In this document: one piece after another, positions 1-64,000 of the stretch
Layout of the letters: each line of letters begins with the position of its first letter
How positions within the stretch are numbered: position 1 is the first letter of the stretch
From: an uncultured Verrucomicrobiae bacterium
Lineage (GTDB): Bacteria; Verrucomicrobiota; Verrucomicrobiia; Opitutales; JABDGR01
DNA length: 64,000 nt
Direction of reading: 5' to 3'
NCBI GenBank assembly: GCA_963765205.1
Contig: CAVXVB010000008.1
Location: 320,001 to 384,000 of the forward strand
Notes under the pieces: model-generated
What the model saw: only the letters and a program-made list of their open reading frames with translations
The model's database searches: none
Told to the model about the DNA's origin: nothing
Position numbers and translations under genes: made by a program

Positions 1-328
<328 letters not shown>

Positions 329-397
329 ACGCGGGACAGTCTCGCGCAAACTGACCCCCTGCGCCAAGGGAAATTTTTAGGGGCGCGGTAACGTATT

Positions 398-432
398 TCG
401 GTAGGGACGCCTCGGAGAGGCGTCCCTACCGA
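398..432. repeat. GTAG-type REP-like perfect hairpin
   Basis: TCGGTAGGGACGCCTC-GGA-GAGGCGTCCCTACCGA, 16-bp arms; related copies at 12216 and 41715. Confidence 0.8.
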
Positions 433-494
433 CCCTGAGGAATTTTAACTAAAATCGCACATTTTCCATTTTCCCCCTTGCGCGAATGTCCTAC

Positions 495-517
495 CTGTGC
501 TAGTGTTGGTCATACAG
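495..517. promoter_or_regulatory. Possible YtrA/GntR autoregulatory operator
   Basis: Imperfect palindrome CTGTGCTA-N7-TCATACAG just upstream of the GntR ATG. Confidence 0.35.
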
Positions 518-909
518 TTCCATGTTACCCTTCTCCATTGAACTCCGGCCGGGCCTGCCGCTGGCCGAACAAATCGTTTACGCGGTCAAGAAGGCCGTCG
601 TGACGGGCCAGTTGCGGCCGGGCGACGCCTTTCCCTCGGTGCGGCAATTGAGCCAGGACCTGCGCATCAACCCCAACACCGCGCAGAAGGTCGCCGCCGC
701 GCTCGTGCACGAGGGCGTCCTCATCACCACGCCCGCCGTCGGCAGTTTCGTCGCGCGCCCCGAGGAAGGCAACCGCCGCGCGCGCGCCGCCCTGCTGGGC
801 GCGGAACTCGAACACCTCGTCGTCGAGGCCAAGCGCCTCGGCCTCACCCTCGACGAAGTCGCCGACGGCCTCGCCGCGCATTGGGAAAAACTTTCACCCT
901 CCCCCAAAC

Positions 910-1817
<908 letters not shown>

Positions 1818-1821
<4 letters not shown>

Positions 1822-3647
1822 AGCTCACCTGGCACATCGCCAAAAAGGATTTCCGCCGCCTGTGGCCCCTGCTCGCGCTCTGGTGGGGTGTGCTGGCGCT
1901 GCGCGCGTTTGAGCCGACCTGGGATTTAGCCACCCCGTATAAAGATTGGGACTGGTGGGCTTTACGATTCGCAGAAATCAGGCCCATCGCCATGGTAGTT
2001 TTGGACACGCTCCTGCTGATAGCCATTGGCGCCGCCGCCATCCGCGACGATTCACCCATCCGTTCCTTTGCCCATTGGCGGACACTGCCACTGGCGGGCG
2101 GGCGGGTATTGCTGGCCAAAATTCTCTTTCTCGCGGTTTTTTGCGGGCTGACCGGCGCGCTGATCAGCATCGCCACCAAAATCGCCTACGGATTTCCACC
2201 GGCAGAATTGTTGGCCGGGTTGGCCTGGTATGAGTGGAAAATCGCCGTCTGCGTGTCGCTGGGCGCGATGCTGGCATCCTTGTTCCATCATCCGTTTTTC
2301 ACTCCGGTGGTGGCGGTGATTTTTTATTGCTGCTGCGCCGTCCTCTGCGACCTGCCCGCCATTTGGTATACTCAGGTTGAAGGAATGGGGAACGGCGACG
2401 AGGGATCCACTTTGTATTTGTCGCGCTTTCTGGTTTGGTCGAATGTGTTGCTAGTTACGACGCTGGCGGTGGTGATTTATATGTATTACTCCCGTCGCCG
2501 CTGGCCCACCATCTTGATTCTGGGCGCGGGGGTAGCATTGGCGCAAGTAGCGCAAGGATTATGGCCAATCGATTTTTTTGGCCCACCCAAGTATGATTTC
2601 ATTTATATGCCGGCGCCGCCGGCGGCAATCTCCGCCCTGGCCTTGCAATTTTCGCCACTCGGTGTGACCTGGAATGAGAACGCAAGACCCGGCGATCAAT
2701 ATCGCGCGGAATTCGACGCAAAAATCTCCGGCCTGCGCTCCAGTCGCCCTGGCGAAGCTTGGTTCGCAGATACGGGTCGTTGGGTCCTCCCCCTGCCCGA
2801 TGGCAAAAAAATAGATTTTTTGGGGGGTATGGGGTCACCCTTTCCGACCAACTACGCCGAAGTCCTGCAGACGCTCGGCTTGGACAAATTTCCCGAAGAC
2901 AAAATCGAACTCTATGGAGGCAGTGGGAAGCAATTCGCTTACGCAGCCACTCTCAATTTACTTGAACTAAATTCACTTGAACAAGCGGGAGCGCAAAAGA
3001 CCCGGCCGAAATTGCAAGGCGGTTTTATGTTCCATGCCGGGCAAATGACGCGGATTGCGGATGCCCCCGTCACCCCGGGCGCGCATTTGGCGCGCACCGA
3101 GGACGATTTCACCATCCAGAACGTCGCAGTGACGCATGATGTTGACCCCGACTCCAGCCGAATCTATCGCAGGATGCCCGCCGGCCTGACCGCGGAATAC
3201 GTCGAGATTCAACTTCTGATCCAATCGGTTGCGCCGGCCGGGGCGCCCTTAGGCACGATTCACGAATACGGGTCATCATGGTATAGGGAATACTGGGTAA
3301 AAGCGCCCAGCTACTTTTTCGTTTTATGGAATCCGCAGCGGCATGAAGTGGTGCCATCGTTTCGCCTCAAGGTCGAACCCGCGACTGAATCCGAAGATCG
3401 CTACGGGCAGAATGAAGGAAACGGGTTGAGTATACGCACCTACACCAACTCCCTGCTCTTTGAATTTTATCATGCCGCCGATTCCACCCCCTGGAGTCCG
3501 CAGGAAATCCAGGCGTGGCTGGCGGGCGCGCGGCTCGTCGAGTTGCGCTATAAATGGGAGCATGAATATTACGTGCCGGCAGACATTGATCACCTGGACA
3601 TTCCCGACCACATCACCAACCACATTCCCAAAGACCCCACCCCATGA
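1818..3647 (+). CDS. ABC-2-type permease with large extracytoplasmic C-terminal domain
   Basis: Starts MKLTWHIAKKDFRRL at an ATGA overlap with the ATPase; multiple TM segments; WRTLPL motif. Confidence 0.75.
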
Positions 3648-4408
3648 ACACCCTCTGGCACATCGTAAAAAAAGACCTGCGGCGGTTTTGGCTGCTCCTC
3701 ACCGTGTTGGCCCTTGTCTTGATCGTGAAGGCCTTCTTATTGGCCGGGACCTCCTTCGGGGGGCCAGCCGTCCCGCTTAATAGCATGGATGCCTTGGGGC
3801 GAATTGCTGATACGTATTTAAGAAAAGATGGCTTACTATCCATGGCGGGAGGACTTCTGGGAATCACTGACTTTTTGATCCTATCTACCCTGATCCTCGG
3901 CATCCTGCTGGAAGACCCGCCGCTGGGCGACCGCACCTTTTGGCGCGCGCGGCCCATTGCCAGCGGGCAAATGCTAACCGCCAAGGCGATATCCCTTTTC
4001 CTCCTTAGTTGGCCGTTGCAAGCGGGGTTGCAGATACTCATTAACTTCGCCAACCATCCCTGGTATTCCGCCTTGGGCGAGCTGACGCTGATTCAAGCCA
4101 CGTGGGTCGCGGTGCTGGCGCCCATCGTGCTGTTGTGGCGAAATCCCATCACCGGCGCAGGTGCCTTGGCCGCCATCTGGGTTGGTTCCTTTATGCTGCT
4201 GGGGGAATTATTGTCACCTACTATGCCCCAGCCGGTGGGCGGGAAGCCCGATCCACTGATATCGAGGGAGGTTATATTTCTGGCCGTTTTATTCTGCACG
4301 ACCGTTGCAGTCGCGGCGTGGATGTATTTGAAAAGAAAACGTCTCATCGGCTTCCTGATTTTTAGCGCGGGCTTGGTGGCCATGTGGTGGGTGGCGGCAT
4401 GCTTTTGA
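3644..4408 (+). CDS. ABC-2-type permease, paralog of upstream gene
   Basis: MNTLWHIVKKDLRRF, FWRARPI; hydrophobic; ATGA overlap. Confidence 0.75.
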   Translation: MNTLWHIVKKDLRRFWLLLTVLALVLIVKAFLLAGTSFGGPAVPLNSMDALGRIADTYLRKDGLLSMAGGLLGITDFLILSTLILGILLEDPPLGDRTFWRARPIASGQMLTAKAISLFLLSWPLQAGLQILINFANHPWYSALGELTLIQATWVAVLAPIVLLWRNPITGAGALAAIWVGSFMLLGELLSPTMPQPVGGKPDPLISREVIFLAVLFCTTVAVAAWMYLKRKRLIGFLIFSAGLVAMWWVAACF

Positions 4409-4569
4409 ACCGCGCTGCGAACTGGCGCAGGGGGACGGCGGCGAGTTTCGTGTGGCTGGGCGCCAGCCTGCTGGCTTCCATGTGGATGTATTGCCAGCGC
4501 CAACGCCGCACGGGTTTTCTCATTCTCACCCTGGGGGTGACGATCATTGTCGTGCCTTTCTTGTGGTGA
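4399..4569 (+). pseudogene. Fragment resembling the last TM segments of the permeases
   Basis: MWMYCQRQRRTGFLILTLG compared with AWMYLKRKRLIGFLIFSAG in 3644..4408. Confidence 0.5.
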
Positions 4570-4794
4570 AACGCGGCGTTGTGGTTCAATTCGCGAGCGG
4601 CGTGGTTGGCGTGGCGCGATGCTTCAGCCCGCGCGGCAAATCATCGGTGGTGGAATAAGCGAGGGCTGTGGTTTATCATCCAATTATCGCGGCGCGGCCT
4701 CGCAGCGCGAGGCCACGGCCACCTCGGCAAAGACGATCGAGCCTTGCCCGGGTTTTACTTTCGGGGTCATCGAATCAACCAGCGTGAGCCGTGG

Positions 4795-7251
4795 TTAGGC
4801 TTTTTCTTCCTCCTCCGCGTCTTCGGTTTCGATGACTTTGCAGAGGCCGACGAGTTTGTCGCCGGGTTCGAGGCGGACGAGGCGCACGCCTTGCGCGACG
4901 CGGCCGGTGGTCCGGATGTCCTTGACCGGCGAGCGCACGGCCTGGCCGGAGGCGGTGAGCATCATCACTTCGTCGTTCTCGCGCACGCTGAGCGCGCCGG
5001 CGACGCCGCTTTCCGTCTTGATGGCGATGACGCCCTTGCCGCCGCGCGACTGGAGGCGGAAGACGGGGCCGTCCTCGTCGTCGAAGGGCGTGCGCTTGCC
5101 GATGCCATTGACGCCGGCGACGAGCAACGTGCAGGCCGGGTCCACGACTTCCATGGCCTTGACGGTGTCGCCTTTGTCCAACCTCATGCCGATGACGCCG
5201 GTGGCGGGGCGGCCCATTTCGCGGGCTTCCTCCTCGGGGAAACGGATGGACATGCCTTCGGCGGAAATGAGGACAACCTGCTGGCCGACGGTGATTTCCT
5301 TGACGGCGATGAGCGTGTCGCCGGCCTCAATGTTGATGGCGATGATGCCGCCCTTGCGCACGTTGGCGTATTCCTTGAGCGCGGTCTTTTTGATGACGCC
5401 GAGTTGCGTGCAGAACATGAGGCTCTTGCCCGGCTCCTCGAGGGACTTCACGCAGACCATCGCGGTCATTTTCTCGTCTTTCTGCATCTGCACGACGTTG
5501 GCGATGGCGCGGCCCTTCGAGGTGCGGGTGCCCTCGGGGATTTCGTAAACTTTTTCGACATAGACTCTGCCGTTGCTGGTGAAGAACATCATGTAGTCGT
5601 GCGTGCTGGCGGTGAAGAGGTGCTCGACAAAGTCCTCCTCGTGCTGGCCGGTGCCGATGACGCCCTTGCCGCCGCGCTTTTGCGAGCGGTAGGCGCTGAC
5701 GGCGGTGCGCTTGATGAAGCCCAGGTGCGAGACGGTGACGATGCAGCCCTCGTTGGCGACAACGTCCTCCATGCGGAACTCGCCCTCGGCGGCGACGAGC
5801 TTGGTGCGGCGCGGCGAGGGAAACTTTTCCTTCAATTCGCGCAATTCCTTCTTGATGACGCCAAGGAGTTTTTTCTCGCTGCGGAGGATTTCCTCGTATT
5901 CGAAGGCCAGCTCCATGAGCTGTTTGTATTCCTCGGTGATTTTGTCGCGCTCGAGGCCGGTCAACTGGTAGAGGCGCAGGTCGAGGATGGCGTTGGTCTG
6001 TTTTTCGGAAAGGGGGTATTTGGCCATGAGGCGCACGCGAGCCTCGTCGCGGTCGGGGGAGCTGCGGATGATTTTGACGATGTCGTCGAGGTGCTTGAGC
6101 GCAATCTGGTAGCCTTCGAGGATGTGGGCGCGGTCCTGGACCTTGCGCAGCAAAAATTTCGTGCGGCGGGTGACGACCTCGCGGCGGTGCTCGACGTAGC
6201 AGTCCAGCATCTCGCGGATGTTCATCTGCTTGGGGCGGCGCTTGTCGAGCGCGAGCAGGATGACGCCGAAGGAGGCCTCGAACTGCGTGTGCTTGTAGAG
6301 TTTGTTGACGACGACGCGGGCGGACTCACCGCGCTTGAGTTCGAGGACGATGCGGGTCTTCTCGTCGGATTCGTCGCGCAGGTCGGAGACCTCGTCGAAG
6401 GTCTTGTCCTGCACGAGCGCGGCGATGTTCTGCGTGAGGGTGGCGCGGTTGACGTTGTAGGGGATCTCGGTGATGACGATCTGCTCCTTGCCGTTTTTGA
6501 TCTCCTCGGAGTGGCATTCGCCGCGCATGTGGACGATGCCGCGGCCGGTGCGCAGGTAGCTTTCGATGCCCTCGCGCCCGGCAATCATGCCGCCGGTGGG
6601 AAAGTCGGGGCCGGGGACGAGCTTGATCAGCTCGTCCATGGACAGGCGCGGGTTGTCCATGATGGCGCAAACGGCGTCAATCAGCTCGCCGAGGTTGTGG
6701 GGCGGGATGTTGGTGGTCATGCCGACGGCAATGCCGGTCGAGCCGTTCATGAGCAAATTGGGCAGGCCGGCGGGGAAGACGGCCGGCTCGGTGGACTTTT
6801 CGTCGTAATTGGGGCCGAAATCCACGGTGTCCTCGTCAATGCCGCGGAGGAGTTCCTCGGCGATGGCGGTGAGGCGGCACTCGGTGTAGCGGTAGGCGGC
6901 GGGCGGGTCGCCGTCCACCGAGCCGAAGTTGCCCTGGGGGTCCACGAGCGGGTAGGCCATGACCCAGGGCTGGGCCATGCGCACGAGAGTGTCGTAAACC
7001 GAGCTGTCGCCGTGGGGGTGGTAAGTCTTGAGCACTTCGCCGACGACGCCGGCGCATTTGGTGGTGGAGCGGTTGTGCAGCAGGCCTTCGCGCAGCATGG
7101 CATAGAGGACGCGGCGCTGGACGGGCTTTAGGCCGTCGCGGGCGTCCGGCAGCGCGCGCGAGATGATGACCGACATTGAATAATCAATGTAGGCCGTCTG
7201 CATGATGTCGGTGATGCTGGTCGGCGTCAGTTTTTCTTTGTCGGAGTACAT
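4795..7251 (-). CDS. gyrA: DNA gyrase subunit A
   Basis: [29 protein letters not shown], GyrA-box QKRGGKG. Confidence 0.97.
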
Positions 7252-7256
7252 TAGGA

Positions 7257-7293
7257 AAGGATGAAGGATGAAGGATGAGGGATGAAGGATGAA
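7257..7293. repeat. Heptamer array (AAGGATG)x5, arm downstream of the four-helix-bundle gene
   Basis: aaggatg aaggatg aaggatg agggatg aaggatg; 7271-7293 is the exact reverse complement of 7691-7713. Confidence 0.9.
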
Positions 7294-7306
7294 GAAAGCC
7301 CGCGGG

Positions 7307-7702
7307 TTATTTTTTCGAAACGGGTTCGCGGCGTTTCACGTTTTTCACACAGGTGCTGAGGATGGAAATGAGTTCGTTGGATTCGGTTTGCAGGTCGCGC
7401 AGACGCGGTTCTGGCATCAGGCCGGACTCGATGAGCAACTCCAACCAATATTGGGTTTCATCGAGTTCCTGAAGGGCCAATTCGAGTTTGGCGATGAATT
7501 CGGCATTGGAGCGGCTGCGCCGGGCCTCGCGGTGATGGGCGCCGACCGAAATGCCGGAACGCAAAACCTGCCGGCCGATGACTTGGCCTGCCTGAGTGCG
7601 CGGTAAAGCGGTGGAAAGTTTGATGACACGAAGGGCAAATTGTTTGAGCCGCGCCGAAAGGTCCGGCGCGGTGGGTTGGGTGGGTTTGGTTTCATCCTTC
7701 AT
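7307..7702 (-). CDS. Four-helix-bundle protein (23S rRNA IVP / TIGR02436-like)
   Basis: FALRVIKL...QVLRSGISVGAHHREA.RSRS.AEFIAKL..ALQELDETQYWLELL. Confidence 0.9.
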   Translation of the reverse strand: MKDETKPTQPTAPDLSARLKQFALRVIKLSTALPRTQAGQVIGRQVLRSGISVGAHHREARRSRSNAEFIAKLELALQELDETQYWLELLIESGLMPEPRLRDLQTESNELISILSTCVKNVKRREPVSKK

Positions 7703-7711
7703 CCCTCATCC

Positions 7712-7713
<2 letters not shown>
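7691..7713. repeat. Heptamer array (TTCATCC)x3, arm upstream of and overlapping the four-helix-bundle start codon
   Basis: ttcatcc ttcatcc ctcatcc tt; abuts the true gyrB stop at 7712-7714. Confidence 0.9.
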
Positions 7714-10254
<2,541 letters not shown>

Positions 10255-10371
10255 TCAAGGTAACAAGCAGGAGGCCAAAAGCCACAAAAAAGTGACCAAA
10301 AACGCAGATTTTTTGAGCCAGAAATAGGCCAGCCAAGCTATTGGTTCCCGCACCCCATTTTTCGTGCTTTC

Positions 10372-10452
10372 CTTCTACCTTCCACCTCCTACCTTCTATC
10401 TCCACGTTTTCCCCTTTCCGACCCTTCATCCTTCATCCCTCATCCTTCATCC
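10372..10452 (+). repeat. Two heptamer arrays (CTTCYAC-like, then TTCATCC x4) ending 6 nt before an ATG
   Basis: 10425-10452 is identical over 28 nt to the arm ahead of gyrA, including the CTCATCC variant in third place. Confidence 0.85.
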
Positions 10453-10458
10453 TTTCAT

Positions 10459-11379
10459 ATGGAACTCCTTGATTACCAAAATATTAAAATCGCCCAATGG
10501 CGCCGCGGCCCCTCGACTTTCCGGGCTTGGCCGGAGGCGGGCGCGCGGCTGATGGACTGGCAGATTGCCGTCACCGGCCAGCCGACACGCGCCGTCCTGC
10601 ACTGGCCGGACAACCCCGACCTGTCGAAACCAGCCAAAATCCGCGGCGGCAACCCCATTCTTTTCCCCTTTGTGGCGCGCACGTTTGACCGGGGCGACCT
10701 CGGCTTCTGGCGTGGGCCTGACGGGCAGCGCCGGCCCATGCCGATGCATGGCTTCGCACGCGATGGAAAATTTGCCCTGGCCCGCGCCGACGACACCGGC
10801 TTCACCGCGATTTTGGAGCCGTCCGCCGCCGCGCGCGAAGCCTACCCGTTCGATTATCAATTCTCGGTCACCTATGTTTTTGCGGAGCTGTCGTTCTGGG
10901 TGCATCTGGAATTGGAAAACCGCGGCGCGGCGCCGCTGCCATGGTGCGCGGGGCATCATTTTTATTTCCGCCTGCCTTGGCACGCGCAGTTGCGGCGCGC
11001 GGACTACGCCCTGCGCGTGCCGGCCCGCAAAGCCTTCCGCCACGCCGCCGACGGGCACTTGGAGCCGGAGAAAAACGTCGCGCCCGACAGCACCTTCGCC
11101 GACCCGGGCAACGTGGACCTCATCCGCTGCAAACTGAAATCCAACCTCATCACCTTCGGCCCGAAAAACGACGAGGAAAACATCACCCTCCGCCACGGCC
11201 CCGACCCGGTGCCCGCGCCCTGGGCCAGCCTCGTCACCTGGACGGAAAGCGACACCTCGCCCTTCTATTGCGTCGAGCCCTGGATGGGCCTGCCGAATTC
11301 CCCCGAAAACGAAAAAGGTCTGCACTGTGTCGAGGCGGGAAGCACGGGGAAGTTTTCGGTGGAGGTGTCGGTGATGTGA
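10459..11379 (+). CDS. Aldose 1-epimerase / galactose mutarotase-like protein
   Basis: IRGGNPILFP, MHGFAR, GHHFYF, FYCVEPW. Confidence 0.9.
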   Translation: MELLDYQNIKIAQWRRGPSTFRAWPEAGARLMDWQIAVTGQPTRAVLHWPDNPDLSKPAKIRGGNPILFPFVARTFDRGDLGFWRGPDGQRRPMPMHGFARDGKFALARADDTGFTAILEPSAAAREAYPFDYQFSVTYVFAELSFWVHLELENRGAAPLPWCAGHHFYFRLPWHAQLRRADYALRVPARKAFRHAADGHLEPEKNVAPDSTFADPGNVDLIRCKLKSNLITFGPKNDEENITLRHGPDPVPAPWASLVTWTESDTSPFYCVEPWMGLPNSPENEKGLHCVEAGSTGKFSVEVSVM

Positions 11380-11535
11380 TTAATACTTCGCCCTCGATAG
11401 AGCATCAATCAAAGTCTTACAGCGTGCAACCAAGTAGTAAATCTGATCGTCTGTTTTCTCGGAATGCTCATCATCTACAGTTGAAGCAGTATAAAGCGCC
11501 CCTGCCTTTTGCCGCATATCGCCACTGCTTCTATA

Positions 11536-11949
11536 TCAGCCGGGCATCATCAACGACAACTGCTCGCGCTCAAACCGGCGGTAAACCTTGAAATCGCGCA
11601 TGTCCACGGTCACAACTTTGGCGCGGGGGAAGAGTTCGCTTAAAACCACGAGGGAGGCGTCGGCGGCGTCCATGCGCTCGAATTTCAACATCAGTTCCTG
11701 GGTGCGCCGCAAATGTTCCGGCCAAAGCGGAAACAGCACCAGCGCGCCGTGGCGCACCAAATCCAACAAGGCATGAGACTGGGAGGTGTTGCCGCCCAGA
11801 TGATGGCAGGCTTCGCCCAAGACAATTTCGGTTGTGTGCAGCCGGCCCCGGCGACCGGAAAGCGTCCGGTGGCTCCATTCGTGCCATTGGTCGGCTGCAT
11901 CCAGCCAGCCGATGAGCGGTCCGGCATCCACTATGGTTTCAACGACCAT
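11536..11949 (-). CDS. PIN-domain (VapC-like) toxin
   Basis: IVDAGPLI..., TEIVLGEA, MDAADASLV, TVD.RDF acidic PIN residues. Confidence 0.85.
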   Translation of the reverse strand: MVVETIVDAGPLIGWLDAADQWHEWSHRTLSGRRGRLHTTEIVLGEACHHLGGNTSQSHALLDLVRHGALVLFPLWPEHLRRTQELMLKFERMDAADASLVVLSELFPRAKVVTVDMRDFKVYRRFEREQLSLMMPG

Positions 11950-12154
11950 AGCCCTCGCGGGTGGAGAGATCGCCCGGCCCACGGAACATGCCGAGGTAGG
12001 GTTTGGCCAGGGTGGCAAAATCCGGCTCGGGCGCGGAGAGTTCGCGTTCGAGGGCGCGCCGCGTCAACACGGACAGGTTTTCCTTCCGCTTCTGCGCCTC
12101 GGTGCGCAAACGGCGGTTGAGAGTGGCGGTTAACTTGATGGTGAGTGAAGGCAT
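11939..12154 (-). CDS. RHH/CopG-type antitoxin
   Basis: MPSLTIKL...ENLSVLTRRALE, ends GPGDLST; overlaps the PIN gene. Confidence 0.8.
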   Translation of the reverse strand: MPSLTIKLTATLNRRLRTEAQKRKENLSVLTRRALERELSAPEPDFATLAKPYLGMFRGPGDLSTREGYGR

Positions 12155-12215
12155 AGTGTCTTACGGTAGTCTTACTCTGGCAAAAGTCAAGACTGCATGG
12201 TTCAGGATAATCGGC

Positions 12216-12241
12216 GGACGCCACGGAGTGGCGTCCCTACC
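12216..12241. repeat. GTAG-type REP-like hairpin
   Basis: GGACGCCAC-GGA-GTGGCGTCC-CTACC. Confidence 0.75.
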
Positions 12242-12261
12242 AAAATGCGTCCGCACGGGGT

Positions 12262-12831
12262 TCAGTCTTCGATTCCCACGCCTTCCGCCTTCAATAGCTC
12301 CCGCTTTTTCTTGGGGCCCCAAGCGTAGCCGCCGAGGTGGCCGCCGCTCGCCAGGACGCGGTGGCAGGGCACGAGCACGCCGACGGGGTTCGCGCCGACC
12401 GCGCCGCCGACGGCCCGGGCCGAGTTGGGTTGGCGCAGGCGGCGCGCGATTTCGCCGTAGGTGACGGTCGCGCCGCGCGGGATTTGCAAAAGCGCGCGCC
12501 AGACGCGGCGTTGGAAGGCAGTGCCTTTGAGGAGCACGCGCAGGGCCGCGCCCCGGCTACCGCGCCAGGCCGCGACCGCTTTTTTCAGCGCCGCCGCCGT
12601 GCCCCTGTTATCGCAGCGCACGGTCGCGCCGGGCCACGCGGCCACGAATTGATCCATCGCCGCCGCTACAGATTTGCCGCGTTCGACGAGGTGGAGCGCC
12701 GCGAGATCCGGGCCGACGAAGCCGAGCATGACCCAGCCCCAGGGGCTTTTGTGGAGGCCGACCACGAGTTCCGGTTTGCGCGCCTGTTTGGCCCAGGCCC
12801 GCGCGTCTACTTCGGCGATTTTGAGGTTCAT
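12262..12831 (-). CDS. ogt: Methylated-DNA-protein cysteine methyltransferase
   Basis: GTAFQRRVW, TYGEIA, ARAVG, active-site PCHRV. Confidence 0.92.
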   Translation of the reverse strand: MNLKIAEVDARAWAKQARKPELVVGLHKSPWGWVMLGFVGPDLAALHLVERGKSVAAAMDQFVAAWPGATVRCDNRGTAAALKKAVAAWRGSRGAALRVLLKGTAFQRRVWRALLQIPRGATVTYGEIARRLRQPNSARAVGGAVGANPVGVLVPCHRVLASGGHLGGYAWGPKKKRELLKAEGVGIED

Positions 12832-12999
12832 GCGACCAGCCAAACGTCCGCGCCGCGAATAGGCAACCCCTCAGCGCGAAAAACCCGCAAAATTCACCCG
12901 TTTGCCATATACTGAACAAATTAGCATTATTAGGCTTGCACTGCGCATTTCTCCCATTATTTTCCAAGATTGTTGCTGGCGTTTTCCCGCCTCTTCTAT

Positions 13000-13048
13000 T
13001 TCTTAATTCAGCAGTCAGCATTCAGAACTCCTCATTCTTAACTCCCTC
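13000..13048 (+). repeat. Degenerate heptamer array upstream of recA
   Basis: ttcttaa ttcagca gtcagca ttcagaa ctcctca ttcttaa ctccctc. Confidence 0.65.
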
Positions 13049-13054
13049 CCTCCC

Positions 13055-14134
13055 ATGGCCAAAGCCGCCCCCATCGAAACCCCGGCCCCGAAGGCCGCCC
13101 GCCCCATCGAGCTGGCCCTGTCGGCCATCAACAAACAATTTGGCGACGGCACGATCATGCGCCTGGGCGACGCGACCAAGATGCGCGTCTCCAGTATCTC
13201 CACCGGCTCGGTGGCGATTGACCTGGCGCTGGGCTGCGGCGGGCTGCCGCGCGGGCGCATCATCGAGATTTTTGGGCCGGAGTCGTCGGGCAAGACGACG
13301 CTGTGCCTGTCCGTCATCGCCGAGGCGCAGCGCCAGGGCGGCAACGCGGTGTTCATTGACGTCGAGCACGCGCTGGACCCGAAATACGCCAAGACGGTGG
13401 GCGTGGATCTGGGCAACCTGATGGTCTCGCAGCCGGAATCGGGTGAGGACGCGTTGAACATCGTCGAGACGCTCATCCGCTCGAACGCGATTAACGTCGT
13501 GGTGCTCGACTCGGTGGCCGCGCTGGTGTCAAAGGTGGAACTGGAGGGCCAGATGGGCGACGCGACGGTCGGCGTGCAGGCGCGGATGATGAGCCAGGCC
13601 ATGCGCCGGCTGACGGCGTGCATCAGCAAGAGCCAGTGTGTGTGCATCTTCACCAATCAAATCCGCGAAAAAATCGGCGTCATGTATGGCAACCCGGAAA
13701 CGACGCCCGGCGGGCGCGCGCTGAAGTTTTTCTCCTCGGCCCGGCTGGACATCCGCCGTGTCGCGCAAATCAAGGACCCGACGGGCAAGGTCATCGGCAA
13801 CCGCACGAAGGTGAAGGTCGTGAAGAATAAGGTCGCGCCGCCGTTCACGGAATGCGAGTTCGACATCATGTTCGACGAGGGCATCTCGCGCTCTGGTTCG
13901 CTGCTGGACCTGGGCATTGAGCACAAGATTTTGGAAAAGAAGGGCGCGTGGATCGCCTACCTGGGCAACCTCATCGGCCAGGGCCGCGAGGCGGCGAAGA
14001 AATACCTCGACGACAATCCCAAGATCGCCGCCGAGGTCAAAAAAGCCATCATGGAAAAAGTCACGGTGGCCGGCGGCGACGCCATCGCGGAAGGCGGCGA
14101 CCCGGACGAAGACGAAGGCAAGGAGAAGAAGTAG
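13055..14134 (+). CDS. recA: Recombinase RecA
   Basis: [44 protein letters not shown]. Confidence 0.98.
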
Positions 14135-14195
14135 GGCGAAACTATTTTTGAAAAATGTCTTGCATTATTCAAAATTTAGATTACCTTCTTTCACA

Positions 14196-15029
14196 ATGAA
14201 CGGCGAAATCATCATAGGGGATTGCGTCAAAGTCCTGGCCAAACTGCCGGATGAAAGTTTTCAGGCGATTATCGCCGACCCGCCCTATTTTCAAGTGCTG
14301 CTCGGAGAGGATTGGGACAACCAATGGCACTCGGAAGATGAATATCTGTCGTGGTTTGATAGTTGGGTGGGTTTGGCAAGTCGCAAGCTCAAGCACGATG
14401 GCCTGTTCTTTATTTTCGGCCAGTTGGGAAAACGCGAACATGCGTGGCTCCATGCCTGCTCGCGAACCGCCCGCCAGCTTCAATTTCATGACATGCTGAT
14501 CTGGGATCGGGCCGTGGGGTACAACGAGCGGTATGACAGTTTTACCCCTTGCTATGAAATGGTGCTGGTCTTGAGGAAGTCCGAATCGGCCAAGCCCTAT
14601 TTCAACAAAGATGTGCTCCGGGTGTCCTACGATGACGAGACGATTCAAAATTATATGCGGGATAAACGATACAAGGACATGGACGCGCGCCGCGAGCACT
14701 TGGAAAAAGGCAAATATGCCACCAACATTTTGCGCGTGCCCAGCCTCAAGGGTTCTTCCAAGGAAAAAGTCGGCCACCCCTCCCAAAAGCCGCTCAAGTT
14801 AATTCAGGACTTAGTCGCTTGTTCCACCCGCAAAGGCGATCAGGTGCTCGATCCATTTTTGGGGTCGGGAACGACCGCGGCGGCTTGTGAAAACCTTGGC
14901 CGCCATTGGACCGGCATCGAAACCCAAGCTAAATATGCCAAGCTGGCCGAGGCACGGATAAAAGATCTTGCGGCGGAAATGGCGCTTTTTAGCGATGTTA
15001 CTGCTGAAACGTCCTTGGTTGGGAGCTAA
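14196..15029 (+). CDS. Amino (N6-A/N4-C) DNA methyltransferase, beta class
   Basis: DPPY precedes HPSQKP and DPFLGSGTT; lower GC than flanks. Confidence 0.9.
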   Translation: MNGEIIIGDCVKVLAKLPDESFQAIIADPPYFQVLLGEDWDNQWHSEDEYLSWFDSWVGLASRKLKHDGLFFIFGQLGKREHAWLHACSRTARQLQFHDMLIWDRAVGYNERYDSFTPCYEMVLVLRKSESAKPYFNKDVLRVSYDDETIQNYMRDKRYKDMDARREHLEKGKYATNILRVPSLKGSSKEKVGHPSQKPLKLIQDLVACSTRKGDQVLDPFLGSGTTAAACENLGRHWTGIETQAKYAKLAEARIKDLAAEMALFSDVTAETSLVGS

Positions 15030-15633
15030 ACGGATTGGGTACGGCCCGGCCAAACAAAGATGATTTAACATCCACATAAGGCTGTTTGCCTGCCATTCCC
15101 CAAAATACCTCAAAAGGAAGGCTGCATTGCAGTCTGCGTTGCACTTTTGAATCAATCTTGGGATTCAAGACCATGCGGGCGTCAGAGAATGGCCGCTGCG
15201 ATTTACGAACCCGGGCCAATTCCCGCACCTCAGAATAATGCAGGCTTCGGTCTTTGATTATCTCATCAAGTTCTTGCAAGGCTTCCGCTGTAATTGGAGC
15301 GAACAAACTTCTCCATTGTGCCACTGTCACCTTGACCGCCTCAGTGGCAATGAAGTTTTTGAAAGGGCCGGTTTGTTCCCAAAACCCGACGATAAGAAGG
15401 AAATCCTCATCCAGAGCGAATTGGCGCAAAGCGTCACCAAAACCGATCGGTGATCGGTTTTTACAAGTTTTAATGGAAACGGGCAATGCCCTCATGGTGC
15501 CTGGAACGGCTTGACTGGCGTTGAATTCCGACGGAACATCCCATTTTGCCGTATAACCTTCAGGAAACGGCGCGAAAAAGCTCTTGATCACCCATTGCTG
15601 GAAATCAAAGCCGTGTCTTTGTACTTCAACCAT
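14998..15633 (-). CDS. Putative type II restriction endonuclease
   Basis: Convergent with and overlapping the MTase; KWD...SIK resembles a PD-(D/E)xK core; start MVEVQRHG inferred. Confidence 0.55.
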   Translation of the reverse strand: MVEVQRHGFDFQQWVIKSFFAPFPEGYTAKWDVPSEFNASQAVPGTMRALPVSIKTCKNRSPIGFGDALRQFALDEDFLLIVGFWEQTGPFKNFIATEAVKVTVAQWRSLFAPITAEALQELDEIIKDRSLHYSEVRELARVRKSQRPFSDARMVLNPKIDSKVQRRLQCSLPFEVFWGMAGKQPYVDVKSSLFGRAVPNPFSSQPRTFQQ

Positions 15634-15832
15634 GCGAGCTAAAAACAAACATTTACGCCAAGGTGGGCCAAGAAAAGGCGCCGGGCGCAAGCCTAAAGGT
15701 AGCGATCGCAGGAAAACGTTATCGGTTCGCATTGATCCTCAAATACTTAAGATACTTATCCAGACCGCACGCAACCAAGAAAAAAGCATGGGGGCAGTAA
15801 TTGACGAGGCCATTAATCATTTGCATGGTTAA
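15632..15832 (+). CDS. Small RHH DNA-binding protein with GGxRxGAGRKP motif
   Basis: GGPRKGAGRKPK followed by TLSVRIDP...SMGAVIDEAI. Confidence 0.6.
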   Translation: MRAKNKHLRQGGPRKGAGRKPKGSDRRKTLSVRIDPQILKILIQTARNQEKSMGAVIDEAINHLHG

Positions 15833-16149
15833 GTTTGCAAATCCGCGAGGAGCGACTTGGCGCCGGGGTGGCGTTTCGCCTTGCGCAAGTCTTCGCGCAG
15901 CGCCTCGCGCGAGGCGCGGTTGGGCGTCCGTTCCGCGTAACGCGCCTCGATTTCTGCCAGTGTGGCATTGGTCAAATCGAGATGCGAGCGCAGGGTGACC
16001 GGAAAGGGCAACTCTTTGCGCAGCACCACTTGCACATAAAAAAGGTTGATTGCCTGCCCGGCGGACAGGCCGAGCTTGGAAAACACCGCCTCGGCGGCGC
16101 GTTTGCGCCGCGGTTCCACCCGGGCGCGCAGAATCGTGGTCGTATTTAT
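15829..16149 (-). pseudogene. RelB/DinJ-family antitoxin, orphan, start codon apparently ATA
   Basis: ILRARVEP..K..AEAVFSKLGLS...AINLFY..V....LPF; no adjacent toxin gene. Confidence 0.7.
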
Positions 16150-16267
16150 GGCACAATTGTGCTTTGTTTGTGTCCGCCAGGCAAGCTCGTTTCCGGCGGA
16201 GCGGCGCAACACTCTGTCTTTGCCTCGAGGCCGTGCTTGTGCTCATAATGCCCGATTTCCTCCCCCC

Positions 16268-16633
16268 ATGAATCTCCCTTATAAAACCGCCGCCTTTTGG
16301 CAAACCGCCGGGTTGCTCGTGTGTTCGAATGTCTTCATGACGTTCGCGTGGTATGGGCACCTGAAACACCTGACCACCAAGCCGTGGGTCGTCGCCGCGC
16401 TCATCAGTTGGGGCATCGCGTTCTTTGAGTATATGCTCCAAGTGCCGGCCAACCGCATTGGCCACGCGGGCGGCCTCTCGCTGGGGCAGCTTAAAATTTT
16501 GCAGGAGATCATCACGCTGTCGGTCTTCGTGCCGTTTGCGATGCTGTATATGCACCAGCCTTTCAAGCTCGACTACCTGTGGGCGGGCTTGTGCCTGGTG
16601 GGGGCGGCGTATTTCATCTTCCGCAGCGCGTGA
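16268..16633 (+). CDS. DMT-family small membrane protein
   Basis: SNVFMTFAWYGHLK, SWGIAFFEY.LQVPANRIG, QLKILQE. Confidence 0.88.
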   Translation: MNLPYKTAAFWQTAGLLVCSNVFMTFAWYGHLKHLTTKPWVVAALISWGIAFFEYMLQVPANRIGHAGGLSLGQLKILQEIITLSVFVPFAMLYMHQPFKLDYLWAGLCLVGAAYFIFRSA

Positions 16634-16642
16634 GCGCCGCGG

Positions 16643-16796
16643 AATGGAAGATGGCCGGTGGAAAATGGAAAAAATCATTCGCCAGGCGGGGACTGATTTG
16701 TTTTACTTACCCCTCCCCCACCCCGCCGTGCAGGCTTGAGGCTGTTTGCTGTGCGGTTCCTGCGTTTTTTCCATCTTCCATTTTCCATCTTCCATT
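16643..16796. repeat. Inverted pair of heptamer arrays (AATGGAA / TTCCATY) with no ORF between
   Basis: 16643-16670 and 16769-16796; the second ends 2 nt before the Nudix ATG. Confidence 0.8.
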
Positions 16797-16798
16797 TC

Positions 16799-17485
16799 AT
16801 GAGTGAGCTTTTCGATGTCGTGGACGAACACGACCGCGTGCTGCGCCGCGAGACGCGCGCGGAAGTCCACCGCCAGCGCCTGCTGCACCGCGCCGTGCAC
16901 ATCCTCGTGTTCAATGCGCGCGGCGAAGTTTACCTCCAGCGGCGCTCCGCACAGAAGGACACCTACCCGCACCGATGGACGACCTCGTGCTCCGGCCATG
17001 TGGACGCGGGCGAGGACTACGATACGGCGGCAGTGCGCGAACTGGCGGAGGAACTGGGGTTGGCGGGGGCGAAGGTGAAGAAGGCGACTAAAGGGACTAA
17101 GGCACTGAGGCACAAAGGCACAGAGGAAAGGCCGGGAAAAGACAGAGCGCCAAAAAACCAGGCGCATTCTTCCCAATCTGCAACTTGCAACTTGCAACTT
17201 GCCGCCAACAACCTGCAACCTGCAACCCAACTCGAAACCCGAAACTCGAAACCCGAAACTATCGTCCCATTTGTAAAACACCCCCCCTGCCGCGAGACCG
17301 GCTGGGAATTTATCTGGATTTACACCCTGACCACCAACGCGGCGCCCGCGCCCGACCCGGGGGAGATTTCCGAAGGACGCTGGATCTCACCCGACGAACT
17401 CGACGCGTGGATGAGCCGCGAGCCAAAGGCCTTCACGCCGTCCTTTATACTGGTGTGGAAATTGTGGCGGGAGGCGCAGGAGTGA
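16799..17485 (+). CDS. Nudix hydrolase (IPP-isomerase-like) with repeat-derived in-frame insertion
   Basis: [29 protein letters not shown]; insertion at about 17065-17260. Confidence 0.88.
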
Positions 17486-17573
17486 GCCGAGTCCGCGCCG
17501 CCTCCACTTTTGCTTGCGAAATTCATCGGCGGCGTTTATCGTGCAGGGTTGAACCACTAAATCTCCTATCACC

Positions 17574-18317
17574 ATGGCACTTTTTCGCACTTCCAACCCG
17601 GCCCTGCGGGGCAACACGTTTGCCCGCACTGATGCCTATGGGCCGACGATGACCCTTAACGGTACGATCAACAAGACCGGCATTCTCCTGCTGCTCTGCG
17701 TCGCCACGGCGACCTGGACCTGGCACGTCGCGGCCACGAAGAGTCCCGCGGCGGCGGGGCCGTGGATGATCGGCGGCCTCACTGGCGGCTTCATCATTTC
17801 GATGGTGGGCATTTTTGCCCGGCAGACCACGCCGGTGACCGCGCCGATTTACGCCCTGTTCGAAGGCCTGGCCCTCGGCGGCATTTCGAGCCTGATCAAT
17901 CAAAGTTACCCGGGCATCGCCATCCAGGCGGTCTCCGGCACGTTTGCGGCGTTGTTTATCATGCTGGCGCTGTATCGGACCGGCGTGGTGCGCGCGACGC
18001 CCGCCTTTGTGCGCGGCATCATCATCGCCACCGGCGCGATTTGCCTTGTTTACGTCGTGAACATGCTGCTGGGCTTCTTCGGCCACAGCATCCCAATGGT
18101 CAATGGCGGCGGCGCGATGGGCATCGGGTTCAGCATTTTCGTCGTCATCCTGGCCACGCTCAACCTGGTGCTCGACTTTGCGATGATCGAGCAGGGCGCG
18201 CAGCAAGGCGCCCCGAAATACATGGAATGGTATGGCGCTTTCAGCATCATGATCACGCTCGTGTGGCTGTATATGGAATTGCTGCGCCTCCTCGCCAAGG
18301 GCCGCAACAACCGTTAA
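17574..18317 (+). CDS. Bax inhibitor-1/YccA family membrane protein
   Basis: RTSNP, MTLNGTINKT, YALFEG, GAPKYMEWY.AF...TLVWLY.ELLRLL. Confidence 0.88.
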   Translation: MALFRTSNPALRGNTFARTDAYGPTMTLNGTINKTGILLLLCVATATWTWHVAATKSPAAAGPWMIGGLTGGFIISMVGIFARQTTPVTAPIYALFEGLALGGISSLINQSYPGIAIQAVSGTFAALFIMLALYRTGVVRATPAFVRGIIIATGAICLVYVVNMLLGFFGHSIPMVNGGGAMGIGFSIFVVILATLNLVLDFAMIEQGAQQGAPKYMEWYGAFSIMITLVWLYMELLRLLAKGRNNR

Positions 18318-20513
18318 TATAGCCCGGCCTTGGCGCGGAACTGGTCGAAACTTTCGGGGTCGAGTTCCTCGATAAACCGGCTCGGTTCGAGGACGGCGGG
18401 CGGGCCGCCCTGGCTGACGATGCGCGGGTAGAGTACATACAGTTCGTCCCGCGCGCGCGTGGCCGCGACGTAGAAGAGGCGGCGCTCCTCCTCAACGTCG
18501 CCGGAATCAATGGCGCGCTTGAGCGGCAGCAGGCCGTCGGCTGCGCCGATAATGAAGACGACGGGGAACTCCAGCCCCTTGGCCTGGTGGATGGTGGTGA
18601 GGCGCACGGTGTCGGCGTCCGGCTCGACGGCGCGGTCGCTTGTTTCGGAATTGAGGAGCACCAGTTGCGCGAGCAATTCGTTCATGTCCGCGAAGCGGGA
18701 GGCGAAGCCGATGATGCTGTCGAGGTCTTCCCGGCGCGACTCCCAGTTGTCGTAGATGTTGCGGAGGTAATCGCCATACCAACCTTCGATGGCGAGGCGG
18801 ACGACATCGGCGGGCGAGGGGGCGGAGCCGGAAGTGTGGAGTGTGGAGTGTGGAGTGCGAAGTGGAGGACTGGAACCGTTTTTAATTTCGACATCAAACA
18901 ACGCTCCTTGCGTTCCGGGCATTCCTTCTTCATTGGGCGTTGGATGTTGAGTGTTGGATGTTGGATGTTGTCCGGGATGAAGTTGCGCCACGCCCAACTG
19001 GGCGAGGGTTTCCTCGAGATTTTGGAGGGTCAGCGCGAGGTCCTTGAAGTCGGCGCGGGCCTCGGCGGGGAGTTTCGCGGCCACGGATTCCGCCGTCAGC
19101 GCGCCAATCAAAGTTTTGCCCTGCGCGCGTGCGGTTTGCTGGGCGGCGGCCAGCGCGCTCTCCGCCTTGCGCGGGCCGACCTTGGGCAGCAGCGACGCGA
19201 GGCGGATGAAGGCCACGGTGTCGCGCGGGTTGTGCGCGAAGCGCAGGTGCGCGGTCAGGTCGCGCACATGCGCCTGCTCAAAGAACCGCACGCCGCTGGT
19301 GATGGTGAAGGGCACGCCGGCGCGCGACAGCTCGATTTGCATATCCATCGCCTGGTAATGCGCGCGGTAGAGCACGGCGATGTCGCGCAGCGCGACGCCG
19401 TCCTGGTCGTGCAATTCGCGCAGGCGCGCGATGACGAAGGCGGCCTGCTGCCGGGTGTCGAGCGCGGCGATGACGACGGGCCGGCGCCCCATTTTGCGCA
19501 CCGGGCGCAGGTGCTTGTGGAAGCCCTCGGCGACGTGTTGATGATCAAGGATGCCGTTGGCGAAGCACAGCACCTCGGGCGTGCTGCGGTAATTGATTTC
19601 GATTTTGAAAATCCGCGCGCCGGGGTGCCGCTCGGGGAAGCGGCGGATGTTGTCGAAGTTCGCGCCACGCCAGGTGTAGATGCACTGCGCGTCGTCGCCC
19701 ACGGCCATGAGCTGGTGCTCGGCGGCCAGGAGGTCCACGATTTCCGACTGCAATTTGTTGGTGTCCTGGTATTCGTCCACGAGGATGTGGCGGAACTGCC
19801 TCTGATAATGGGCGCGGGCGGCCTCGTCGCGTTGCAAAACCTGGAGCCAGTATTCGAGGAGGTCGTCATAATCGGCTACGTGCTTCTCGCGCTTGGCCTG
19901 CTGGTAGGCGGCGGCAAATTTATGCAGCGGGCCGGAAATTTCCTCGAGCCACGGGTATTTTTCGGCAATGACCTCGCCGAGGGTCTGGCGGGTGTTGCGC
20001 GCGTAGCTGATGACCTCGGCGACCACGCGGGGCTTGGGATGCTCCTTGTGTTTGGTGAAGGCCGGGTCCACGGCGCGGATCACGTCGCCAAATAGCGCGT
20101 CGGCGTCGCCCTCGTCGAGGATGGTGAAGTTCGGCGGGAGGCCGGCGGCCTCGCCGTGGCGGCGGAGCACACGCTGGCCCACGCTGTGGAAGGTGCCGCC
20201 CCAAAAGCGCGCGCGGGGCACGCCGGTCAGGGTCCTCGACGCGGCCGAGCATCTCGCGCGCGGCTTTGTTGGTGAAGGTCAGGAGCAAAATCTGCCACGG
20301 CTGCGCGCCTTGTTCGAGGAGCCAGGCCACGCGGTAGGTCAGTGTGCGCGTCTTGCCGGAGCCGGCGCCGGCGAGCACCAACGCGGGGCCGGGCGGGGCG
20401 GTGACGGCGGCCAGTTGGTCCTCGTTCAGGGCCGCAGCATAATCAATCGGCGCGAAGGCCCCCGGCGCCAGTCGCGCCAGCATGCTCTCGTTGCTTTCGA
20501 TTTCGCCAGCCAT
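18314..20513 (-). CDS. UvrD/PcrA-family ATP-dependent helicase (1-nt frameshift near 20231)
   Basis: [18 protein letters not shown] in 19920..20513; [36 protein letters not shown] in 18314..20221. Confidence 0.92.
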
Positions 20514-20574
20514 GGCCCTACCGTATCGCGCCCGGCCACCCCCGGCTAGAAAAAAGCCGCGTTGAATTTTTTTC

Positions 20575-20609
20575 TTCTTAATTCTTCAATCTTAATTCTT
20601 AATTCGGCC
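20575..20609 (+). repeat. Heptamer array (TTCTTAA) abutting the ppk2 ATG
   Basis: ttcttaa ttcttca atcttaa ttcttaa ttcggcc ATG. Confidence 0.75.
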
Positions 20610-21626
20610 ATGCCCTTTGACCCCGCCGACCTGCGCGTCGCCCCCGGCGCGCATGACCCCCTCCGCCACCACCGCCCCGAGGCCAGCCTCGGCTTGGGCG
20701 ACAAGGACGCCGCCGTCGAGGCCCTCGCCGAACTGCTGCCCGAATTGCGCAGCCTGCACGACCGCCTCAACGCGCAGCGCACCTGGTCCTTCCTCATCAT
20801 CCTGCAGGCGATGGACGCGGCGGGCAAGGACGGCATCATCAAGCACGTACTGACCGGCTTCAACCAGCAGTCGTGCCATGTGACGAGTTTTTCCGCGCCC
20901 GTCGGGGCGGAACTGACGCACACGTTTTTGTGGCGCTGCGTGGCGGCGCTGCCGGCGCGCGGGCACATCGGCGTCTTCAACCGCTCGTATTACGAGGAAG
21001 TGCTCGTGCCCCGCGTGCGGACGGAATACCTCGTCTATCAGGGTCTGCCCCCGCCCTGCCTGCGCGGCGACATCACGGATTTGGGGCAGGGAGGGAAAAG
21101 AATGGAAGAGGGAAAATGGAAAATGGAAAAAACCGGAACGCAAAATAGTTTTGCCGAGTTCGAGGCTAAACTCGCCGCGCGCAACACGAAACCGCCTTCG
21201 CTCCCACCGCCGGCTTTCTGGCAAGCGCGACTGGACGACATCAACACCTTCGAACGCCACCTGGCGCGCAACGGCACCCGCATCGTCAAATTCTTCCTGC
21301 ACCTTTCGCGGGAGGAGCAAAAACGGCGCTTTTTCACCCGCATCGAAGACACCGCGCGCAACTGGAAATTCACCCCCTCGGACGTGCGCGACCGCCGCTA
21401 CTGGGACAAATACCACCACGCCTATTCTGAAATCCTGACGACGACCAGCACGCCGTGGGCACCGTGGTATGTCATCCCGGCCGATTACAAATATGTGGCG
21501 CGCCTGGCCGTGGCGAAAGTTCTCGTCCGCGAACTCAGCGAGCTGCACCCGCACTATCCGCGCTTGGACAAAGCCGGCCGCAAAGCCCTCATCAAAGCGA
21601 GGAAAGAATTGGAAAAGGAAGGTTGA
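20610..21626 (+). CDS. ppk2: Polyphosphate kinase 2 family protein with in-frame insertion
   Basis: QAMDAAGKDG, FNRSYYEEVL, KFFLHLS, PWYVIPAD. Confidence 0.9.
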   Translation: MPFDPADLRVAPGAHDPLRHHRPEASLGLGDKDAAVEALAELLPELRSLHDRLNAQRTWSFLIILQAMDAAGKDGIIKHVLTGFNQQSCHVTSFSAPVGAELTHTFLWRCVAALPARGHIGVFNRSYYEEVLVPRVRTEYLVYQGLPPPCLRGDITDLGQGGKRMEEGKWKMEKTGTQNSFAEFEAKLAARNTKPPSLPPPAFWQARLDDINTFERHLARNGTRIVKFFLHLSREEQKRRFFTRIEDTARNWKFTPSDVRDRRYWDKYHHAYSEILTTTSTPWAPWYVIPADYKYVARLAVAKVLVRELSELHPHYPRLDKAGRKALIKARKELEKEG

Positions 21627-21703
21627 ACAAAAGCCTTGGCCGGAGCCAAGGAATTTGTCATTGTCTCTTGCTTAGGCGCGGCCGAGGGCGTCCGCAGGAC
21701 CAC

Positions 21704-21793
21704 GGAGAGGTGACAGAGTGGCCGAATGTGCCTGACTCGAAATCAGGTGTGGGCGAAAGTCCACCGGGGGTTCGAATCCCTCCCTCTCCGCCA
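21704..21793 (+). tRNA. tRNA-Ser(CGA)
   Basis: GGAGAGG...CCTCTCC-G-CCA acceptor, anticodon arm CCTGA-CTCGAAA-TCAGG, long variable arm, TTCGAAT T-loop. Confidence 0.96.
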
Positions 21794-22235
21794 TTGATAG
21801 TAAATGACTTACATAATTTTCACGGCATAGATTTTGTGCCAGTTCAAAACCTGCTTATGGCGTTTCTTATGTTGAAAGGTCTTTCCGGTGCGGGAGTTCG
21901 CCGGATGCCTCAAAAGCCCCGCCGGGATAGGTTCTTTCCCGGCCTCCCCCCGTTTGCAGGTGGTCAAAACAGGCCGGTATCTCTCCGCGCGAAGAGACTT
22001 TACAAATAGATTTACACTTTCCGCACACTTTAGGGAGTCTCCTATGCTTGGCCCTTGGGCGCGGGTGCTGGCACTTGCGGACTTTCCTAGTGACCGGGCA
22101 AAATCGGGGCAGGCCCGATATTTCCCTGTTCCCACTGGCACCGACGCTTGGGAACCCTCTTTTCGGGCCACCCTCCGGGCGGGCGGGCGGAGTTGCGGAC
22201 TTCCCCCGGACGAGGTCAAAAACCGTTTCGGGCGG

Positions 22236-22529
22236 TTACTGGGGTTTGCTGCCACTGCGGATCAACTTTTTCGGCCTGCCGCTGCGCAGGTTCGCCTGCT
22301 TCAAAGGCGTGCCGCTTGGAGGTGCATCCAACAGGCTCCCCATTGACACCCCCAGCGCCCGCGCAATCGTTTCGACTGTCCCTAAATATAGTTCGCCCCA
22401 TTTCCCCGATTCAATTTTTTGGTAGTGTTTGTAACCCAGCCCGGCCCGCTCCGCCACGGCTTCCTGACTCAATCCTTTGGCAAGGCGCAGCCGCTTGGCG
22501 TTCACTCGCAAATTGGCGTGGGCCTTCAT
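22236..22529 (-). CDS. XRE-family HTH regulator
   Basis: KRLRLAKGLSQEAVAERAGLGYKHYQKIESG...IARALGV. Confidence 0.85.
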   Translation of the reverse strand: MKAHANLRVNAKRLRLAKGLSQEAVAERAGLGYKHYQKIESGKWGELYLGTVETIARALGVSMGSLLDAPPSGTPLKQANLRSGRPKKLIRSGSKPQ

Positions 22530-22964
22530 GCCCGATTTTCGCCGTATAATCCGATTCTTGACACCCCATAGGACTGCCAGTATTTCCAAGGGCTATGAGA
22601 AGCTCCCTACTTGTCTTAGCGGGCCTTGTGGCTTTTACTGGGTTCGCCTCCGCACAGGTTACTCCGCTATCGGTAGCGGGTGACGATATAATTTTCAACA
22701 GTGTCAATTCTGACGTAGCTGACAACGGGCCGTCAATCATCCCAAGTTTCATTCTCACCGGCAACGCATATATCACGGCGATTGCCGATTACCACTTTAA
22801 CGGTGGCCCCGGAGCAACTCCCGGAACCATCGGCCTCTACTCTGATTCAACTTCGACTCTTATCGGCACTTGGAACGCAATCGGCACCTGGCCGACTGAT
22901 GCTGGTCACGTTAACCAATGGTGGTTAGCTTCTCCCGACGTTGAACTTCTGGCGGGCAACTATA

Positions 22965-24177
22965 GGGCGCCTCTATTAACCCCCAAGCCGCTTGACATTG
23001 ATAAGACAAGGTGACAGAACGTGACATGCACTACCGAAAATCCGAGTCGCAAGGAGGTTTGTTCGATTATCACCAGCATTGCGCCGGGTTGGCGGCGCGG
23101 GGCACGAGTCTGGACCGGCTGAAGGCGGCGGTGGACTGGGAAGCCTTCCGCGCCCCACTCGAGCGCCACCTGGCCTATGAGGACGGGGCCAAAGGCGGGC
23201 GTCCGGCGTGGGATCCGGTGCTGATGTTCCAGGTGCTGGTGCTGCAAAAGTTCCACGGGCTGAGCGACGCGCAGACCGAGTTTCAAATCCTCGATCGGTT
23301 CAGCTTCCAGCGGTTCATGGGCCTGCGGGCGGGCGACGCCGCGCCGGACGAGAAGACGATCTGGGTGTTCAAGGAGCGCCTCGGCCCGGACGGGGTGCGG
23401 GCGTTGTTCGAGTTGTTCAACGCGCAACTGGCCGCGCGGGGGCTGATCGGCCAGCAGGGCAAGATCGTGGACGCCACGTTTGTCGAGGCCCCGCGCCCGC
23501 GCGCCGCGCGCCAGCCGGAGCATCCCCCCGCCGCGCGGCAGCAGGACGCCGACGCCCGCTGGACCGAGCAAGGCGGCCAGGCGCACTACGGTTACAAAAA
23601 CCACGCCAAGGCCGACGCGCGCAGCAAGCTCGTGGCGGACTACACGGTGACCCCCGCCAACACCCACGACAGCCAAAAACTCGACGAGCTGGCCGCGCCC
23701 GGCGACCGCGTCATTTACGCCGACAGCGCCTACAGCGGCGGGCCCATCGCGAAACAACTCGCGACCAAAAAGCTCGCCGGGCGCATCCTGGAAAAAGCGC
23801 GGCGCGGCCATCCGCTGACCCGCGCGCAGGAAAAACGCAACCGCCGCCAAAGCGCCGTCCGCAGCCGGGTCGAGCACGTCTTCGCCCGGCTGGCCCACTG
23901 GCGGGCAGACTGGTTCCGCCGCAAAGGTTTGGCCCGCGCCCGTTTTGAAATCGGCCTGGCCAACCTGGTTTACAACCTTGACCGCTACGCCTGGCTGCAA
24001 AGTGCCGGTTAGAGCCGGACGAATCGCGCCCCGCTGCCGGTTCAGAGCAAGAAACCCACTCATCATCCCGCCAAACCACCGCGGGCAACTCATGCCGGGC
24101 GCTTCCCTCCCGGATGCCGCTAGAAAATCACGCAAAATTACCCTTGTGTGGCCCAAGCCAAGTTGTTAGAAGTGCCC
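22965..24177 (+). mobile_element. IS5-family insertion sequence (1213 bp)
   Basis: Imperfect terminal IRs GGGCGCCTCTATTAAC / GTTGTTAGAAGTGCCC; TATA duplicated at 22961-22964 and 24178-24181. Confidence 0.92.
23026..24012 (+). CDS. IS5-family DDE transposase
   Basis: GGRPAWD, LSD...E...DRFSFQRF, IVDAT, YGYKNH, YADSAY, RSRVEHVF. Confidence 0.93.
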   Translation: MHYRKSESQGGLFDYHQHCAGLAARGTSLDRLKAAVDWEAFRAPLERHLAYEDGAKGGRPAWDPVLMFQVLVLQKFHGLSDAQTEFQILDRFSFQRFMGLRAGDAAPDEKTIWVFKERLGPDGVRALFELFNAQLAARGLIGQQGKIVDATFVEAPRPRAARQPEHPPAARQQDADARWTEQGGQAHYGYKNHAKADARSKLVADYTVTPANTHDSQKLDELAAPGDRVIYADSAYSGGPIAKQLATKKLAGRILEKARRGHPLTRAQEKRNRRQSAVRSRVEHVFARLAHWRADWFRRKGLARARFEIGLANLVYNLDRYAWLQSAG

Positions 24178-24503
24178 TATAGTATTATTGATTCACAAGT
24201 CAGCACATGGTCATACAGCACAGCAAATTTATTTTCCGCAGAAGAAACCGGCCCCAATTGGGCACCCAACGTGGGCATGGCGCAAGTCGCCGTCGGCACG
24301 GTTCCAGAACCTTCTGCATTTGCGGCAATTCTAGGAATCGCATCCTTGCTGGTTGCGATAGTTCGCCAATACGTTAGACGTGTGATTTTTTAATCATTTC
24401 TGCCTCACACAGGCGAGCAAGACGGTGTGCCGCTGGCCGGGTTTTGTGATTTCTTCGCCAAAAATCGTTCACCTGCATTTTCTTCACCCTGCCATTATCG
24501 GCC

Positions 24504-24632
24504 ATGAAACTCCCTATCATCATCGTGGGTCTTTTCGCGTTTTCGATCCTGACAGCGCAAGTTACAACTTGGACAAATACTGAGGGCAAAACTACGCAAC
24601 CCCCTGAATACCAAGACAAAATCCCCGGATGA
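24504..24632 (+). pseudogene. Truncated secreted protein (signal peptide plus TWTNTEGK)
   Basis: Manual translation MKLPIIIVGLFAFSILTAQVTTWTNTEGKTTQPPEYQDKIPG*. Confidence 0.35.
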
Positions 24633-25143
24633 TGCCGCACGGTCAGCCAAGTGCGGCTCGCATTGCTCGCGGTGGGTTGGGTGCAGTCACCTTTTCCTGA
24701 TTGCCTGATGTTGGGCCTCCCGGAAATCGGCACAATAACCCCAAGATGAGGTTACTGCGCCGGTTTCGGTTCTCCTGTTGCCCGCTGTGTGGGGTGGCTC
24801 CGTTTTTTACCGTGGCGATGCTTTTGGGGGAACCGTGGAACCCTCCACAACCCCTCGCGGTTAAGCGGGCATCGCCCAAGACAATCCTGCCAGTGTCAGG
24901 CAGGCTCTTTCGCCAGCCTGTTTGGGCTGACGACCTCCTAGCCGGGTATTAATCCACTAGGAGCGGTTGCGTGCGTTGCTGCGGTGTTACCCAGGGCCAG
25001 GGCACGCGGAACGATTTCACCTAAGAGTTTGGGGCCGGGGCTTGCATCCCGCCTTGCGCTCAATTGCCGGGTGGCATCGTGAATCGTGGAAGCGGACTGA
25101 ATCAGCCCGCGAAGTAGGCCATGAAAAAAAATGGGGGGCGTCT

Positions 25144-25425
25144 TTATGCCCCGCTCGCGCTGGCGCGCGGTTCCGGGGTGACAGGCTGGCCGACAAGAGC
25201 CTGGTTGACGAGGGTGGCCACGTCCGCCATGCGATAGCGGACACAACGCGCGGAAAACCGCACGGAAGGCAAAAGACCGCGCTTTTCCAAAGCCAAGACG
25301 GTTCGCCCGCAAACGCCAAGCGAAGCGGCGGCTTCCCGGCGGCTAATGAGTTTTTCGCCCGCAACGGAGTCGGGCGTGGAGGATGGCCCGCCGTGGCGCG
25401 TGAGTTGTGATAATTGGTGAGTCAT
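25144..25425 (-). CDS. Excisionase/MerR-like HTH DNA-binding protein
   Basis: LISRREAAASLGVCGRTV..LEKRGLLPSVRF..RCVRYRMADV. Confidence 0.8.
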   Translation of the reverse strand: MTHQLSQLTRHGGPSSTPDSVAGEKLISRREAAASLGVCGRTVLALEKRGLLPSVRFSARCVRYRMADVATLVNQALVGQPVTPEPRASASGA

Positions 25426-25465
25426 GGGATACGTTTTAGAGTATCCCTGAATCAATGAGAATTAT

Positions 25466-26044
25466 CTAAGCGTGACGATTTACAGATTTATTGTCACGGT
25501 TTGCGTGCAATAACGCCCGACGGCGTTTTTCCTCTTCTGCTTGTCGCAAGACTTCTCTTAGCTGGGGCAGTTTCTGGCGTAATTCTTTACGGGCCTTACG
25601 AACGTCTCCTTTTGTGACTTCGTAACCCCATTTGCCAAGTGCTTCAATTATGTCGGCTGCGCTGGGTTCAACGGTTCTGTCTAATTTCGCACCTACTTTA
25701 TCCCGCAACAAACCAAATTGGAAACTTTGCAAATATGCACGGATGAGGCCGACTTTGTTAATTTTACCATCCTCTGTTTTCAGCATTTTATTCACTTCTT
25801 TGCGTGCAAGAAACAGCGCATTAAGCACCACGTCAAAATCCTTCGCATTGAAATAGCGGTCAATTTCATCTCGGTAGGATTTTGCTGTTATCAGTGCAGG
25901 ATGACAGGCAATTTGAACAACCAACCCCACCAAGCCGTCAGGCCAGCCCTCTTTCGGCGCTGACAGACTTTTATTCAGCTTATCAATTATCGGTTGCTGA
26001 ATGAAGAAACCGTGCTGACGTGGAATTGGTTGTGGCCTACTCAT
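25466..26044 (-). CDS. Hypothetical protein, translationally coupled to integrase
   Basis: 192-aa AT-rich ORF, ATGA overlap with the integrase stop. Confidence 0.65.
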   Translation of the reverse strand: MSRPQPIPRQHGFFIQQPIIDKLNKSLSAPKEGWPDGLVGLVVQIACHPALITAKSYRDEIDRYFNAKDFDVVLNALFLARKEVNKMLKTEDGKINKVGLIRAYLQSFQFGLLRDKVGAKLDRTVEPSAADIIEALGKWGYEVTKGDVRKARKELRQKLPQLREVLRQAEEEKRRRALLHANRDNKSVNRHA

Positions 26045-27168
26045 TTTGCGCCGCCTTGCGCCAACGCGGGCGCGGTTCCTTCCATGTCCACCGTAGGGCG
26101 TTCAAGAAGGGCGGCATAATGAGATTCCGTGACGGTGACGGTGGAATGGCCCAGCAATTCTTTGGCGGCATAGAGGCCAAACTGGGACGCGACAATTGCG
26201 CCGTAGGCTTTCCGCAACTCATGCACCGGCTTGGGGGCGGTGATGCCGTGCGCGCGGAGCCAATCGGCCAAGCCTTCAAAGACGGTGCGGGCGCGGCGCT
26301 CCGGCTTGTCCCGGCCCGGCGTGAGGCCGTCAGGGACAACGTAGGGGCCAAGGCTGGATACGGCGCGCACTTCCGCCAGCACGCCGGGCGGGAGGGGAAC
26401 AAAGCGGTGACGGCCCGACTTGGTTTCGTGTTCGTCGCGCGAGGTGCAAAGCACGCCGTTTTCCAACAGGTCTTCCTTGCGGAGCCATGCGGCTTCTTGC
26501 TGGCGCAACCCGGCACAGAGGCAGAGCAGGAACGCCGCCCATTGGCCGGGTTCTTTTTCGGGCAACTCTCTGCGGGCGGCTTCAATCAATTCGCGGACAA
26601 ATTGCACCGAGTAACCGCGAAATGGCTCCGGCGGCGGGGCGTAGGGGATGCCCGCCTTAAAGGGCGTCTCCCCCACCGTCAGGCCGCGCGTGCGGTAAAA
26701 GACAAGGGCGGACTCTGAAAACACGGCGGATGCCTGCCGGACAATGCTGGCAACACTCCGGCGCGAAAGGGCTTTGACGGCGGGCAGGCGGGGGAAATTG
26801 CCGATCTTGGCGGCAAGGTCTTCCACCGTGTCCACATTCAGGCGGTTGGAAAGCATTTTGAGCCAGCCGATATTTTCGCGGATAGTGCGCGGTCGGAGCG
26901 GGCGCGGGCGCTCGGTATTCATCTCTCGGTATAGCTCTATGACGCGCGCCAAGGGCGTGCGCTTGCCCGGCAAGGTGGGTTTGACCTTCTCCCAGGGTTC
27001 GTTGCGCAGCTTGCGCTCTAAGTGCTTGGCGCGTTGCGTGGCGGCGGCTTTGTTGGGCGTGCCCAGCCCTTTGACGATGCGTTTGCCGCCAATGCGAAAC
27101 TCCACGGCGAAGTTGGGGCTTTCACCAGTGAGGCCGTTGCGGGTGTATTTTGGTTTGAATAAATACAT
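26041..27168 (-). CDS. Tyrosine recombinase/integrase
   Basis: Catalytic set GLR, TKS, HELRK, LLGHS, SHY; start uncertain (27168 or 27246). Confidence 0.92.
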   Translation of the reverse strand: MYLFKPKYTRNGLTGESPNFAVEFRIGGKRIVKGLGTPNKAAATQRAKHLERKLRNEPWEKVKPTLPGKRTPLARVIELYREMNTERPRPLRPRTIRENIGWLKMLSNRLNVDTVEDLAAKIGNFPRLPAVKALSRRSVASIVRQASAVFSESALVFYRTRGLTVGETPFKAGIPYAPPPEPFRGYSVQFVRELIEAARRELPEKEPGQWAAFLLCLCAGLRQQEAAWLRKEDLLENGVLCTSRDEHETKSGRHRFVPLPPGVLAEVRAVSSLGPYVVPDGLTPGRDKPERRARTVFEGLADWLRAHGITAPKPVHELRKAYGAIVASQFGLYAAKELLGHSTVTVTESHYAALLERPTVDMEGTAPALAQGGAK

Positions 27169-27361
27169 GGCTAAGGGTGGTAGAGGGTGAATCAGGTTTG
27201 CCGTGCTTATGTAATTGCTTATGGCAGGATTCCGGCTCCGGTTCAATACCTATTTTTCACAATCTTTCACGATGAAGTTTGGATTTCTGCTATGGAATTG
27301 CGGCGATTATCGCGCAAAGAAGGCCATAACGTGGAAAGGTAGAAAAGGCGGAATACATGAA

Positions 27362-27410
27362 TCGAAATCAGGTGTTGGCGAAAGTCCACCGGGGGTTCGA
27401 ATCTCCGCCA
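27362..27410 (+). repeat. att direct repeat: damaged 3' half of tRNA-Ser
   Basis: Matches 21737-21793 with one substitution and an 8-nt deletion (CCTCCCTC). Confidence 0.92.
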
Positions 27411-27469
27411 CCCAGGAAAATCCAGGCCGACAGAGGACATCGGAAAGTTTTTTTGGCGGAGCGAAGGGT

Positions 27470-27506
27470 GCCCGCCGTAGTCCCGCTGCGCGGGACGAAG
27501 GAGGGC
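27470..27506. repeat. CCGTAG...CGAAGGAGGG hairpin upstream of GIY-YIG gene
   Basis: GCCCGCCGTAGTCCCG-CTGCG-CGGGACGAAGGAGGGC; related copy at 29340-29367 on the minus strand. Confidence 0.6.
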
Positions 27507-27550
27507 GTGCTTGGCCTTGCCTGCTCCTCTGATTGCTGTAATATTTCGCC

Positions 27551-27790
27551 ATGTTCCACGTTTACCGATTGACCAGCATTCCCTTTCCCCAACGGCATTA
27601 TATCGGCTTTACCACGGACTTGCGCCAGTGGCTTGAGGAACACAATGCAGGAAAGAACATTTCCACGAAGCCCTTTGCCCCCTGGGCGCTTGATTTTTAT
27701 GCCGCGCTCCAGGACAAGACCAAAGCTTGCGCCTTCGAGCGTTACCTGAAAACCGGCTCTGGCTCGGCTTTTGGCCATAAGCGATTGTGG
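27551..27790 (+). pseudogene. Small GIY-YIG nuclease, probably degenerate
   Basis: VYRL...HYIGFTTDL..WL.EHN...FERYLKTGSG; conserved Arg replaced by Trp; ORF runs on to 28138 into trmL. Confidence 0.7.
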
Positions 27791-27800
27791 TCGCCCGTCC

Positions 27801-28373
27801 TCAGTTCTTTGGCGCGGCTGTGCGCCTCGAAGCGCTTCGAAACACGTTCCGGATCGTGCCTTGTGGCGCGAAGTGGGGCGTGTTCGTCCGGCAACCCTCG
27901 CCTCGCTTGCTCCCACTGGGGCGCAATTGGCGCAGGGCCTCATAAACGCCAATGCCGGCGGCGGTTGAAAGATTCAACGAGCGCAAGGCGGGGTCGGGTT
28001 GCGGGATGCGGACGCGGCGCGCGTCACCCGCCCAATCATGCAGCCAGGCCGGCGCGCCGGAGCTTTCGTTGCCAAAGAGGAGGCCGTCTTCGTCGGCATA
28101 GGGCACGTCCCAGAAGGTTTGCGTGGCGTGAGTGGTAAAGAGCCAGAGGCGTTTTGGCCCACGGTCGCTTTGCTGGAAGGCGGCCCAGTCGGCGTGATGA
28201 ACGAGGTCGAGCGATTTCCAGTAATCCATGCCGCTGCGCTTGAGATGCCGGTCGGTGATACGAAATCCGAGCGGATGAATCAAATGCAGGCGCGAGCGCG
28301 TCAGCGCGCAGACGCGGCCGATGTTGCCGGTGTTCTGCGGGATTTCGGGCTGGAACAAAACGATATGTAACAT
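27801..28373 (-). CDS. trmL: tRNA (cytidine/uridine34-2'-O)-methyltransferase
   Basis: PEIPQNTGNI.R.C, RSGMDYW, FGNESSG, RSLNLS; C-terminus appears extended. Confidence 0.92.
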   Translation of the reverse strand: MLHIVLFQPEIPQNTGNIGRVCALTRSRLHLIHPLGFRITDRHLKRSGMDYWKSLDLVHHADWAAFQQSDRGPKRLWLFTTHATQTFWDVPYADEDGLLFGNESSGAPAWLHDWAGDARRVRIPQPDPALRSLNLSTAAGIGVYEALRQLRPSGSKRGEGCRTNTPHFAPQGTIRNVFRSASRRTAAPKN

Positions 28374-28382
28374 TGCGCCTAA

Positions 28383-28462
28383 TTCACCGCAAAAACGTCA
28401 AGAGCGCAAAGGAGGATTATTTTAGAATTAGTTCTTAGCGACCTTCGCGACTTTGCGGTGAA
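28383..28462. repeat. ~80-bp miniature inverted element with 9-nt periodic arms
   Basis: TTCACCGCAAA...TTTGCGGTGAA; sister copy at 63467-63547. Confidence 0.75.
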
Positions 28463-28468
28463 AAGTTT

Positions 28469-28942
28469 TTATTTCCACGCCCGGATGGTGCGTTGGGCTT
28501 CGCGCAGTTCGGCTTTGCGGCGGAGGGTCTCGCGCTTGTCGGCGTGGTTCTTGCCTTTGCAGAGGGCGATTTCGGCCTTGGCGAGGCCTTCCTTGAAATA
28601 GATGCGCAGGGGGATGACAGTCATACCCTGCATTTCGGCGGCGGCTTTGATCTTGATGATTTCGTTGGCGTGCAGCAGGAGTTTGCGCGGGCGGCGCGGC
28701 GGGTGGTTGTGGATGTTACCGAGAGTGTATTCGGCGATGTGCGCGTGGTGCATCACCGGCGCGCCGTTTTCGATGCGCACAAAGGCGTCGGCCAACTGGG
28801 CCTGGCCCTGGCGGAGGGACTTCATTTCCGTGCCGCGCAGGACGATGCCGGCCTCAAAGCGCTCGCCCACGTGGTAGAGGTGGAAGGCCTTGGCGTTGCG
28901 GATTTCCGTGAAGCGGGTGGAGTCTTTGGGCGCGGCGGACAT
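28469..28942 (-). CDS. smpB: SsrA-binding protein
   Basis: N.KA.H.Y...EAGIVLRGTEMKSLR, RKLLLH, KGK..ADKRE. Confidence 0.95.
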   Translation of the reverse strand: MSAAPKDSTRFTEIRNAKAFHLYHVGERFEAGIVLRGTEMKSLRQGQAQLADAFVRIENGAPVMHHAHIAEYTLGNIHNHPPRRPRKLLLHANEIIKIKAAAEMQGMTVIPLRIYFKEGLAKAEIALCKGKNHADKRETLRRKAELREAQRTIRAWK

Positions 28943-29025
28943 GGTGATGGGCGGGCCGGATTGCCCTGGCCGGGCGCCGGCGGGCGGCCACCGCATCCCC
29001 CCACTCCGGCGGAGCGCGGCGCGAC

Positions 29026-29244
29026 TTACCGGTCTTTGGGTTCGATGCCGTCCCAGAGTTCGTAGTCAATCTTGCCCTCGATGACCTCGCGCAGGGCGAT
29101 GTCCTCCGGCTCCAGCTTTTCGAGCGATTCCACGAGGGGCTTCATGCCGAATTTAAGCTGTTTGACCCGGCGCGACACCACGTTGATGAGGATGTTCGGG
29201 TCGGTGATGACCTTCTGGGCTTCTTTTAGGTATTCGTCTCTCAA
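29026..29244 (-). CDS. rpoZ: RNA polymerase omega subunit
   Basis: LINVVSRRVKQL...PLV...DIALREVIEGKI. Confidence 0.8.
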   Translation of the reverse strand: MRDEYLKEAQKVITDPNILINVVSRRVKQLKFGMKPLVESLEKLEPEDIALREVIEGKIDYELWDGIEPKDR

Positions 29245-29429
29245 GGGTTTCTCCTGGTGGTGATGATAGGTGGGCCGCCGGTGAGGGCGAAAGGGGTCAC
29301 AATGAAGAGCGGCGGGGGGCTTGGCAACCTCCTTTTTGGGCCCTCCTACGCCAAGGCTACGGAGGGCTGGCGGTTAACCACCCCGGGCGGAGTGGGGGGG
29401 GCGGCGGCGTTGTGGGAAGTAGGGGGGGT

Positions 29430-29755
29430 GCTGATTGCTGAATTCGGAATGCGGAGTTCGGAATTCTGAGTGCGGAATAGCGGGCAGTGTGTGTGGGGGG
29501 GATTTTTGAATGCTGATTTCTGATTGCTGAATAAGGAATGCGGAATGGAGGCTGCCATGGATTGCGGGGAAGCCGAAGGAGCCGGGAGAGGGACGGGTGA
29601 AATGGTGGCGGGAGTATAAGCTAAATGGGGCGGGCGCGCAAATGCTCGGTTGGCTGCGTTGGATCGGTTGGCTGGGTTTGATGCGTTGGAAGGAGGAGGG
29701 AAGTGTGGAGGGTGAAGTGTGGAGTGCGGAGTTCGGAATTCGGAGTGCGGAGTAA
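29430..29755. repeat. Cluster of degenerate heptamer arrays (AGTGCGG/AATTCGG/AATGCTG)
   Basis: 7-nt periodicity at about 29433-29482, 29506-29547 and 29702-29750; similar array at 30910-30957. Confidence 0.8.
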
Positions 29756-29842
29756 AGGTTGGGAGCGGGGGAAGCACGGGGACAGCATTGAATGATCGAG
29801 GCAAGAAGGTGCAGCCTCAGCCTGACCAACTCTGACCCCCTC

Positions 29843-30769
29843 TCATTTCCTTTTGATGGCATAAATAGTAGCGATTACTAACACTACTGCCAACAGTCCA
29901 TACCAAGGGTTAAACCAAAAAGCTGACACTGGCACTTGTGGCGAGCTCGATGAGCTTTCGGAAGGAATTGATGAAGGGCTGAAGCCAGTTGGGGTTGTGC
30001 TGCTGAGCGCACCAGAGGCGCTTGGCTGTTTTGATGTAGTTGTTTGCATTGTGCCTGAGGCCAATTGGTCCCGAGCTTGCAAGGCCTGACTTCTATAATA
30101 ATTGGTGTCATGTTCAGGAATAGACGGAGAGTGCGGAATCCGCGGCGGTGGATCCATGGAAACATTCTCGTAGCCCGGCGGTGGCTTGATCGGTTCCGTT
30201 AAAAACTTCATCGTCTCATCAGGATGGGGCCAGATGATAGTGGCCATAACTTCCGCTCGTGCGTCTTGCATGGAGGGAACAAGCTGAAGCCTAACCTGGA
30301 CTTCAATACCGTTTATTGTGGCATCACCTGCCCATCCAAGAGTTTTGCGACCAGGACTATCGAGCGCTTTGATATAATCGTCCAAACGATTTGTGGCGAT
30401 ACCGATAGATTGACAGATTTTCTTTGCTTGCTGGGCGGCATCTTCCAGTGGCTCAGATTCGCAGAATGCATCAAAACTGCTGAGCTCATTCCCCGCAAGT
30501 ACGGAAATATCAACATTTCCTACAATTATGCCCATACTCACATTTCCAGGAAGAATTATTTTAAGATTCTCGTTGCCAAGCTCGCAATGCATATTCTCCA
30601 ATCCTTGTAAATGCCAGGGCCTTAACCCAGCATCAAAAATTGCCTTTAGATTACTGCTCTGACTAAAATCTATTGTGCGAACAACATCGCTTTCCGTTGC
30701 AGCCGTCAACCATTGCGGCCATAAGATAATTCCCGCAAGAAGAATTAAAATCTGCCTAAAATAATTCAT
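29843..30769 (-). CDS. AT-rich exported protein with Ser/Thr linker and C-terminal TM anchor
   Basis: Signal peptide, S/T-rich stretch, YGLLAVVLVIATIYAIKRK tail. Confidence 0.75.
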   Translation of the reverse strand: MNYFRQILILLAGIILWPQWLTAATESDVVRTIDFSQSSNLKAIFDAGLRPWHLQGLENMHCELGNENLKIILPGNVSMGIIVGNVDISVLAGNELSSFDAFCESEPLEDAAQQAKKICQSIGIATNRLDDYIKALDSPGRKTLGWAGDATINGIEVQVRLQLVPSMQDARAEVMATIIWPHPDETMKFLTEPIKPPPGYENVSMDPPPRIPHSPSIPEHDTNYYRSQALQARDQLASGTMQTTTSKQPSASGALSSTTPTGFSPSSIPSESSSSSPQVPVSAFWFNPWYGLLAVVLVIATIYAIKRK

Positions 30770-30965
30770 GTGATGGGTGCAAGAGAGGGTCAGGCTGCGG
30801 CTTCTTACCTAAATTTTGAGAGAATGGATCAAGTTTTGGGCGGGAGGGAGGGTGGAAATGAATTTGGCCTGGTAGGTAGGGCGGAGCGAGGCAAAATTGG
30901 GGGGGCGGGGATTGTTGATTTCTGAATGCTGAATTCTGAGTGCGGAGTGCGGAATATGGGGGCGC

Positions 30966-31205
30966 TTATAACGACTTGAGGATGGCGTCCCGGTCAACGT
31001 GTTTGGCTTGGGCCACCGCGCGGAGGATGCCGTGGAGAGTGCCCAGGCGCAGCGGCGCGTGGTCGGGCACGGAGAGGCGGTGAGGCGCGGGCGCGTCCGT
31101 TTGCAGGATGATGTGGCTGCCGACTTGATGCACCGGCCGGTAGCCCCAGTGCCGGCATAGCGCCTTGACCAGGTCGCGACCGTTGATATCGCGCGGCAGT
31201 TTCAT
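30966..31205 (-). CDS. HicA-family toxin
   Basis: MKLPRDING.DLVKAL..., HQVGSHI.L, VPDH..LRLGTL..IL. Confidence 0.85.
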   Translation of the reverse strand: MKLPRDINGRDLVKALCRHWGYRPVHQVGSHIILQTDAPAPHRLSVPDHAPLRLGTLHGILRAVAQAKHVDRDAILKSL

Positions 31206-31405
31206 GCCAGCACTTCGTCACGCACCAAGTGCAGGCGCACGCGCGCCGGGGCGGTTTGATCGAAATAGAACGCCGCCACCGCTTCCTTGACATTGGCCCG
31301 CAACTGCTCCCAGGTATCCGCCTCGGTGAAGATGCCCTCGCCGAGGGCTTCGGCAACGTAGCCGCCGTCCGCCTCCTGGGTGACCTCGAAAATGATTTCG
31401 TGCAT
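31202..31405 (-). CDS. HicB-like antitoxin (short form)
   Basis: EIIFEV..EADGGYVA.A....IFTEADTWEQLRANVKEAV. Confidence 0.82.
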   Translation of the reverse strand: MHEIIFEVTQEADGGYVAEALGEGIFTEADTWEQLRANVKEAVAAFYFDQTAPARVRLHLVRDEVLA

Positions 31406-31441
31406 GACGGCAGGTTAGCGGCCGGCGGCGCTGCAAGCAAG

Positions 31442-31562
31442 CCTGTCTTGCAAAAGGTAGCGGTATAGTTTGGCTATGCAGCCAGCCCTTTTGTAGCGCG
31501 GGCTAAAGCACTGCGCTACGAAGAAAGTGATCCTTCAATTTATACCACTACCTTGCAACAGG
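31442..31562. repeat. ~120-bp inverted-repeat element enclosing a GTAG hairpin
   Basis: AGGTAGCGGTATA versus TATACCACTACCT arms; inner GTAGCGC...GCGCTAC at 31493-31519. Confidence 0.6.
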
Positions 31563-31581
31563 CGGGGTTGTTCCCGCGGGC

Positions 31582-33198
31582 TTACCCGCCCCAGGCGGGG
31601 CGGTAGCTGCCACGGCGTTGCTGGAAGTAGGAGCGGGTGCCGGGGCGGGCCGGGGGGCGGTCGCTGCGGGCGGCGGGCGTGTTGCGCGCGGGGGTGCCGA
31701 CGGAGGCGTGGAGGCGGGCGTGGGCGGGTGCGTGGGCGCGGGCGTGGCTGGGGGCGTGGGCCGGGGGCGGTGCAGAGTGGGCCGGGGCGTGGGGGCGTTC
31801 GGGGGCTTGAGAGCGTTCGGGCGATGGGGTGTGGACGGCGCGCGCCGGGGGCTGGTGGGCTGCGGCGGGGCGATGCGAGGTTTCCGGGCGGCGTTCCTGG
31901 CGATGTTCCGCACGGTGCGAGGAATCTTCGCGGCGGCGTTCCGAACGATGGGCGAAGCGCGGTTCTGGCCGGTGTTCGGCTCGGTGTTCCGATCGCGGTT
32001 CAGCGCGGTGGGTTGGCGCGCCGGCGGTTTCCGCGCGAGCGGAGGAATTCGCCTGATGCACGGGGATGTTCTGGCGGATGAGGCGTTGAATGCCGCGCAG
32101 GTAATTGCGTTCGCTGTGGTCGCAGAAGGAGAGCGCGAGGCCGGCGGCGCCGGCGCGGGCCGTGCGGCCGATGCGGTGGACGTAGGCTTCGGGTTCGTTC
32201 GGGATGTCGTAGTTGATGACGAGGGCGATGCCTTTCACGTCAATGCCGCGCGCGGCGACATCGGTGGCGACGAGGACGCGGACGCGGCCGGAGCGGAAGG
32301 TTTCGAGGGCGTTCTGGCGGGCGGACTGGGATTTGTTGCCGTGGATTTCGCCGGCGGGGAAGCCGTCGCGCGTGAGGTTGCGGGCGAGTTTTTTCGCGCC
32401 GTGCTTGGTGCGGGTGAAAGCGAGGACGAGGCCTTCGGAATGTTCGCCGAGAATTTGGCGGATGAGGGGATATTTGTCGCCTTGGTTGACTTGGTAAACG
32501 CGCTGGGTGACGCGGTCCACCGTGGGGGCCTCGGGGGTCATTTCGACGCGGACGGGGTGGTCGAGGATGCGGGCGGCGAGGTCGAGGATGCTGGAGGGCA
32601 TGGTCGCCGAAAAGAGGAGCGACTGGCGTTCCTCGGGGAGTTTGGCAAGGATGCGTTTCACGTCGGGCGCGAAGCCCATGTCGAGCATGCGGTCGGCTTC
32701 ATCGAGGACAAAAATTTCGACGTGGTCGAAGCGGACGTGGCCTTGCTGGGCGAGGTCGAGGAGGCGGCCGGGCGTGGCGATGGCGATGTCGCAGCCGTGG
32801 TGGAGCGCGTATACCTGGGGTTGCTGGCCGACACCGCCGTAAATGACGACGTGGCGCATTTTGAGATATTTGCCGTAGGCGGTGAAGCTGGCGCCGATTT
32901 GCACGGCGAGTTCGCGCGTGGGCGTGAGGATGAGGGTGCGGGGCGAGCGGGGCACGCGGGGGAGCAGGCTGGCGGAGAGGCGTTGCAAAATCGGCAGCGC
33001 GAAGGCGGCGGTTTTGCCGGTGCCGGTTTGCGCGGAACCCATCAAGTCGCGGCCGGCGAGCAGGTGCGGAATGGCCTCGGCCTGGATGGGCGAGGGGTGT
33101 GTGTATTTCTTTTCGGTGAGCGCGCGCAGGAGCGGCTCGGCGAGGCCCAATTGGGCAAAGGTGCTGGCGGGGGCCAACGCGGGTGGGTGCTGAGTCAT
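31582..33198 (-). CDS. DEAD-box RNA helicase (RhlE-like)
   Basis: AQTGTGKT, PTRELA, TPGRLLD, DEAD, SAT, HRIGRTAR. Confidence 0.95.
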   Translation of the reverse strand: MTQHPPALAPASTFAQLGLAEPLLRALTEKKYTHPSPIQAEAIPHLLAGRDLMGSAQTGTGKTAAFALPILQRLSASLLPRVPRSPRTLILTPTRELAVQIGASFTAYGKYLKMRHVVIYGGVGQQPQVYALHHGCDIAIATPGRLLDLAQQGHVRFDHVEIFVLDEADRMLDMGFAPDVKRILAKLPEERQSLLFSATMPSSILDLAARILDHPVRVEMTPEAPTVDRVTQRVYQVNQGDKYPLIRQILGEHSEGLVLAFTRTKHGAKKLARNLTRDGFPAGEIHGNKSQSARQNALETFRSGRVRVLVATDVAARGIDVKGIALVINYDIPNEPEAYVHRIGRTARAGAAGLALSFCDHSERNYLRGIQRLIRQNIPVHQANSSARAETAGAPTHRAEPRSEHRAEHRPEPRFAHRSERRREDSSHRAEHRQERRPETSHRPAAAHQPPARAVHTPSPERSQAPERPHAPAHSAPPPAHAPSHARAHAPAHARLHASVGTPARNTPAARSDRPPARPGTRSYFQQRRGSYRPAWGG

Positions 33199-33468
33199 GG
33201 AGAGGTGGGCAGGCGAAAGCAGGGATGCTTTCCGTGGGGCCGCCGCAAAAATCGCGGAGGCAACGGGCCTGAGCTAACTGAAGTTCCGAGTGGATGAGGG
33301 ACCGCCAAAGGCCACTTCTCGGAGAGATGCCCGCAGGGTTCTGAACGCCATGAATACCGGAGTGAACCCAGTGAACCAACGCTCGATGAAGGGGTGACTA
33401 TTGCAGACGGCGGGGAAAAAGCAAGGATAAATCGGCGGCGGGGTAAATTTGCTGAGCGACGCCGAAGC

Positions 33469-33538
33469 GGGCGCAGCAAGACTGCGCCACTACAAAAACG
33501 CGCTGTTCCAAATGTAGGGGCGCAGTCTTGCTGCGCCC
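33469..33538. repeat. Inverted REP pair (REPIN-like)
   Basis: GGGCGCAGCAAGACTGCGCCACTACA ... TGTAGGGGCGCAGTCTTGCTGCGCCC. Confidence 0.8.
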
Positions 33539-33542
33539 TCGC

Positions 33543-34910
33543 CTACCTATTTGTTGCCGGCAAGCCGTTGGCCAAAATTTCACGGATTTTTGGGAGAAGC
33601 GTCGCGTCGTTGGCGAAGGGGGCTTCGGTGCCGGATTTCATGTCCTTGATTTTGACTTCATTTTTCGCCACTTCGTCGGGGCCGAGGATGAGGGCGAGGC
33701 GCGCGCCGCATTGGTCGGCGGCTTTGAATTGTTTGCCGAATTTTTCGTCCTTGAGGGGGTAATCCACGGCGAGGCCGACGGCGCGCAGTTGGGCCGCGAG
33801 CTGGAGCGCCGGGGCGCGTTCCTTTTCGCCGCCGATGACGAGATAGATGTCCGGCTGGTCAACATCGCCGAGGGGGCGTTTCAGTTCCTGCAATAAATCG
33901 GTGACGGTCACGTCGCCGATGGCGAAGCCGACAGCAGGCAGGTCCACGCCGCCGAGTTTTTGAAGCAAATCATCATAGCGGCCGCCGCCGGCGAGGGCGC
34001 GGGCGGTGCCTTTGATTTGGAAAGCCTCAAAGACGAAGCCGGTGTAGTAGGCGAGCCCGCGGACGATGCGTAAGTCGAATTTGACAAATTCCCGCAAGCC
34101 CAATGCTCGCAAATGAGCTTTTAACGCTGCCGTTTCTTGCCCCCGTTGTATTAGCGGAGTATTTATACTGGACGGCATCGTAGGTTGCGAGAAATACATC
34201 GGGTCTTCGCCATGTGGAAGAAACTCATTGATTTTTTTCCATGCCTCTTCAGCCCGCTCACCAAAACACGACTTCAGCTTGTTAATTATTTCTTCCTTTG
34301 ATTCCCGTTCCCACTTATCTATATAAGTTCGTACCAATGGAATCTTTGCCTTGTCGGCATCTTGAGTAAAACCAAGGCAATCAAATAATGCGCCTAAAAA
34401 CATAAACCACAACTTCCGATCACTGATGCGAATTTCAAATTCACCCTCTTTCAAGCCGCAGGCTTTGAGCGACTCGACGAGAAGGGCGATGCACTCGGCG
34501 TCAGCGCCGGGGCCGGGTTCGCCGAGGATGTCGGCGTTGAATTGGTAGAAGGAGCGGAGGCGGCCTTTTTGGGGTTTTTCGTAGCGGAACTGTTCGCCGA
34601 TGGAGAACCATTTGACGGGTTTGCGGAGGGAGCCGGCGCGGGCGGCGACAAGGCGGGCGAGCGAGGGGGTCATTTCCGGGCGGAGGGCCACTTGGCGGCC
34701 GCCTTTGTCGGTGAACTCGAAGAGTTGCGCGCGGATTTCCTCGCCGGATTTTTCGGTGAAGAGTTCGAGCGGTTCGAGGAGGGGGGCGTCGTATTCGACG
34801 AAGCCGTGGCGGCGGGCGGCGGCGCGCCAGGCCTGGAAGAGCGCGTGGCGGGCGGCGCAGTCCTCGGGATAGAATTCCCGAAATCCGGGCAGGCTTTGGA
34901 AGGTGCTCAT
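33543..34910 (-). CDS. hisS: Histidine--tRNA ligase
   Basis: LRPEMTPSLAR, FRYEKPQKGRLR.F.Q, RGLAYYTG, GGGRYD. Confidence 0.96.
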   Translation of the reverse strand: MSTFQSLPGFREFYPEDCAARHALFQAWRAAARRHGFVEYDAPLLEPLELFTEKSGEEIRAQLFEFTDKGGRQVALRPEMTPSLARLVAARAGSLRKPVKWFSIGEQFRYEKPQKGRLRSFYQFNADILGEPGPGADAECIALLVESLKACGLKEGEFEIRISDRKLWFMFLGALFDCLGFTQDADKAKIPLVRTYIDKWERESKEEIINKLKSCFGERAEEAWKKINEFLPHGEDPMYFSQPTMPSSINTPLIQRGQETAALKAHLRALGLREFVKFDLRIVRGLAYYTGFVFEAFQIKGTARALAGGGRYDDLLQKLGGVDLPAVGFAIGDVTVTDLLQELKRPLGDVDQPDIYLVIGGEKERAPALQLAAQLRAVGLAVDYPLKDEKFGKQFKAADQCGARLALILGPDEVAKNEVKIKDMKSGTEAPFANDATLLPKIREILANGLPATNR

Positions 34911-34922
34911 TTAGGAAAATTT

Positions 34923-35067
34923 AACCACGGAAGGCACGGAGGACACGGAGGGCGGAAAGAAGGGAATTATGTTATCTCGCGCAGAGACGCCAAGGCGCAA
35001 AGGAGGAGGGAAAGCCGTTGCAGCCAGGCCCGGAAACACTGCTTTGCGCCTTGGCGTCTGGGCGCGA
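34923..35067. repeat. 9-mer array (xxCACGGA) plus inverted element GACGCCAAGGCGCAAAG / CTTTGCGCCTTGGCGTC
   Basis: 34923-34950 and 34977-35067. Confidence 0.75.
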
Positions 35068-35087
35068 AGATTCAGGCCCGCAAACAT

Positions 35088-35411
35088 TTACGCGGTGGGC
35101 TGGTCGAGGACGTTGAGGTCGAGCTTTTTGAGTTCGGCCTTCAACTCCTTGCCGGACTTGAACTTGATGACGGCGCGCTTGGGGATGATGACGTTTTTTT
35201 CGGGCTTGTTGGGGTTGCGGCCGATGCGGCTCTTGCGCACCTGGACCTCGAAGACGCCGAAGTTGCGCAGCTCGACGTTTCGCCCTTGCGCCAAGGCCCG
35301 GGCAATGACATCCAAGGTCATATGCACCGTGTCGCGGACTTCCTTTTGCGGAAAGCCCGTTTTTTCGTATATTTCCAAAACTATGTCGCGTTTGGTGAGA
35401 TTGGCAGCCAT
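35088..35411 (-). CDS. HU/IHF family DNA-binding protein
   Basis: LTKRDIV, VELRNFGVFEV, RIGRNPNKP, KFKSGKELK. Confidence 0.93.
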   Translation of the reverse strand: MAANLTKRDIVLEIYEKTGFPQKEVRDTVHMTLDVIARALAQGRNVELRNFGVFEVQVRKSRIGRNPNKPEKNVIIPKRAVIKFKSGKELKAELKKLDLNVLDQPTA

Positions 35412-35507
35412 GGTGGCCTCCGGTCGGGGCGCCCGGGGGGCGCGAGTTGAAAGTTCTTTGTCGTGAGATACTTCCGCATAAACCCCACCCTGTCAAAAGG
35501 TTTTTTT

Positions 35508-37100
35508 ATGAGCCAAGACGAGCCAAGCACCCCCCTGGACGACCTGCAAAAGCAGATGCAGGAGTGGCTGCGCGCGAACCGGCCACCCGGCGGAGCGGCG
35601 GGCGCGCCCCACCCTTTCGGCCAGGCGGCTCCGGAAGCGCCCCCGTCCGCGCACGACAGCGAGGCCGATGCCGAGGCTTTGCGGCGCATCCGCGAATTTT
35701 CATTCAAGCCCAAGGAAATCCGCGATTACTTGAACCGCTACGTGGTCAAGCAGGTGGAGGCGAAAAAGGTGCTATCCGTGGCAATTTGCGACCACTTCAA
35801 CCACGTGCGGCTGTGCCTGGACAAGCCGGAGCGGCGCGAGCGGGAATACAGCAAGCAGAATATTTTGCTGCTGGGGCCGACCGGCGTGGGCAAGACTTAC
35901 CTGATGCGCACGGTGGCGCGGCTGATCGGCGTGCCGTTCGTGAAGGCCGACGCGACGAAGTTTTCCGAGACGGGCTACGTCGGCGGCGATGTCGAGGACT
36001 TGGTGCGGGATTTGGTCAAGGTGGCCAATGGGAATGTGGAGCTGGCGCAATACGGCATCATCTACATTGACGAGATTGACAAGATTGCGTCGGAGGCCGG
36101 GCACGGGCGCGATGTGTCGGGGCGTGGCGTGCAAATCAATTTGCTGAAGTTGATGGAGGACACGGAGGTGAGCCTGGTGTCGCCGACGGATATGATGGGG
36201 CAGATGCAGGCGATGATGGAATTTTCGCGCGGGGCAAAGAAGCCGCGCAAGCGCACCGTGAACACGCGGCATATTCTGTTCATCGTCTCGGGGGCGTTCG
36301 ACAAGCTGGCGGAGACGGTGCAGAAGCGGCTTGACCACGGACGCATTGGGTTCGGCAGCGAAAACCTGTCGGGCCGCGAGCCGCATGAATACCTGCGCTA
36401 CACGGAGACGGCGGACTTTATCAAATACGGGTTTGAGCCGGAATTTATTGGGCGGCTGCCGGTGCGCGTGGCGTGCGAGGCGCTGGGCGCGGACGACCTG
36501 GCGCAAATCCTGGTCTCGTCGGAAGGCTCGATTCTTCAGCAATATCGCGAGGACTTCCAGGGCTACAAGGTGGATTTTCGCATCACGGCGGAGGCCATCC
36601 GCGAAATCGCCACACGCGCGCACGCGGAAAAAACGGGCGCGCGCGGGTTACTGACGGTGCTCGAGCGGGTGTTCCGCGATTTTAAATTCCACCTGCCCTC
36701 GACGGGTATCAGCGCGTTTGAAGTCACGGACGCGACGATCAAGGACCCGCACACGGCGCTCCAGCAACTGCTGGCCGAACACACGCACCTGCAGCATGGC
36801 GCGCACATGGCGGACCTGGACCGCTTCGCCGAGGATTTTCTGCGCGAGCACGGGCTGCGGCTGGTGTTTGACGAGGGCGCGCGGGACGTGCTGGCCGCCG
36901 CCGCACTGGAAAAGGACCAGAGCATCCGCGCGCTGTGCCAGCAGCGCTTCCGCGACTTCCAGCACGGGCTGAAAATTGTCGCGCGGAACCTGAATCGCGA
37001 CAGCTTCACGATCACGCGCGCGGCGGCGGAAAACCCGGACGCGGAATTGTCGAAATGGGTGGTGGAGAGTTTTGCGAAGAATGCCGAGGGGAATAAGTGA
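35508..37100 (+). CDS. ClpX-like AAA+ ATPase
   Basis: [47 protein letters not shown]; no N-terminal Zn finger, extra C-terminal domain. Confidence 0.88.
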
Positions 37101-37190
37101 AAAATTGAAAATTCTCCCCGGTCCGACTTACAAACGCCGCCGCATTTTATAATGGCGGGACACCGGTGGATTCTGCGAAACTCACGGCGC

Positions 37191-37718
37191 ATGAAATCCC
37201 ACGAACTCATCCGCCAACTGCTGCAAAAGGCGAATGCCAAACAACTGGCCGCGGAAATGGGCCTGTCCACGTCGCTCATCTATAAATGGGCGGAGCCGGG
37301 CGAGGACGGCGGCAGCGGGACGGTCAACCCGCTCGACCGCGTCCAGCAACTGGCCCATTTGACGGACGGCATCCGCGTGGCGCAATGGGTGTGCGCGTGC
37401 GCCGGCGGCCTTTTCGTCAAAAGCCCCAAAGCGCTGCCCGGCGGGGAGACGCACACGCTGGCGGCGGCCAGCCATGAAATCATCCATGAGTTTGCCGACA
37501 TGCTCTCGACCATCGCCGCCGCGGCACTTGACAACAACATCACCGCGGAGGAGGCGAAAGACATCCGCGAGCGGTGGCAGTTGCTCCAGTCGGCGACGGA
37601 GGAATTTGTCCGTAGTTGCGAAGGGGGGGATTTTCGTCCGATCATTGAGAAACACCAGCAAAACGGCCCGGCGAAAATCGGGTCGAGAAATGCGCCGCCG
37701 AGTCCGACGCGCGGGTGA
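37191..37718 (+). CDS. HTH protein, phage regulatory CII-like
   Basis: KQLAAEMGLSTSLIYKWAE...NPLDR. Confidence 0.6.
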   Translation: MKSHELIRQLLQKANAKQLAAEMGLSTSLIYKWAEPGEDGGSGTVNPLDRVQQLAHLTDGIRVAQWVCACAGGLFVKSPKALPGGETHTLAAASHEIIHEFADMLSTIAAAALDNNITAEEAKDIRERWQLLQSATEEFVRSCEGGDFRPIIEKHQQNGPAKIGSRNAPPSPTRG

Positions 37719-37735
37719 AGCGGTAGTTTTTTCCC

Positions 37736-38431
37736 ATGCCCGAAGCCAGCGCCATCGCGGATATGTTCAGCGGCATTGCGCCGCGCTATGACTTGGCCAA
37801 CCATGTCCTGAGCTTTGGCTTGGACTTTGGCTGGCGGCGGCGGCTGGTGCGGGCGGTCGCGGCGGCGCACCCGCGGCGGGTCGCGGACCTGGCCACGGGG
37901 AGCGGCGATGTCGCGTTTGCGTTGAAGAAACAGTTGGGACCGGGCGTGGAAGTGCGCGGGCTGGATTTTTGCGCGCCGATGCTGGAGGCGGCCGAGCGGA
38001 AAAAGGCCGCGCGACCATGGGCGCGCGCGATTGTTTTTGCTCTGGGCGACTGCCTGAATTTGCCGTTGGCGGATGATTCGCTGGATGCGGTGACGATCGC
38101 GTGGGGCGTGCGCAACCTGGCGGATCGCGCGCGGGGTTTTGCGGAGATGCGGCGCGTGCTGCGGCCCGGCGGGCGGTTGTTCGTGCTCGATAATTCGCAG
38201 CCCGAGGGCTGGACGCGCCCGTTGAGCAAGTTCTACCTAAATACAGTGGTGCCCATGGCGGGCGGGGTGATCACGGGGCGGCCGGCGGCGTATCGCTACC
38301 TGGCCACTTCATCCGCGGCGTTTCCGAGCCGCGCCGCGCTGGCGGCGGAGATGACTGCGGCCGGCTTCGCGCACGTGCGCCATGAAGGACTGGCGGGGGG
38401 CGTGGTGGCGCTGCATGAGGCGGAAAAATGA
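37736..38431 (+). CDS. UbiE/MenG-family quinone methyltransferase
   Basis: MFSGIAPRYDLANHVLSFG.D..WR, DLATGSGD, RVLRPGG. Confidence 0.9.
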   Translation: MPEASAIADMFSGIAPRYDLANHVLSFGLDFGWRRRLVRAVAAAHPRRVADLATGSGDVAFALKKQLGPGVEVRGLDFCAPMLEAAERKKAARPWARAIVFALGDCLNLPLADDSLDAVTIAWGVRNLADRARGFAEMRRVLRPGGRLFVLDNSQPEGWTRPLSKFYLNTVVPMAGGVITGRPAAYRYLATSSAAFPSRAALAAEMTAAGFAHVRHEGLAGGVVALHEAEK

Positions 38432-38636
38432 GAAGGCGGTGGGGTGAGGCGACTGAGGGGAAAAGGCAGATTGCTGAACATTCGAAAACTCAATTGCGAT
38501 GGGATTCAGTTAGGAGTGGACAAACATTCATTTCGACTACGCTCCGCCCCCTCAGTCATCCTAGTCGCTTTTGTCGCCAAGCCCTATTATAAAATACACC
38601 CTTGCGGCAGTGATGGAAAATCTTAACCTTCCACCC

Positions 38637-38984
38637 ATGAATATTGAAAAATTGCAGCAACTGGCCGAAATGCACCGCCGTGGCGAATTGACGGACGCGG
38701 AGTTTACCTTGGCCAAACAAGCAATCTTGCAAGCACCGCCGGAAACATCATTCAATCTGCCCACGCCAGAAACGCTGGGCGAATCCGTTCGCGAAGGGGT
38801 AAATGCCTGGATCAAATACCGCATAGTTATGGCCGTGGTTGGTGGGATTCTCATTGTGATTATGGCGATAGCGATGTTCAGCATGGTCTCCTCCGCGACT
38901 TCACGCATGAGCGGCGGGCCACCGGTGATCACTCCGTTCTCCGGGCCGGGGCATGGCGTTCCCAGTGTGATCCCCAGCCGGTGA
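38637..38984 (+). CDS. SHOCT-domain membrane protein
   Basis: LQQLAEMHRRGELTDAEFTLAKQAIL followed by one TM helix. Confidence 0.7.
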   Translation: MNIEKLQQLAEMHRRGELTDAEFTLAKQAILQAPPETSFNLPTPETLGESVREGVNAWIKYRIVMAVVGGILIVIMAIAMFSMVSSATSRMSGGPPVITPFSGPGHGVPSVIPSR

Positions 38985-39040
38985 TTCGCAAAAGCCTGCG
39001 ACGGCCCGGCGTGGTGGATCTGCATGTGGCAGAAAAGTAG

Positions 39041-39131
39041 CGGCAAAGGGGCAGAGGGACAAAGGCACAGAGGGAAAGGCAAAAGAGCCTCCACCGCCTT
39101 TGTCCCTCTGTCCCTTTGCTCCTTTGTCCCT
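39041..39131. repeat. Inverted octamer arrays between convergent genes (possible terminator)
   Basis: GGCAAAGG/GACAAAGG/CACAGAGG versus CCTTTGTC/CCTCTGTC/CCTTTGCT. Confidence 0.75.
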
Positions 39132-39141
39132 ACCACCTCCC

Positions 39142-41667
39142 CTACTCTTTCCGGCTGATGCGCATGCCGTAGAAGGAGCGCCAGACGAAGAAGAGGCCGA
39201 TGGCGATGAAGAACACGGCGAGATACGGCGCCTGGGCCTTGGCGTTCACGGCGATTTCCACCGCGAGGATGCCGAAGAGCGTCGTGAACTTGATGATGGG
39301 GTTGAGCGCCACCGAGGAGGTGTCCTTGAACGGGTCGCCCACGAGGTCGCCGACGACGGTCGAGTCGTGCAGGGGCGTGCCCTTTTGCTTGAGTTCGACT
39401 TCGACGAGCTTCTTGGCGTTGTCCCAGCAACCGCCGGCGTTGGCCATATAGACCGCAGCGAAGAGGCCGAAGAGCGCGATGGCGATGAGGTAGCCGATGA
39501 AGAACACCGGATTGACGAAGGCGAAGCCGAGCGCGAGCGTGAAAATGACGATGAAGATGTTGATCATGCCTTTTTGCGCGAAGACCGTGCAGATGCGCAC
39601 GACCTCGTTGCTGTCCGCCGTGGAAGCCTTCTGGCCGCCGTCGAGCTTGATGTTTTTGCGGATGTATTCCACCGCGCGGTAAGCGCCGGTGGTGACGGCC
39701 TGCATCGAAGCGCCACAGAACCAGTAGACAACCGCGCCGCCGGCCATCATGCCCATGATGATCCAGGGGTTGGTGATGCTGAGCGGCTCAAAATTCGCCC
39801 AGCCTTCGTGAGCCTTGAGCATCAGGATGAGCGAGAAAATCATCGTGGTCGCGCCGACAACGGCGGTGCCGATGAGCATGGGCTTGGCGGTAGCCTTGAA
39901 GGTGTTGCCCGCACCGTCGTTGGCTTCGAGGAAGTGCTTGCCGGTTTCGAAGTCGGGGCGGAAGCCGAAGGCGTGCTCCACTTCTTTATGGATGTTGGGC
40001 ATCTGCTCGATGGTCGAAAGCTCGAAGACCGACTGCGCGTTGTCCGTCACCGGCCCGTAGCTGTCCACCGCGATGGTGACAGGGCCCATGCCCAACATGC
40101 CGAAAGCGACGAGACCGAAGGCGAAGACCTCGGGGTAATTCATGATTTCGGCGAGGATGTGGCCGGTGCCCAGCGCGTGGGTGCTGGTCATAAAACCGAT
40201 GAACATCAAACCCGCCAAGGTCAGGCCCATCCAGAAGGCGGAGAATTCGCCGGCGACGAGGCCGGAGAGAATCGTGAGGCCGGTGCCGCCTTCCTTGGTG
40301 GCGTCCACGACTTCGTGGCAATGGGCGCTGTGCATGGAGGTGAAGGCGCGCGTCAACTCGGGGATGACGGCGGCGCAGATGGTGCCGCAACTGATGATGG
40401 TGGCGAGCTTCCACCACACGCCGGTCGCGAGGACGTCGTGCAGCATGGTGTAGCTGAGGAGGAACGTCACGCCGATGCCCATGAGGGAAGTGATCCAGAC
40501 CAAGAGGGTGAGCGGGTGCTCGAAATTGAAGTTCTTCGAGTCCTTGAACAAGACGCGGGACAGTTTGGTGTTGATGAACCACGCGACGATGGACAGGGCC
40601 ACCATCACGATGCGCATGGCAAAAATCCAGACAATCAACGTCCATTGATACTCCGGCTTGACGGCCAGGCAGATGAAGCTAATAAGGGCGACGCCGGTAA
40701 CGCCGTAGGTCTCGAAGCCATCGGCGGTGGGGCCGACGCTGTCGCCGGCGTTGTCGCCCGCGCAGTCGGCGATGACGCCGGGGTTGCGCGCGTCGTCCTC
40801 CTTGATTTTGAGGACGATCTTCATCATGTCGCTGCCGACGTCGGCAATTTTGGTGAAGATGCCGCCGCAGATGCGCAGGACGCTCGCGCCGAGGGACTCG
40901 CCGATGGCGAAGCCAATGAAGCTGACGCCGGCCAGCTCGCGCGGGACGAACTTCAAAATCGTCAGCATCATGATCAACTCGACGCTGACCAGCAGCACGC
41001 CGATGCTCATGCCGGAGCGGGTCGGAATTTCAGACAGGGGGACGGCCTTGCCGCGCAGGGCGGCGAAAGCCATGCGGCTGTTGGCGACGTTGTTGATGAG
41101 GATGCCGAACCACGCCACCGTGAGCGAGCCGCCCATGCCCACGAGCGACCAGAAAAGAATCAGGACGACGGAGCCAACCGCCATCTTTTGCAGGACGCCG
41201 AAATAAAGCACCATCGTCGCGCCAATCAGCACTTCGAGCATGAGCAGCAGCTTGGCCTGCTGGAAGAGGTAGGTCTTGCAGGTGCTGTAGATTAGCTCCG
41301 AAACATCCAGCATGGACTTGTGCGCGGGCAGGCTCTTCAGGTAGCGCAATTCATTGAGGCCGTAAAACGCGCCAAAAACGCACATGACCAGGCCGCCGAG
41401 CAGAATCGCGCCGCCGGTCAGGTGCAGGCCGAAAACATTGAACACGAAGTCGGTGGGCGCCGGCAATTGGATGTCGGCGTCGCCGGCCGCGCGGGCAGTC
41501 GAGGCGAAAAGCGCGCAGGAGACGAGAGCCGTGAGCGCGCACGCCAAAGCGCGCGCCGCCCACCGCGAAAAACGGGGGAGAGGGGGGAACGGGATTTCAT
41601 AAGCAGCAACAAAAGAACGGGACGAGGGAGATTCCACCGTCCAGAAGCCCCATCCCCTTAGAGCCAA
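39142..41667 (-). CDS. hppA: Membrane-bound cation-translocating pyrophosphatase (start uncertain)
   Basis: GGIFTKIADVGSD, EDDARNP, DSYGPVTDNA, GNTFKA, WDNAKK, GDPFKDT. Confidence 0.93.
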   Translation of the reverse strand: MALRGWGFWTVESPSSRSFVAAYEIPFPPLPRFSRWAARALACALTALVSCALFASTARAAGDADIQLPAPTDFVFNVFGLHLTGGAILLGGLVMCVFGAFYGLNELRYLKSLPAHKSMLDVSELIYSTCKTYLFQQAKLLLMLEVLIGATMVLYFGVLQKMAVGSVVLILFWSLVGMGGSLTVAWFGILINNVANSRMAFAALRGKAVPLSEIPTRSGMSIGVLLVSVELIMMLTILKFVPRELAGVSFIGFAIGESLGASVLRICGGIFTKIADVGSDMMKIVLKIKEDDARNPGVIADCAGDNAGDSVGPTADGFETYGVTGVALISFICLAVKPEYQWTLIVWIFAMRIVMVALSIVAWFINTKLSRVLFKDSKNFNFEHPLTLLVWITSLMGIGVTFLLSYTMLHDVLATGVWWKLATIISCGTICAAVIPELTRAFTSMHSAHCHEVVDATKEGGTGLTILSGLVAGEFSAFWMGLTLAGLMFIGFMTSTHALGTGHILAEIMNYPEVFAFGLVAFGMLGMGPVTIAVDSYGPVTDNAQSVFELSTIEQMPNIHKEVEHAFGFRPDFETGKHFLEANDGAGNTFKATAKPMLIGTAVVGATTMIFSLILMLKAHEGWANFEPLSITNPWIIMGMMAGGAVVYWFCGASMQAVTTGAYRAVEYIRKNIKLDGGQKASTADSNEVVRICTVFAQKGMINIFIVIFTLALGFAFVNPVFFIGYLIAIALFGLFAAVYMANAGGCWDNAKKLVEVELKQKGTPLHDSTVVGDLVGDPFKDTSSVALNPIIKFTTLFGILAVEIAVNAKAQAPYLAVFFIAIGLFFVWRSFYGMRISRKE

Positions 41668-41714
41668 TTTGCGCGTTTGGCAATGGCATTTAGTTCGGGG
41701 TAGTGACCTATTGT

Positions 41715-41769
41715 GGCAGGGACGCTTCTCCGAGGCGTCCGCAGACGTTTCGGAGAAACGTTCCCTACC
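41715..41769. repeat. Inverted GTAG-type REP dimer
   Basis: GGCAGGGACGCTTCTCCGAGGCGTCC ... GACGTTTCGGAGAAACGTTCCCTACC. Confidence 0.7.
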
Positions 41770-41844
41770 AAATTTTAGAATGCGCCACTGGCTGCGTTTT
41801 TCGTGGGTTGATTAAATAACCGCCCTCGCCTACGCTGGTAGCCT

Positions 41845-42111
41845 ATGACAAACCGCACGGCCAAACGCGTTCGCAACAGCCGCAGCGAAGGGTCGCGCAT
41901 TCCCAAGGCGTGGTCGCTGGGTTGCGCGGAAGTGCAAATCTCCCGCACGCCCGAAGGTTTGCTCGTCCGGCACCCGCCGCGCACCATCGCCGATTTGGCG
42001 GCGCGGCATGATGGGTTGCCCGCCTTGCGGCTCAATTGTCCACGCGGCGATTATCCGCAAAAACGCTCAACGTTTAACCAAGAAAAACCCTCGGTGGGGA
42101 TTATCGGTTGA
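41845..42111 (+). pseudogene. Degenerate AbrB/VapB-type antitoxin
   Basis: TAK...NSRSEGSRIPKAW.....EVQISRTPEGLLV resembles TAKLF.NGRSQAVRIPK; no toxin follows. Confidence 0.5.
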
Positions 42112-42169
42112 AAATCGTTGCCGTCTCTAAACTTGAGCGTTGAACGTTAAGTGTTAAACGTTGAGCGTT
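42062..42169. repeat. Inverted pair of heptamer arrays (AACGYTY / TTRARCG)
   Basis: 42062-42078 is the exact reverse complement of 42153-42169. Confidence 0.8.
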
Positions 42170-42263
42170 CAGAGGCTTCAGTTTCGGTGCACGAGTAAAG
42201 TTTGATGACGCACGAGCCAACCCAGCCCACCAAAGCCCCCGACCATCTATAACGGAAAATGCC

Positions 42264-42734
42264 CTAGAAATGCAGTTGGCCGGCGGCGAGGGCCTGAGCG
42301 ACGACCAGAATCCACATCAGGAGGCAGTTGAGCAGGCTGAGGAACACGGCCGCGCTGCCCATGTCCTTGGCGCGCTTGGCAAAGGGGTGGCGCTGCTGCT
42401 GCGCGGCCAGGTCCACGCACCACTCGACGGCGGAATTGAGCAGCTCCACAATCAGCACGAGCAGGACGCTGCCGATCATGAGCGCTTTGCCGAGGATGTC
42501 GACGGGGAGGAAAACCGCGACGGGCATCAAAAACATCGCGAGGTAAATTTCCTGGCGGAAGGCCTCCTCGTGCTTGTAGGCCGAGCCGAAGCCCTCCATT
42601 GAATAAAAAAAAGCGTTGACGACGCGCCGCATTCCCAGCGCGGTGGCTTTCGTGTCGGACAGCACCGCTGGGCCGGAGGCGGCGGGCGGGACCGGTGTTG
42701 CCGGGGCGGTCTCTTTTTCGAGGGGAATGGGCAT
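42264..42734 (-). CDS. dgkA: Diacylglycerol kinase
   Basis: HEEAFRQE, VELLNSAVE..VD, AKRAKDMGSAAV. Confidence 0.92.
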   Translation of the reverse strand: MPIPLEKETAPATPVPPAASGPAVLSDTKATALGMRRVVNAFFYSMEGFGSAYKHEEAFRQEIYLAMFLMPVAVFLPVDILGKALMIGSVLLVLIVELLNSAVEWCVDLAAQQQRHPFAKRAKDMGSAAVFLSLLNCLLMWILVVAQALAAGQLHF

Positions 42735-42830
42735 GATGAGTTTGTAACAATTTCGACACATGACATTATCAAACCCATGGTGGCCCGCAATGCGAAAGCG
42801 CAAACGAAAAAATTGAACTTGAAATAAGAC

Positions 42831-45800
42831 CTACTTGATCAACGCCCGGGGAAAGGAGAATTGATAAGAGCCGGCGGCGAGGGGGAGGCTGGTGGTCGGC
42901 GCATCGGCGGCGGCCAGCGGCCGGTCGCCTTGTTTCACGCTTTGCGTGGGGAACGGCAGCGTGAGCGTGGCCGAGGAATTCGGCGGGACGGTCACGTCGT
43001 AAACCATTTGGTCGCCTTCGACGTGCCAGTAGGAAGAAATTTTGCCGTAAGCTGAATCAATCGAGGACTTGACGTGGGTCAGGTTGTTGGTGAATTGCGG
43101 CGCAAACAAGAAATGTTTGTAGCCCGGGCTGGCGTCGTCGAGCTGGATGCCGGCGGCGGCGGAATAGAACCAGTAGCCGACCTCGCCTTCGGAATAGTGG
43201 TTGAAGGAATTTTCACTGGAGTCCATGAAACCACGTTCGGGCGTCCACCCGTCCCAGTGCTCCCAAATGGTCGTCGCGCCGTTTTTGACCTCGAACAGCC
43301 ACGAGGGGAAAGTGTCGGTGAAAACGAGTTTCCACGCGATGTCCGAGTGTCCGATGGTGGTCAACGCCGGACAAATCCACGCGCAGCCGACGAAGCCGGT
43401 GCTGAGGTGATCGTAGCGCGCGATGTTGTCGAGGAATTTTTGGGCAACGACCGCGCGGAGGTTATCGGGCACCAGATTGAACTGGATGGCCAGAGCGTAG
43501 GCCGTCTGGGTGTCGCTGGTGACGGTGCCGTCAGGGGAAAGGTAGGCGTCGTCGAACGCTTGGACGGCGGCTTGGTAGAGTTTTTCGTAGCCTGTGGCAT
43601 CATCCGTGCGGCCGAGGGCGGCGGCGGACTTGGCGAGGATGCGGATGGAATTAGCGTAATAAGCCGTGTCGTAAACAGCGGTGCCTCCACGCGCGCCGAA
43701 AGCGCCGCCGCCAAACCCGCCGCCCGCCCCGCCCACGCCACGCGCACCCGCGCCGCGTGCACCCGTCGCGGCCGCTCGCGGCCGCCGCAGCCGCGCCCGG
43801 GCCAACGCCCGTCATGACGGGGGCTAGGTTGTCGCCCACGCCACCGCTGACGAGCAAGGTGGGATATTTGTTATATTGGAAGGTAATCCAACGCGCCATG
43901 TTCGAGTAATTGTCGGCGAGGAATTTTTTGTCGCCGTAAGTTTGATACATCACCCACGGCACAATGACGCCGGCATCGCCCCAGATGGCGTAGCAGTTGT
44001 TGTTGGCGGCGGTGTTTTGGTTGGCGACCGGTGAAACTGCGGTGAAGCCGCCTTCGGGCGACTGGGAATCGTCCACGTCCACCATCCATTTCTGGAAAAA
44101 GGAGGCGACATCGGCGTCGAGGGCGGCGGTGGGAGAGAAAATTTCCGCGTCACCCATCCAGCCGAGGCGTTCGTCGCGCTGCGGGCAGTCGGTCGGAATG
44201 CTGAGGAAATTGCCGCGCTGGCTCCATTGGATGTTGGAGAAGATCTGGTTGACCCGGGGGTCGGAGCTTTCCCAAGTGCCGGTCATGGGCACGTCAGAGC
44301 CAACCACGATGCCACGGATGTTGTCCACCGTCAGTTCGCCGGGATAACCCTGGATGAGGGCATAGCGGAAGCCGTGGAAGGTGAAGCGCGGCTCGAAGGT
44401 TTCGACGCCGCCGCCCTTAAGCACGAATTCGTCCAGCGAAATAGCCGGGCGGAGGTTTTCGTTGTAAAGCGTGCCGTCGGTATTGAGCATTTCGCCGTGG
44501 CTAACCTTGATGACCGAGCCGGCCGAGCCGCTCACCGAGAGGCGGATATGGCCGACCATGTTCTGCCCGAAGTCCACCAGCCACAAGTTGCCCTGGCGGG
44601 TGATTTTCTTCGGCGTCAGTTCCATCAACTGGCGTACGGCCGGCCCTCGTTGCGGATCAAGGGCCACCGCGCTGTGGTCCTCGACTGCAACCGGAGACCA
44701 GGCGGCGTCATTGAAATCAGGCTGGTCGAAGGCCACCGCGTTGTGGTCGTCCATGACTTCGCCAAGTTGCTCGTCCGCGCCGGTGATCTCGCCCGGGCCG
44801 CCCTTCCAGGTGTTGTCCGTGGCGATCACATCCTTGGTGCCGTCCGCGTAAGTAATTTCCAACTGGGCATTGAAGGAGGGATGGTCGCTGACTTGTTTAT
44901 ATTGATAAAGGCCCATCCAACCGAGACGACCGGCAAACCAGCCATCGCCGAGCACCACGCCCAGGACATTTGGCCCAGGTTTGAGGAGTTTCGTGACATC
45001 GGTGGTCTGCACCATTACGCGCTTGTCATAGGAGGTGAACCCTGGGTCGAGCTGGTGGTCGCTCACGCGCTGGCCATCAAGGCTCGCCTCGTAAACACCG
45101 AACGCCGTCGAATACAGGCGCGCCTGGGTTACGGGGCCTTTGACGGTGAAAGTTTTGCGCAGGTAGCGTCCCGGGCCGATGGTGCTGTCGGCGCTGGCCA
45201 CCGGCTTGCTGTCAGGATACGGGCCGAGAACCGTCGCAGCGGCCCAAGTGGAGTCATCAAACTCGGGTGTCGCCCAGGAAGCGGGCGCGGGAATCGCCGT
45301 CGCGCTGGGGCCGGTGACGGTGGCCGCAGGCACGATCCCCGCCTTCCATGAGCCGTCCGTAATGATTTCGATGTGCTGGCCGTCGGCCAGGGTAATTTCC
45401 CCGTGCGCAGCGATGGCGTCGCGGCCACCGCCGCCGCGATTGTTGCGCACCCCACCGGAAAGGATGGCGAGGACATTGCGGCCCGGTTGCAGATTCTGGC
45501 CAAAGTTGGCGTGGAATGGCGCGGTGTGGCTGCTGCTGCCCTGGCGGGTTGGCTTGCCGTTGGCGTAAATGGCGATGAGACCGTCGGCGGAGACATCCAG
45601 GTTCGCGTCGAGAATTTTCGCGTCGGCGGGCAGATCAATGACCAGGCGCACGCCCGTGCCTTGGGCGGCCGTCGCGCCGCCGGTAATCCAACTGGCCTTG
45701 GCCAAGGGGGCGGCTTCGATGTCGAACCGCGGCAAATCCACGGTGATCCACTGGCCCTTCCAGTCGGTGGCGGGATTCAGCAAGCCGAGCTCGAACGAGG

Positions 45801-46188
45801 CCGGGTCGCTCCAGGCGGAGGCGACGCCGTCCTTGTCCCAGACGCGCACCTGCCAGAAAACCTGCGCGCGGGAGCCAAGCAGCTTGCCACCCCAAGGCAC
45901 CAGAACAGATTGATCGGAGGCGACCTTGCCGGAACTCCACAAATCGCCCTGGCCGGCCTTAAGCGCGGAGGCGGTCGAGGCGGCGCGGATTTCGTAGGCG
46001 GTTTGCGCTTCGCCCTGGCGGTCGGACAGCAATTTCCACGAAAGCCGCGGGGCCGTATCACCGATGCCAATGGGATTTTGCTGGTGTTCAGTGGAGAGAG
46101 CGCCGAGGCGCACGGGGGAAACAGTCTGCGCCACAAGGGGGCCAGCCAGAACGAAGAGCAACGAAAGAAAAACAGCGCGGGTTTTCAT
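42831..46188 (-). CDS. GH78 alpha-L-rhamnosidase-like glycoside hydrolase (frameshift at about 43700-43800)
   Basis: Signal peptide, DFGQN, PRFTFHGFRY, PTDCPQRDERLGWMGD; downstream frame has GATTIWEHW, SFNHY. Confidence 0.88.
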
Positions 46189-46359
46189 GGGGTATCCTTG
46201 GGGTAGGGGGTGAGGCAACTATAAGGTCAGAATAGCGCCAATGACAAAGCCCAAAATTATGCGCCGTGCACGTCTCCTTCCTGATACTTGCCATGACCCG
46301 GCCCAAGTGTCAGCCTTGACAGCCTACCCTGGTTCGGTTCTCCCCCACCCCGCCCCAAA

Positions 46360-49131
46360 ATGAAAATATCCCTGTATTCCACGGTGTTTGCTTTTTTCCT
46401 GGTGACGGTTGGTCTGGCCTCTGCCGCCGTCACGCCCGTCGCATTGCGCTGCAATGGGCTGGCCAACCCGCTGGGTGTGGATTCTCCGATTCCACATCTC
46501 ACATGGCTCCTGGACAATGACCAGCCGGCCGCGCGCGGCATCAAACAAACGGCCTACCAAATTTTGGTGGCCTCGACGCCGGAACTGCTCGCGCAAGACC
46601 GAGGCGACCTCTGGGATAGCGGCAAAATCGCGTCCGATCAATCGTTGGAGATTGCGTATGCGGGCCGCGCGCTGCCCACGCTGGCCGATGCGTTTTGGAA
46701 AGTGCGCGTGTGGGACCAGGACCAAAAGCCCTCCTCCTGGAGCACACCCGCGCGGTGGACGATGGGGTTGCTCGCGCCGGCGGATTGGCACGCGCAGTGG
46801 ATTGGGCGCGACGATCCCGCGCCGACCGCGAACGTCGCCACGCCCGCGCGCTGGCTGCGCAAGGAATTCACGACGGGCAAGCCGTTGCGGCGCGCGCTGG
46901 TTTCGTTCGCGGGGTTGGGCACGTCGGAATTGTATGTCAACGGCGTGAAGGCCGGCGACGCGGTGCTCTCGCCCGCGCTCAGCGATTACACGCAGCGGGT
47001 TTATTACGTGACGTATGACATTCTGCCGCTGCTCAAAACGGGCGCGAACGCCCTTGGCGTCGTGTTGGGCAACGGGCGTTTTTATGCGCCGCGCGTCGTG
47101 GGGCGCAACGGGCTGACCACCTATGGCTGGCCCAAGCTTATTTTGCAACTGCACTTGGAATACCAGGACGGCTCGACCGCGGAAGTGGTGAGCGATGAGT
47201 CGTGGAAATTCACCGATGCGGGGCCGATCCGCGCCGACAACGAATACGACGGCGAGGATTACGACGCGCGCGCGGAGATGCCCGGCTGGGCCGCGCCCGG
47301 GTTCGATGACTCGAAATGGACCGCGGCGAGCCTGGCCAACGCGCCCGGCGGCCAGCTCGAAGTGCAGGACATTGCGCCGATCCGTATCACCGGCGTGCTC
47401 GCGCCCGTCTCGGTCAAGGAAGTTTCGCCCGGCGTGTTCGTTTACGACCTGGGCCAAAACATGGTGGGCTGGTGCCGATTGATCGTCAACGGGCCGGCGG
47501 GCACGAAGGTGACGATGCGTTTCGCCGAACGATTGCACGACGATGGCACGGTGAGCATGGAAAATCTGCGCACCGCGCAGGCGGCGGACCATTACACGCT
47601 CAAGGGCGGCGGCGTGGAGACGTGGGAACCGCGCTTCACCTACCACGGGTTCCGCTACGTCGAGGTCACCGGCTACCCGGGGACGCCGCCGCTCAGCGCG
47701 CTCGAGGGTCACATCGTCAACGACGACCTGGAGAAAACCGGTGAATTCACCACATCGAATCCGCTGCTGAACAAAATTTACGAGAGCGTGGTCTGGGGCG
47801 TGCGCGGCAACTACCGCTCGATGCCGACGGACTGCCCGCAGCGCGACGAACGCCAGGGCTGGCTGGGCGACCGCGCGGCGGAGTCCCTCGGCGAAATGTT
47901 CATTTTCGACAACCACCTGCTCTACCAAAAATGGTTGCGGGATATCACGGACGCACAACAGCCCAACGGCAGCGTCCCGGCCGTCGCGCCGGCGTTCTGG
48001 AAGGTTTACAACGACGACGTGACGTGGCCGAGCGCGCTGCTCCTGATCCCCAACAGCCTGCGCGAGCAATTCGGCGAGGATGCGCCCATCGCGCGCGCCT
48101 ACCCGGCGATGGTGAAATGGATTGACCACATGAGCACATTCATCGCCGACGGCCTCATGCCGAAGGACAAATACGGCGACTGGTGCATGCCGCCCGAGGA
48201 TTTGAAAATCATCCACAGCACCGACCCCGCGCGCCTGACCGCCGGCCCGTTGCTGGGCACGGCGTATTTTTATCACGACCTCGGCCTGATGAGCGATTAC
48301 GCCCGGCGCCTCGGCCAGCCCGGCGACGGGCAGCGCTTCGACGCGCTCGCGGCCACGTTGAAGGCCGGCTTGAATGCGAAATACCTGAATCCGACCACCC
48401 ACCAATACGACAATGGCACGCAGACTTCGAGCGTGTTGCCGCTGGCGTTTGGGATGGTGCCCGATGATCAACGCACGGGCGTCATGGCCAACCTGGTCAA
48501 TAGCATCACCAATGTTTACCACAATCACATTGGCACGGGCCTGATTGGCGCGGCGTGGCTCAACCGGGTGCTCAATGACAATGGCCGGGCGGATTTGGCC
48601 TACGCCATTGCCACGAACCGCGATTTCCCGAGCTGGGGCTACATGATTGACCATGGCGCGACCACGATTTGGGAGCTATGGAACGGCGACACGGCGGACG
48701 TGCAGATGAACTCCGGCAACCACGTCATGCTGGTCGGCGATTTGGTCATCTGGCTCTACCAGGATTTGGCGGGCATCCGCTCCGACCCGGCACAGCCAGG
48801 CTTCAAAAACATCTTGATGCAGCCCACCTTGGTTGACGGTCTCTCCTCGGTCAAAGCCTCGCACCGCTCGCCGTATGGTCTGATCGAGAGCGAATGGCAC
48901 AAGGACGGCACGACTTTCCACTGGCACATCACCGTGCCGCCCAACAGCACGGCGACAATTTGCGTGCCCTCCTATTCGCCCATCACCCCCGCCAATGCGC
49001 CTGACAGCGTACAGGAGGGGGGCCATGCCACCGCCACCAGTCCCGGCGTGAAATTTCTCCACGTCACACCCGGCTATGCCGTTTACCAGCTTGATTCGGG
49101 CACTTATGAATTTCAATCAACCAGCCTATAA
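46360..49131 (+). CDS. GH78 alpha-L-rhamnosidase-like glycoside hydrolase
   Basis: Signal peptide, DLGQN, PRFTYHGFRY, PTDCPQRDER.GWLGD, GATTIWELW, SGNH. Confidence 0.93.
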   Translation: MKISLYSTVFAFFLVTVGLASAAVTPVALRCNGLANPLGVDSPIPHLTWLLDNDQPAARGIKQTAYQILVASTPELLAQDRGDLWDSGKIASDQSLEIAYAGRALPTLADAFWKVRVWDQDQKPSSWSTPARWTMGLLAPADWHAQWIGRDDPAPTANVATPARWLRKEFTTGKPLRRALVSFAGLGTSELYVNGVKAGDAVLSPALSDYTQRVYYVTYDILPLLKTGANALGVVLGNGRFYAPRVVGRNGLTTYGWPKLILQLHLEYQDGSTAEVVSDESWKFTDAGPIRADNEYDGEDYDARAEMPGWAAPGFDDSKWTAASLANAPGGQLEVQDIAPIRITGVLAPVSVKEVSPGVFVYDLGQNMVGWCRLIVNGPAGTKVTMRFAERLHDDGTVSMENLRTAQAADHYTLKGGGVETWEPRFTYHGFRYVEVTGYPGTPPLSALEGHIVNDDLEKTGEFTTSNPLLNKIYESVVWGVRGNYRSMPTDCPQRDERQGWLGDRAAESLGEMFIFDNHLLYQKWLRDITDAQQPNGSVPAVAPAFWKVYNDDVTWPSALLLIPNSLREQFGEDAPIARAYPAMVKWIDHMSTFIADGLMPKDKYGDWCMPPEDLKIIHSTDPARLTAGPLLGTAYFYHDLGLMSDYARRLGQPGDGQRFDALAATLKAGLNAKYLNPTTHQYDNGTQTSSVLPLAFGMVPDDQRTGVMANLVNSITNVYHNHIGTGLIGAAWLNRVLNDNGRADLAYAIATNRDFPSWGYMIDHGATTIWELWNGDTADVQMNSGNHVMLVGDLVIWLYQDLAGIRSDPAQPGFKNILMQPTLVDGLSSVKASHRSPYGLIESEWHKDGTTFHWHITVPPNSTATICVPSYSPITPANAPDSVQEGGHATATSPGVKFLHVTPGYAVYQLDSGTYEFQSTSL

Positions 49132-49135
49132 AATC

Positions 49136-49648
49136 ATGAAAGCCGCCATTCACCAAGCCGCCCTGCTTGTTCTTTTTGCGGGTGCCGCGCTCGCCCTCGG
49201 CGCGTGCGCGCAGACGCCCGCGCCGACCGCGGCCGATACCATCACCGCGAAAACCCCGCTGGCTTCGATGGTCATTGACACCAACGCGCTGCCGGTCGAA
49301 ACCACCGCTTTTGGCCTGCACCGCACCGTCTTCAACGGCCCAACCCAGACGCTGAACAATTTCGAAAGCCACATTACGACCGTCAACCCCGGCCAGCAGG
49401 CGCACGCGCCGCACACGCACGGCAACGAGGAAATGCTGATTGTGAAAGACGGCACGCTGGACGTGACGATCAAAGGCCGCACTTACACCGCCGGGCCGGG
49501 CGCGATCATTTTTTATGAATCCAACGACCTCCACGGCACCCACAACTCCGGCACCGTGCCGGTGACGTATTACGTTTTCTCGTGGGTCACGGACAAAACG
49601 CCCGCGACCATCCCGCCGCCCGGCGGCGAGCCGACGGCGGCGAAATAG
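49136..49648 (+). CDS. Exported cupin-domain protein
   Basis: HAPHTH..EE...V..G...G..IFY.SN.LHG. Confidence 0.8.
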   Translation: MKAAIHQAALLVLFAGAALALGACAQTPAPTAADTITAKTPLASMVIDTNALPVETTAFGLHRTVFNGPTQTLNNFESHITTVNPGQQAHAPHTHGNEEMLIVKDGTLDVTIKGRTYTAGPGAIIFYESNDLHGTHNSGTVPVTYYVFSWVTDKTPATIPPPGGEPTAAK

Positions 49649-49660
49649 GGCCGGTCGGCG

Positions 49661-51052
49661 TCAAGCGGTTGAATCCGGCGGCGGCCTTGTGCGCGGTATG
49701 AAAATCGCGTGCATAATAATGAATCCCAGGCAGATTGCCACCATGGCGCCGATGAAGAGAACCGAGTGATGCAGGCCACCCAAGATGGTGGTAAAAAGCA
49801 CGAGGTAAGCGACCCAGCCGGCGGCGCGGACGGCAATTTTCAAGCGGTCGGGGTCGCCCAACCCGGCCAGCCGGGCGAAGATCAGCCCCGCCAAGGTGAG
49901 GCCGAGGAAAATCAGGGTGCTTTTCGGATAATGCTGCACGATGAAAAATAAGGCCACGATCACTGCAAAAGACACGGTTTGTTTTACTCCCAGCACGAGA
50001 AAAGTTTTGATTTTCCATGGTTTGGGGCTGTTCCAAACAGTCGCCACAATCAGGCCAACGGCGATTAAGACCCAAGGCACAAAGTCAGATACACTGATGT
50101 GTGTATCCTGATTTTGATGATGCTCTTCCCATGACGCACCCCAAATACCACCAAAACATAGGAGAATCAGCATCACTCTAACGAGCGGTTTTCCGAGCCC
50201 GGTCTTCTCAATCCACTCCTTTTGCCTCTCCTTCGGACGCGCGCTTTTAATACTGTCCTGCATGACGGTGTATAAACCGGCGAGAAGGACAATAAGGGGC
50301 CAGACGAGCACCCCAAGCCAGCCCAGTATTCCCGTGGCCTTGGCCGCAGTCGCGGCTTTGGCGGCTGCGGTGGCCACGGTCGCTGTCTTGATGGCGCTGC
50401 CGGTCGCAATCGGCAGGGCCGCCATCACCTGCGAAGTAAATACGGGGCCGGGATTGGTGCGCGCGAGGGTTCCTTCGACGAAGGCCAGCACTTGTTCGTG
50501 AAGCAACTTGCGCCCGCGCGAGAGGCGTTGCTTCACGGCGTCTTCACTCAAGTCCAGCGCCGCAGCCACGCTTGCGATGGATTGGTTTTGACGATAAAAG
50601 AGGATCAGGGGTTCGCGGTAGAGTTCGGGAATGTTTTCCATCTCGCGCCACAAGATGGTTTCTTCGTCGCGTTGGATGGCGAGGGCAGAGGGCGAAGGCT
50701 CGGGCGCCGCGTGGGAGCCGGCGGCGTCGAGAGCCTCGGCGGCCTGGGTTGGTTCGCGGCCCTGCTCACGCCGTAAACTATGAATGCGGTTGCGGACAAT
50801 TTCACACAGCCAGGCGCGCAGTTTCGCGGGTTCACGCAAGTCGGCCAAATGCCGCCAGGCGGCGACGAAAGTTTCCTGCGCGAGGTCTTCGCTCTGCGCC
50901 AGATTGCCGACGCCACTGTAGGCCAGCGCGCAAATGAGAGACTGGTAGCGCGCCACGATCCGGGCGAAGGCATCGCGGTCGCCCATCCGGCAAAGGACGA
51001 CCAGTTCGGCGTCGCTCTGGTCGGCCTCAAGGAGGGCGTGGTTGGCATTCAT
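49661..51052 (-). CDS. ECF sigma factor fused to a multi-TM C-terminal domain
   Basis: SDAELV, EDLAQETF..AW..L, LRAWL, AVKQRLSRGR; hydrophobic C-terminus; start uncertain. Confidence 0.85.
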   Translation of the reverse strand: MNANHALLEADQSDAELVVLCRMGDRDAFARIVARYQSLICALAYSGVGNLAQSEDLAQETFVAAWRHLADLREPAKLRAWLCEIVRNRIHSLRREQGREPTQAAEALDAAGSHAAPEPSPSALAIQRDEETILWREMENIPELYREPLILFYRQNQSIASVAAALDLSEDAVKQRLSRGRKLLHEQVLAFVEGTLARTNPGPVFTSQVMAALPIATGSAIKTATVATAAAKAATAAKATGILGWLGVLVWPLIVLLAGLYTVMQDSIKSARPKERQKEWIEKTGLGKPLVRVMLILLCFGGIWGASWEEHHQNQDTHISVSDFVPWVLIAVGLIVATVWNSPKPWKIKTFLVLGVKQTVSFAVIVALFFIVQHYPKSTLIFLGLTLAGLIFARLAGLGDPDRLKIAVRAAGWVAYLVLFTTILGGLHHSVLFIGAMVAICLGFIIMHAIFIPRTRPPPDSTA

Positions 51053-51149
51053 GTCAAACAAGGAGAGTCGCATTGGCCCGTTCCGGTGACAAGAATTCGC
51101 GCATTCCGGCATTTGACAAAGCTAATTTGTGCGTGCTAATATTTCCTCC

Positions 51150-51329
51150 ATGTCCGTGCTTACCGCCAAAATGAGCAAGGCCAGCCGAGGCAAAGTCCCG
51201 ACCGGCGGGCGGAAGCGTGCGCACACCAAGGCTGAACCGAAGACGCGGCAGGCGGAGACAAAAGCGTTCAACAAGGTTTTGGACGAGGTCATCCGCGATT
51301 ACTCCACCACCTTGCGAAATTTGGCATGA
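51150..51329 (+). CDS. Putative antitoxin for the Doc-like toxin
   Basis: Small ORF with ATGA overlap to the doc-like gene; ends DYSTTLRNLA. Confidence 0.55.
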   Translation: MSVLTAKMSKASRGKVPTGGRKRAHTKAEPKTRQAETKAFNKVLDEVIRDYSTTLRNLA

Positions 51330-51721
51330 AAACGCCCAACGACTGCGTCCACCTCACGGTGGGCCAAGTCCGGGCGATTCACCAGCGCGTGCTGCGCGAA
51401 TTTGGCGGCAGCGATGGCGTGAGGGAACCGGGACTTTTGGAATCTGCCACGCTCGCCCCCCAGGCGACCTTTGGCGGGCAATCCGTTTATGCCGACCTCC
51501 CGGAAGTGGCGGCGGCGTATTTGGTCGGTCTGTGCAAAAATCCTCCGTTCGTGGACGGGAACAAGCGCACCGCCTTGGCGACTTGCCTGGCCTTTCTCAA
51601 GCTGAATGGCGCAGCGCCCTCACCAGACCAGCCCGCCTGGGAGCAACTCACCCTGGAGGTCGCGGCGGGAAAAATTGACCGCGACCAAACCGCCGCACGG
51701 CTGCGGGCGTTGGTGGCCTGA
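51326..51721 (+). CDS. Doc/Fic-family toxin with variant active-site motif
   Basis: IH......GG..GVRE.GLLESA...P; NPPFVDGNKRTA instead of NHPFxDGNKR. Confidence 0.85.
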   Translation: MKTPNDCVHLTVGQVRAIHQRVLREFGGSDGVREPGLLESATLAPQATFGGQSVYADLPEVAAAYLVGLCKNPPFVDGNKRTALATCLAFLKLNGAAPSPDQPAWEQLTLEVAAGKIDRDQTAARLRALVA

Positions 51722-51772
51722 TCACTTCGCGGATCAAACGATATTGACGTCTGTCTTGCCATGCGACTGTTT

Positions 51773-51846
51773 CGTAGCGCTGCGCTTTAGCCGGCGCTCC
51801 GGTTACGCGAATCACGAAGACGCGCTGGCTGAAGCTCAGCGCTACG
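51773..51846. repeat. Inverted GTAG-type REP pair
   Basis: CGTAGCGCTGCGCTTTAGCCGGCGC ... GCGCTGGCTGAAGCTCAGCGCTACG. Confidence 0.7.
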
Positions 51847-51880
51847 GCAATGCGTCGCTGCCCCGGCCCGGATAGCCCCT

Positions 51881-53737
51881 TTAGATCTTCACTTCCACCC
51901 AGCGTTCGATTTTCCGGAGGGTCCACTCCTCGACGGAGCCTTCGATTTCGGTGCGGACGGTGTCGCCGACTTTTTTGCCCATGAGGTTCTGGCCAAGGGG
52001 CGTTTTGTAGGAGAGGACGCCTTGCTCCGGATTGCTGTCCCAGGCACCGAGGAGGGCGTAGCGGTGGGTGTGGTTCGCGCCTTTGTTGAACAACTCGACG
52101 ACGCAGCCGACGCCGACGTGGGTGGTCGTGGCCTCGCTGAAATCCGTGACGCGGGCGCGGGACATCTCGGTTTCGAGGAGGGACTTGCGGGCCAGCAGCG
52201 TGTCCTGTTCCTGGCGGGCCATTTTGTATTCGGCGTTTTCGCGCAAGTCACCCAGCTCGCGGGCGGTCTGGATCGCGATCTTGTTCTCGGGGATGAGGAC
52301 TTGGACGAGGTGCTCGTATTCCTTTTTGCGCGCCTCGATGGATTCCTGCGAAACAAAGAGGGACTCGACCTGGCGGCTGGTGGTGTCGCCGCCGACGAGG
52401 GTCTGGATTTTCGGGAAGAGGCGGATGAAGCGCGCGATGAGGGACTTCTTGGTCAGGTCCTCGAAGCCTTGGTTGAGGAGGAGGGTCTGGGCGAGGTCGC
52501 GGGCGGTTTCGTCATTGGCGTCGGCGAGGAGGTCGGCAATGAGATCGGGGTCGTCGCTGAGGGCGTCGGCGAGGACGATGCGGCGGTTGCCGGTGCTTTG
52601 GAGGGCTTCGCTGTCAATGGCGTAGAAGATGGCGGCGAGCAGGCGCGAGGTGACCATGCCGTCCACGAGCTTGGCGAATTTGCGGGAGTGGCGGTTGCGG
52701 ATGATCCAGAGCAGGACGGAGGTCTTGAGGGTCTGCTCGTTGAGCCAGCGGCGGAAGCAGTCGGCGACTTGCTCGGCGCAGCCCTTGTCGGTGAGGAAAG
52801 AGATGCACTCGGAGGTGAACTTGCCCTGGCTGTTGCGCAGGAGGTTGATGATCACGTCGCGCCAACTGTCGGGATAAACGCGGGTGACGACATCGAGGAA
52901 CCGACGCTGGAAATTCGCGGGCAATTGCTCGGCGAGCTGCGGGAGGTCGGGACAGCCGAGGATGATGCCGGTCGAGGTGGGTTCAAGTTTGTCCACGTCG
53001 GCGTGGAGGTGGCGGGCGAGGTCGTTGCGCACCCAGACGCCATGGAGGCGGTCGGCGTTGGTGAGCTGGCGGGCGTCGCGGATGGTGGCGGTGAGATCGT
53101 CGAAGATGCGCGGGAGGTCTTTTTCGATTTCCTCGACGCTGCCGGAGGCGGAATAAAGTTTTTCGGCGAGGAGGATTTTTTTCTTGGGCTGCTTGGTGAC
53201 GTAGAACTCCTCGAGGATTTCCTGTTCGGGCTTGAGGGGTTCCTCACGCAGGACGAACGGCTCGGATTTGCGGCCGGGGAAGGCGACGCGGGAGTCCTTG
53301 GCGAGGTGTTTTTTCGCGCCGGCCCACCATTTTTTGAAGCGTTCGCCGAGGAGGCGCGCGAGCAGGTTTTCCAGCTCGACGCTGCTCATGGTGCGGTCGG
53401 GGGCGTGGTGGAGGATTTCGACCACGAGGTCGGCCGGGTGCTTTTTCAGCATTTCGTCAATGGCGGCGGGGTCGTTGCGGTGGCGCACCAGGATGTTGGT
53501 CGCCGGAAGCAATTCGAGCCGCTCGACGCAAAAGGCGGGGTCCATCGGGTGCGCGGCCTTGTCGCCGTCGAATTCAATGATGAGCTTGCCGGTGGCCACA
53601 TCATATTCGCGGATTTTGCCGAAGCCCCACGCCCGGTGCAGACAAAAGGCGCCGGGTTGCATGGCTTCGAGTTTGGCACGCGCTTTGGCGAGCTTCGGGT
53701 TTTTCTCAATGATGAGATCAATGGCCTCTTTTTTCAT
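51881..53737 (-). CDS. greA: Long-form transcription elongation factor GreA
   Basis: C-terminal ARELGDLRENAEYK, LSYKTPLG..L.GKKVGD; large N-terminal extension. Confidence 0.88.
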   Translation of the reverse strand: MKKEAIDLIIEKNPKLAKARAKLEAMQPGAFCLHRAWGFGKIREYDVATGKLIIEFDGDKAAHPMDPAFCVERLELLPATNILVRHRNDPAAIDEMLKKHPADLVVEILHHAPDRTMSSVELENLLARLLGERFKKWWAGAKKHLAKDSRVAFPGRKSEPFVLREEPLKPEQEILEEFYVTKQPKKKILLAEKLYSASGSVEEIEKDLPRIFDDLTATIRDARQLTNADRLHGVWVRNDLARHLHADVDKLEPTSTGIILGCPDLPQLAEQLPANFQRRFLDVVTRVYPDSWRDVIINLLRNSQGKFTSECISFLTDKGCAEQVADCFRRWLNEQTLKTSVLLWIIRNRHSRKFAKLVDGMVTSRLLAAIFYAIDSEALQSTGNRRIVLADALSDDPDLIADLLADANDETARDLAQTLLLNQGFEDLTKKSLIARFIRLFPKIQTLVGGDTTSRQVESLFVSQESIEARKKEYEHLVQVLIPENKIAIQTARELGDLRENAEYKMARQEQDTLLARKSLLETEMSRARVTDFSEATTTHVGVGCVVELFNKGANHTHRYALLGAWDSNPEQGVLSYKTPLGQNLMGKKVGDTVRTEIEGSVEEWTLRKIERWVEVKI

Positions 53738-53965
53738 GAAAGTTCCGGGAAGGTGTCGGGCCTGCGGGCAGGCGGGTGCGGGAGGGAAGAAAAATTCAAC
53801 GCGCCAGGCCTGGGGTCCCTTCGAAGCGGCGCACCCGTCTGGCGTGTGGAAATAGTAAAGGATATGGTGTTTGACGAACGGCCCGGTGATTAGACCGAGG
53901 CTGGTAGCTGCGCCCGCCAAGTTTCAATTTGTCTATCCAGAAGCAGTTGTCAATCCCGGATTTCG

Positions 53966-55489
53966 GTGCAAACTCCCTCCTCCGTGCCTGCCTCACACCC
54001 AGAAAATCCAGTGGCCCCTTCCAAAGGACGGGTCGTCGTCATTGGCAGCGGCTTTGGGGGGCTGGCGGCGGCGATCCGCACCCAGGCCAAAGGCTACGCC
54101 GTGACTTTGCTCGAGATGCGCGACGCACCGGGCGGGCGGGCCTATGTTTACCGCGACCGGGGTTTCACCTACGATGCCGGGCCGACCATCATCACCGTGC
54201 CGTTCGTGCTCGACGAACTGGCGGCGGCGGCGGGGAAAAAGCTGGCTGACTACGTACGCCTGGTGCCGTGCGACCCGTTCTATCGGATTTATTTTCCCGA
54301 CGGGCGCGAGTTCAACTACCGTGGCGGGCAGGCGGAACTGGAGGCGGAGATCGCGAAATTCAACCCGGACGACGTGGCGGGCTACCGGGAGTTTCTCGAC
54401 TATTCGCGCCGGGTGTTCGACCGGGCATTCACGGATTTGGCCGCGCATTCGTTCGACAATTTTTGGGAGATGGTGAAGGTCGCGCCGGACTTGCTGCGGC
54501 TGCGCGCGGACCAGGCGGTGTTCCAGCGCGTGGCGCGGCACATCCGCGACCCGGCGCTGCGGCAGGTGTTCAGCTTCGAGCCGCTGCTCATCGGCGGCAA
54601 CCCGCTGCGCTCATCCTCGATTTACGCGATGATTCATTTCCTGGAAAAAAACTGGGGCGTGCATTTTGCGATGGGCGGGACGGGCGCGCTCGTGCGCGGG
54701 CTGGTAAAAATGTTCGAGGACATCGGCGGCGTGCTGCATTGCAACGCGCGCGCCAGTGAAATCGTGGTCGAGCAGGGCCGCGCGCGCGGTGTGCGCACGA
54801 CAGACGGGCGCTTTTTCCCGGCCGACATGGTGATCAGCAACGGCGATGTGGCCAACACCTATCGCAAACTCGTCGCCCCGCAACACCGGCGCAAGTGGAC
54901 GGACCCGCGGCTCGAAAAAATGCGCTACGCGATGTCGCTGTTCGTGGTCTATTTCGGGACGGACCGGACGTATCCGCACCTGCCGCACCACTCGATCATC
55001 CTCGGCCCGCGCTACGAGGAATTGCTCGGCGACATCTTCGACCGCAAAATCGTCGCGGAGGATTTCTCGCTGTATCTGCACGCGCCCACGCGCACCGACC
55101 CGTCGCTCGCGCCGCCGGGGTGCGAATGTTTCTACGTGCTCAGCCCCGTGCCGCACCTGGGCGGCGGGCAGGACTGGGAAAAAATCAAGGACGCGTATGC
55201 CGACCGCATCCTGGCGTCGCTGGAAAAGGAACACCTCGTGCCCGGTTTGCGCAAGCATCTCGTCTCGAAACTGATTTTCACGCCGCTGGATTTCCAGGAC
55301 CGGCTGGACGCGTATCTGGGCAGCGCGTTTCAATTCGAGCCGCTGCTGACGCAGAGCGCGTGGTTCCGCCCGCATAACAAGAGCGAGGACGTGGAGGGAT
55401 TGTATTTCGTCGGCGCCGGCACCCACCCCGGCGCCGGCCTGCCCGGCGTGATTTGCAGCGCGAAGGTGCTGGATAAGTGGATTTTGTGA
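53966..55489 (+). CDS. crtI: Phytoene desaturase family oxidoreductase
   Basis: VIGSGFGGLAAA, GGRA, DAGPTIIT, QSAWFRPHN, VGAGTHPGAGLPGV. Confidence 0.9.
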   Translation: MQTPSSVPASHPENPVAPSKGRVVVIGSGFGGLAAAIRTQAKGYAVTLLEMRDAPGGRAYVYRDRGFTYDAGPTIITVPFVLDELAAAAGKKLADYVRLVPCDPFYRIYFPDGREFNYRGGQAELEAEIAKFNPDDVAGYREFLDYSRRVFDRAFTDLAAHSFDNFWEMVKVAPDLLRLRADQAVFQRVARHIRDPALRQVFSFEPLLIGGNPLRSSSIYAMIHFLEKNWGVHFAMGGTGALVRGLVKMFEDIGGVLHCNARASEIVVEQGRARGVRTTDGRFFPADMVISNGDVANTYRKLVAPQHRRKWTDPRLEKMRYAMSLFVVYFGTDRTYPHLPHHSIILGPRYEELLGDIFDRKIVAEDFSLYLHAPTRTDPSLAPPGCECFYVLSPVPHLGGGQDWEKIKDAYADRILASLEKEHLVPGLRKHLVSKLIFTPLDFQDRLDAYLGSAFQFEPLLTQSAWFRPHNKSEDVEGLYFVGAGTHPGAGLPGVICSAKVLDKWIL

Positions 55490-55600
55490 GCACACCGAGT
55501 CAATGGCGGGACGGGCTTATCGCCTTTCCTTGAACATCAGTCCATAAACCGGCCGCGTCGCGGCCATTGAGAATATTGGAGCAAAAATGGAAAATATTGG

Positions 55601-57277
55601 TTAAGGAGTGGCTGTTTTGCTCGCGATTTTTTGGAGGGCGGCCAACTGCGCGGGGGTGAGGCCGGTGAGACTGTTGAGCGCGTCCTGGGCAGCAGCGGCG
55701 GCGACAGCGGGGTTTTGATCCGCCCAAGCAGTGAGAACCTTGATTTGGACCGTGCCGGCGTTGCTGCCAGTGAGGTTCTGGGCGTCCTGCCAGGCGGTTT
55801 GAGGGTCAGTCTTCGCGAGTCGGACGACCGCAGCATTAATGGCGCTATTTTGCCCGTCGCCTTGGGGGAGGCCTTCCGCCCACTGCAGCGCGGCTTGCGG
55901 GTTCGTCGCACCCCACTTGTCTGCAACCTGAGCGGCCAGGCTACTGAAAGCAGGGTCCGTGGTGAAATTTTGTCCGAGGTAGGCCGCAGCAGTCGCGGCA
56001 TTGTAGAAGGTCCAGGAACTGACAACTTGCGTGAGTGCCGCGTTACGGCTATTGGCATCGTCCGTGGGCAAGGACTGAGCCCACGCAAATGCGGCCTCGG
56101 GATCCTGCGCGGCCCAACTGCGGGCCACAGTGGGGATGACATTGTTTGCCACGTCAGGGTCGGGATTCTGGGCAAGGTAAGCGGCCGTGGCGGCGGGATT
56201 GGTGGCGGCCAATTGGTTCAACGCGGAAACGGCTGCGGTTTGATAATTTGCCCCGTCGAGATTATCCGCGGCCCAAGCGAGCAAGCCAGAGGGATCTTTT
56301 GCCGCCCAATTGGAAGTGATGTTGTTAAGTAATGAATCACGGTTTTGGTCACCAGACAGGTTGACCGCGTAGTTGGCTGCGGTGGCCGGGTCCTGTTCGC
56401 TTAGGGTCTGGATGACGGTGGTAACGGCGTTGTCTTGAGTCGCGCCGGCCGGCAAGGTTTTTGCCCAGGCAAAAGCCGCGTTAGGGTCTTGCTTTGCCCA
56501 GGTGCTGGCCACGGCATTCAGCGATGCATTCCGAGCGAGGCTGATGGGCAGGTTGAGAGCTGCTGCGGCAGCGGCGGCAGGATCGTTGCCCACCCACGCC
56601 TGAAATATGGCGGAGTAACTCAGCTGGGATTGTTGACCGGCCGGCAGACTTCGCAGCGCATCCAAGGCCGTCTGCGGATTCTGTTTCGCGAAGTCTTGGA
56701 GCGGAGCCATCATGTTAAGAAGACCCAAATTCGGGTTCTTTAATTGGGCAAGCAGGCTCTCGGCGGTTGAGCTTTTGGCCGAAATGGCGTCACGAATTCC
56801 GGACCAGCACGATTCTTTTACCCCTGAATCCTTGATATTATTGAGCCACGCCAGAGCCGCCTGCGGATCCAGTTCGGCCCAATGGCTCATCAATTCGGCC
56901 AACGTTGTGCCGTTGTGATTGATCAAGGGCTGGTCTTTAAGGTCATCCAGGAGTGCCTTCGTCATTCCGGCGTCAAGGCTGGCAATATAATCGAGTATTT
57001 CTCGTTCTCGATTGAGCGAGCCAGTGGCGTGAAGTAACTGCGTTAGCCGAGCTTCGGTTTGGGTGATTTCCGCGGCAGACGGCGGAACCAGCATTTTTAC
57101 CGTGCTGCGCCTGGTTGGCGTGTTTTTAGCTGGCATTGTCTCCGTAGCCTTTGCGCTTATTGCCAAATACCGTCCCAAGGCAAACGACACGATTATGGCC
57201 ACAAGCTGATACGTTAATACCCTCCAAAGCGGAATGGCCCTGGACGGCTGGAAAGTTTCCTGTTTGGAAGAGTGCAA
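55601..57277 (-). CDS. Membrane-anchored helical-repeat protein (WAxxDPxAAxAWA repeats)
   Basis: N-terminal TM segment, many DPxAA repeats. Confidence 0.75.
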   Translation of the reverse strand: MHSSKQETFQPSRAIPLWRVLTYQLVAIIVSFALGRYLAISAKATETMPAKNTPTRRSTVKMLVPPSAAEITQTEARLTQLLHATGSLNREREILDYIASLDAGMTKALLDDLKDQPLINHNGTTLAELMSHWAELDPQAALAWLNNIKDSGVKESCWSGIRDAISAKSSTAESLLAQLKNPNLGLLNMMAPLQDFAKQNPQTALDALRSLPAGQQSQLSYSAIFQAWVGNDPAAAAAAALNLPISLARNASLNAVASTWAKQDPNAAFAWAKTLPAGATQDNAVTTVIQTLSEQDPATAANYAVNLSGDQNRDSLLNNITSNWAAKDPSGLLAWAADNLDGANYQTAAVSALNQLAATNPAATAAYLAQNPDPDVANNVIPTVARSWAAQDPEAAFAWAQSLPTDDANSRNAALTQVVSSWTFYNAATAAAYLGQNFTTDPAFSSLAAQVADKWGATNPQAALQWAEGLPQGDGQNSAINAAVVRLAKTDPQTAWQDAQNLTGSNAGTVQIKVLTAWADQNPAVAAAAAQDALNSLTGLTPAQLAALQKIASKTATP

Positions 57278-57302
57278 ACGGGGAATGGGTGGATAATTTA
57301 AA

Positions 57303-58859
57303 TCAATGACTGGAGGTTTTAGCCGCGATTTTCTGCAATGCGGTTTGCTGGTCTTGAGTCAGTCCGGTTAGGCTATTCAAGGCGTTCTGAGCGGCCATGC
57401 CTCCCGATTGAATGTCAGCATCGGCCAGTTGACTGATGGCGGTGATGACGGCGGCGTTTTGCTTCTCCGGAGGCAGGCTTTCAGCCCATTTGAGCGCAGC
57501 TTGCGGGTCGGCTTGCGCCCAACTATTGGCCACTTGTGTGGCATCCCTGCTGAAAGTCGGACTGTCGGCAAGGTTTTGCTGGACGTAAGCCGCCGCGGCC
57601 GCCGGGGCAATGGAGGCCCAGCCGCCAAAAACATTGGCGACAGCGGAATTGCGCAAGGTTGGGTTATCCTCAGGCAGGGATTTCGCCCAAGCGAGCGCGG
57701 CTGGCGGGTCCTGCTGCGCCCATGTGGTTGCCAGCGCGGGTGTGGCCTGGTCGTTGATCGTGGGATCAGGATGTTGGGCCAGATAGGTAGCGGCGGAATT
57801 GGGATCAGACTGGGACATCGCATTGAGGGCATTGAGGACAGCCGAATTGTAGTTTGCACCGCTAAGGTTGTTACCGGCCCAGGCGATCAGCCCAGTTGGA
57901 TCCTCTTCGGCCAAGCTTATAGTGATCTTGCTCATTAGATCGTCACGTTGTGAGCCGCTGAGAAGACTGAAGGCATATCCGGCCGCGGCTTGAGGATCTG
58001 AACCTGAGATTATCTCGATGGCGCCTAATACTGCGGCGTTTTTTGATGCTCCTGGCGGTAAATTGTTGGCCCAAGCCAGAGCAGCCGCGGGGTCTTGTTC
58101 GGCCCAATCGGTGGCGATAAATTGCCAAGACATAATCTGGTTCCCGCTATCGGGTAAATTGAGCGCCGCCGCCGCCGCTGCGACTGGATCCGTTTCCGCC
58201 CAAACCGCAAATACCGAAAAAGCATAACCTTCCAGCGCCTGTTTATTGGGCGAGTCATCGGGCAGAGACGGCAACGCAGCCAGCGCAGCCTGGGGATCCT
58301 GCCTCGCAAAAGAACTTAGCACGCTTGCTTCGGCCATGCCCAAGCCAGCCACCCCCTGAAGGTTGGCCAATACGCCAAGGGCCGCGGCAGGATTTTTATC
58401 CGCATAAGCTGCAAAAATCATGCCTATACTGTTTGCCTGGACATTTTTGTCGTTCAGCCCTTGGTTCCAGGCAATGGCAGCTTCAGGATCCAGTTCGGCC
58501 CAGTGGTAAGCAAGATATGTAAAGGTCTCATAATCTTCCGAGTTTGAGAGTTTTGCGGCGTAGTCCTCCAGCAAGTCTTTGGTCGTTTTGGCATCGAGCT
58601 TTGCAATATAGTCCAGCTTGGCGCGCCGGCGGTCGATTAGGCCAAGGGTGTGACTCGCTTGTTCGAGGCCCGCTTTGGCCTTGGCCAAGATGTCTGCGGG
58701 GGAAAGTGGAGTTACCTTAGGCAAGGCGACCTTCGCTTCCATGGTGTGCTTTACAGGCGATTGTATTGCGCCATACCAACCCAAAAAAAATGCGGCCAGT
58801 GGCACGACCCATTGCCATGCTCTGGTTTTCCGGCAGAAATCGCTGGCAGGGTCCAACAT
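57303..58859 (-). CDS. Paralogous membrane-anchored helical-repeat protein
   Basis: Same repeats; shares the C-terminus ALNSLTGLT..Q..ALQKIA.KT with its neighbour. Confidence 0.75.
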   Translation of the reverse strand: MLDPASDFCRKTRAWQWVVPLAAFFLGWYGAIQSPVKHTMEAKVALPKVTPLSPADILAKAKAGLEQASHTLGLIDRRRAKLDYIAKLDAKTTKDLLEDYAAKLSNSEDYETFTYLAYHWAELDPEAAIAWNQGLNDKNVQANSIGMIFAAYADKNPAAALGVLANLQGVAGLGMAEASVLSSFARQDPQAALAALPSLPDDSPNKQALEGYAFSVFAVWAETDPVAAAAAALNLPDSGNQIMSWQFIATDWAEQDPAAALAWANNLPPGASKNAAVLGAIEIISGSDPQAAAGYAFSLLSGSQRDDLMSKITISLAEEDPTGLIAWAGNNLSGANYNSAVLNALNAMSQSDPNSAATYLAQHPDPTINDQATPALATTWAQQDPPAALAWAKSLPEDNPTLRNSAVANVFGGWASIAPAAAAAYVQQNLADSPTFSRDATQVANSWAQADPQAALKWAESLPPEKQNAAVITAISQLADADIQSGGMAAQNALNSLTGLTQDQQTALQKIAAKTSSH

Positions 58860-59025
58860 AGAAAAAGCATGAGAAATTGTCTAAAAGGCAACAAGGTCAA
58901 AAAATATGTCAAAAAGACAGGGTGCGGTTGCTACGAAGTTGTTGCCGATTCATTGAGGCCAATGTCGGGGCCGGAGTATTTTTTTAAGGTTGAACAAAAC
59001 CATGCTTCCCCCACACTCAGGCCAC

Positions 59026-59100
59026 GGCAATGGATTCTGCCGGTTCCGCGGTACGGGACAAACCGCCCTGGTTTTCGACCAGGGCTGATGACTCCTACCA
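59026..59100 (+). promoter_or_regulatory. Fluoride (crcB) riboswitch
   Basis: GGCAATGGATTCTGCC...AAACCGCC...GGGCTGATGACTCCTAC directly upstream of crcB. Confidence 0.88.
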
Positions 59101-59121
59101 AACTAACACCTTGGAGTGGTC

Positions 59122-59532
59122 ATGCTTATCTACCTTTATGTTGCGTTGGGCGGGGCGCTGGGGACCGTGGGGCGGTATGCCTTGGGCGACTTGGTGGTGC
59201 GCCTGTCCGGCATTCCCGCCGAGACGTTTCCCTGGGGCACGCTGATCATCAACGTCACCGGTTCGTTCATCATTGGCTTTTTTGCCACGCTGACCCTGCC
59301 GCCGGACGGGCGCTGGATGGTGGGGGCGAACGGGCGGCAGTTTTTCATGACCGGCATCTGCGGGGGCTTCACCACCTTTTCATCCTTCAGCCTGCAAACG
59401 CTCAACCTCGCGCGCGACGGTGAATGGCTGCGGGTGGGCGGCAACGTCGTTGGCTCGGTCACGCTGTGCCTGGTGGCGGTGTGGCTGGGTTCAGTTTTGG
59501 CGACGGCGATCAACCACAAAAAAGGCTCCTAA
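59122..59532 (+). CDS. crcB: Fluoride channel Fluc/CrcB
   Basis: GGALG...RY, FPWGTLIINVTGSF, TGICGGFTTFSSF. Confidence 0.95.
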   Translation: MLIYLYVALGGALGTVGRYALGDLVVRLSGIPAETFPWGTLIINVTGSFIIGFFATLTLPPDGRWMVGANGRQFFMTGICGGFTTFSSFSLQTLNLARDGEWLRVGGNVVGSVTLCLVAVWLGSVLATAINHKKGS

Positions 59533-59534
59533 CC

Positions 59535-59876
59535 ATGAATCTCCCCGAAGCCTGCCTTTCCCTGCGCATTTTCATCGGCGAATCTGACCGCTATCAGGGC
59601 CACCCGTTATATGAGCAGATCGTGCTCAAGGCCCGCGCAACGGGGCTGGCCGGCGCGACCGTCCTGCGCAGCCCGATGGGTTTTGGCGCGACGAGCCGCC
59701 TGCACACCGCGAAAATTATGCGACTCTCCGAAGACCTGCCCATTGTGATTGAAATCGTGGATACCAAGGAAAAGGTGGACGCCTTCCTGCCCGTGCTCGA
59801 CACGATGATGGCCGGCGGGCTGGTGACGCTCGAACCCGTGGAGGTGCTGCATTATAAGCATGAGGAAAAGAAGTAG
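59535..59876 (+). CDS. DUF190 (PII-like) protein
   Basis: LRIFIGESD, GLAGATVLR...GFG, LSEDLPIVIEIVD. Confidence 0.9.
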   Translation: MNLPEACLSLRIFIGESDRYQGHPLYEQIVLKARATGLAGATVLRSPMGFGATSRLHTAKIMRLSEDLPIVIEIVDTKEKVDAFLPVLDTMMAGGLVTLEPVEVLHYKHEEKK

Positions 59877-59894
59877 CCGGAGGGCCCAGTGCTG

Positions 59895-60040
59895 GATTGT
59901 TCGATTGCTGAATTGTTGGATTGCTAAATTGCCTTTTGATAATTTCGCAGGTTCAACAATCGAACAATCGAACAATCCAGCCATTAATTTCCCCCATCGG
60001 TTTTTCCTTCATAATTCATCCCGCGTCCTTCATCCTTGCC
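59895..60040. repeat. Inverted octamer arrays followed by a heptamer array before trpA
   Basis: RATTGYTN x5 (59895-59934) versus SAACAATC x3 (59954-59977); CCTTCAT-like units at 60006-60040. Confidence 0.8.
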
Positions 60041-60044
60041 TTCC

Positions 60045-60851
60045 ATGTCCCGCCTTGCCGCCGCCTTTGCCCGCGCCCGCGCCGAAAAGCACGCGGCCTT
60101 TGTCGCGTATCTGTGCGCGGGCGACCCGGACGCCGCGACCTCGCGGGCCGCGTGCCGCGCGCTCCTCAAAGGCGGGGTGGACGTGCTGGAACTCGGACTG
60201 CCCTTCACCGACCCGCTGGCGGATGGGTTGACCAACCAACTCGCCGCGCAGCGCGCGCTCAAGGCCGGAGCCAGCCCGGAAAGCGTCTTCCAACTCGTGG
60301 GCGAGCTGCGCGCCGAATTCCCCGCCGCGCCGATCGTGTTCTACGCCTATTACAATATGATCTACGCACCGGGCGTGGAGAACTTTTGCCGGCGGGCCGC
60401 CGCGGCGGGCGTGGACGGCCTGCTCGCGCTCGACTGCCCGCCGGAGGAGGCGGCGGACTTGCTCGCGGCCTCGCGGAAACATAAATTGGACAACATCTTT
60501 ATCGTCGCGCCGACCACGCCGCCCGCCCGCATCACCCGCATTGCCTCAGTCGCGAGCGGGTTCATTTATTACGTCTCGCTCGAAGGCGTGACGGGCGAGC
60601 GCGCGGAACTCCCGGCGAGCATCCCGGCGGCGGTGCGGGAAATCCGCCGGCACACCAAATTGCCCGTGGTGGTGGGTTTCGGCGTGTCGAAGGCCGCCCA
60701 TGTGCGGCAAATTGGCGCGGTGGCGGACGGGGTGGTGGTCGGGAGCGCGCTGGTCAACACCATCGCGGCCAACCTGCAGGCGCGGAAAAAAATCCCCGCG
60801 GCGCTCGGCGCGAAGCTGGCCGAATTGCGCGCGGGGCTGGCGCCCGCCTGA
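60045..60851 (+). CDS. trpA: Tryptophan synthase alpha chain
   Basis: AGDP, LELGLPFTDPLADG, YYVSLEGVTG, VGFGVS, ADGVVVGSALV. Confidence 0.95.
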   Translation: MSRLAAAFARARAEKHAAFVAYLCAGDPDAATSRAACRALLKGGVDVLELGLPFTDPLADGLTNQLAAQRALKAGASPESVFQLVGELRAEFPAAPIVFYAYYNMIYAPGVENFCRRAAAAGVDGLLALDCPPEEAADLLAASRKHKLDNIFIVAPTTPPARITRIASVASGFIYYVSLEGVTGERAELPASIPAAVREIRRHTKLPVVVGFGVSKAAHVRQIGAVADGVVVGSALVNTIAANLQARKKIPAALGAKLAELRAGLAPA

Positions 60852-60941
60852 AGGCGGCATATTACAGACCGGCGGTTGTGGCGCGATGGGGCGTTTCCGA
60901 GGCTGGATTTCGCGCGGGCGACCCTTTAGGCTGGCTGCCGC

Positions 60942-61757
60942 ATGACCCGACCCCGGCCCTTGGCGGCGCATTTTCCCGGCCTGATTACCCTGGGCCTGGC
61001 GCTGTTTGCGCCGACCCTGCGCGCGCACGACACCCTGTCCTTCGATCCCAATGCGAAGCCGGAATTTGCCTCGAATGCCGACCCGACCGTCGCGCCGCCC
61101 GCGCCGGTGGTCATCCAAGGCATAGCCAGCGCGCGGCTGCGGCCGGATGACCTGGAAATTGACCTCACCGTCGCCGACGGCTTCGCGTATAAGCTGCTCG
61201 ATCACGACCCCTACCAACCGCCGGTCAACACCACTGGCAGCGAGACGGCGAACCCGGAGGCGGACAGTTCCTCCGGCCTGCCCATCGTCCACGATCCGCA
61301 TTTCACCCGGGACAAGCAATTGCTGAGCAAGCGCGGGGAAACGCTCTTTAATATCACCAGCAATGGCGCGCCGCTCGCGCCGCTGGCGGTGGCCGTGGAC
61401 TTGACGGAAGCGCAGGACGTGGTCTTCCACATCACCTACCCGCACCCCGCGCCCGGCCCGCTGCGCCTGGAAATGACCTATTTCAACCTGGTGCCTGCGG
61501 GGCAAAAGGACATGGTGGCCGTGATGGACTCCGCGGACAAAACCATCGCCTCGACCAGTGTGGGCGCGGACACCCCGTATTTGGACGTGAACGTGCCCAA
61601 CCCCAATGCGGCGCCCGCCTCGGTGGCCACTCCGGCCACTACCACGCCGCCCGCGGCCAAGGGCGGAAACAACCTGTCCCTCATTCTGGGCACCGCCGCC
61701 GGAGTCGCCTTCCTGTGCTTCGGCCTGAAATTTCTGCGTCGCCCGGCGCGCGGTTAA
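60942..61757 (+). CDS. Exported protein with C-terminal TM anchor
   Basis: Signal peptide ending LRA-HD; C-terminal TM segment plus RR. Confidence 0.65.
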   Translation: MTRPRPLAAHFPGLITLGLALFAPTLRAHDTLSFDPNAKPEFASNADPTVAPPAPVVIQGIASARLRPDDLEIDLTVADGFAYKLLDHDPYQPPVNTTGSETANPEADSSSGLPIVHDPHFTRDKQLLSKRGETLFNITSNGAPLAPLAVAVDLTEAQDVVFHITYPHPAPGPLRLEMTYFNLVPAGQKDMVAVMDSADKTIASTSVGADTPYLDVNVPNPNAAPASVATPATTTPPAAKGGNNLSLILGTAAGVAFLCFGLKFLRRPARG

Positions 61758-61810
61758 TTCCGGCTCGCGTCGGCGCGCCCGCTTTCTTCAAAATCCCCCC
61801 TCTCTTATTT

Positions 61811-62440
61811 ATGAAATGGCTTCGCGAACCGCTGGCGCAATTTCTCCTGCTCGGGGCCGTGCTGTTTGGCGCGTTCGCCATCTGGGGCGGCCCGGTGGTG
61901 CCGCCCGCCGGCCAATATCATTTCACCGTCACGCCGACCTATGTGCAAAATCTCGCCCTCTCCTTTCAAAACACCCACCAGCGCCCGCCGACGGATAAGG
62001 AATTGAGCGATGCCATTGACGACTTCGTGCGCGAAGAAATCCTCTTTCGCGAGGCCAAAGCCATCAACCTGGATGAGGACGACCCGGTCGTCCGCAAGGA
62101 ATTGCGCGGGAAGATGGAGTTCATGCTGCAGGACAGCGCAGTCATCCCCGCGCCGACGGATGCGCAGTTGACCGATTACCTGCAAAAAAACGCCGACATT
62201 TTCCGCAATGCGGACGGCTCGCTGCCCACCCTGGCGGACACCGCGGTGCGCAACAAAGCAACAGCGCTCTGGAAAAATGAGCAGCGCCTGGCCGCCGCGA
62301 ACGCCGCGTATGAGAAACTCCGCGCGCACTACGTGGTGGATATCCAAATGCCCGCGGCGGCGCCCGCCGCCGGCACCGCGCCCGCCGCCGCCACTTCGGC
62401 AAACGCGCCCGCCGCCGCCACCAACTCCACCGTCAAATGA
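61811..62440 (+). CDS. SurA/PpiC N-terminal-like protein (no rotamase domain evident)
   Basis: REPL.QFLLLGAVLF, VREEILFREA...LD.DDPVVR. Confidence 0.7.
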   Translation: MKWLREPLAQFLLLGAVLFGAFAIWGGPVVPPAGQYHFTVTPTYVQNLALSFQNTHQRPPTDKELSDAIDDFVREEILFREAKAINLDEDDPVVRKELRGKMEFMLQDSAVIPAPTDAQLTDYLQKNADIFRNADGSLPTLADTAVRNKATALWKNEQRLAAANAAYEKLRAHYVVDIQMPAAAPAAGTAPAAATSANAPAAATNSTVK

Positions 62441-63446
62441 CGCGCCGCGCCTTAATCCTTTTGCTTGCGCTGCTGGGTGCGCTGGCCGCCCTGCCCGCCG
62501 CGCACGCGCACGAAATCCGCCAGGCGTTTTTGGACTTTAACGAGACCGGGCAGGACACGTACGCCGTGTTGTGGAAAGTGCCGCTCTTCAACAACGCGCC
62601 CAATGGGTTCAGCCTGCTGCTGCCGCCCGCGGCGAAAATCACCTCGGACATTGCGCGCGAAACCACCAACAGCACTTATTACGAACGCTACACGTTGACC
62701 ATTCCCGGCGGGTTGACGGGCCAGACGCTCTCCGTAACCGGCCCGACCGCCCCGCTCGCCGATGTGCTGGTGCGAATCGTACGCGCCGACGGCAAAATCC
62801 AGTATTTGCAGATCAACCCGGCCACGCCCACCGCCGTGGTCGAGGCCGCGCCCGGCGCATGGAGCGCGGTGGGGACGTTTGTGCGCCTCGGCGTCGAGCA
62901 TATCCTGATGGGCGTGGACCATCTGCTCTTCGTGCTCGGGCTGATGTTCATCGTGCGCGACCGCTGGATGCTGCTCAAAACGATCACGGCCTTCACGCTG
63001 GCGCACAGCATCACGCTGGCGGTGGCGACCCTCGGCTACGCGAGCGCGCCGCTGCCGCCGCTCAACGCCTGCATCGCGCTTTCGATTTTATTCCTCGGGC
63101 CGGAAATGGTGCGCGTGCAGCGCGGCGAGACCAGCCTGACCATTCAGCGGCCCTGGCTGGTGGCGTTTGCCTTTGGGCTGCTGCACGGCTTCGGCTTTGC
63201 CAGCGGGCTGACGAGCCTGGGCCTGGGCCACAGTGAAATTCCGCTGGCGCTGGTGTCATTCAACGTCGGCGTGGAACTCGGCCAGTTGTTTTTTGTCGTC
63301 GTCATCCTGCTGCTCGAGGCGCGTTCAAGGTGCTGCTCATGCAGTGGCCGCGCTGGGCGGAGTCCCTGCCCTCCTACACCGTCGGCGGCCTCGGTGCCTA
63401 CTGGACAATCCAGCGCGTTTGGGTTATGGTTTCCGCGCTGCGCTAG
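62437..63446 (+). CDS. HupE/UreJ-like membrane protein (frameshift near 63320)
   Basis: LGVEHIL.G.DHLLF, TAFTLAHSITL, FGLLHGFGFA, FNVGVELGQ; C-terminus in a shifted frame ending 63446. Confidence 0.85.
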
Positions 63447-63466
63447 TCCCTGTTTTGAAACCCCTT

Positions 63467-63547
63467 TTCACCGCCAAGACGCCAAGCGCGCGAAGAGTGC
63501 CCTTACCCATAAATCCCCCTTTGCGTTCTTTGCGACTTTGCGGTGAA
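63467..63547. repeat. ~80-bp miniature inverted element
   Basis: TTCACCGCCAAGACGCCAAG...CTTTGCGACTTTGCGGTGAA, like 28383-28462. Confidence 0.75.
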
Positions 63548-63566
63548 TTATCTCCCTCCCCATCCC

Positions 63567-64000
63567 ATGAAAACGAATCCCTCGCGGCCCTCCCGCAACT
63601 TCGCGCTGTGGCTCTGGACGTTGACCGTCGTGCTGCTGCTCAGCACCTCTCCCGCGCAGGCGCACATCATTCACGGCGAACCCGTCAGCTTCCGCAGCGG
63701 TTTCCTCCATCCCCTGTCGGGCTGGGACCATATCATCGCGATGGTGGCCGTCGGCATCTGGGGCGCGCAGTTGGGCGCGCCGGCCATCTGGGTGCTGCCG
63801 GTGACGTTCCCGATGGTCATGTCGTTCGGCGGCTTCCTCGGGCTGATCCGCGTGCCGTTGCCGGGCGGCGAACATTTTGTGGAATGGGGCATCGCGCTCT
63901 CCGGCGTGACGCTGGGGGCGATGGTGCTCGGGGAAGTGCGGCCGAAGCTGTGGGTGGCGGCGTTCACGGTTGGGCTGTTCGGCCTGTGCCACGGCTACGC
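63567..64000 (+). CDS. HupE/UreJ family protein (runs off window)
   Basis: Manual translation ...AQAH...GFLHPLSGWDHIIAMVAVGIWGAQLG...GLCHGY. Confidence 0.88.
   Translation, partial: MKTNPSRPSRNFALWLWTLTVVLLLSTSPAQAHIIHGEPVSFRSGFLHPLSGWDHIIAMVAVGIWGAQLGAPAIWVLPVTFPMVMSFGGFLGLIRVPLPGGEHFVEWGIALSGVTLGAMVLGEVRPKLWVAAFTVGLFGLCHGY

Follow-up and report, generated by a model that had tools for sequence, protein, structure and literature searches.

We propose that a small gene lodged between gyrB and gyrA in this uncultured Verrucomicrobiae bacterium forms a working pair with a population of heptamer hairpins scattered through the same genome. The gene encodes a PF05635 four-helix-bundle protein, lies between inverted heptamer arms and has descended vertically under purifying selection. 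The protein clade to which it belongs is linked to one heptamer word, that word is more abundant in the genomes that carry the gene at this site than in relatives that do not, and at fixed junctions one word has been replaced by another. These observations lead us to favor a model, to which we give an even chance of being right, in which a vertically inherited gene of Avd-like fold and its cognate hairpins resemble a REPIN-RAYT pair, the protein likely reading the word and helping the hairpins to spread.

The window, by which we mean the whole 64,000-nucleotide stretch of DNA analyzed here, belongs to a genome designated G000, and its relevant features are collected in the table. On the minus strand gyrB ends in a stop codon (7714-7712) and is followed by the 5' arm, a 131-codon ORF (7702-7307), an array (7294-7257), 5 nt and the gyrA ATG at 7251. 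The initial annotation had described exact inverted 23-nt arms bracketing a gene in the gyrB-gyrA operon, an arm that supplies the gene's ATG and a second array that ends 5 nt before the gyrA ATG, and all three points stand. The arms (7271-7293 and 7691-7713) are 23 nt each, 397 nt apart, built of the unit AAGGATG and 100% reverse-complementary; the sole in-frame ATG of the ORF (7702) lies inside the 5' arm with a Shine-Dalgarno-like purine run, and the gyrA-side array (7257-7294) stops 5 nt short of the gyrA start. The 5' arm also shares 2 nt with the gyrB stop (7712-7714), and the same reading frame opens from an in-arm ATG in the two related genomes that hold the gene at this site, G003 and G006. 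In a predicted fold of the transcript the arms close a long stem (-170.1 kcal/mol, z -4.84) that none of 100 shuffles equalled; its counterpart in G003 and G006 extends to about 2-4 nt from the gyrA ATG.

Table. Features of the window, with strand and the evidence used for each assignment
Feature	Positions	Strand	Evidence
gyrB, upstream gene	7712..10242	-	Pfam matches; PF00986 split over two frames; translation
5' purine-rich arm: three heptamer units + 2 nt, second unit variant	7691..7713	-	
Four-helix-bundle gene, 131 aa, PF05635/TIGR02436	7307..7702	-	
3' array, pyrimidine-rich on mRNA, five units + 3 nt	7257..7294	-	
gyrA, downstream gene, 818 aa	4795..7251	-	Pfam, ORF
AAGGATG-word array just 5' of a start codon, enclosing no gene	10423..10454	+	
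Gene-less hairpin, different heptamer family, same architecture	16659..16795	+	

The cassette lies outside any 23S rRNA gene and, as had been claimed, has no transposase of its own. At this locus Rfam gave no match at the gathering level, no sigma-70-like promoter was found, and none of three terminator-like matches involves the stem between the arms. All three carriers (window 7252-7711; loci L026 and L022) have the same spacing of 460 nt between gyrB stop and gyrA start, despite differing arm lengths, ORF length and trailer. The gyrB frame contains a one-base frameshift near 7857-7860, in a G/C run, and its true stop appears only in the other frame; a public contig (run X1, possibly from the source sample) spanning 7265-7917 has 0 substitutions and one gap relative to the window, so the frameshift is probably an assembly error. 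Another run, X3, contains a joint with a 21-nt loop that may derive from the gyrB-gyrA junction. Elsewhere in the window, an interval after recA (about 14180-15732) holds two ORFs that face each other and that we take to be DNA methyltransferase-like and nuclease-like, and a PIN-domain-like ORF (11536-12018) and a RelB/DinJ-like ORF (15829-16212) are presumably toxin-antitoxin genes.

What the initial annotation overlooked is that the arms are part of a genome-wide hairpin population. G000 contains 237 period-7 arrays, compared with 7-63 for the other periods from 4 to 12. An inverted partner lies within 1.5 kb of 107 of 275 arrays and a direct partner of 24, and random relocation gave 31 in 1375; the period-7 excess and the difference from relocated arrays argue that the inverted heptamer arms did not arise by chance. 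The purine-rich arm comes first in 43 inverted pairs and second in 5, and 60 of the 80 inverted pairs span at most 200 bp. Sixty-four arrays are built of the AAGGATG word, and the exact 23-mer of the gyrB-gyrA arms, variant unit included, occurs 21 times, which defines a dispersed repeat family. Of the 46 23-mers with a single mismatch, counted with overlap, 44 have the identical change. The variant unit that the annotation had singled out is indeed present in both arms, but it is not private to them, and we therefore rejected it as proof that the arms co-evolved at this locus.

Among 52 loops compared each is unique, the only similarity in the matches listed being remnants of arrays. When large pairs were inspected for other cargo between period-7 arms, they proved to be two separate hairpins around ordinary genes, and a consistently longer 3' arm, which would free the start, was not found (medians 25 vs 27 nt). 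Heptamer arrays of other words, some mixed, lie in the window at 17179-17259, 18833-18970, 21111-21130, 29712-29753 and 30922-30953. Nested hairpins, in which an array of one word lies inside or beside an arm of another word, were seen at G000:C9:51789-52000 and C5:455705-455868, an arrangement that insertion of new hairpins into older ones would be expected to leave.

The family and fold previously assigned to the protein are both borne out; members of this family were originally recognized inside ribosomal RNA genes. The ORF scores 67.7 bits against PF05635 (cut-off 33.8) and 88.2 bits against TIGR02436 (cut-off 24), and matches 2RLD with an E of 1.7e-20. Its predicted structure has four helices (pLDDT 89.5) and aligns in Foldseek with 2RLD (TMq 0.77, rmsd 1.6), with 2GSC and, at 18% identity, with Avd (4DWL; E 3.5e-3, TMq 0.73). 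Homology to 2RLD, which has five chains, to 2GSC and to Avd suggests that the protein is a pentameric ring, and the structure of a Xanthomonas family member is cited as a homopentameric ring in the accessible text of PMC4990558. The nearest named relative among the matches listed (86% identity) is labelled uncultured Opitutales, and PF05635 is present in 107 of 151 genomes sampled from the phylum. A search that lay largely outside subscription papers found no literature on TIGR02436, and in the accessible part of PMC5524665 the gene appears only within tables.

The association of this family with periodic arms extends to its paralogs. G000 has seven PF05635 genes, two of them with an internal stop, and six of the seven are flanked by inverted periodic arms of 12-23 nt that begin at the upstream stop, as the annotation's interest in the paralogs had anticipated; the armless paralog is one of the broken copies. 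Each armed paralog has a different word, with period 7 in five and period 8 in one. Among 456 genes of 100-150 codons, any inverted flank was found in 13 and period-7 arms in six; four of these six belong to the PF05635 family, and two are ribosomal-protein genes between separate hairpins. The single GxxExxY gene of the genome (G000:C8:182461-182736) has the same cassette layout with arms of a 9-base repeat, and in another genome (G039, locus L019) a GxxExxY cassette occupies the gyrB-gyrA slot. No reverse transcriptase lies beside the gene, whose neighbors are gyrB and gyrA, and PF00078 had 0 matches in the 92% complete genome. Three Y1 transposase-like genes (G000:C5:148180, C5:557983 and C9:1167743) have their own non-periodic inverted repeats of 19-32 nt, as RAYT genes have REPs; since these repeats are unrelated to the heptamers and non-periodic, we rejected the Y1 transposases as cognate movers.

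To see how far the protein and the word go together we turned to relatives in other phyla, using 186 of 194 loci for the arm analysis. The best 80 of at least 528 candidate relatives have 51-63% identity, L147 excepted, and come from Planctomycetota, Chloroflexota, Acidobacteriota, Pseudomonadota, Cyanobacteriota and others. With L147 (a probable duplicate of a family copy) and L194 (short flank) left out, inverted arms flank 71 of 78 of these best relatives, compared with 13 of 78 in the direct-orientation control; the corresponding figures are 48 of 65 (control 6) for the phylum sample and 38 of 43 (control 0) for the family. In a tree whose search stopped before completion, the window's clade comprises 96 rows with support 99 and the other clades 90 rows. 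Counting the non-coding 3' arm only and allowing at most one mismatch to the AAGGATG word, we found the word in 58 of 80 labelled clade members and in 1 of 62 labelled others. Among 65 upstream genes adjoining the clade's cassettes, 47 are different. Desulforhopalus vacuolatus DSM 9700, a cultured bacterium, also has the cassette (locus L162). A further comparison used 43 of 48 loci from 10 distant genomes, split or weak matches having been dropped; the word accompanies 9 of 16 clade copies there, a count that includes the seeds used to choose the genomes, and none of the 11 paralogs from other clades to which a word could be assigned. Part of this linkage can reflect gene and arms travelling together, and kin are not independent. 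The link is also incomplete, as 22 of the 80 clade members use a different word and several words occur among the orthologs at one junction. One clade of the protein family (L002, L038, L039, L041, L042, L045, L047 and L051) has arms of 8- or 9-base units instead of heptamers, at several different sites.

The gyrB-gyrA site itself has a long history. We fetched 30 gyrB loci from 38 genomes with a match, and gyrA was adjacent in 28. The junction is variable among relatives, as the annotation's reading had implied: the gene is present in 3 of 8 family genomes (G000, G003 and G006), the G003 and G006 copies having the same arms and 84-86% identity, and in 0 of 21 junctions outside the family. In G004 the two gyrase genes are 53 nt apart and the gap holds a remnant of the AAGGATG word without a gene; the spacers of G001, G002 and G008 resemble hairpins and consist of other words, and that of G007 is GC-rich. 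On the gyrase tree the carriers do not group together (G000+G002, 90/94; G006+G007, 95/99; G004 basal, 100/100), and the simplest reading is that the gene was present at the family root and was then repeatedly lost or replaced. Among the three genomes with the gene at this site, its dS (0.86-1.36) equals that of gyrA (0.71-0.82) and gyrB (0.93-1.08), and its dN/dS, at 0.07-0.12, is like that of gyrase, which together indicate vertical inheritance under purifying selection. The initial annotation had called the cassette neutral and selfish; given the gyrase-like dS and low dN/dS, neither term is supported. We infer that this immobile yet conserved copy does something for the cell. In G006 a private change is present on both arms.

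The words at fixed junctions have turned over while the sites persisted. At one junction, which by its translations we take to be moxR-DUF58, orthologous genes in seven family genomes have several different words; the same junction apparently holds the gene with other words in distant families too (L283, L287, L288 and L291), and would thus be a very old site. Arms vary in concert, an arm's own partner being its best fit in 21 of 29 cases over nine sites (median score 19 vs 9). Eight junctions have the gene in a relative and not in G000, the remaining loci being shared sites or non-syntenic; at six of these G000 has a gene-less hairpin, with another word in five and one not comparable, and at two a single arm. 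In the reverse direction, of 40 AAGGATG-word sites taken from non-carriers 19 were syntenic, and the corresponding G000 junctions have another 7-, 8- or 9-base word in 10 cases, the same word in five (one weak) and none in four.

We also compared the abundance of the word in eight related, incomplete genomes. The carriers have 34, 48 and 17 two-unit matches per Mb, the non-carriers 8, 8, 8, 2 and 0; carriers thus rank 1-3 of 8, about 1 in 56 by rank if the genomes were independent. A second word gave low counts. Across 150 genomes of the phylum the pattern was found in 17, with more than six copies only in G160 (69) and G186 (12). The clade gene is present in 10 of the 17 genomes with the word and in 35 of 133 without it (p 0.01), a comparison that is partly circular, as the cassette's own arm counts. 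G160 has a close gene with degenerate arms, and G186 only a 49% relative. G122 and G055 each have a close gene yet a single copy of the word, so the gene is not sufficient for expansion. Three genomes of one family (G110, G137 and G146), in which the forward word is nearly absent, are rich in the reversed pattern (73, 12 and 3 matches).

REPIN-RAYT systems offer the closest parallel. According to the accessible text of 10.1101/2022.05.22.493013, in these systems a vertically inherited gene is present in a genome as several diverged copies, every copy has a repeat of its own, and the repeat is dispersed as gene-less inverted intergenic doublets of about 100 bp with conserved ends and variable spacers. 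The hairpins described here are dispersed in this manner, and the gene shares the vertical inheritance and purifying selection, as judged from three genomes at the gyrB-gyrA site. The differences are that PF05635 is a four-helix bundle rather than an HUH Y1 transposase, that the arms are tandem non-palindromic heptamers rather than nested palindromes (REP), and that the heptamer cassette also occurs across many phyla and at many sites. With the defining transposase and palindromic arms absent, the heptamer system would work like REPIN-RAYT without being a member of it.

We envision a scenario in which the five-part protein ring binds the single-stranded array, probably as DNA, and recruits a host or unlinked enzyme that would copy hairpin arms into or over existing hairpins. 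Catalysis would thus be supplied in trans by a putative enzyme, and recruitment would be analogous to the way Avd serves its reverse transcriptase. The mRNA stem between gyrB and gyrA may be tolerated if it is opened by the ribosome finishing gyrB, or by RNase III. As described in the accessible text of 10.1101/2023.10.23.563531, Avd (4DWL, 8UB7) is a pentamer that binds nucleic acid and assists a copying enzyme; the protein studied here has the same fold, but it shares only the distant sequence identity given above, and lacks both a DGR context and a reverse transcriptase in its genome. This last absence counts against the REPIN-RAYT-like pair, as do Y1 genes that have their own repeats and non-carriers with up to 8 copies of the word per Mb.

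An unlikely alternative is that the ring binds arrays in mRNA, as would a ring protein that reads periodic repeats, controls its own in-arm start and tunes translational coupling at many junctions, with the repeats spreading by ordinary recombination. Such a post-transcriptional regulon would account for the purifying selection on the gene, for the 38 of 88 clade cassettes in which the only ATG lies inside the arm, and for the way arms abut genes, the median hairpin starting about 3 nt from a stop and ending about 10 nt from a start codon. It is also consistent with the binding of RNA by Avd (10.1101/2023.10.23.563531) and with the proposal that heptamer arrays 5' of start codons are regulator sites (PMC4679880), each as given in the accessible part of the source. 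However, relatives exchange words at the same junctions, and the gene is missing from gyrB-gyrA in 5 of 8 family genomes. The positions of the hairpins argue against it as well: of 63 short hairpins typed with a rough gene caller, 42 lay between co-oriented genes, 11 between divergent and 6 between convergent ones, and four inside gene calls, a mix about equal to the background (about 69/18/13%) and thus without bias to co-transcribed junctions. Nor did we find the excess of G-U pairs expected of RNA pairing. Stem mismatches on the mRNA strand were 90 G-U against 113 A-C in 157 cassettes and 16 against 19 in 42 gene-less hairpins; the cross-phylum subset alone leans to G-U (31 vs 21, p 0.21). 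There is thus no sign of selection on RNA pairing by this test, a weak one because arrays are alignable out of register.

Somewhat less likely again, in our judgment, is the reading of the initial annotation, in which the cassette behaves as an intervening sequence (IVS) at the level of mRNA: RNase III would cut the stem and free the ORF, and a neutral selfish cassette would spread by recombination through conserved flanks. Stem lengths of 23, 29 and 33 bp in the three species suffice for RNase III; the enzyme's gene is encoded in the genome, and cleavage of the mRNA stem is plausible and may occur. Among 20 sequencing runs listed one is of RNA, and its contigs show no depth over the gene. The scattered positions of the carriers on the gyrase tree fit this reading too. 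Excision of an IVS, however, is a cut without re-ligation and therefore could not join gyrB to gyrA, leaving the cistrons separate. Flank-like dS and strong purifying selection speak against neutrality and recent homing, and the gene-less hairpins, the clade-word link and the swapping of words are left unexplained. Gene-less hairpins also lie at convergent and at divergent junctions, about as often as the background mix predicts. A point in its favor is the Coxiella burnetii 23S IVS. According to the accessible text of PMC4990558, RNase III cuts its long terminal stem of 28 bp, the loop encodes S23p, a member of the same protein family, and the 5' arm has tandem heptamers immediately ahead of the S23p ATG, with a Shine-Dalgarno-like run. 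The link to IVS architecture made in the initial annotation is thus sound. Unlike the Coxiella element, the gyrB-gyrA cassette lies between protein-coding genes, its arms come from a genome-wide repeat family and its ORF is under purifying selection, whereas the Coxiella IVS ORF is decayed and probably unexpressed (PMC4990558, accessible text).

Finally, slippage could make heptamer runs and template switching perfect the inverted pairs, the gene merely sitting there; template switching would yield concerted change of the arms, as is seen. We consider such a mutational by-product improbable, although heptamer repeats are common in many bacteria (PMC4692102, accessible part), because one protein clade is found with one word across phyla, at 47 different sites, the same variant unit turns up in nearly all single-mismatch 23-mers (overlapping counts), and only the PF05635 family among the 456 small genes is truly bracketed by period-7 arms. 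The REPIN-RAYT-like pair, the mRNA regulon and the RNase III-cut cassette are not fully exclusive readings.

Intergenic heptamers have been described in Xanthomonas and Nostoc (PMC4692102) and in Beggiatoaceae (PMC4679880), with purine-rich runs after stops and pyrimidine-rich runs before starts, and those of Xanthomonas also occur as inverted pairs (PMC4692102), like the hairpins of G000. The accessible parts of both papers contain 0 mentions of a helix-bundle protein; in G000 many words coexist and several are tied to a paralog. We found no literature linking the PF05635 family to dispersed heptamer hairpins, in a search outside which most subscription papers and supplements lay, and a similarly incomplete coverage, without supplements, yielded the layout of an ORF within a heptamer stem only for the Coxiella 23S IVS.

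Structures have been solved for PF05635, a large family whose function is not known, and the excess of heptamers in bacteria is likewise unexplained; our data tie the two together, each paralog coming packaged with its predicted ligand. A bolder generalization, which we hold only tentatively, is that each four-helix-bundle paralog is a ring that reads a word of 7-9 bases and causes an enzyme, of the host or unlinked, to put this word in the two arms of intergenic hairpins, whether new or already present, making these widespread short mobile hairpins without a transposase of their own. If true, this would explain the bacterial heptamer excess, and the S23p-bearing 23S IVSs would be the same element landed in rRNA. 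If the protein drives hairpin spread, it would represent a REPIN-like system with new chemistry; if instead it reads arrays in mRNA, it would head a regulon touching core operons, among them those of gyrase, ATP synthase and ribosomal proteins.
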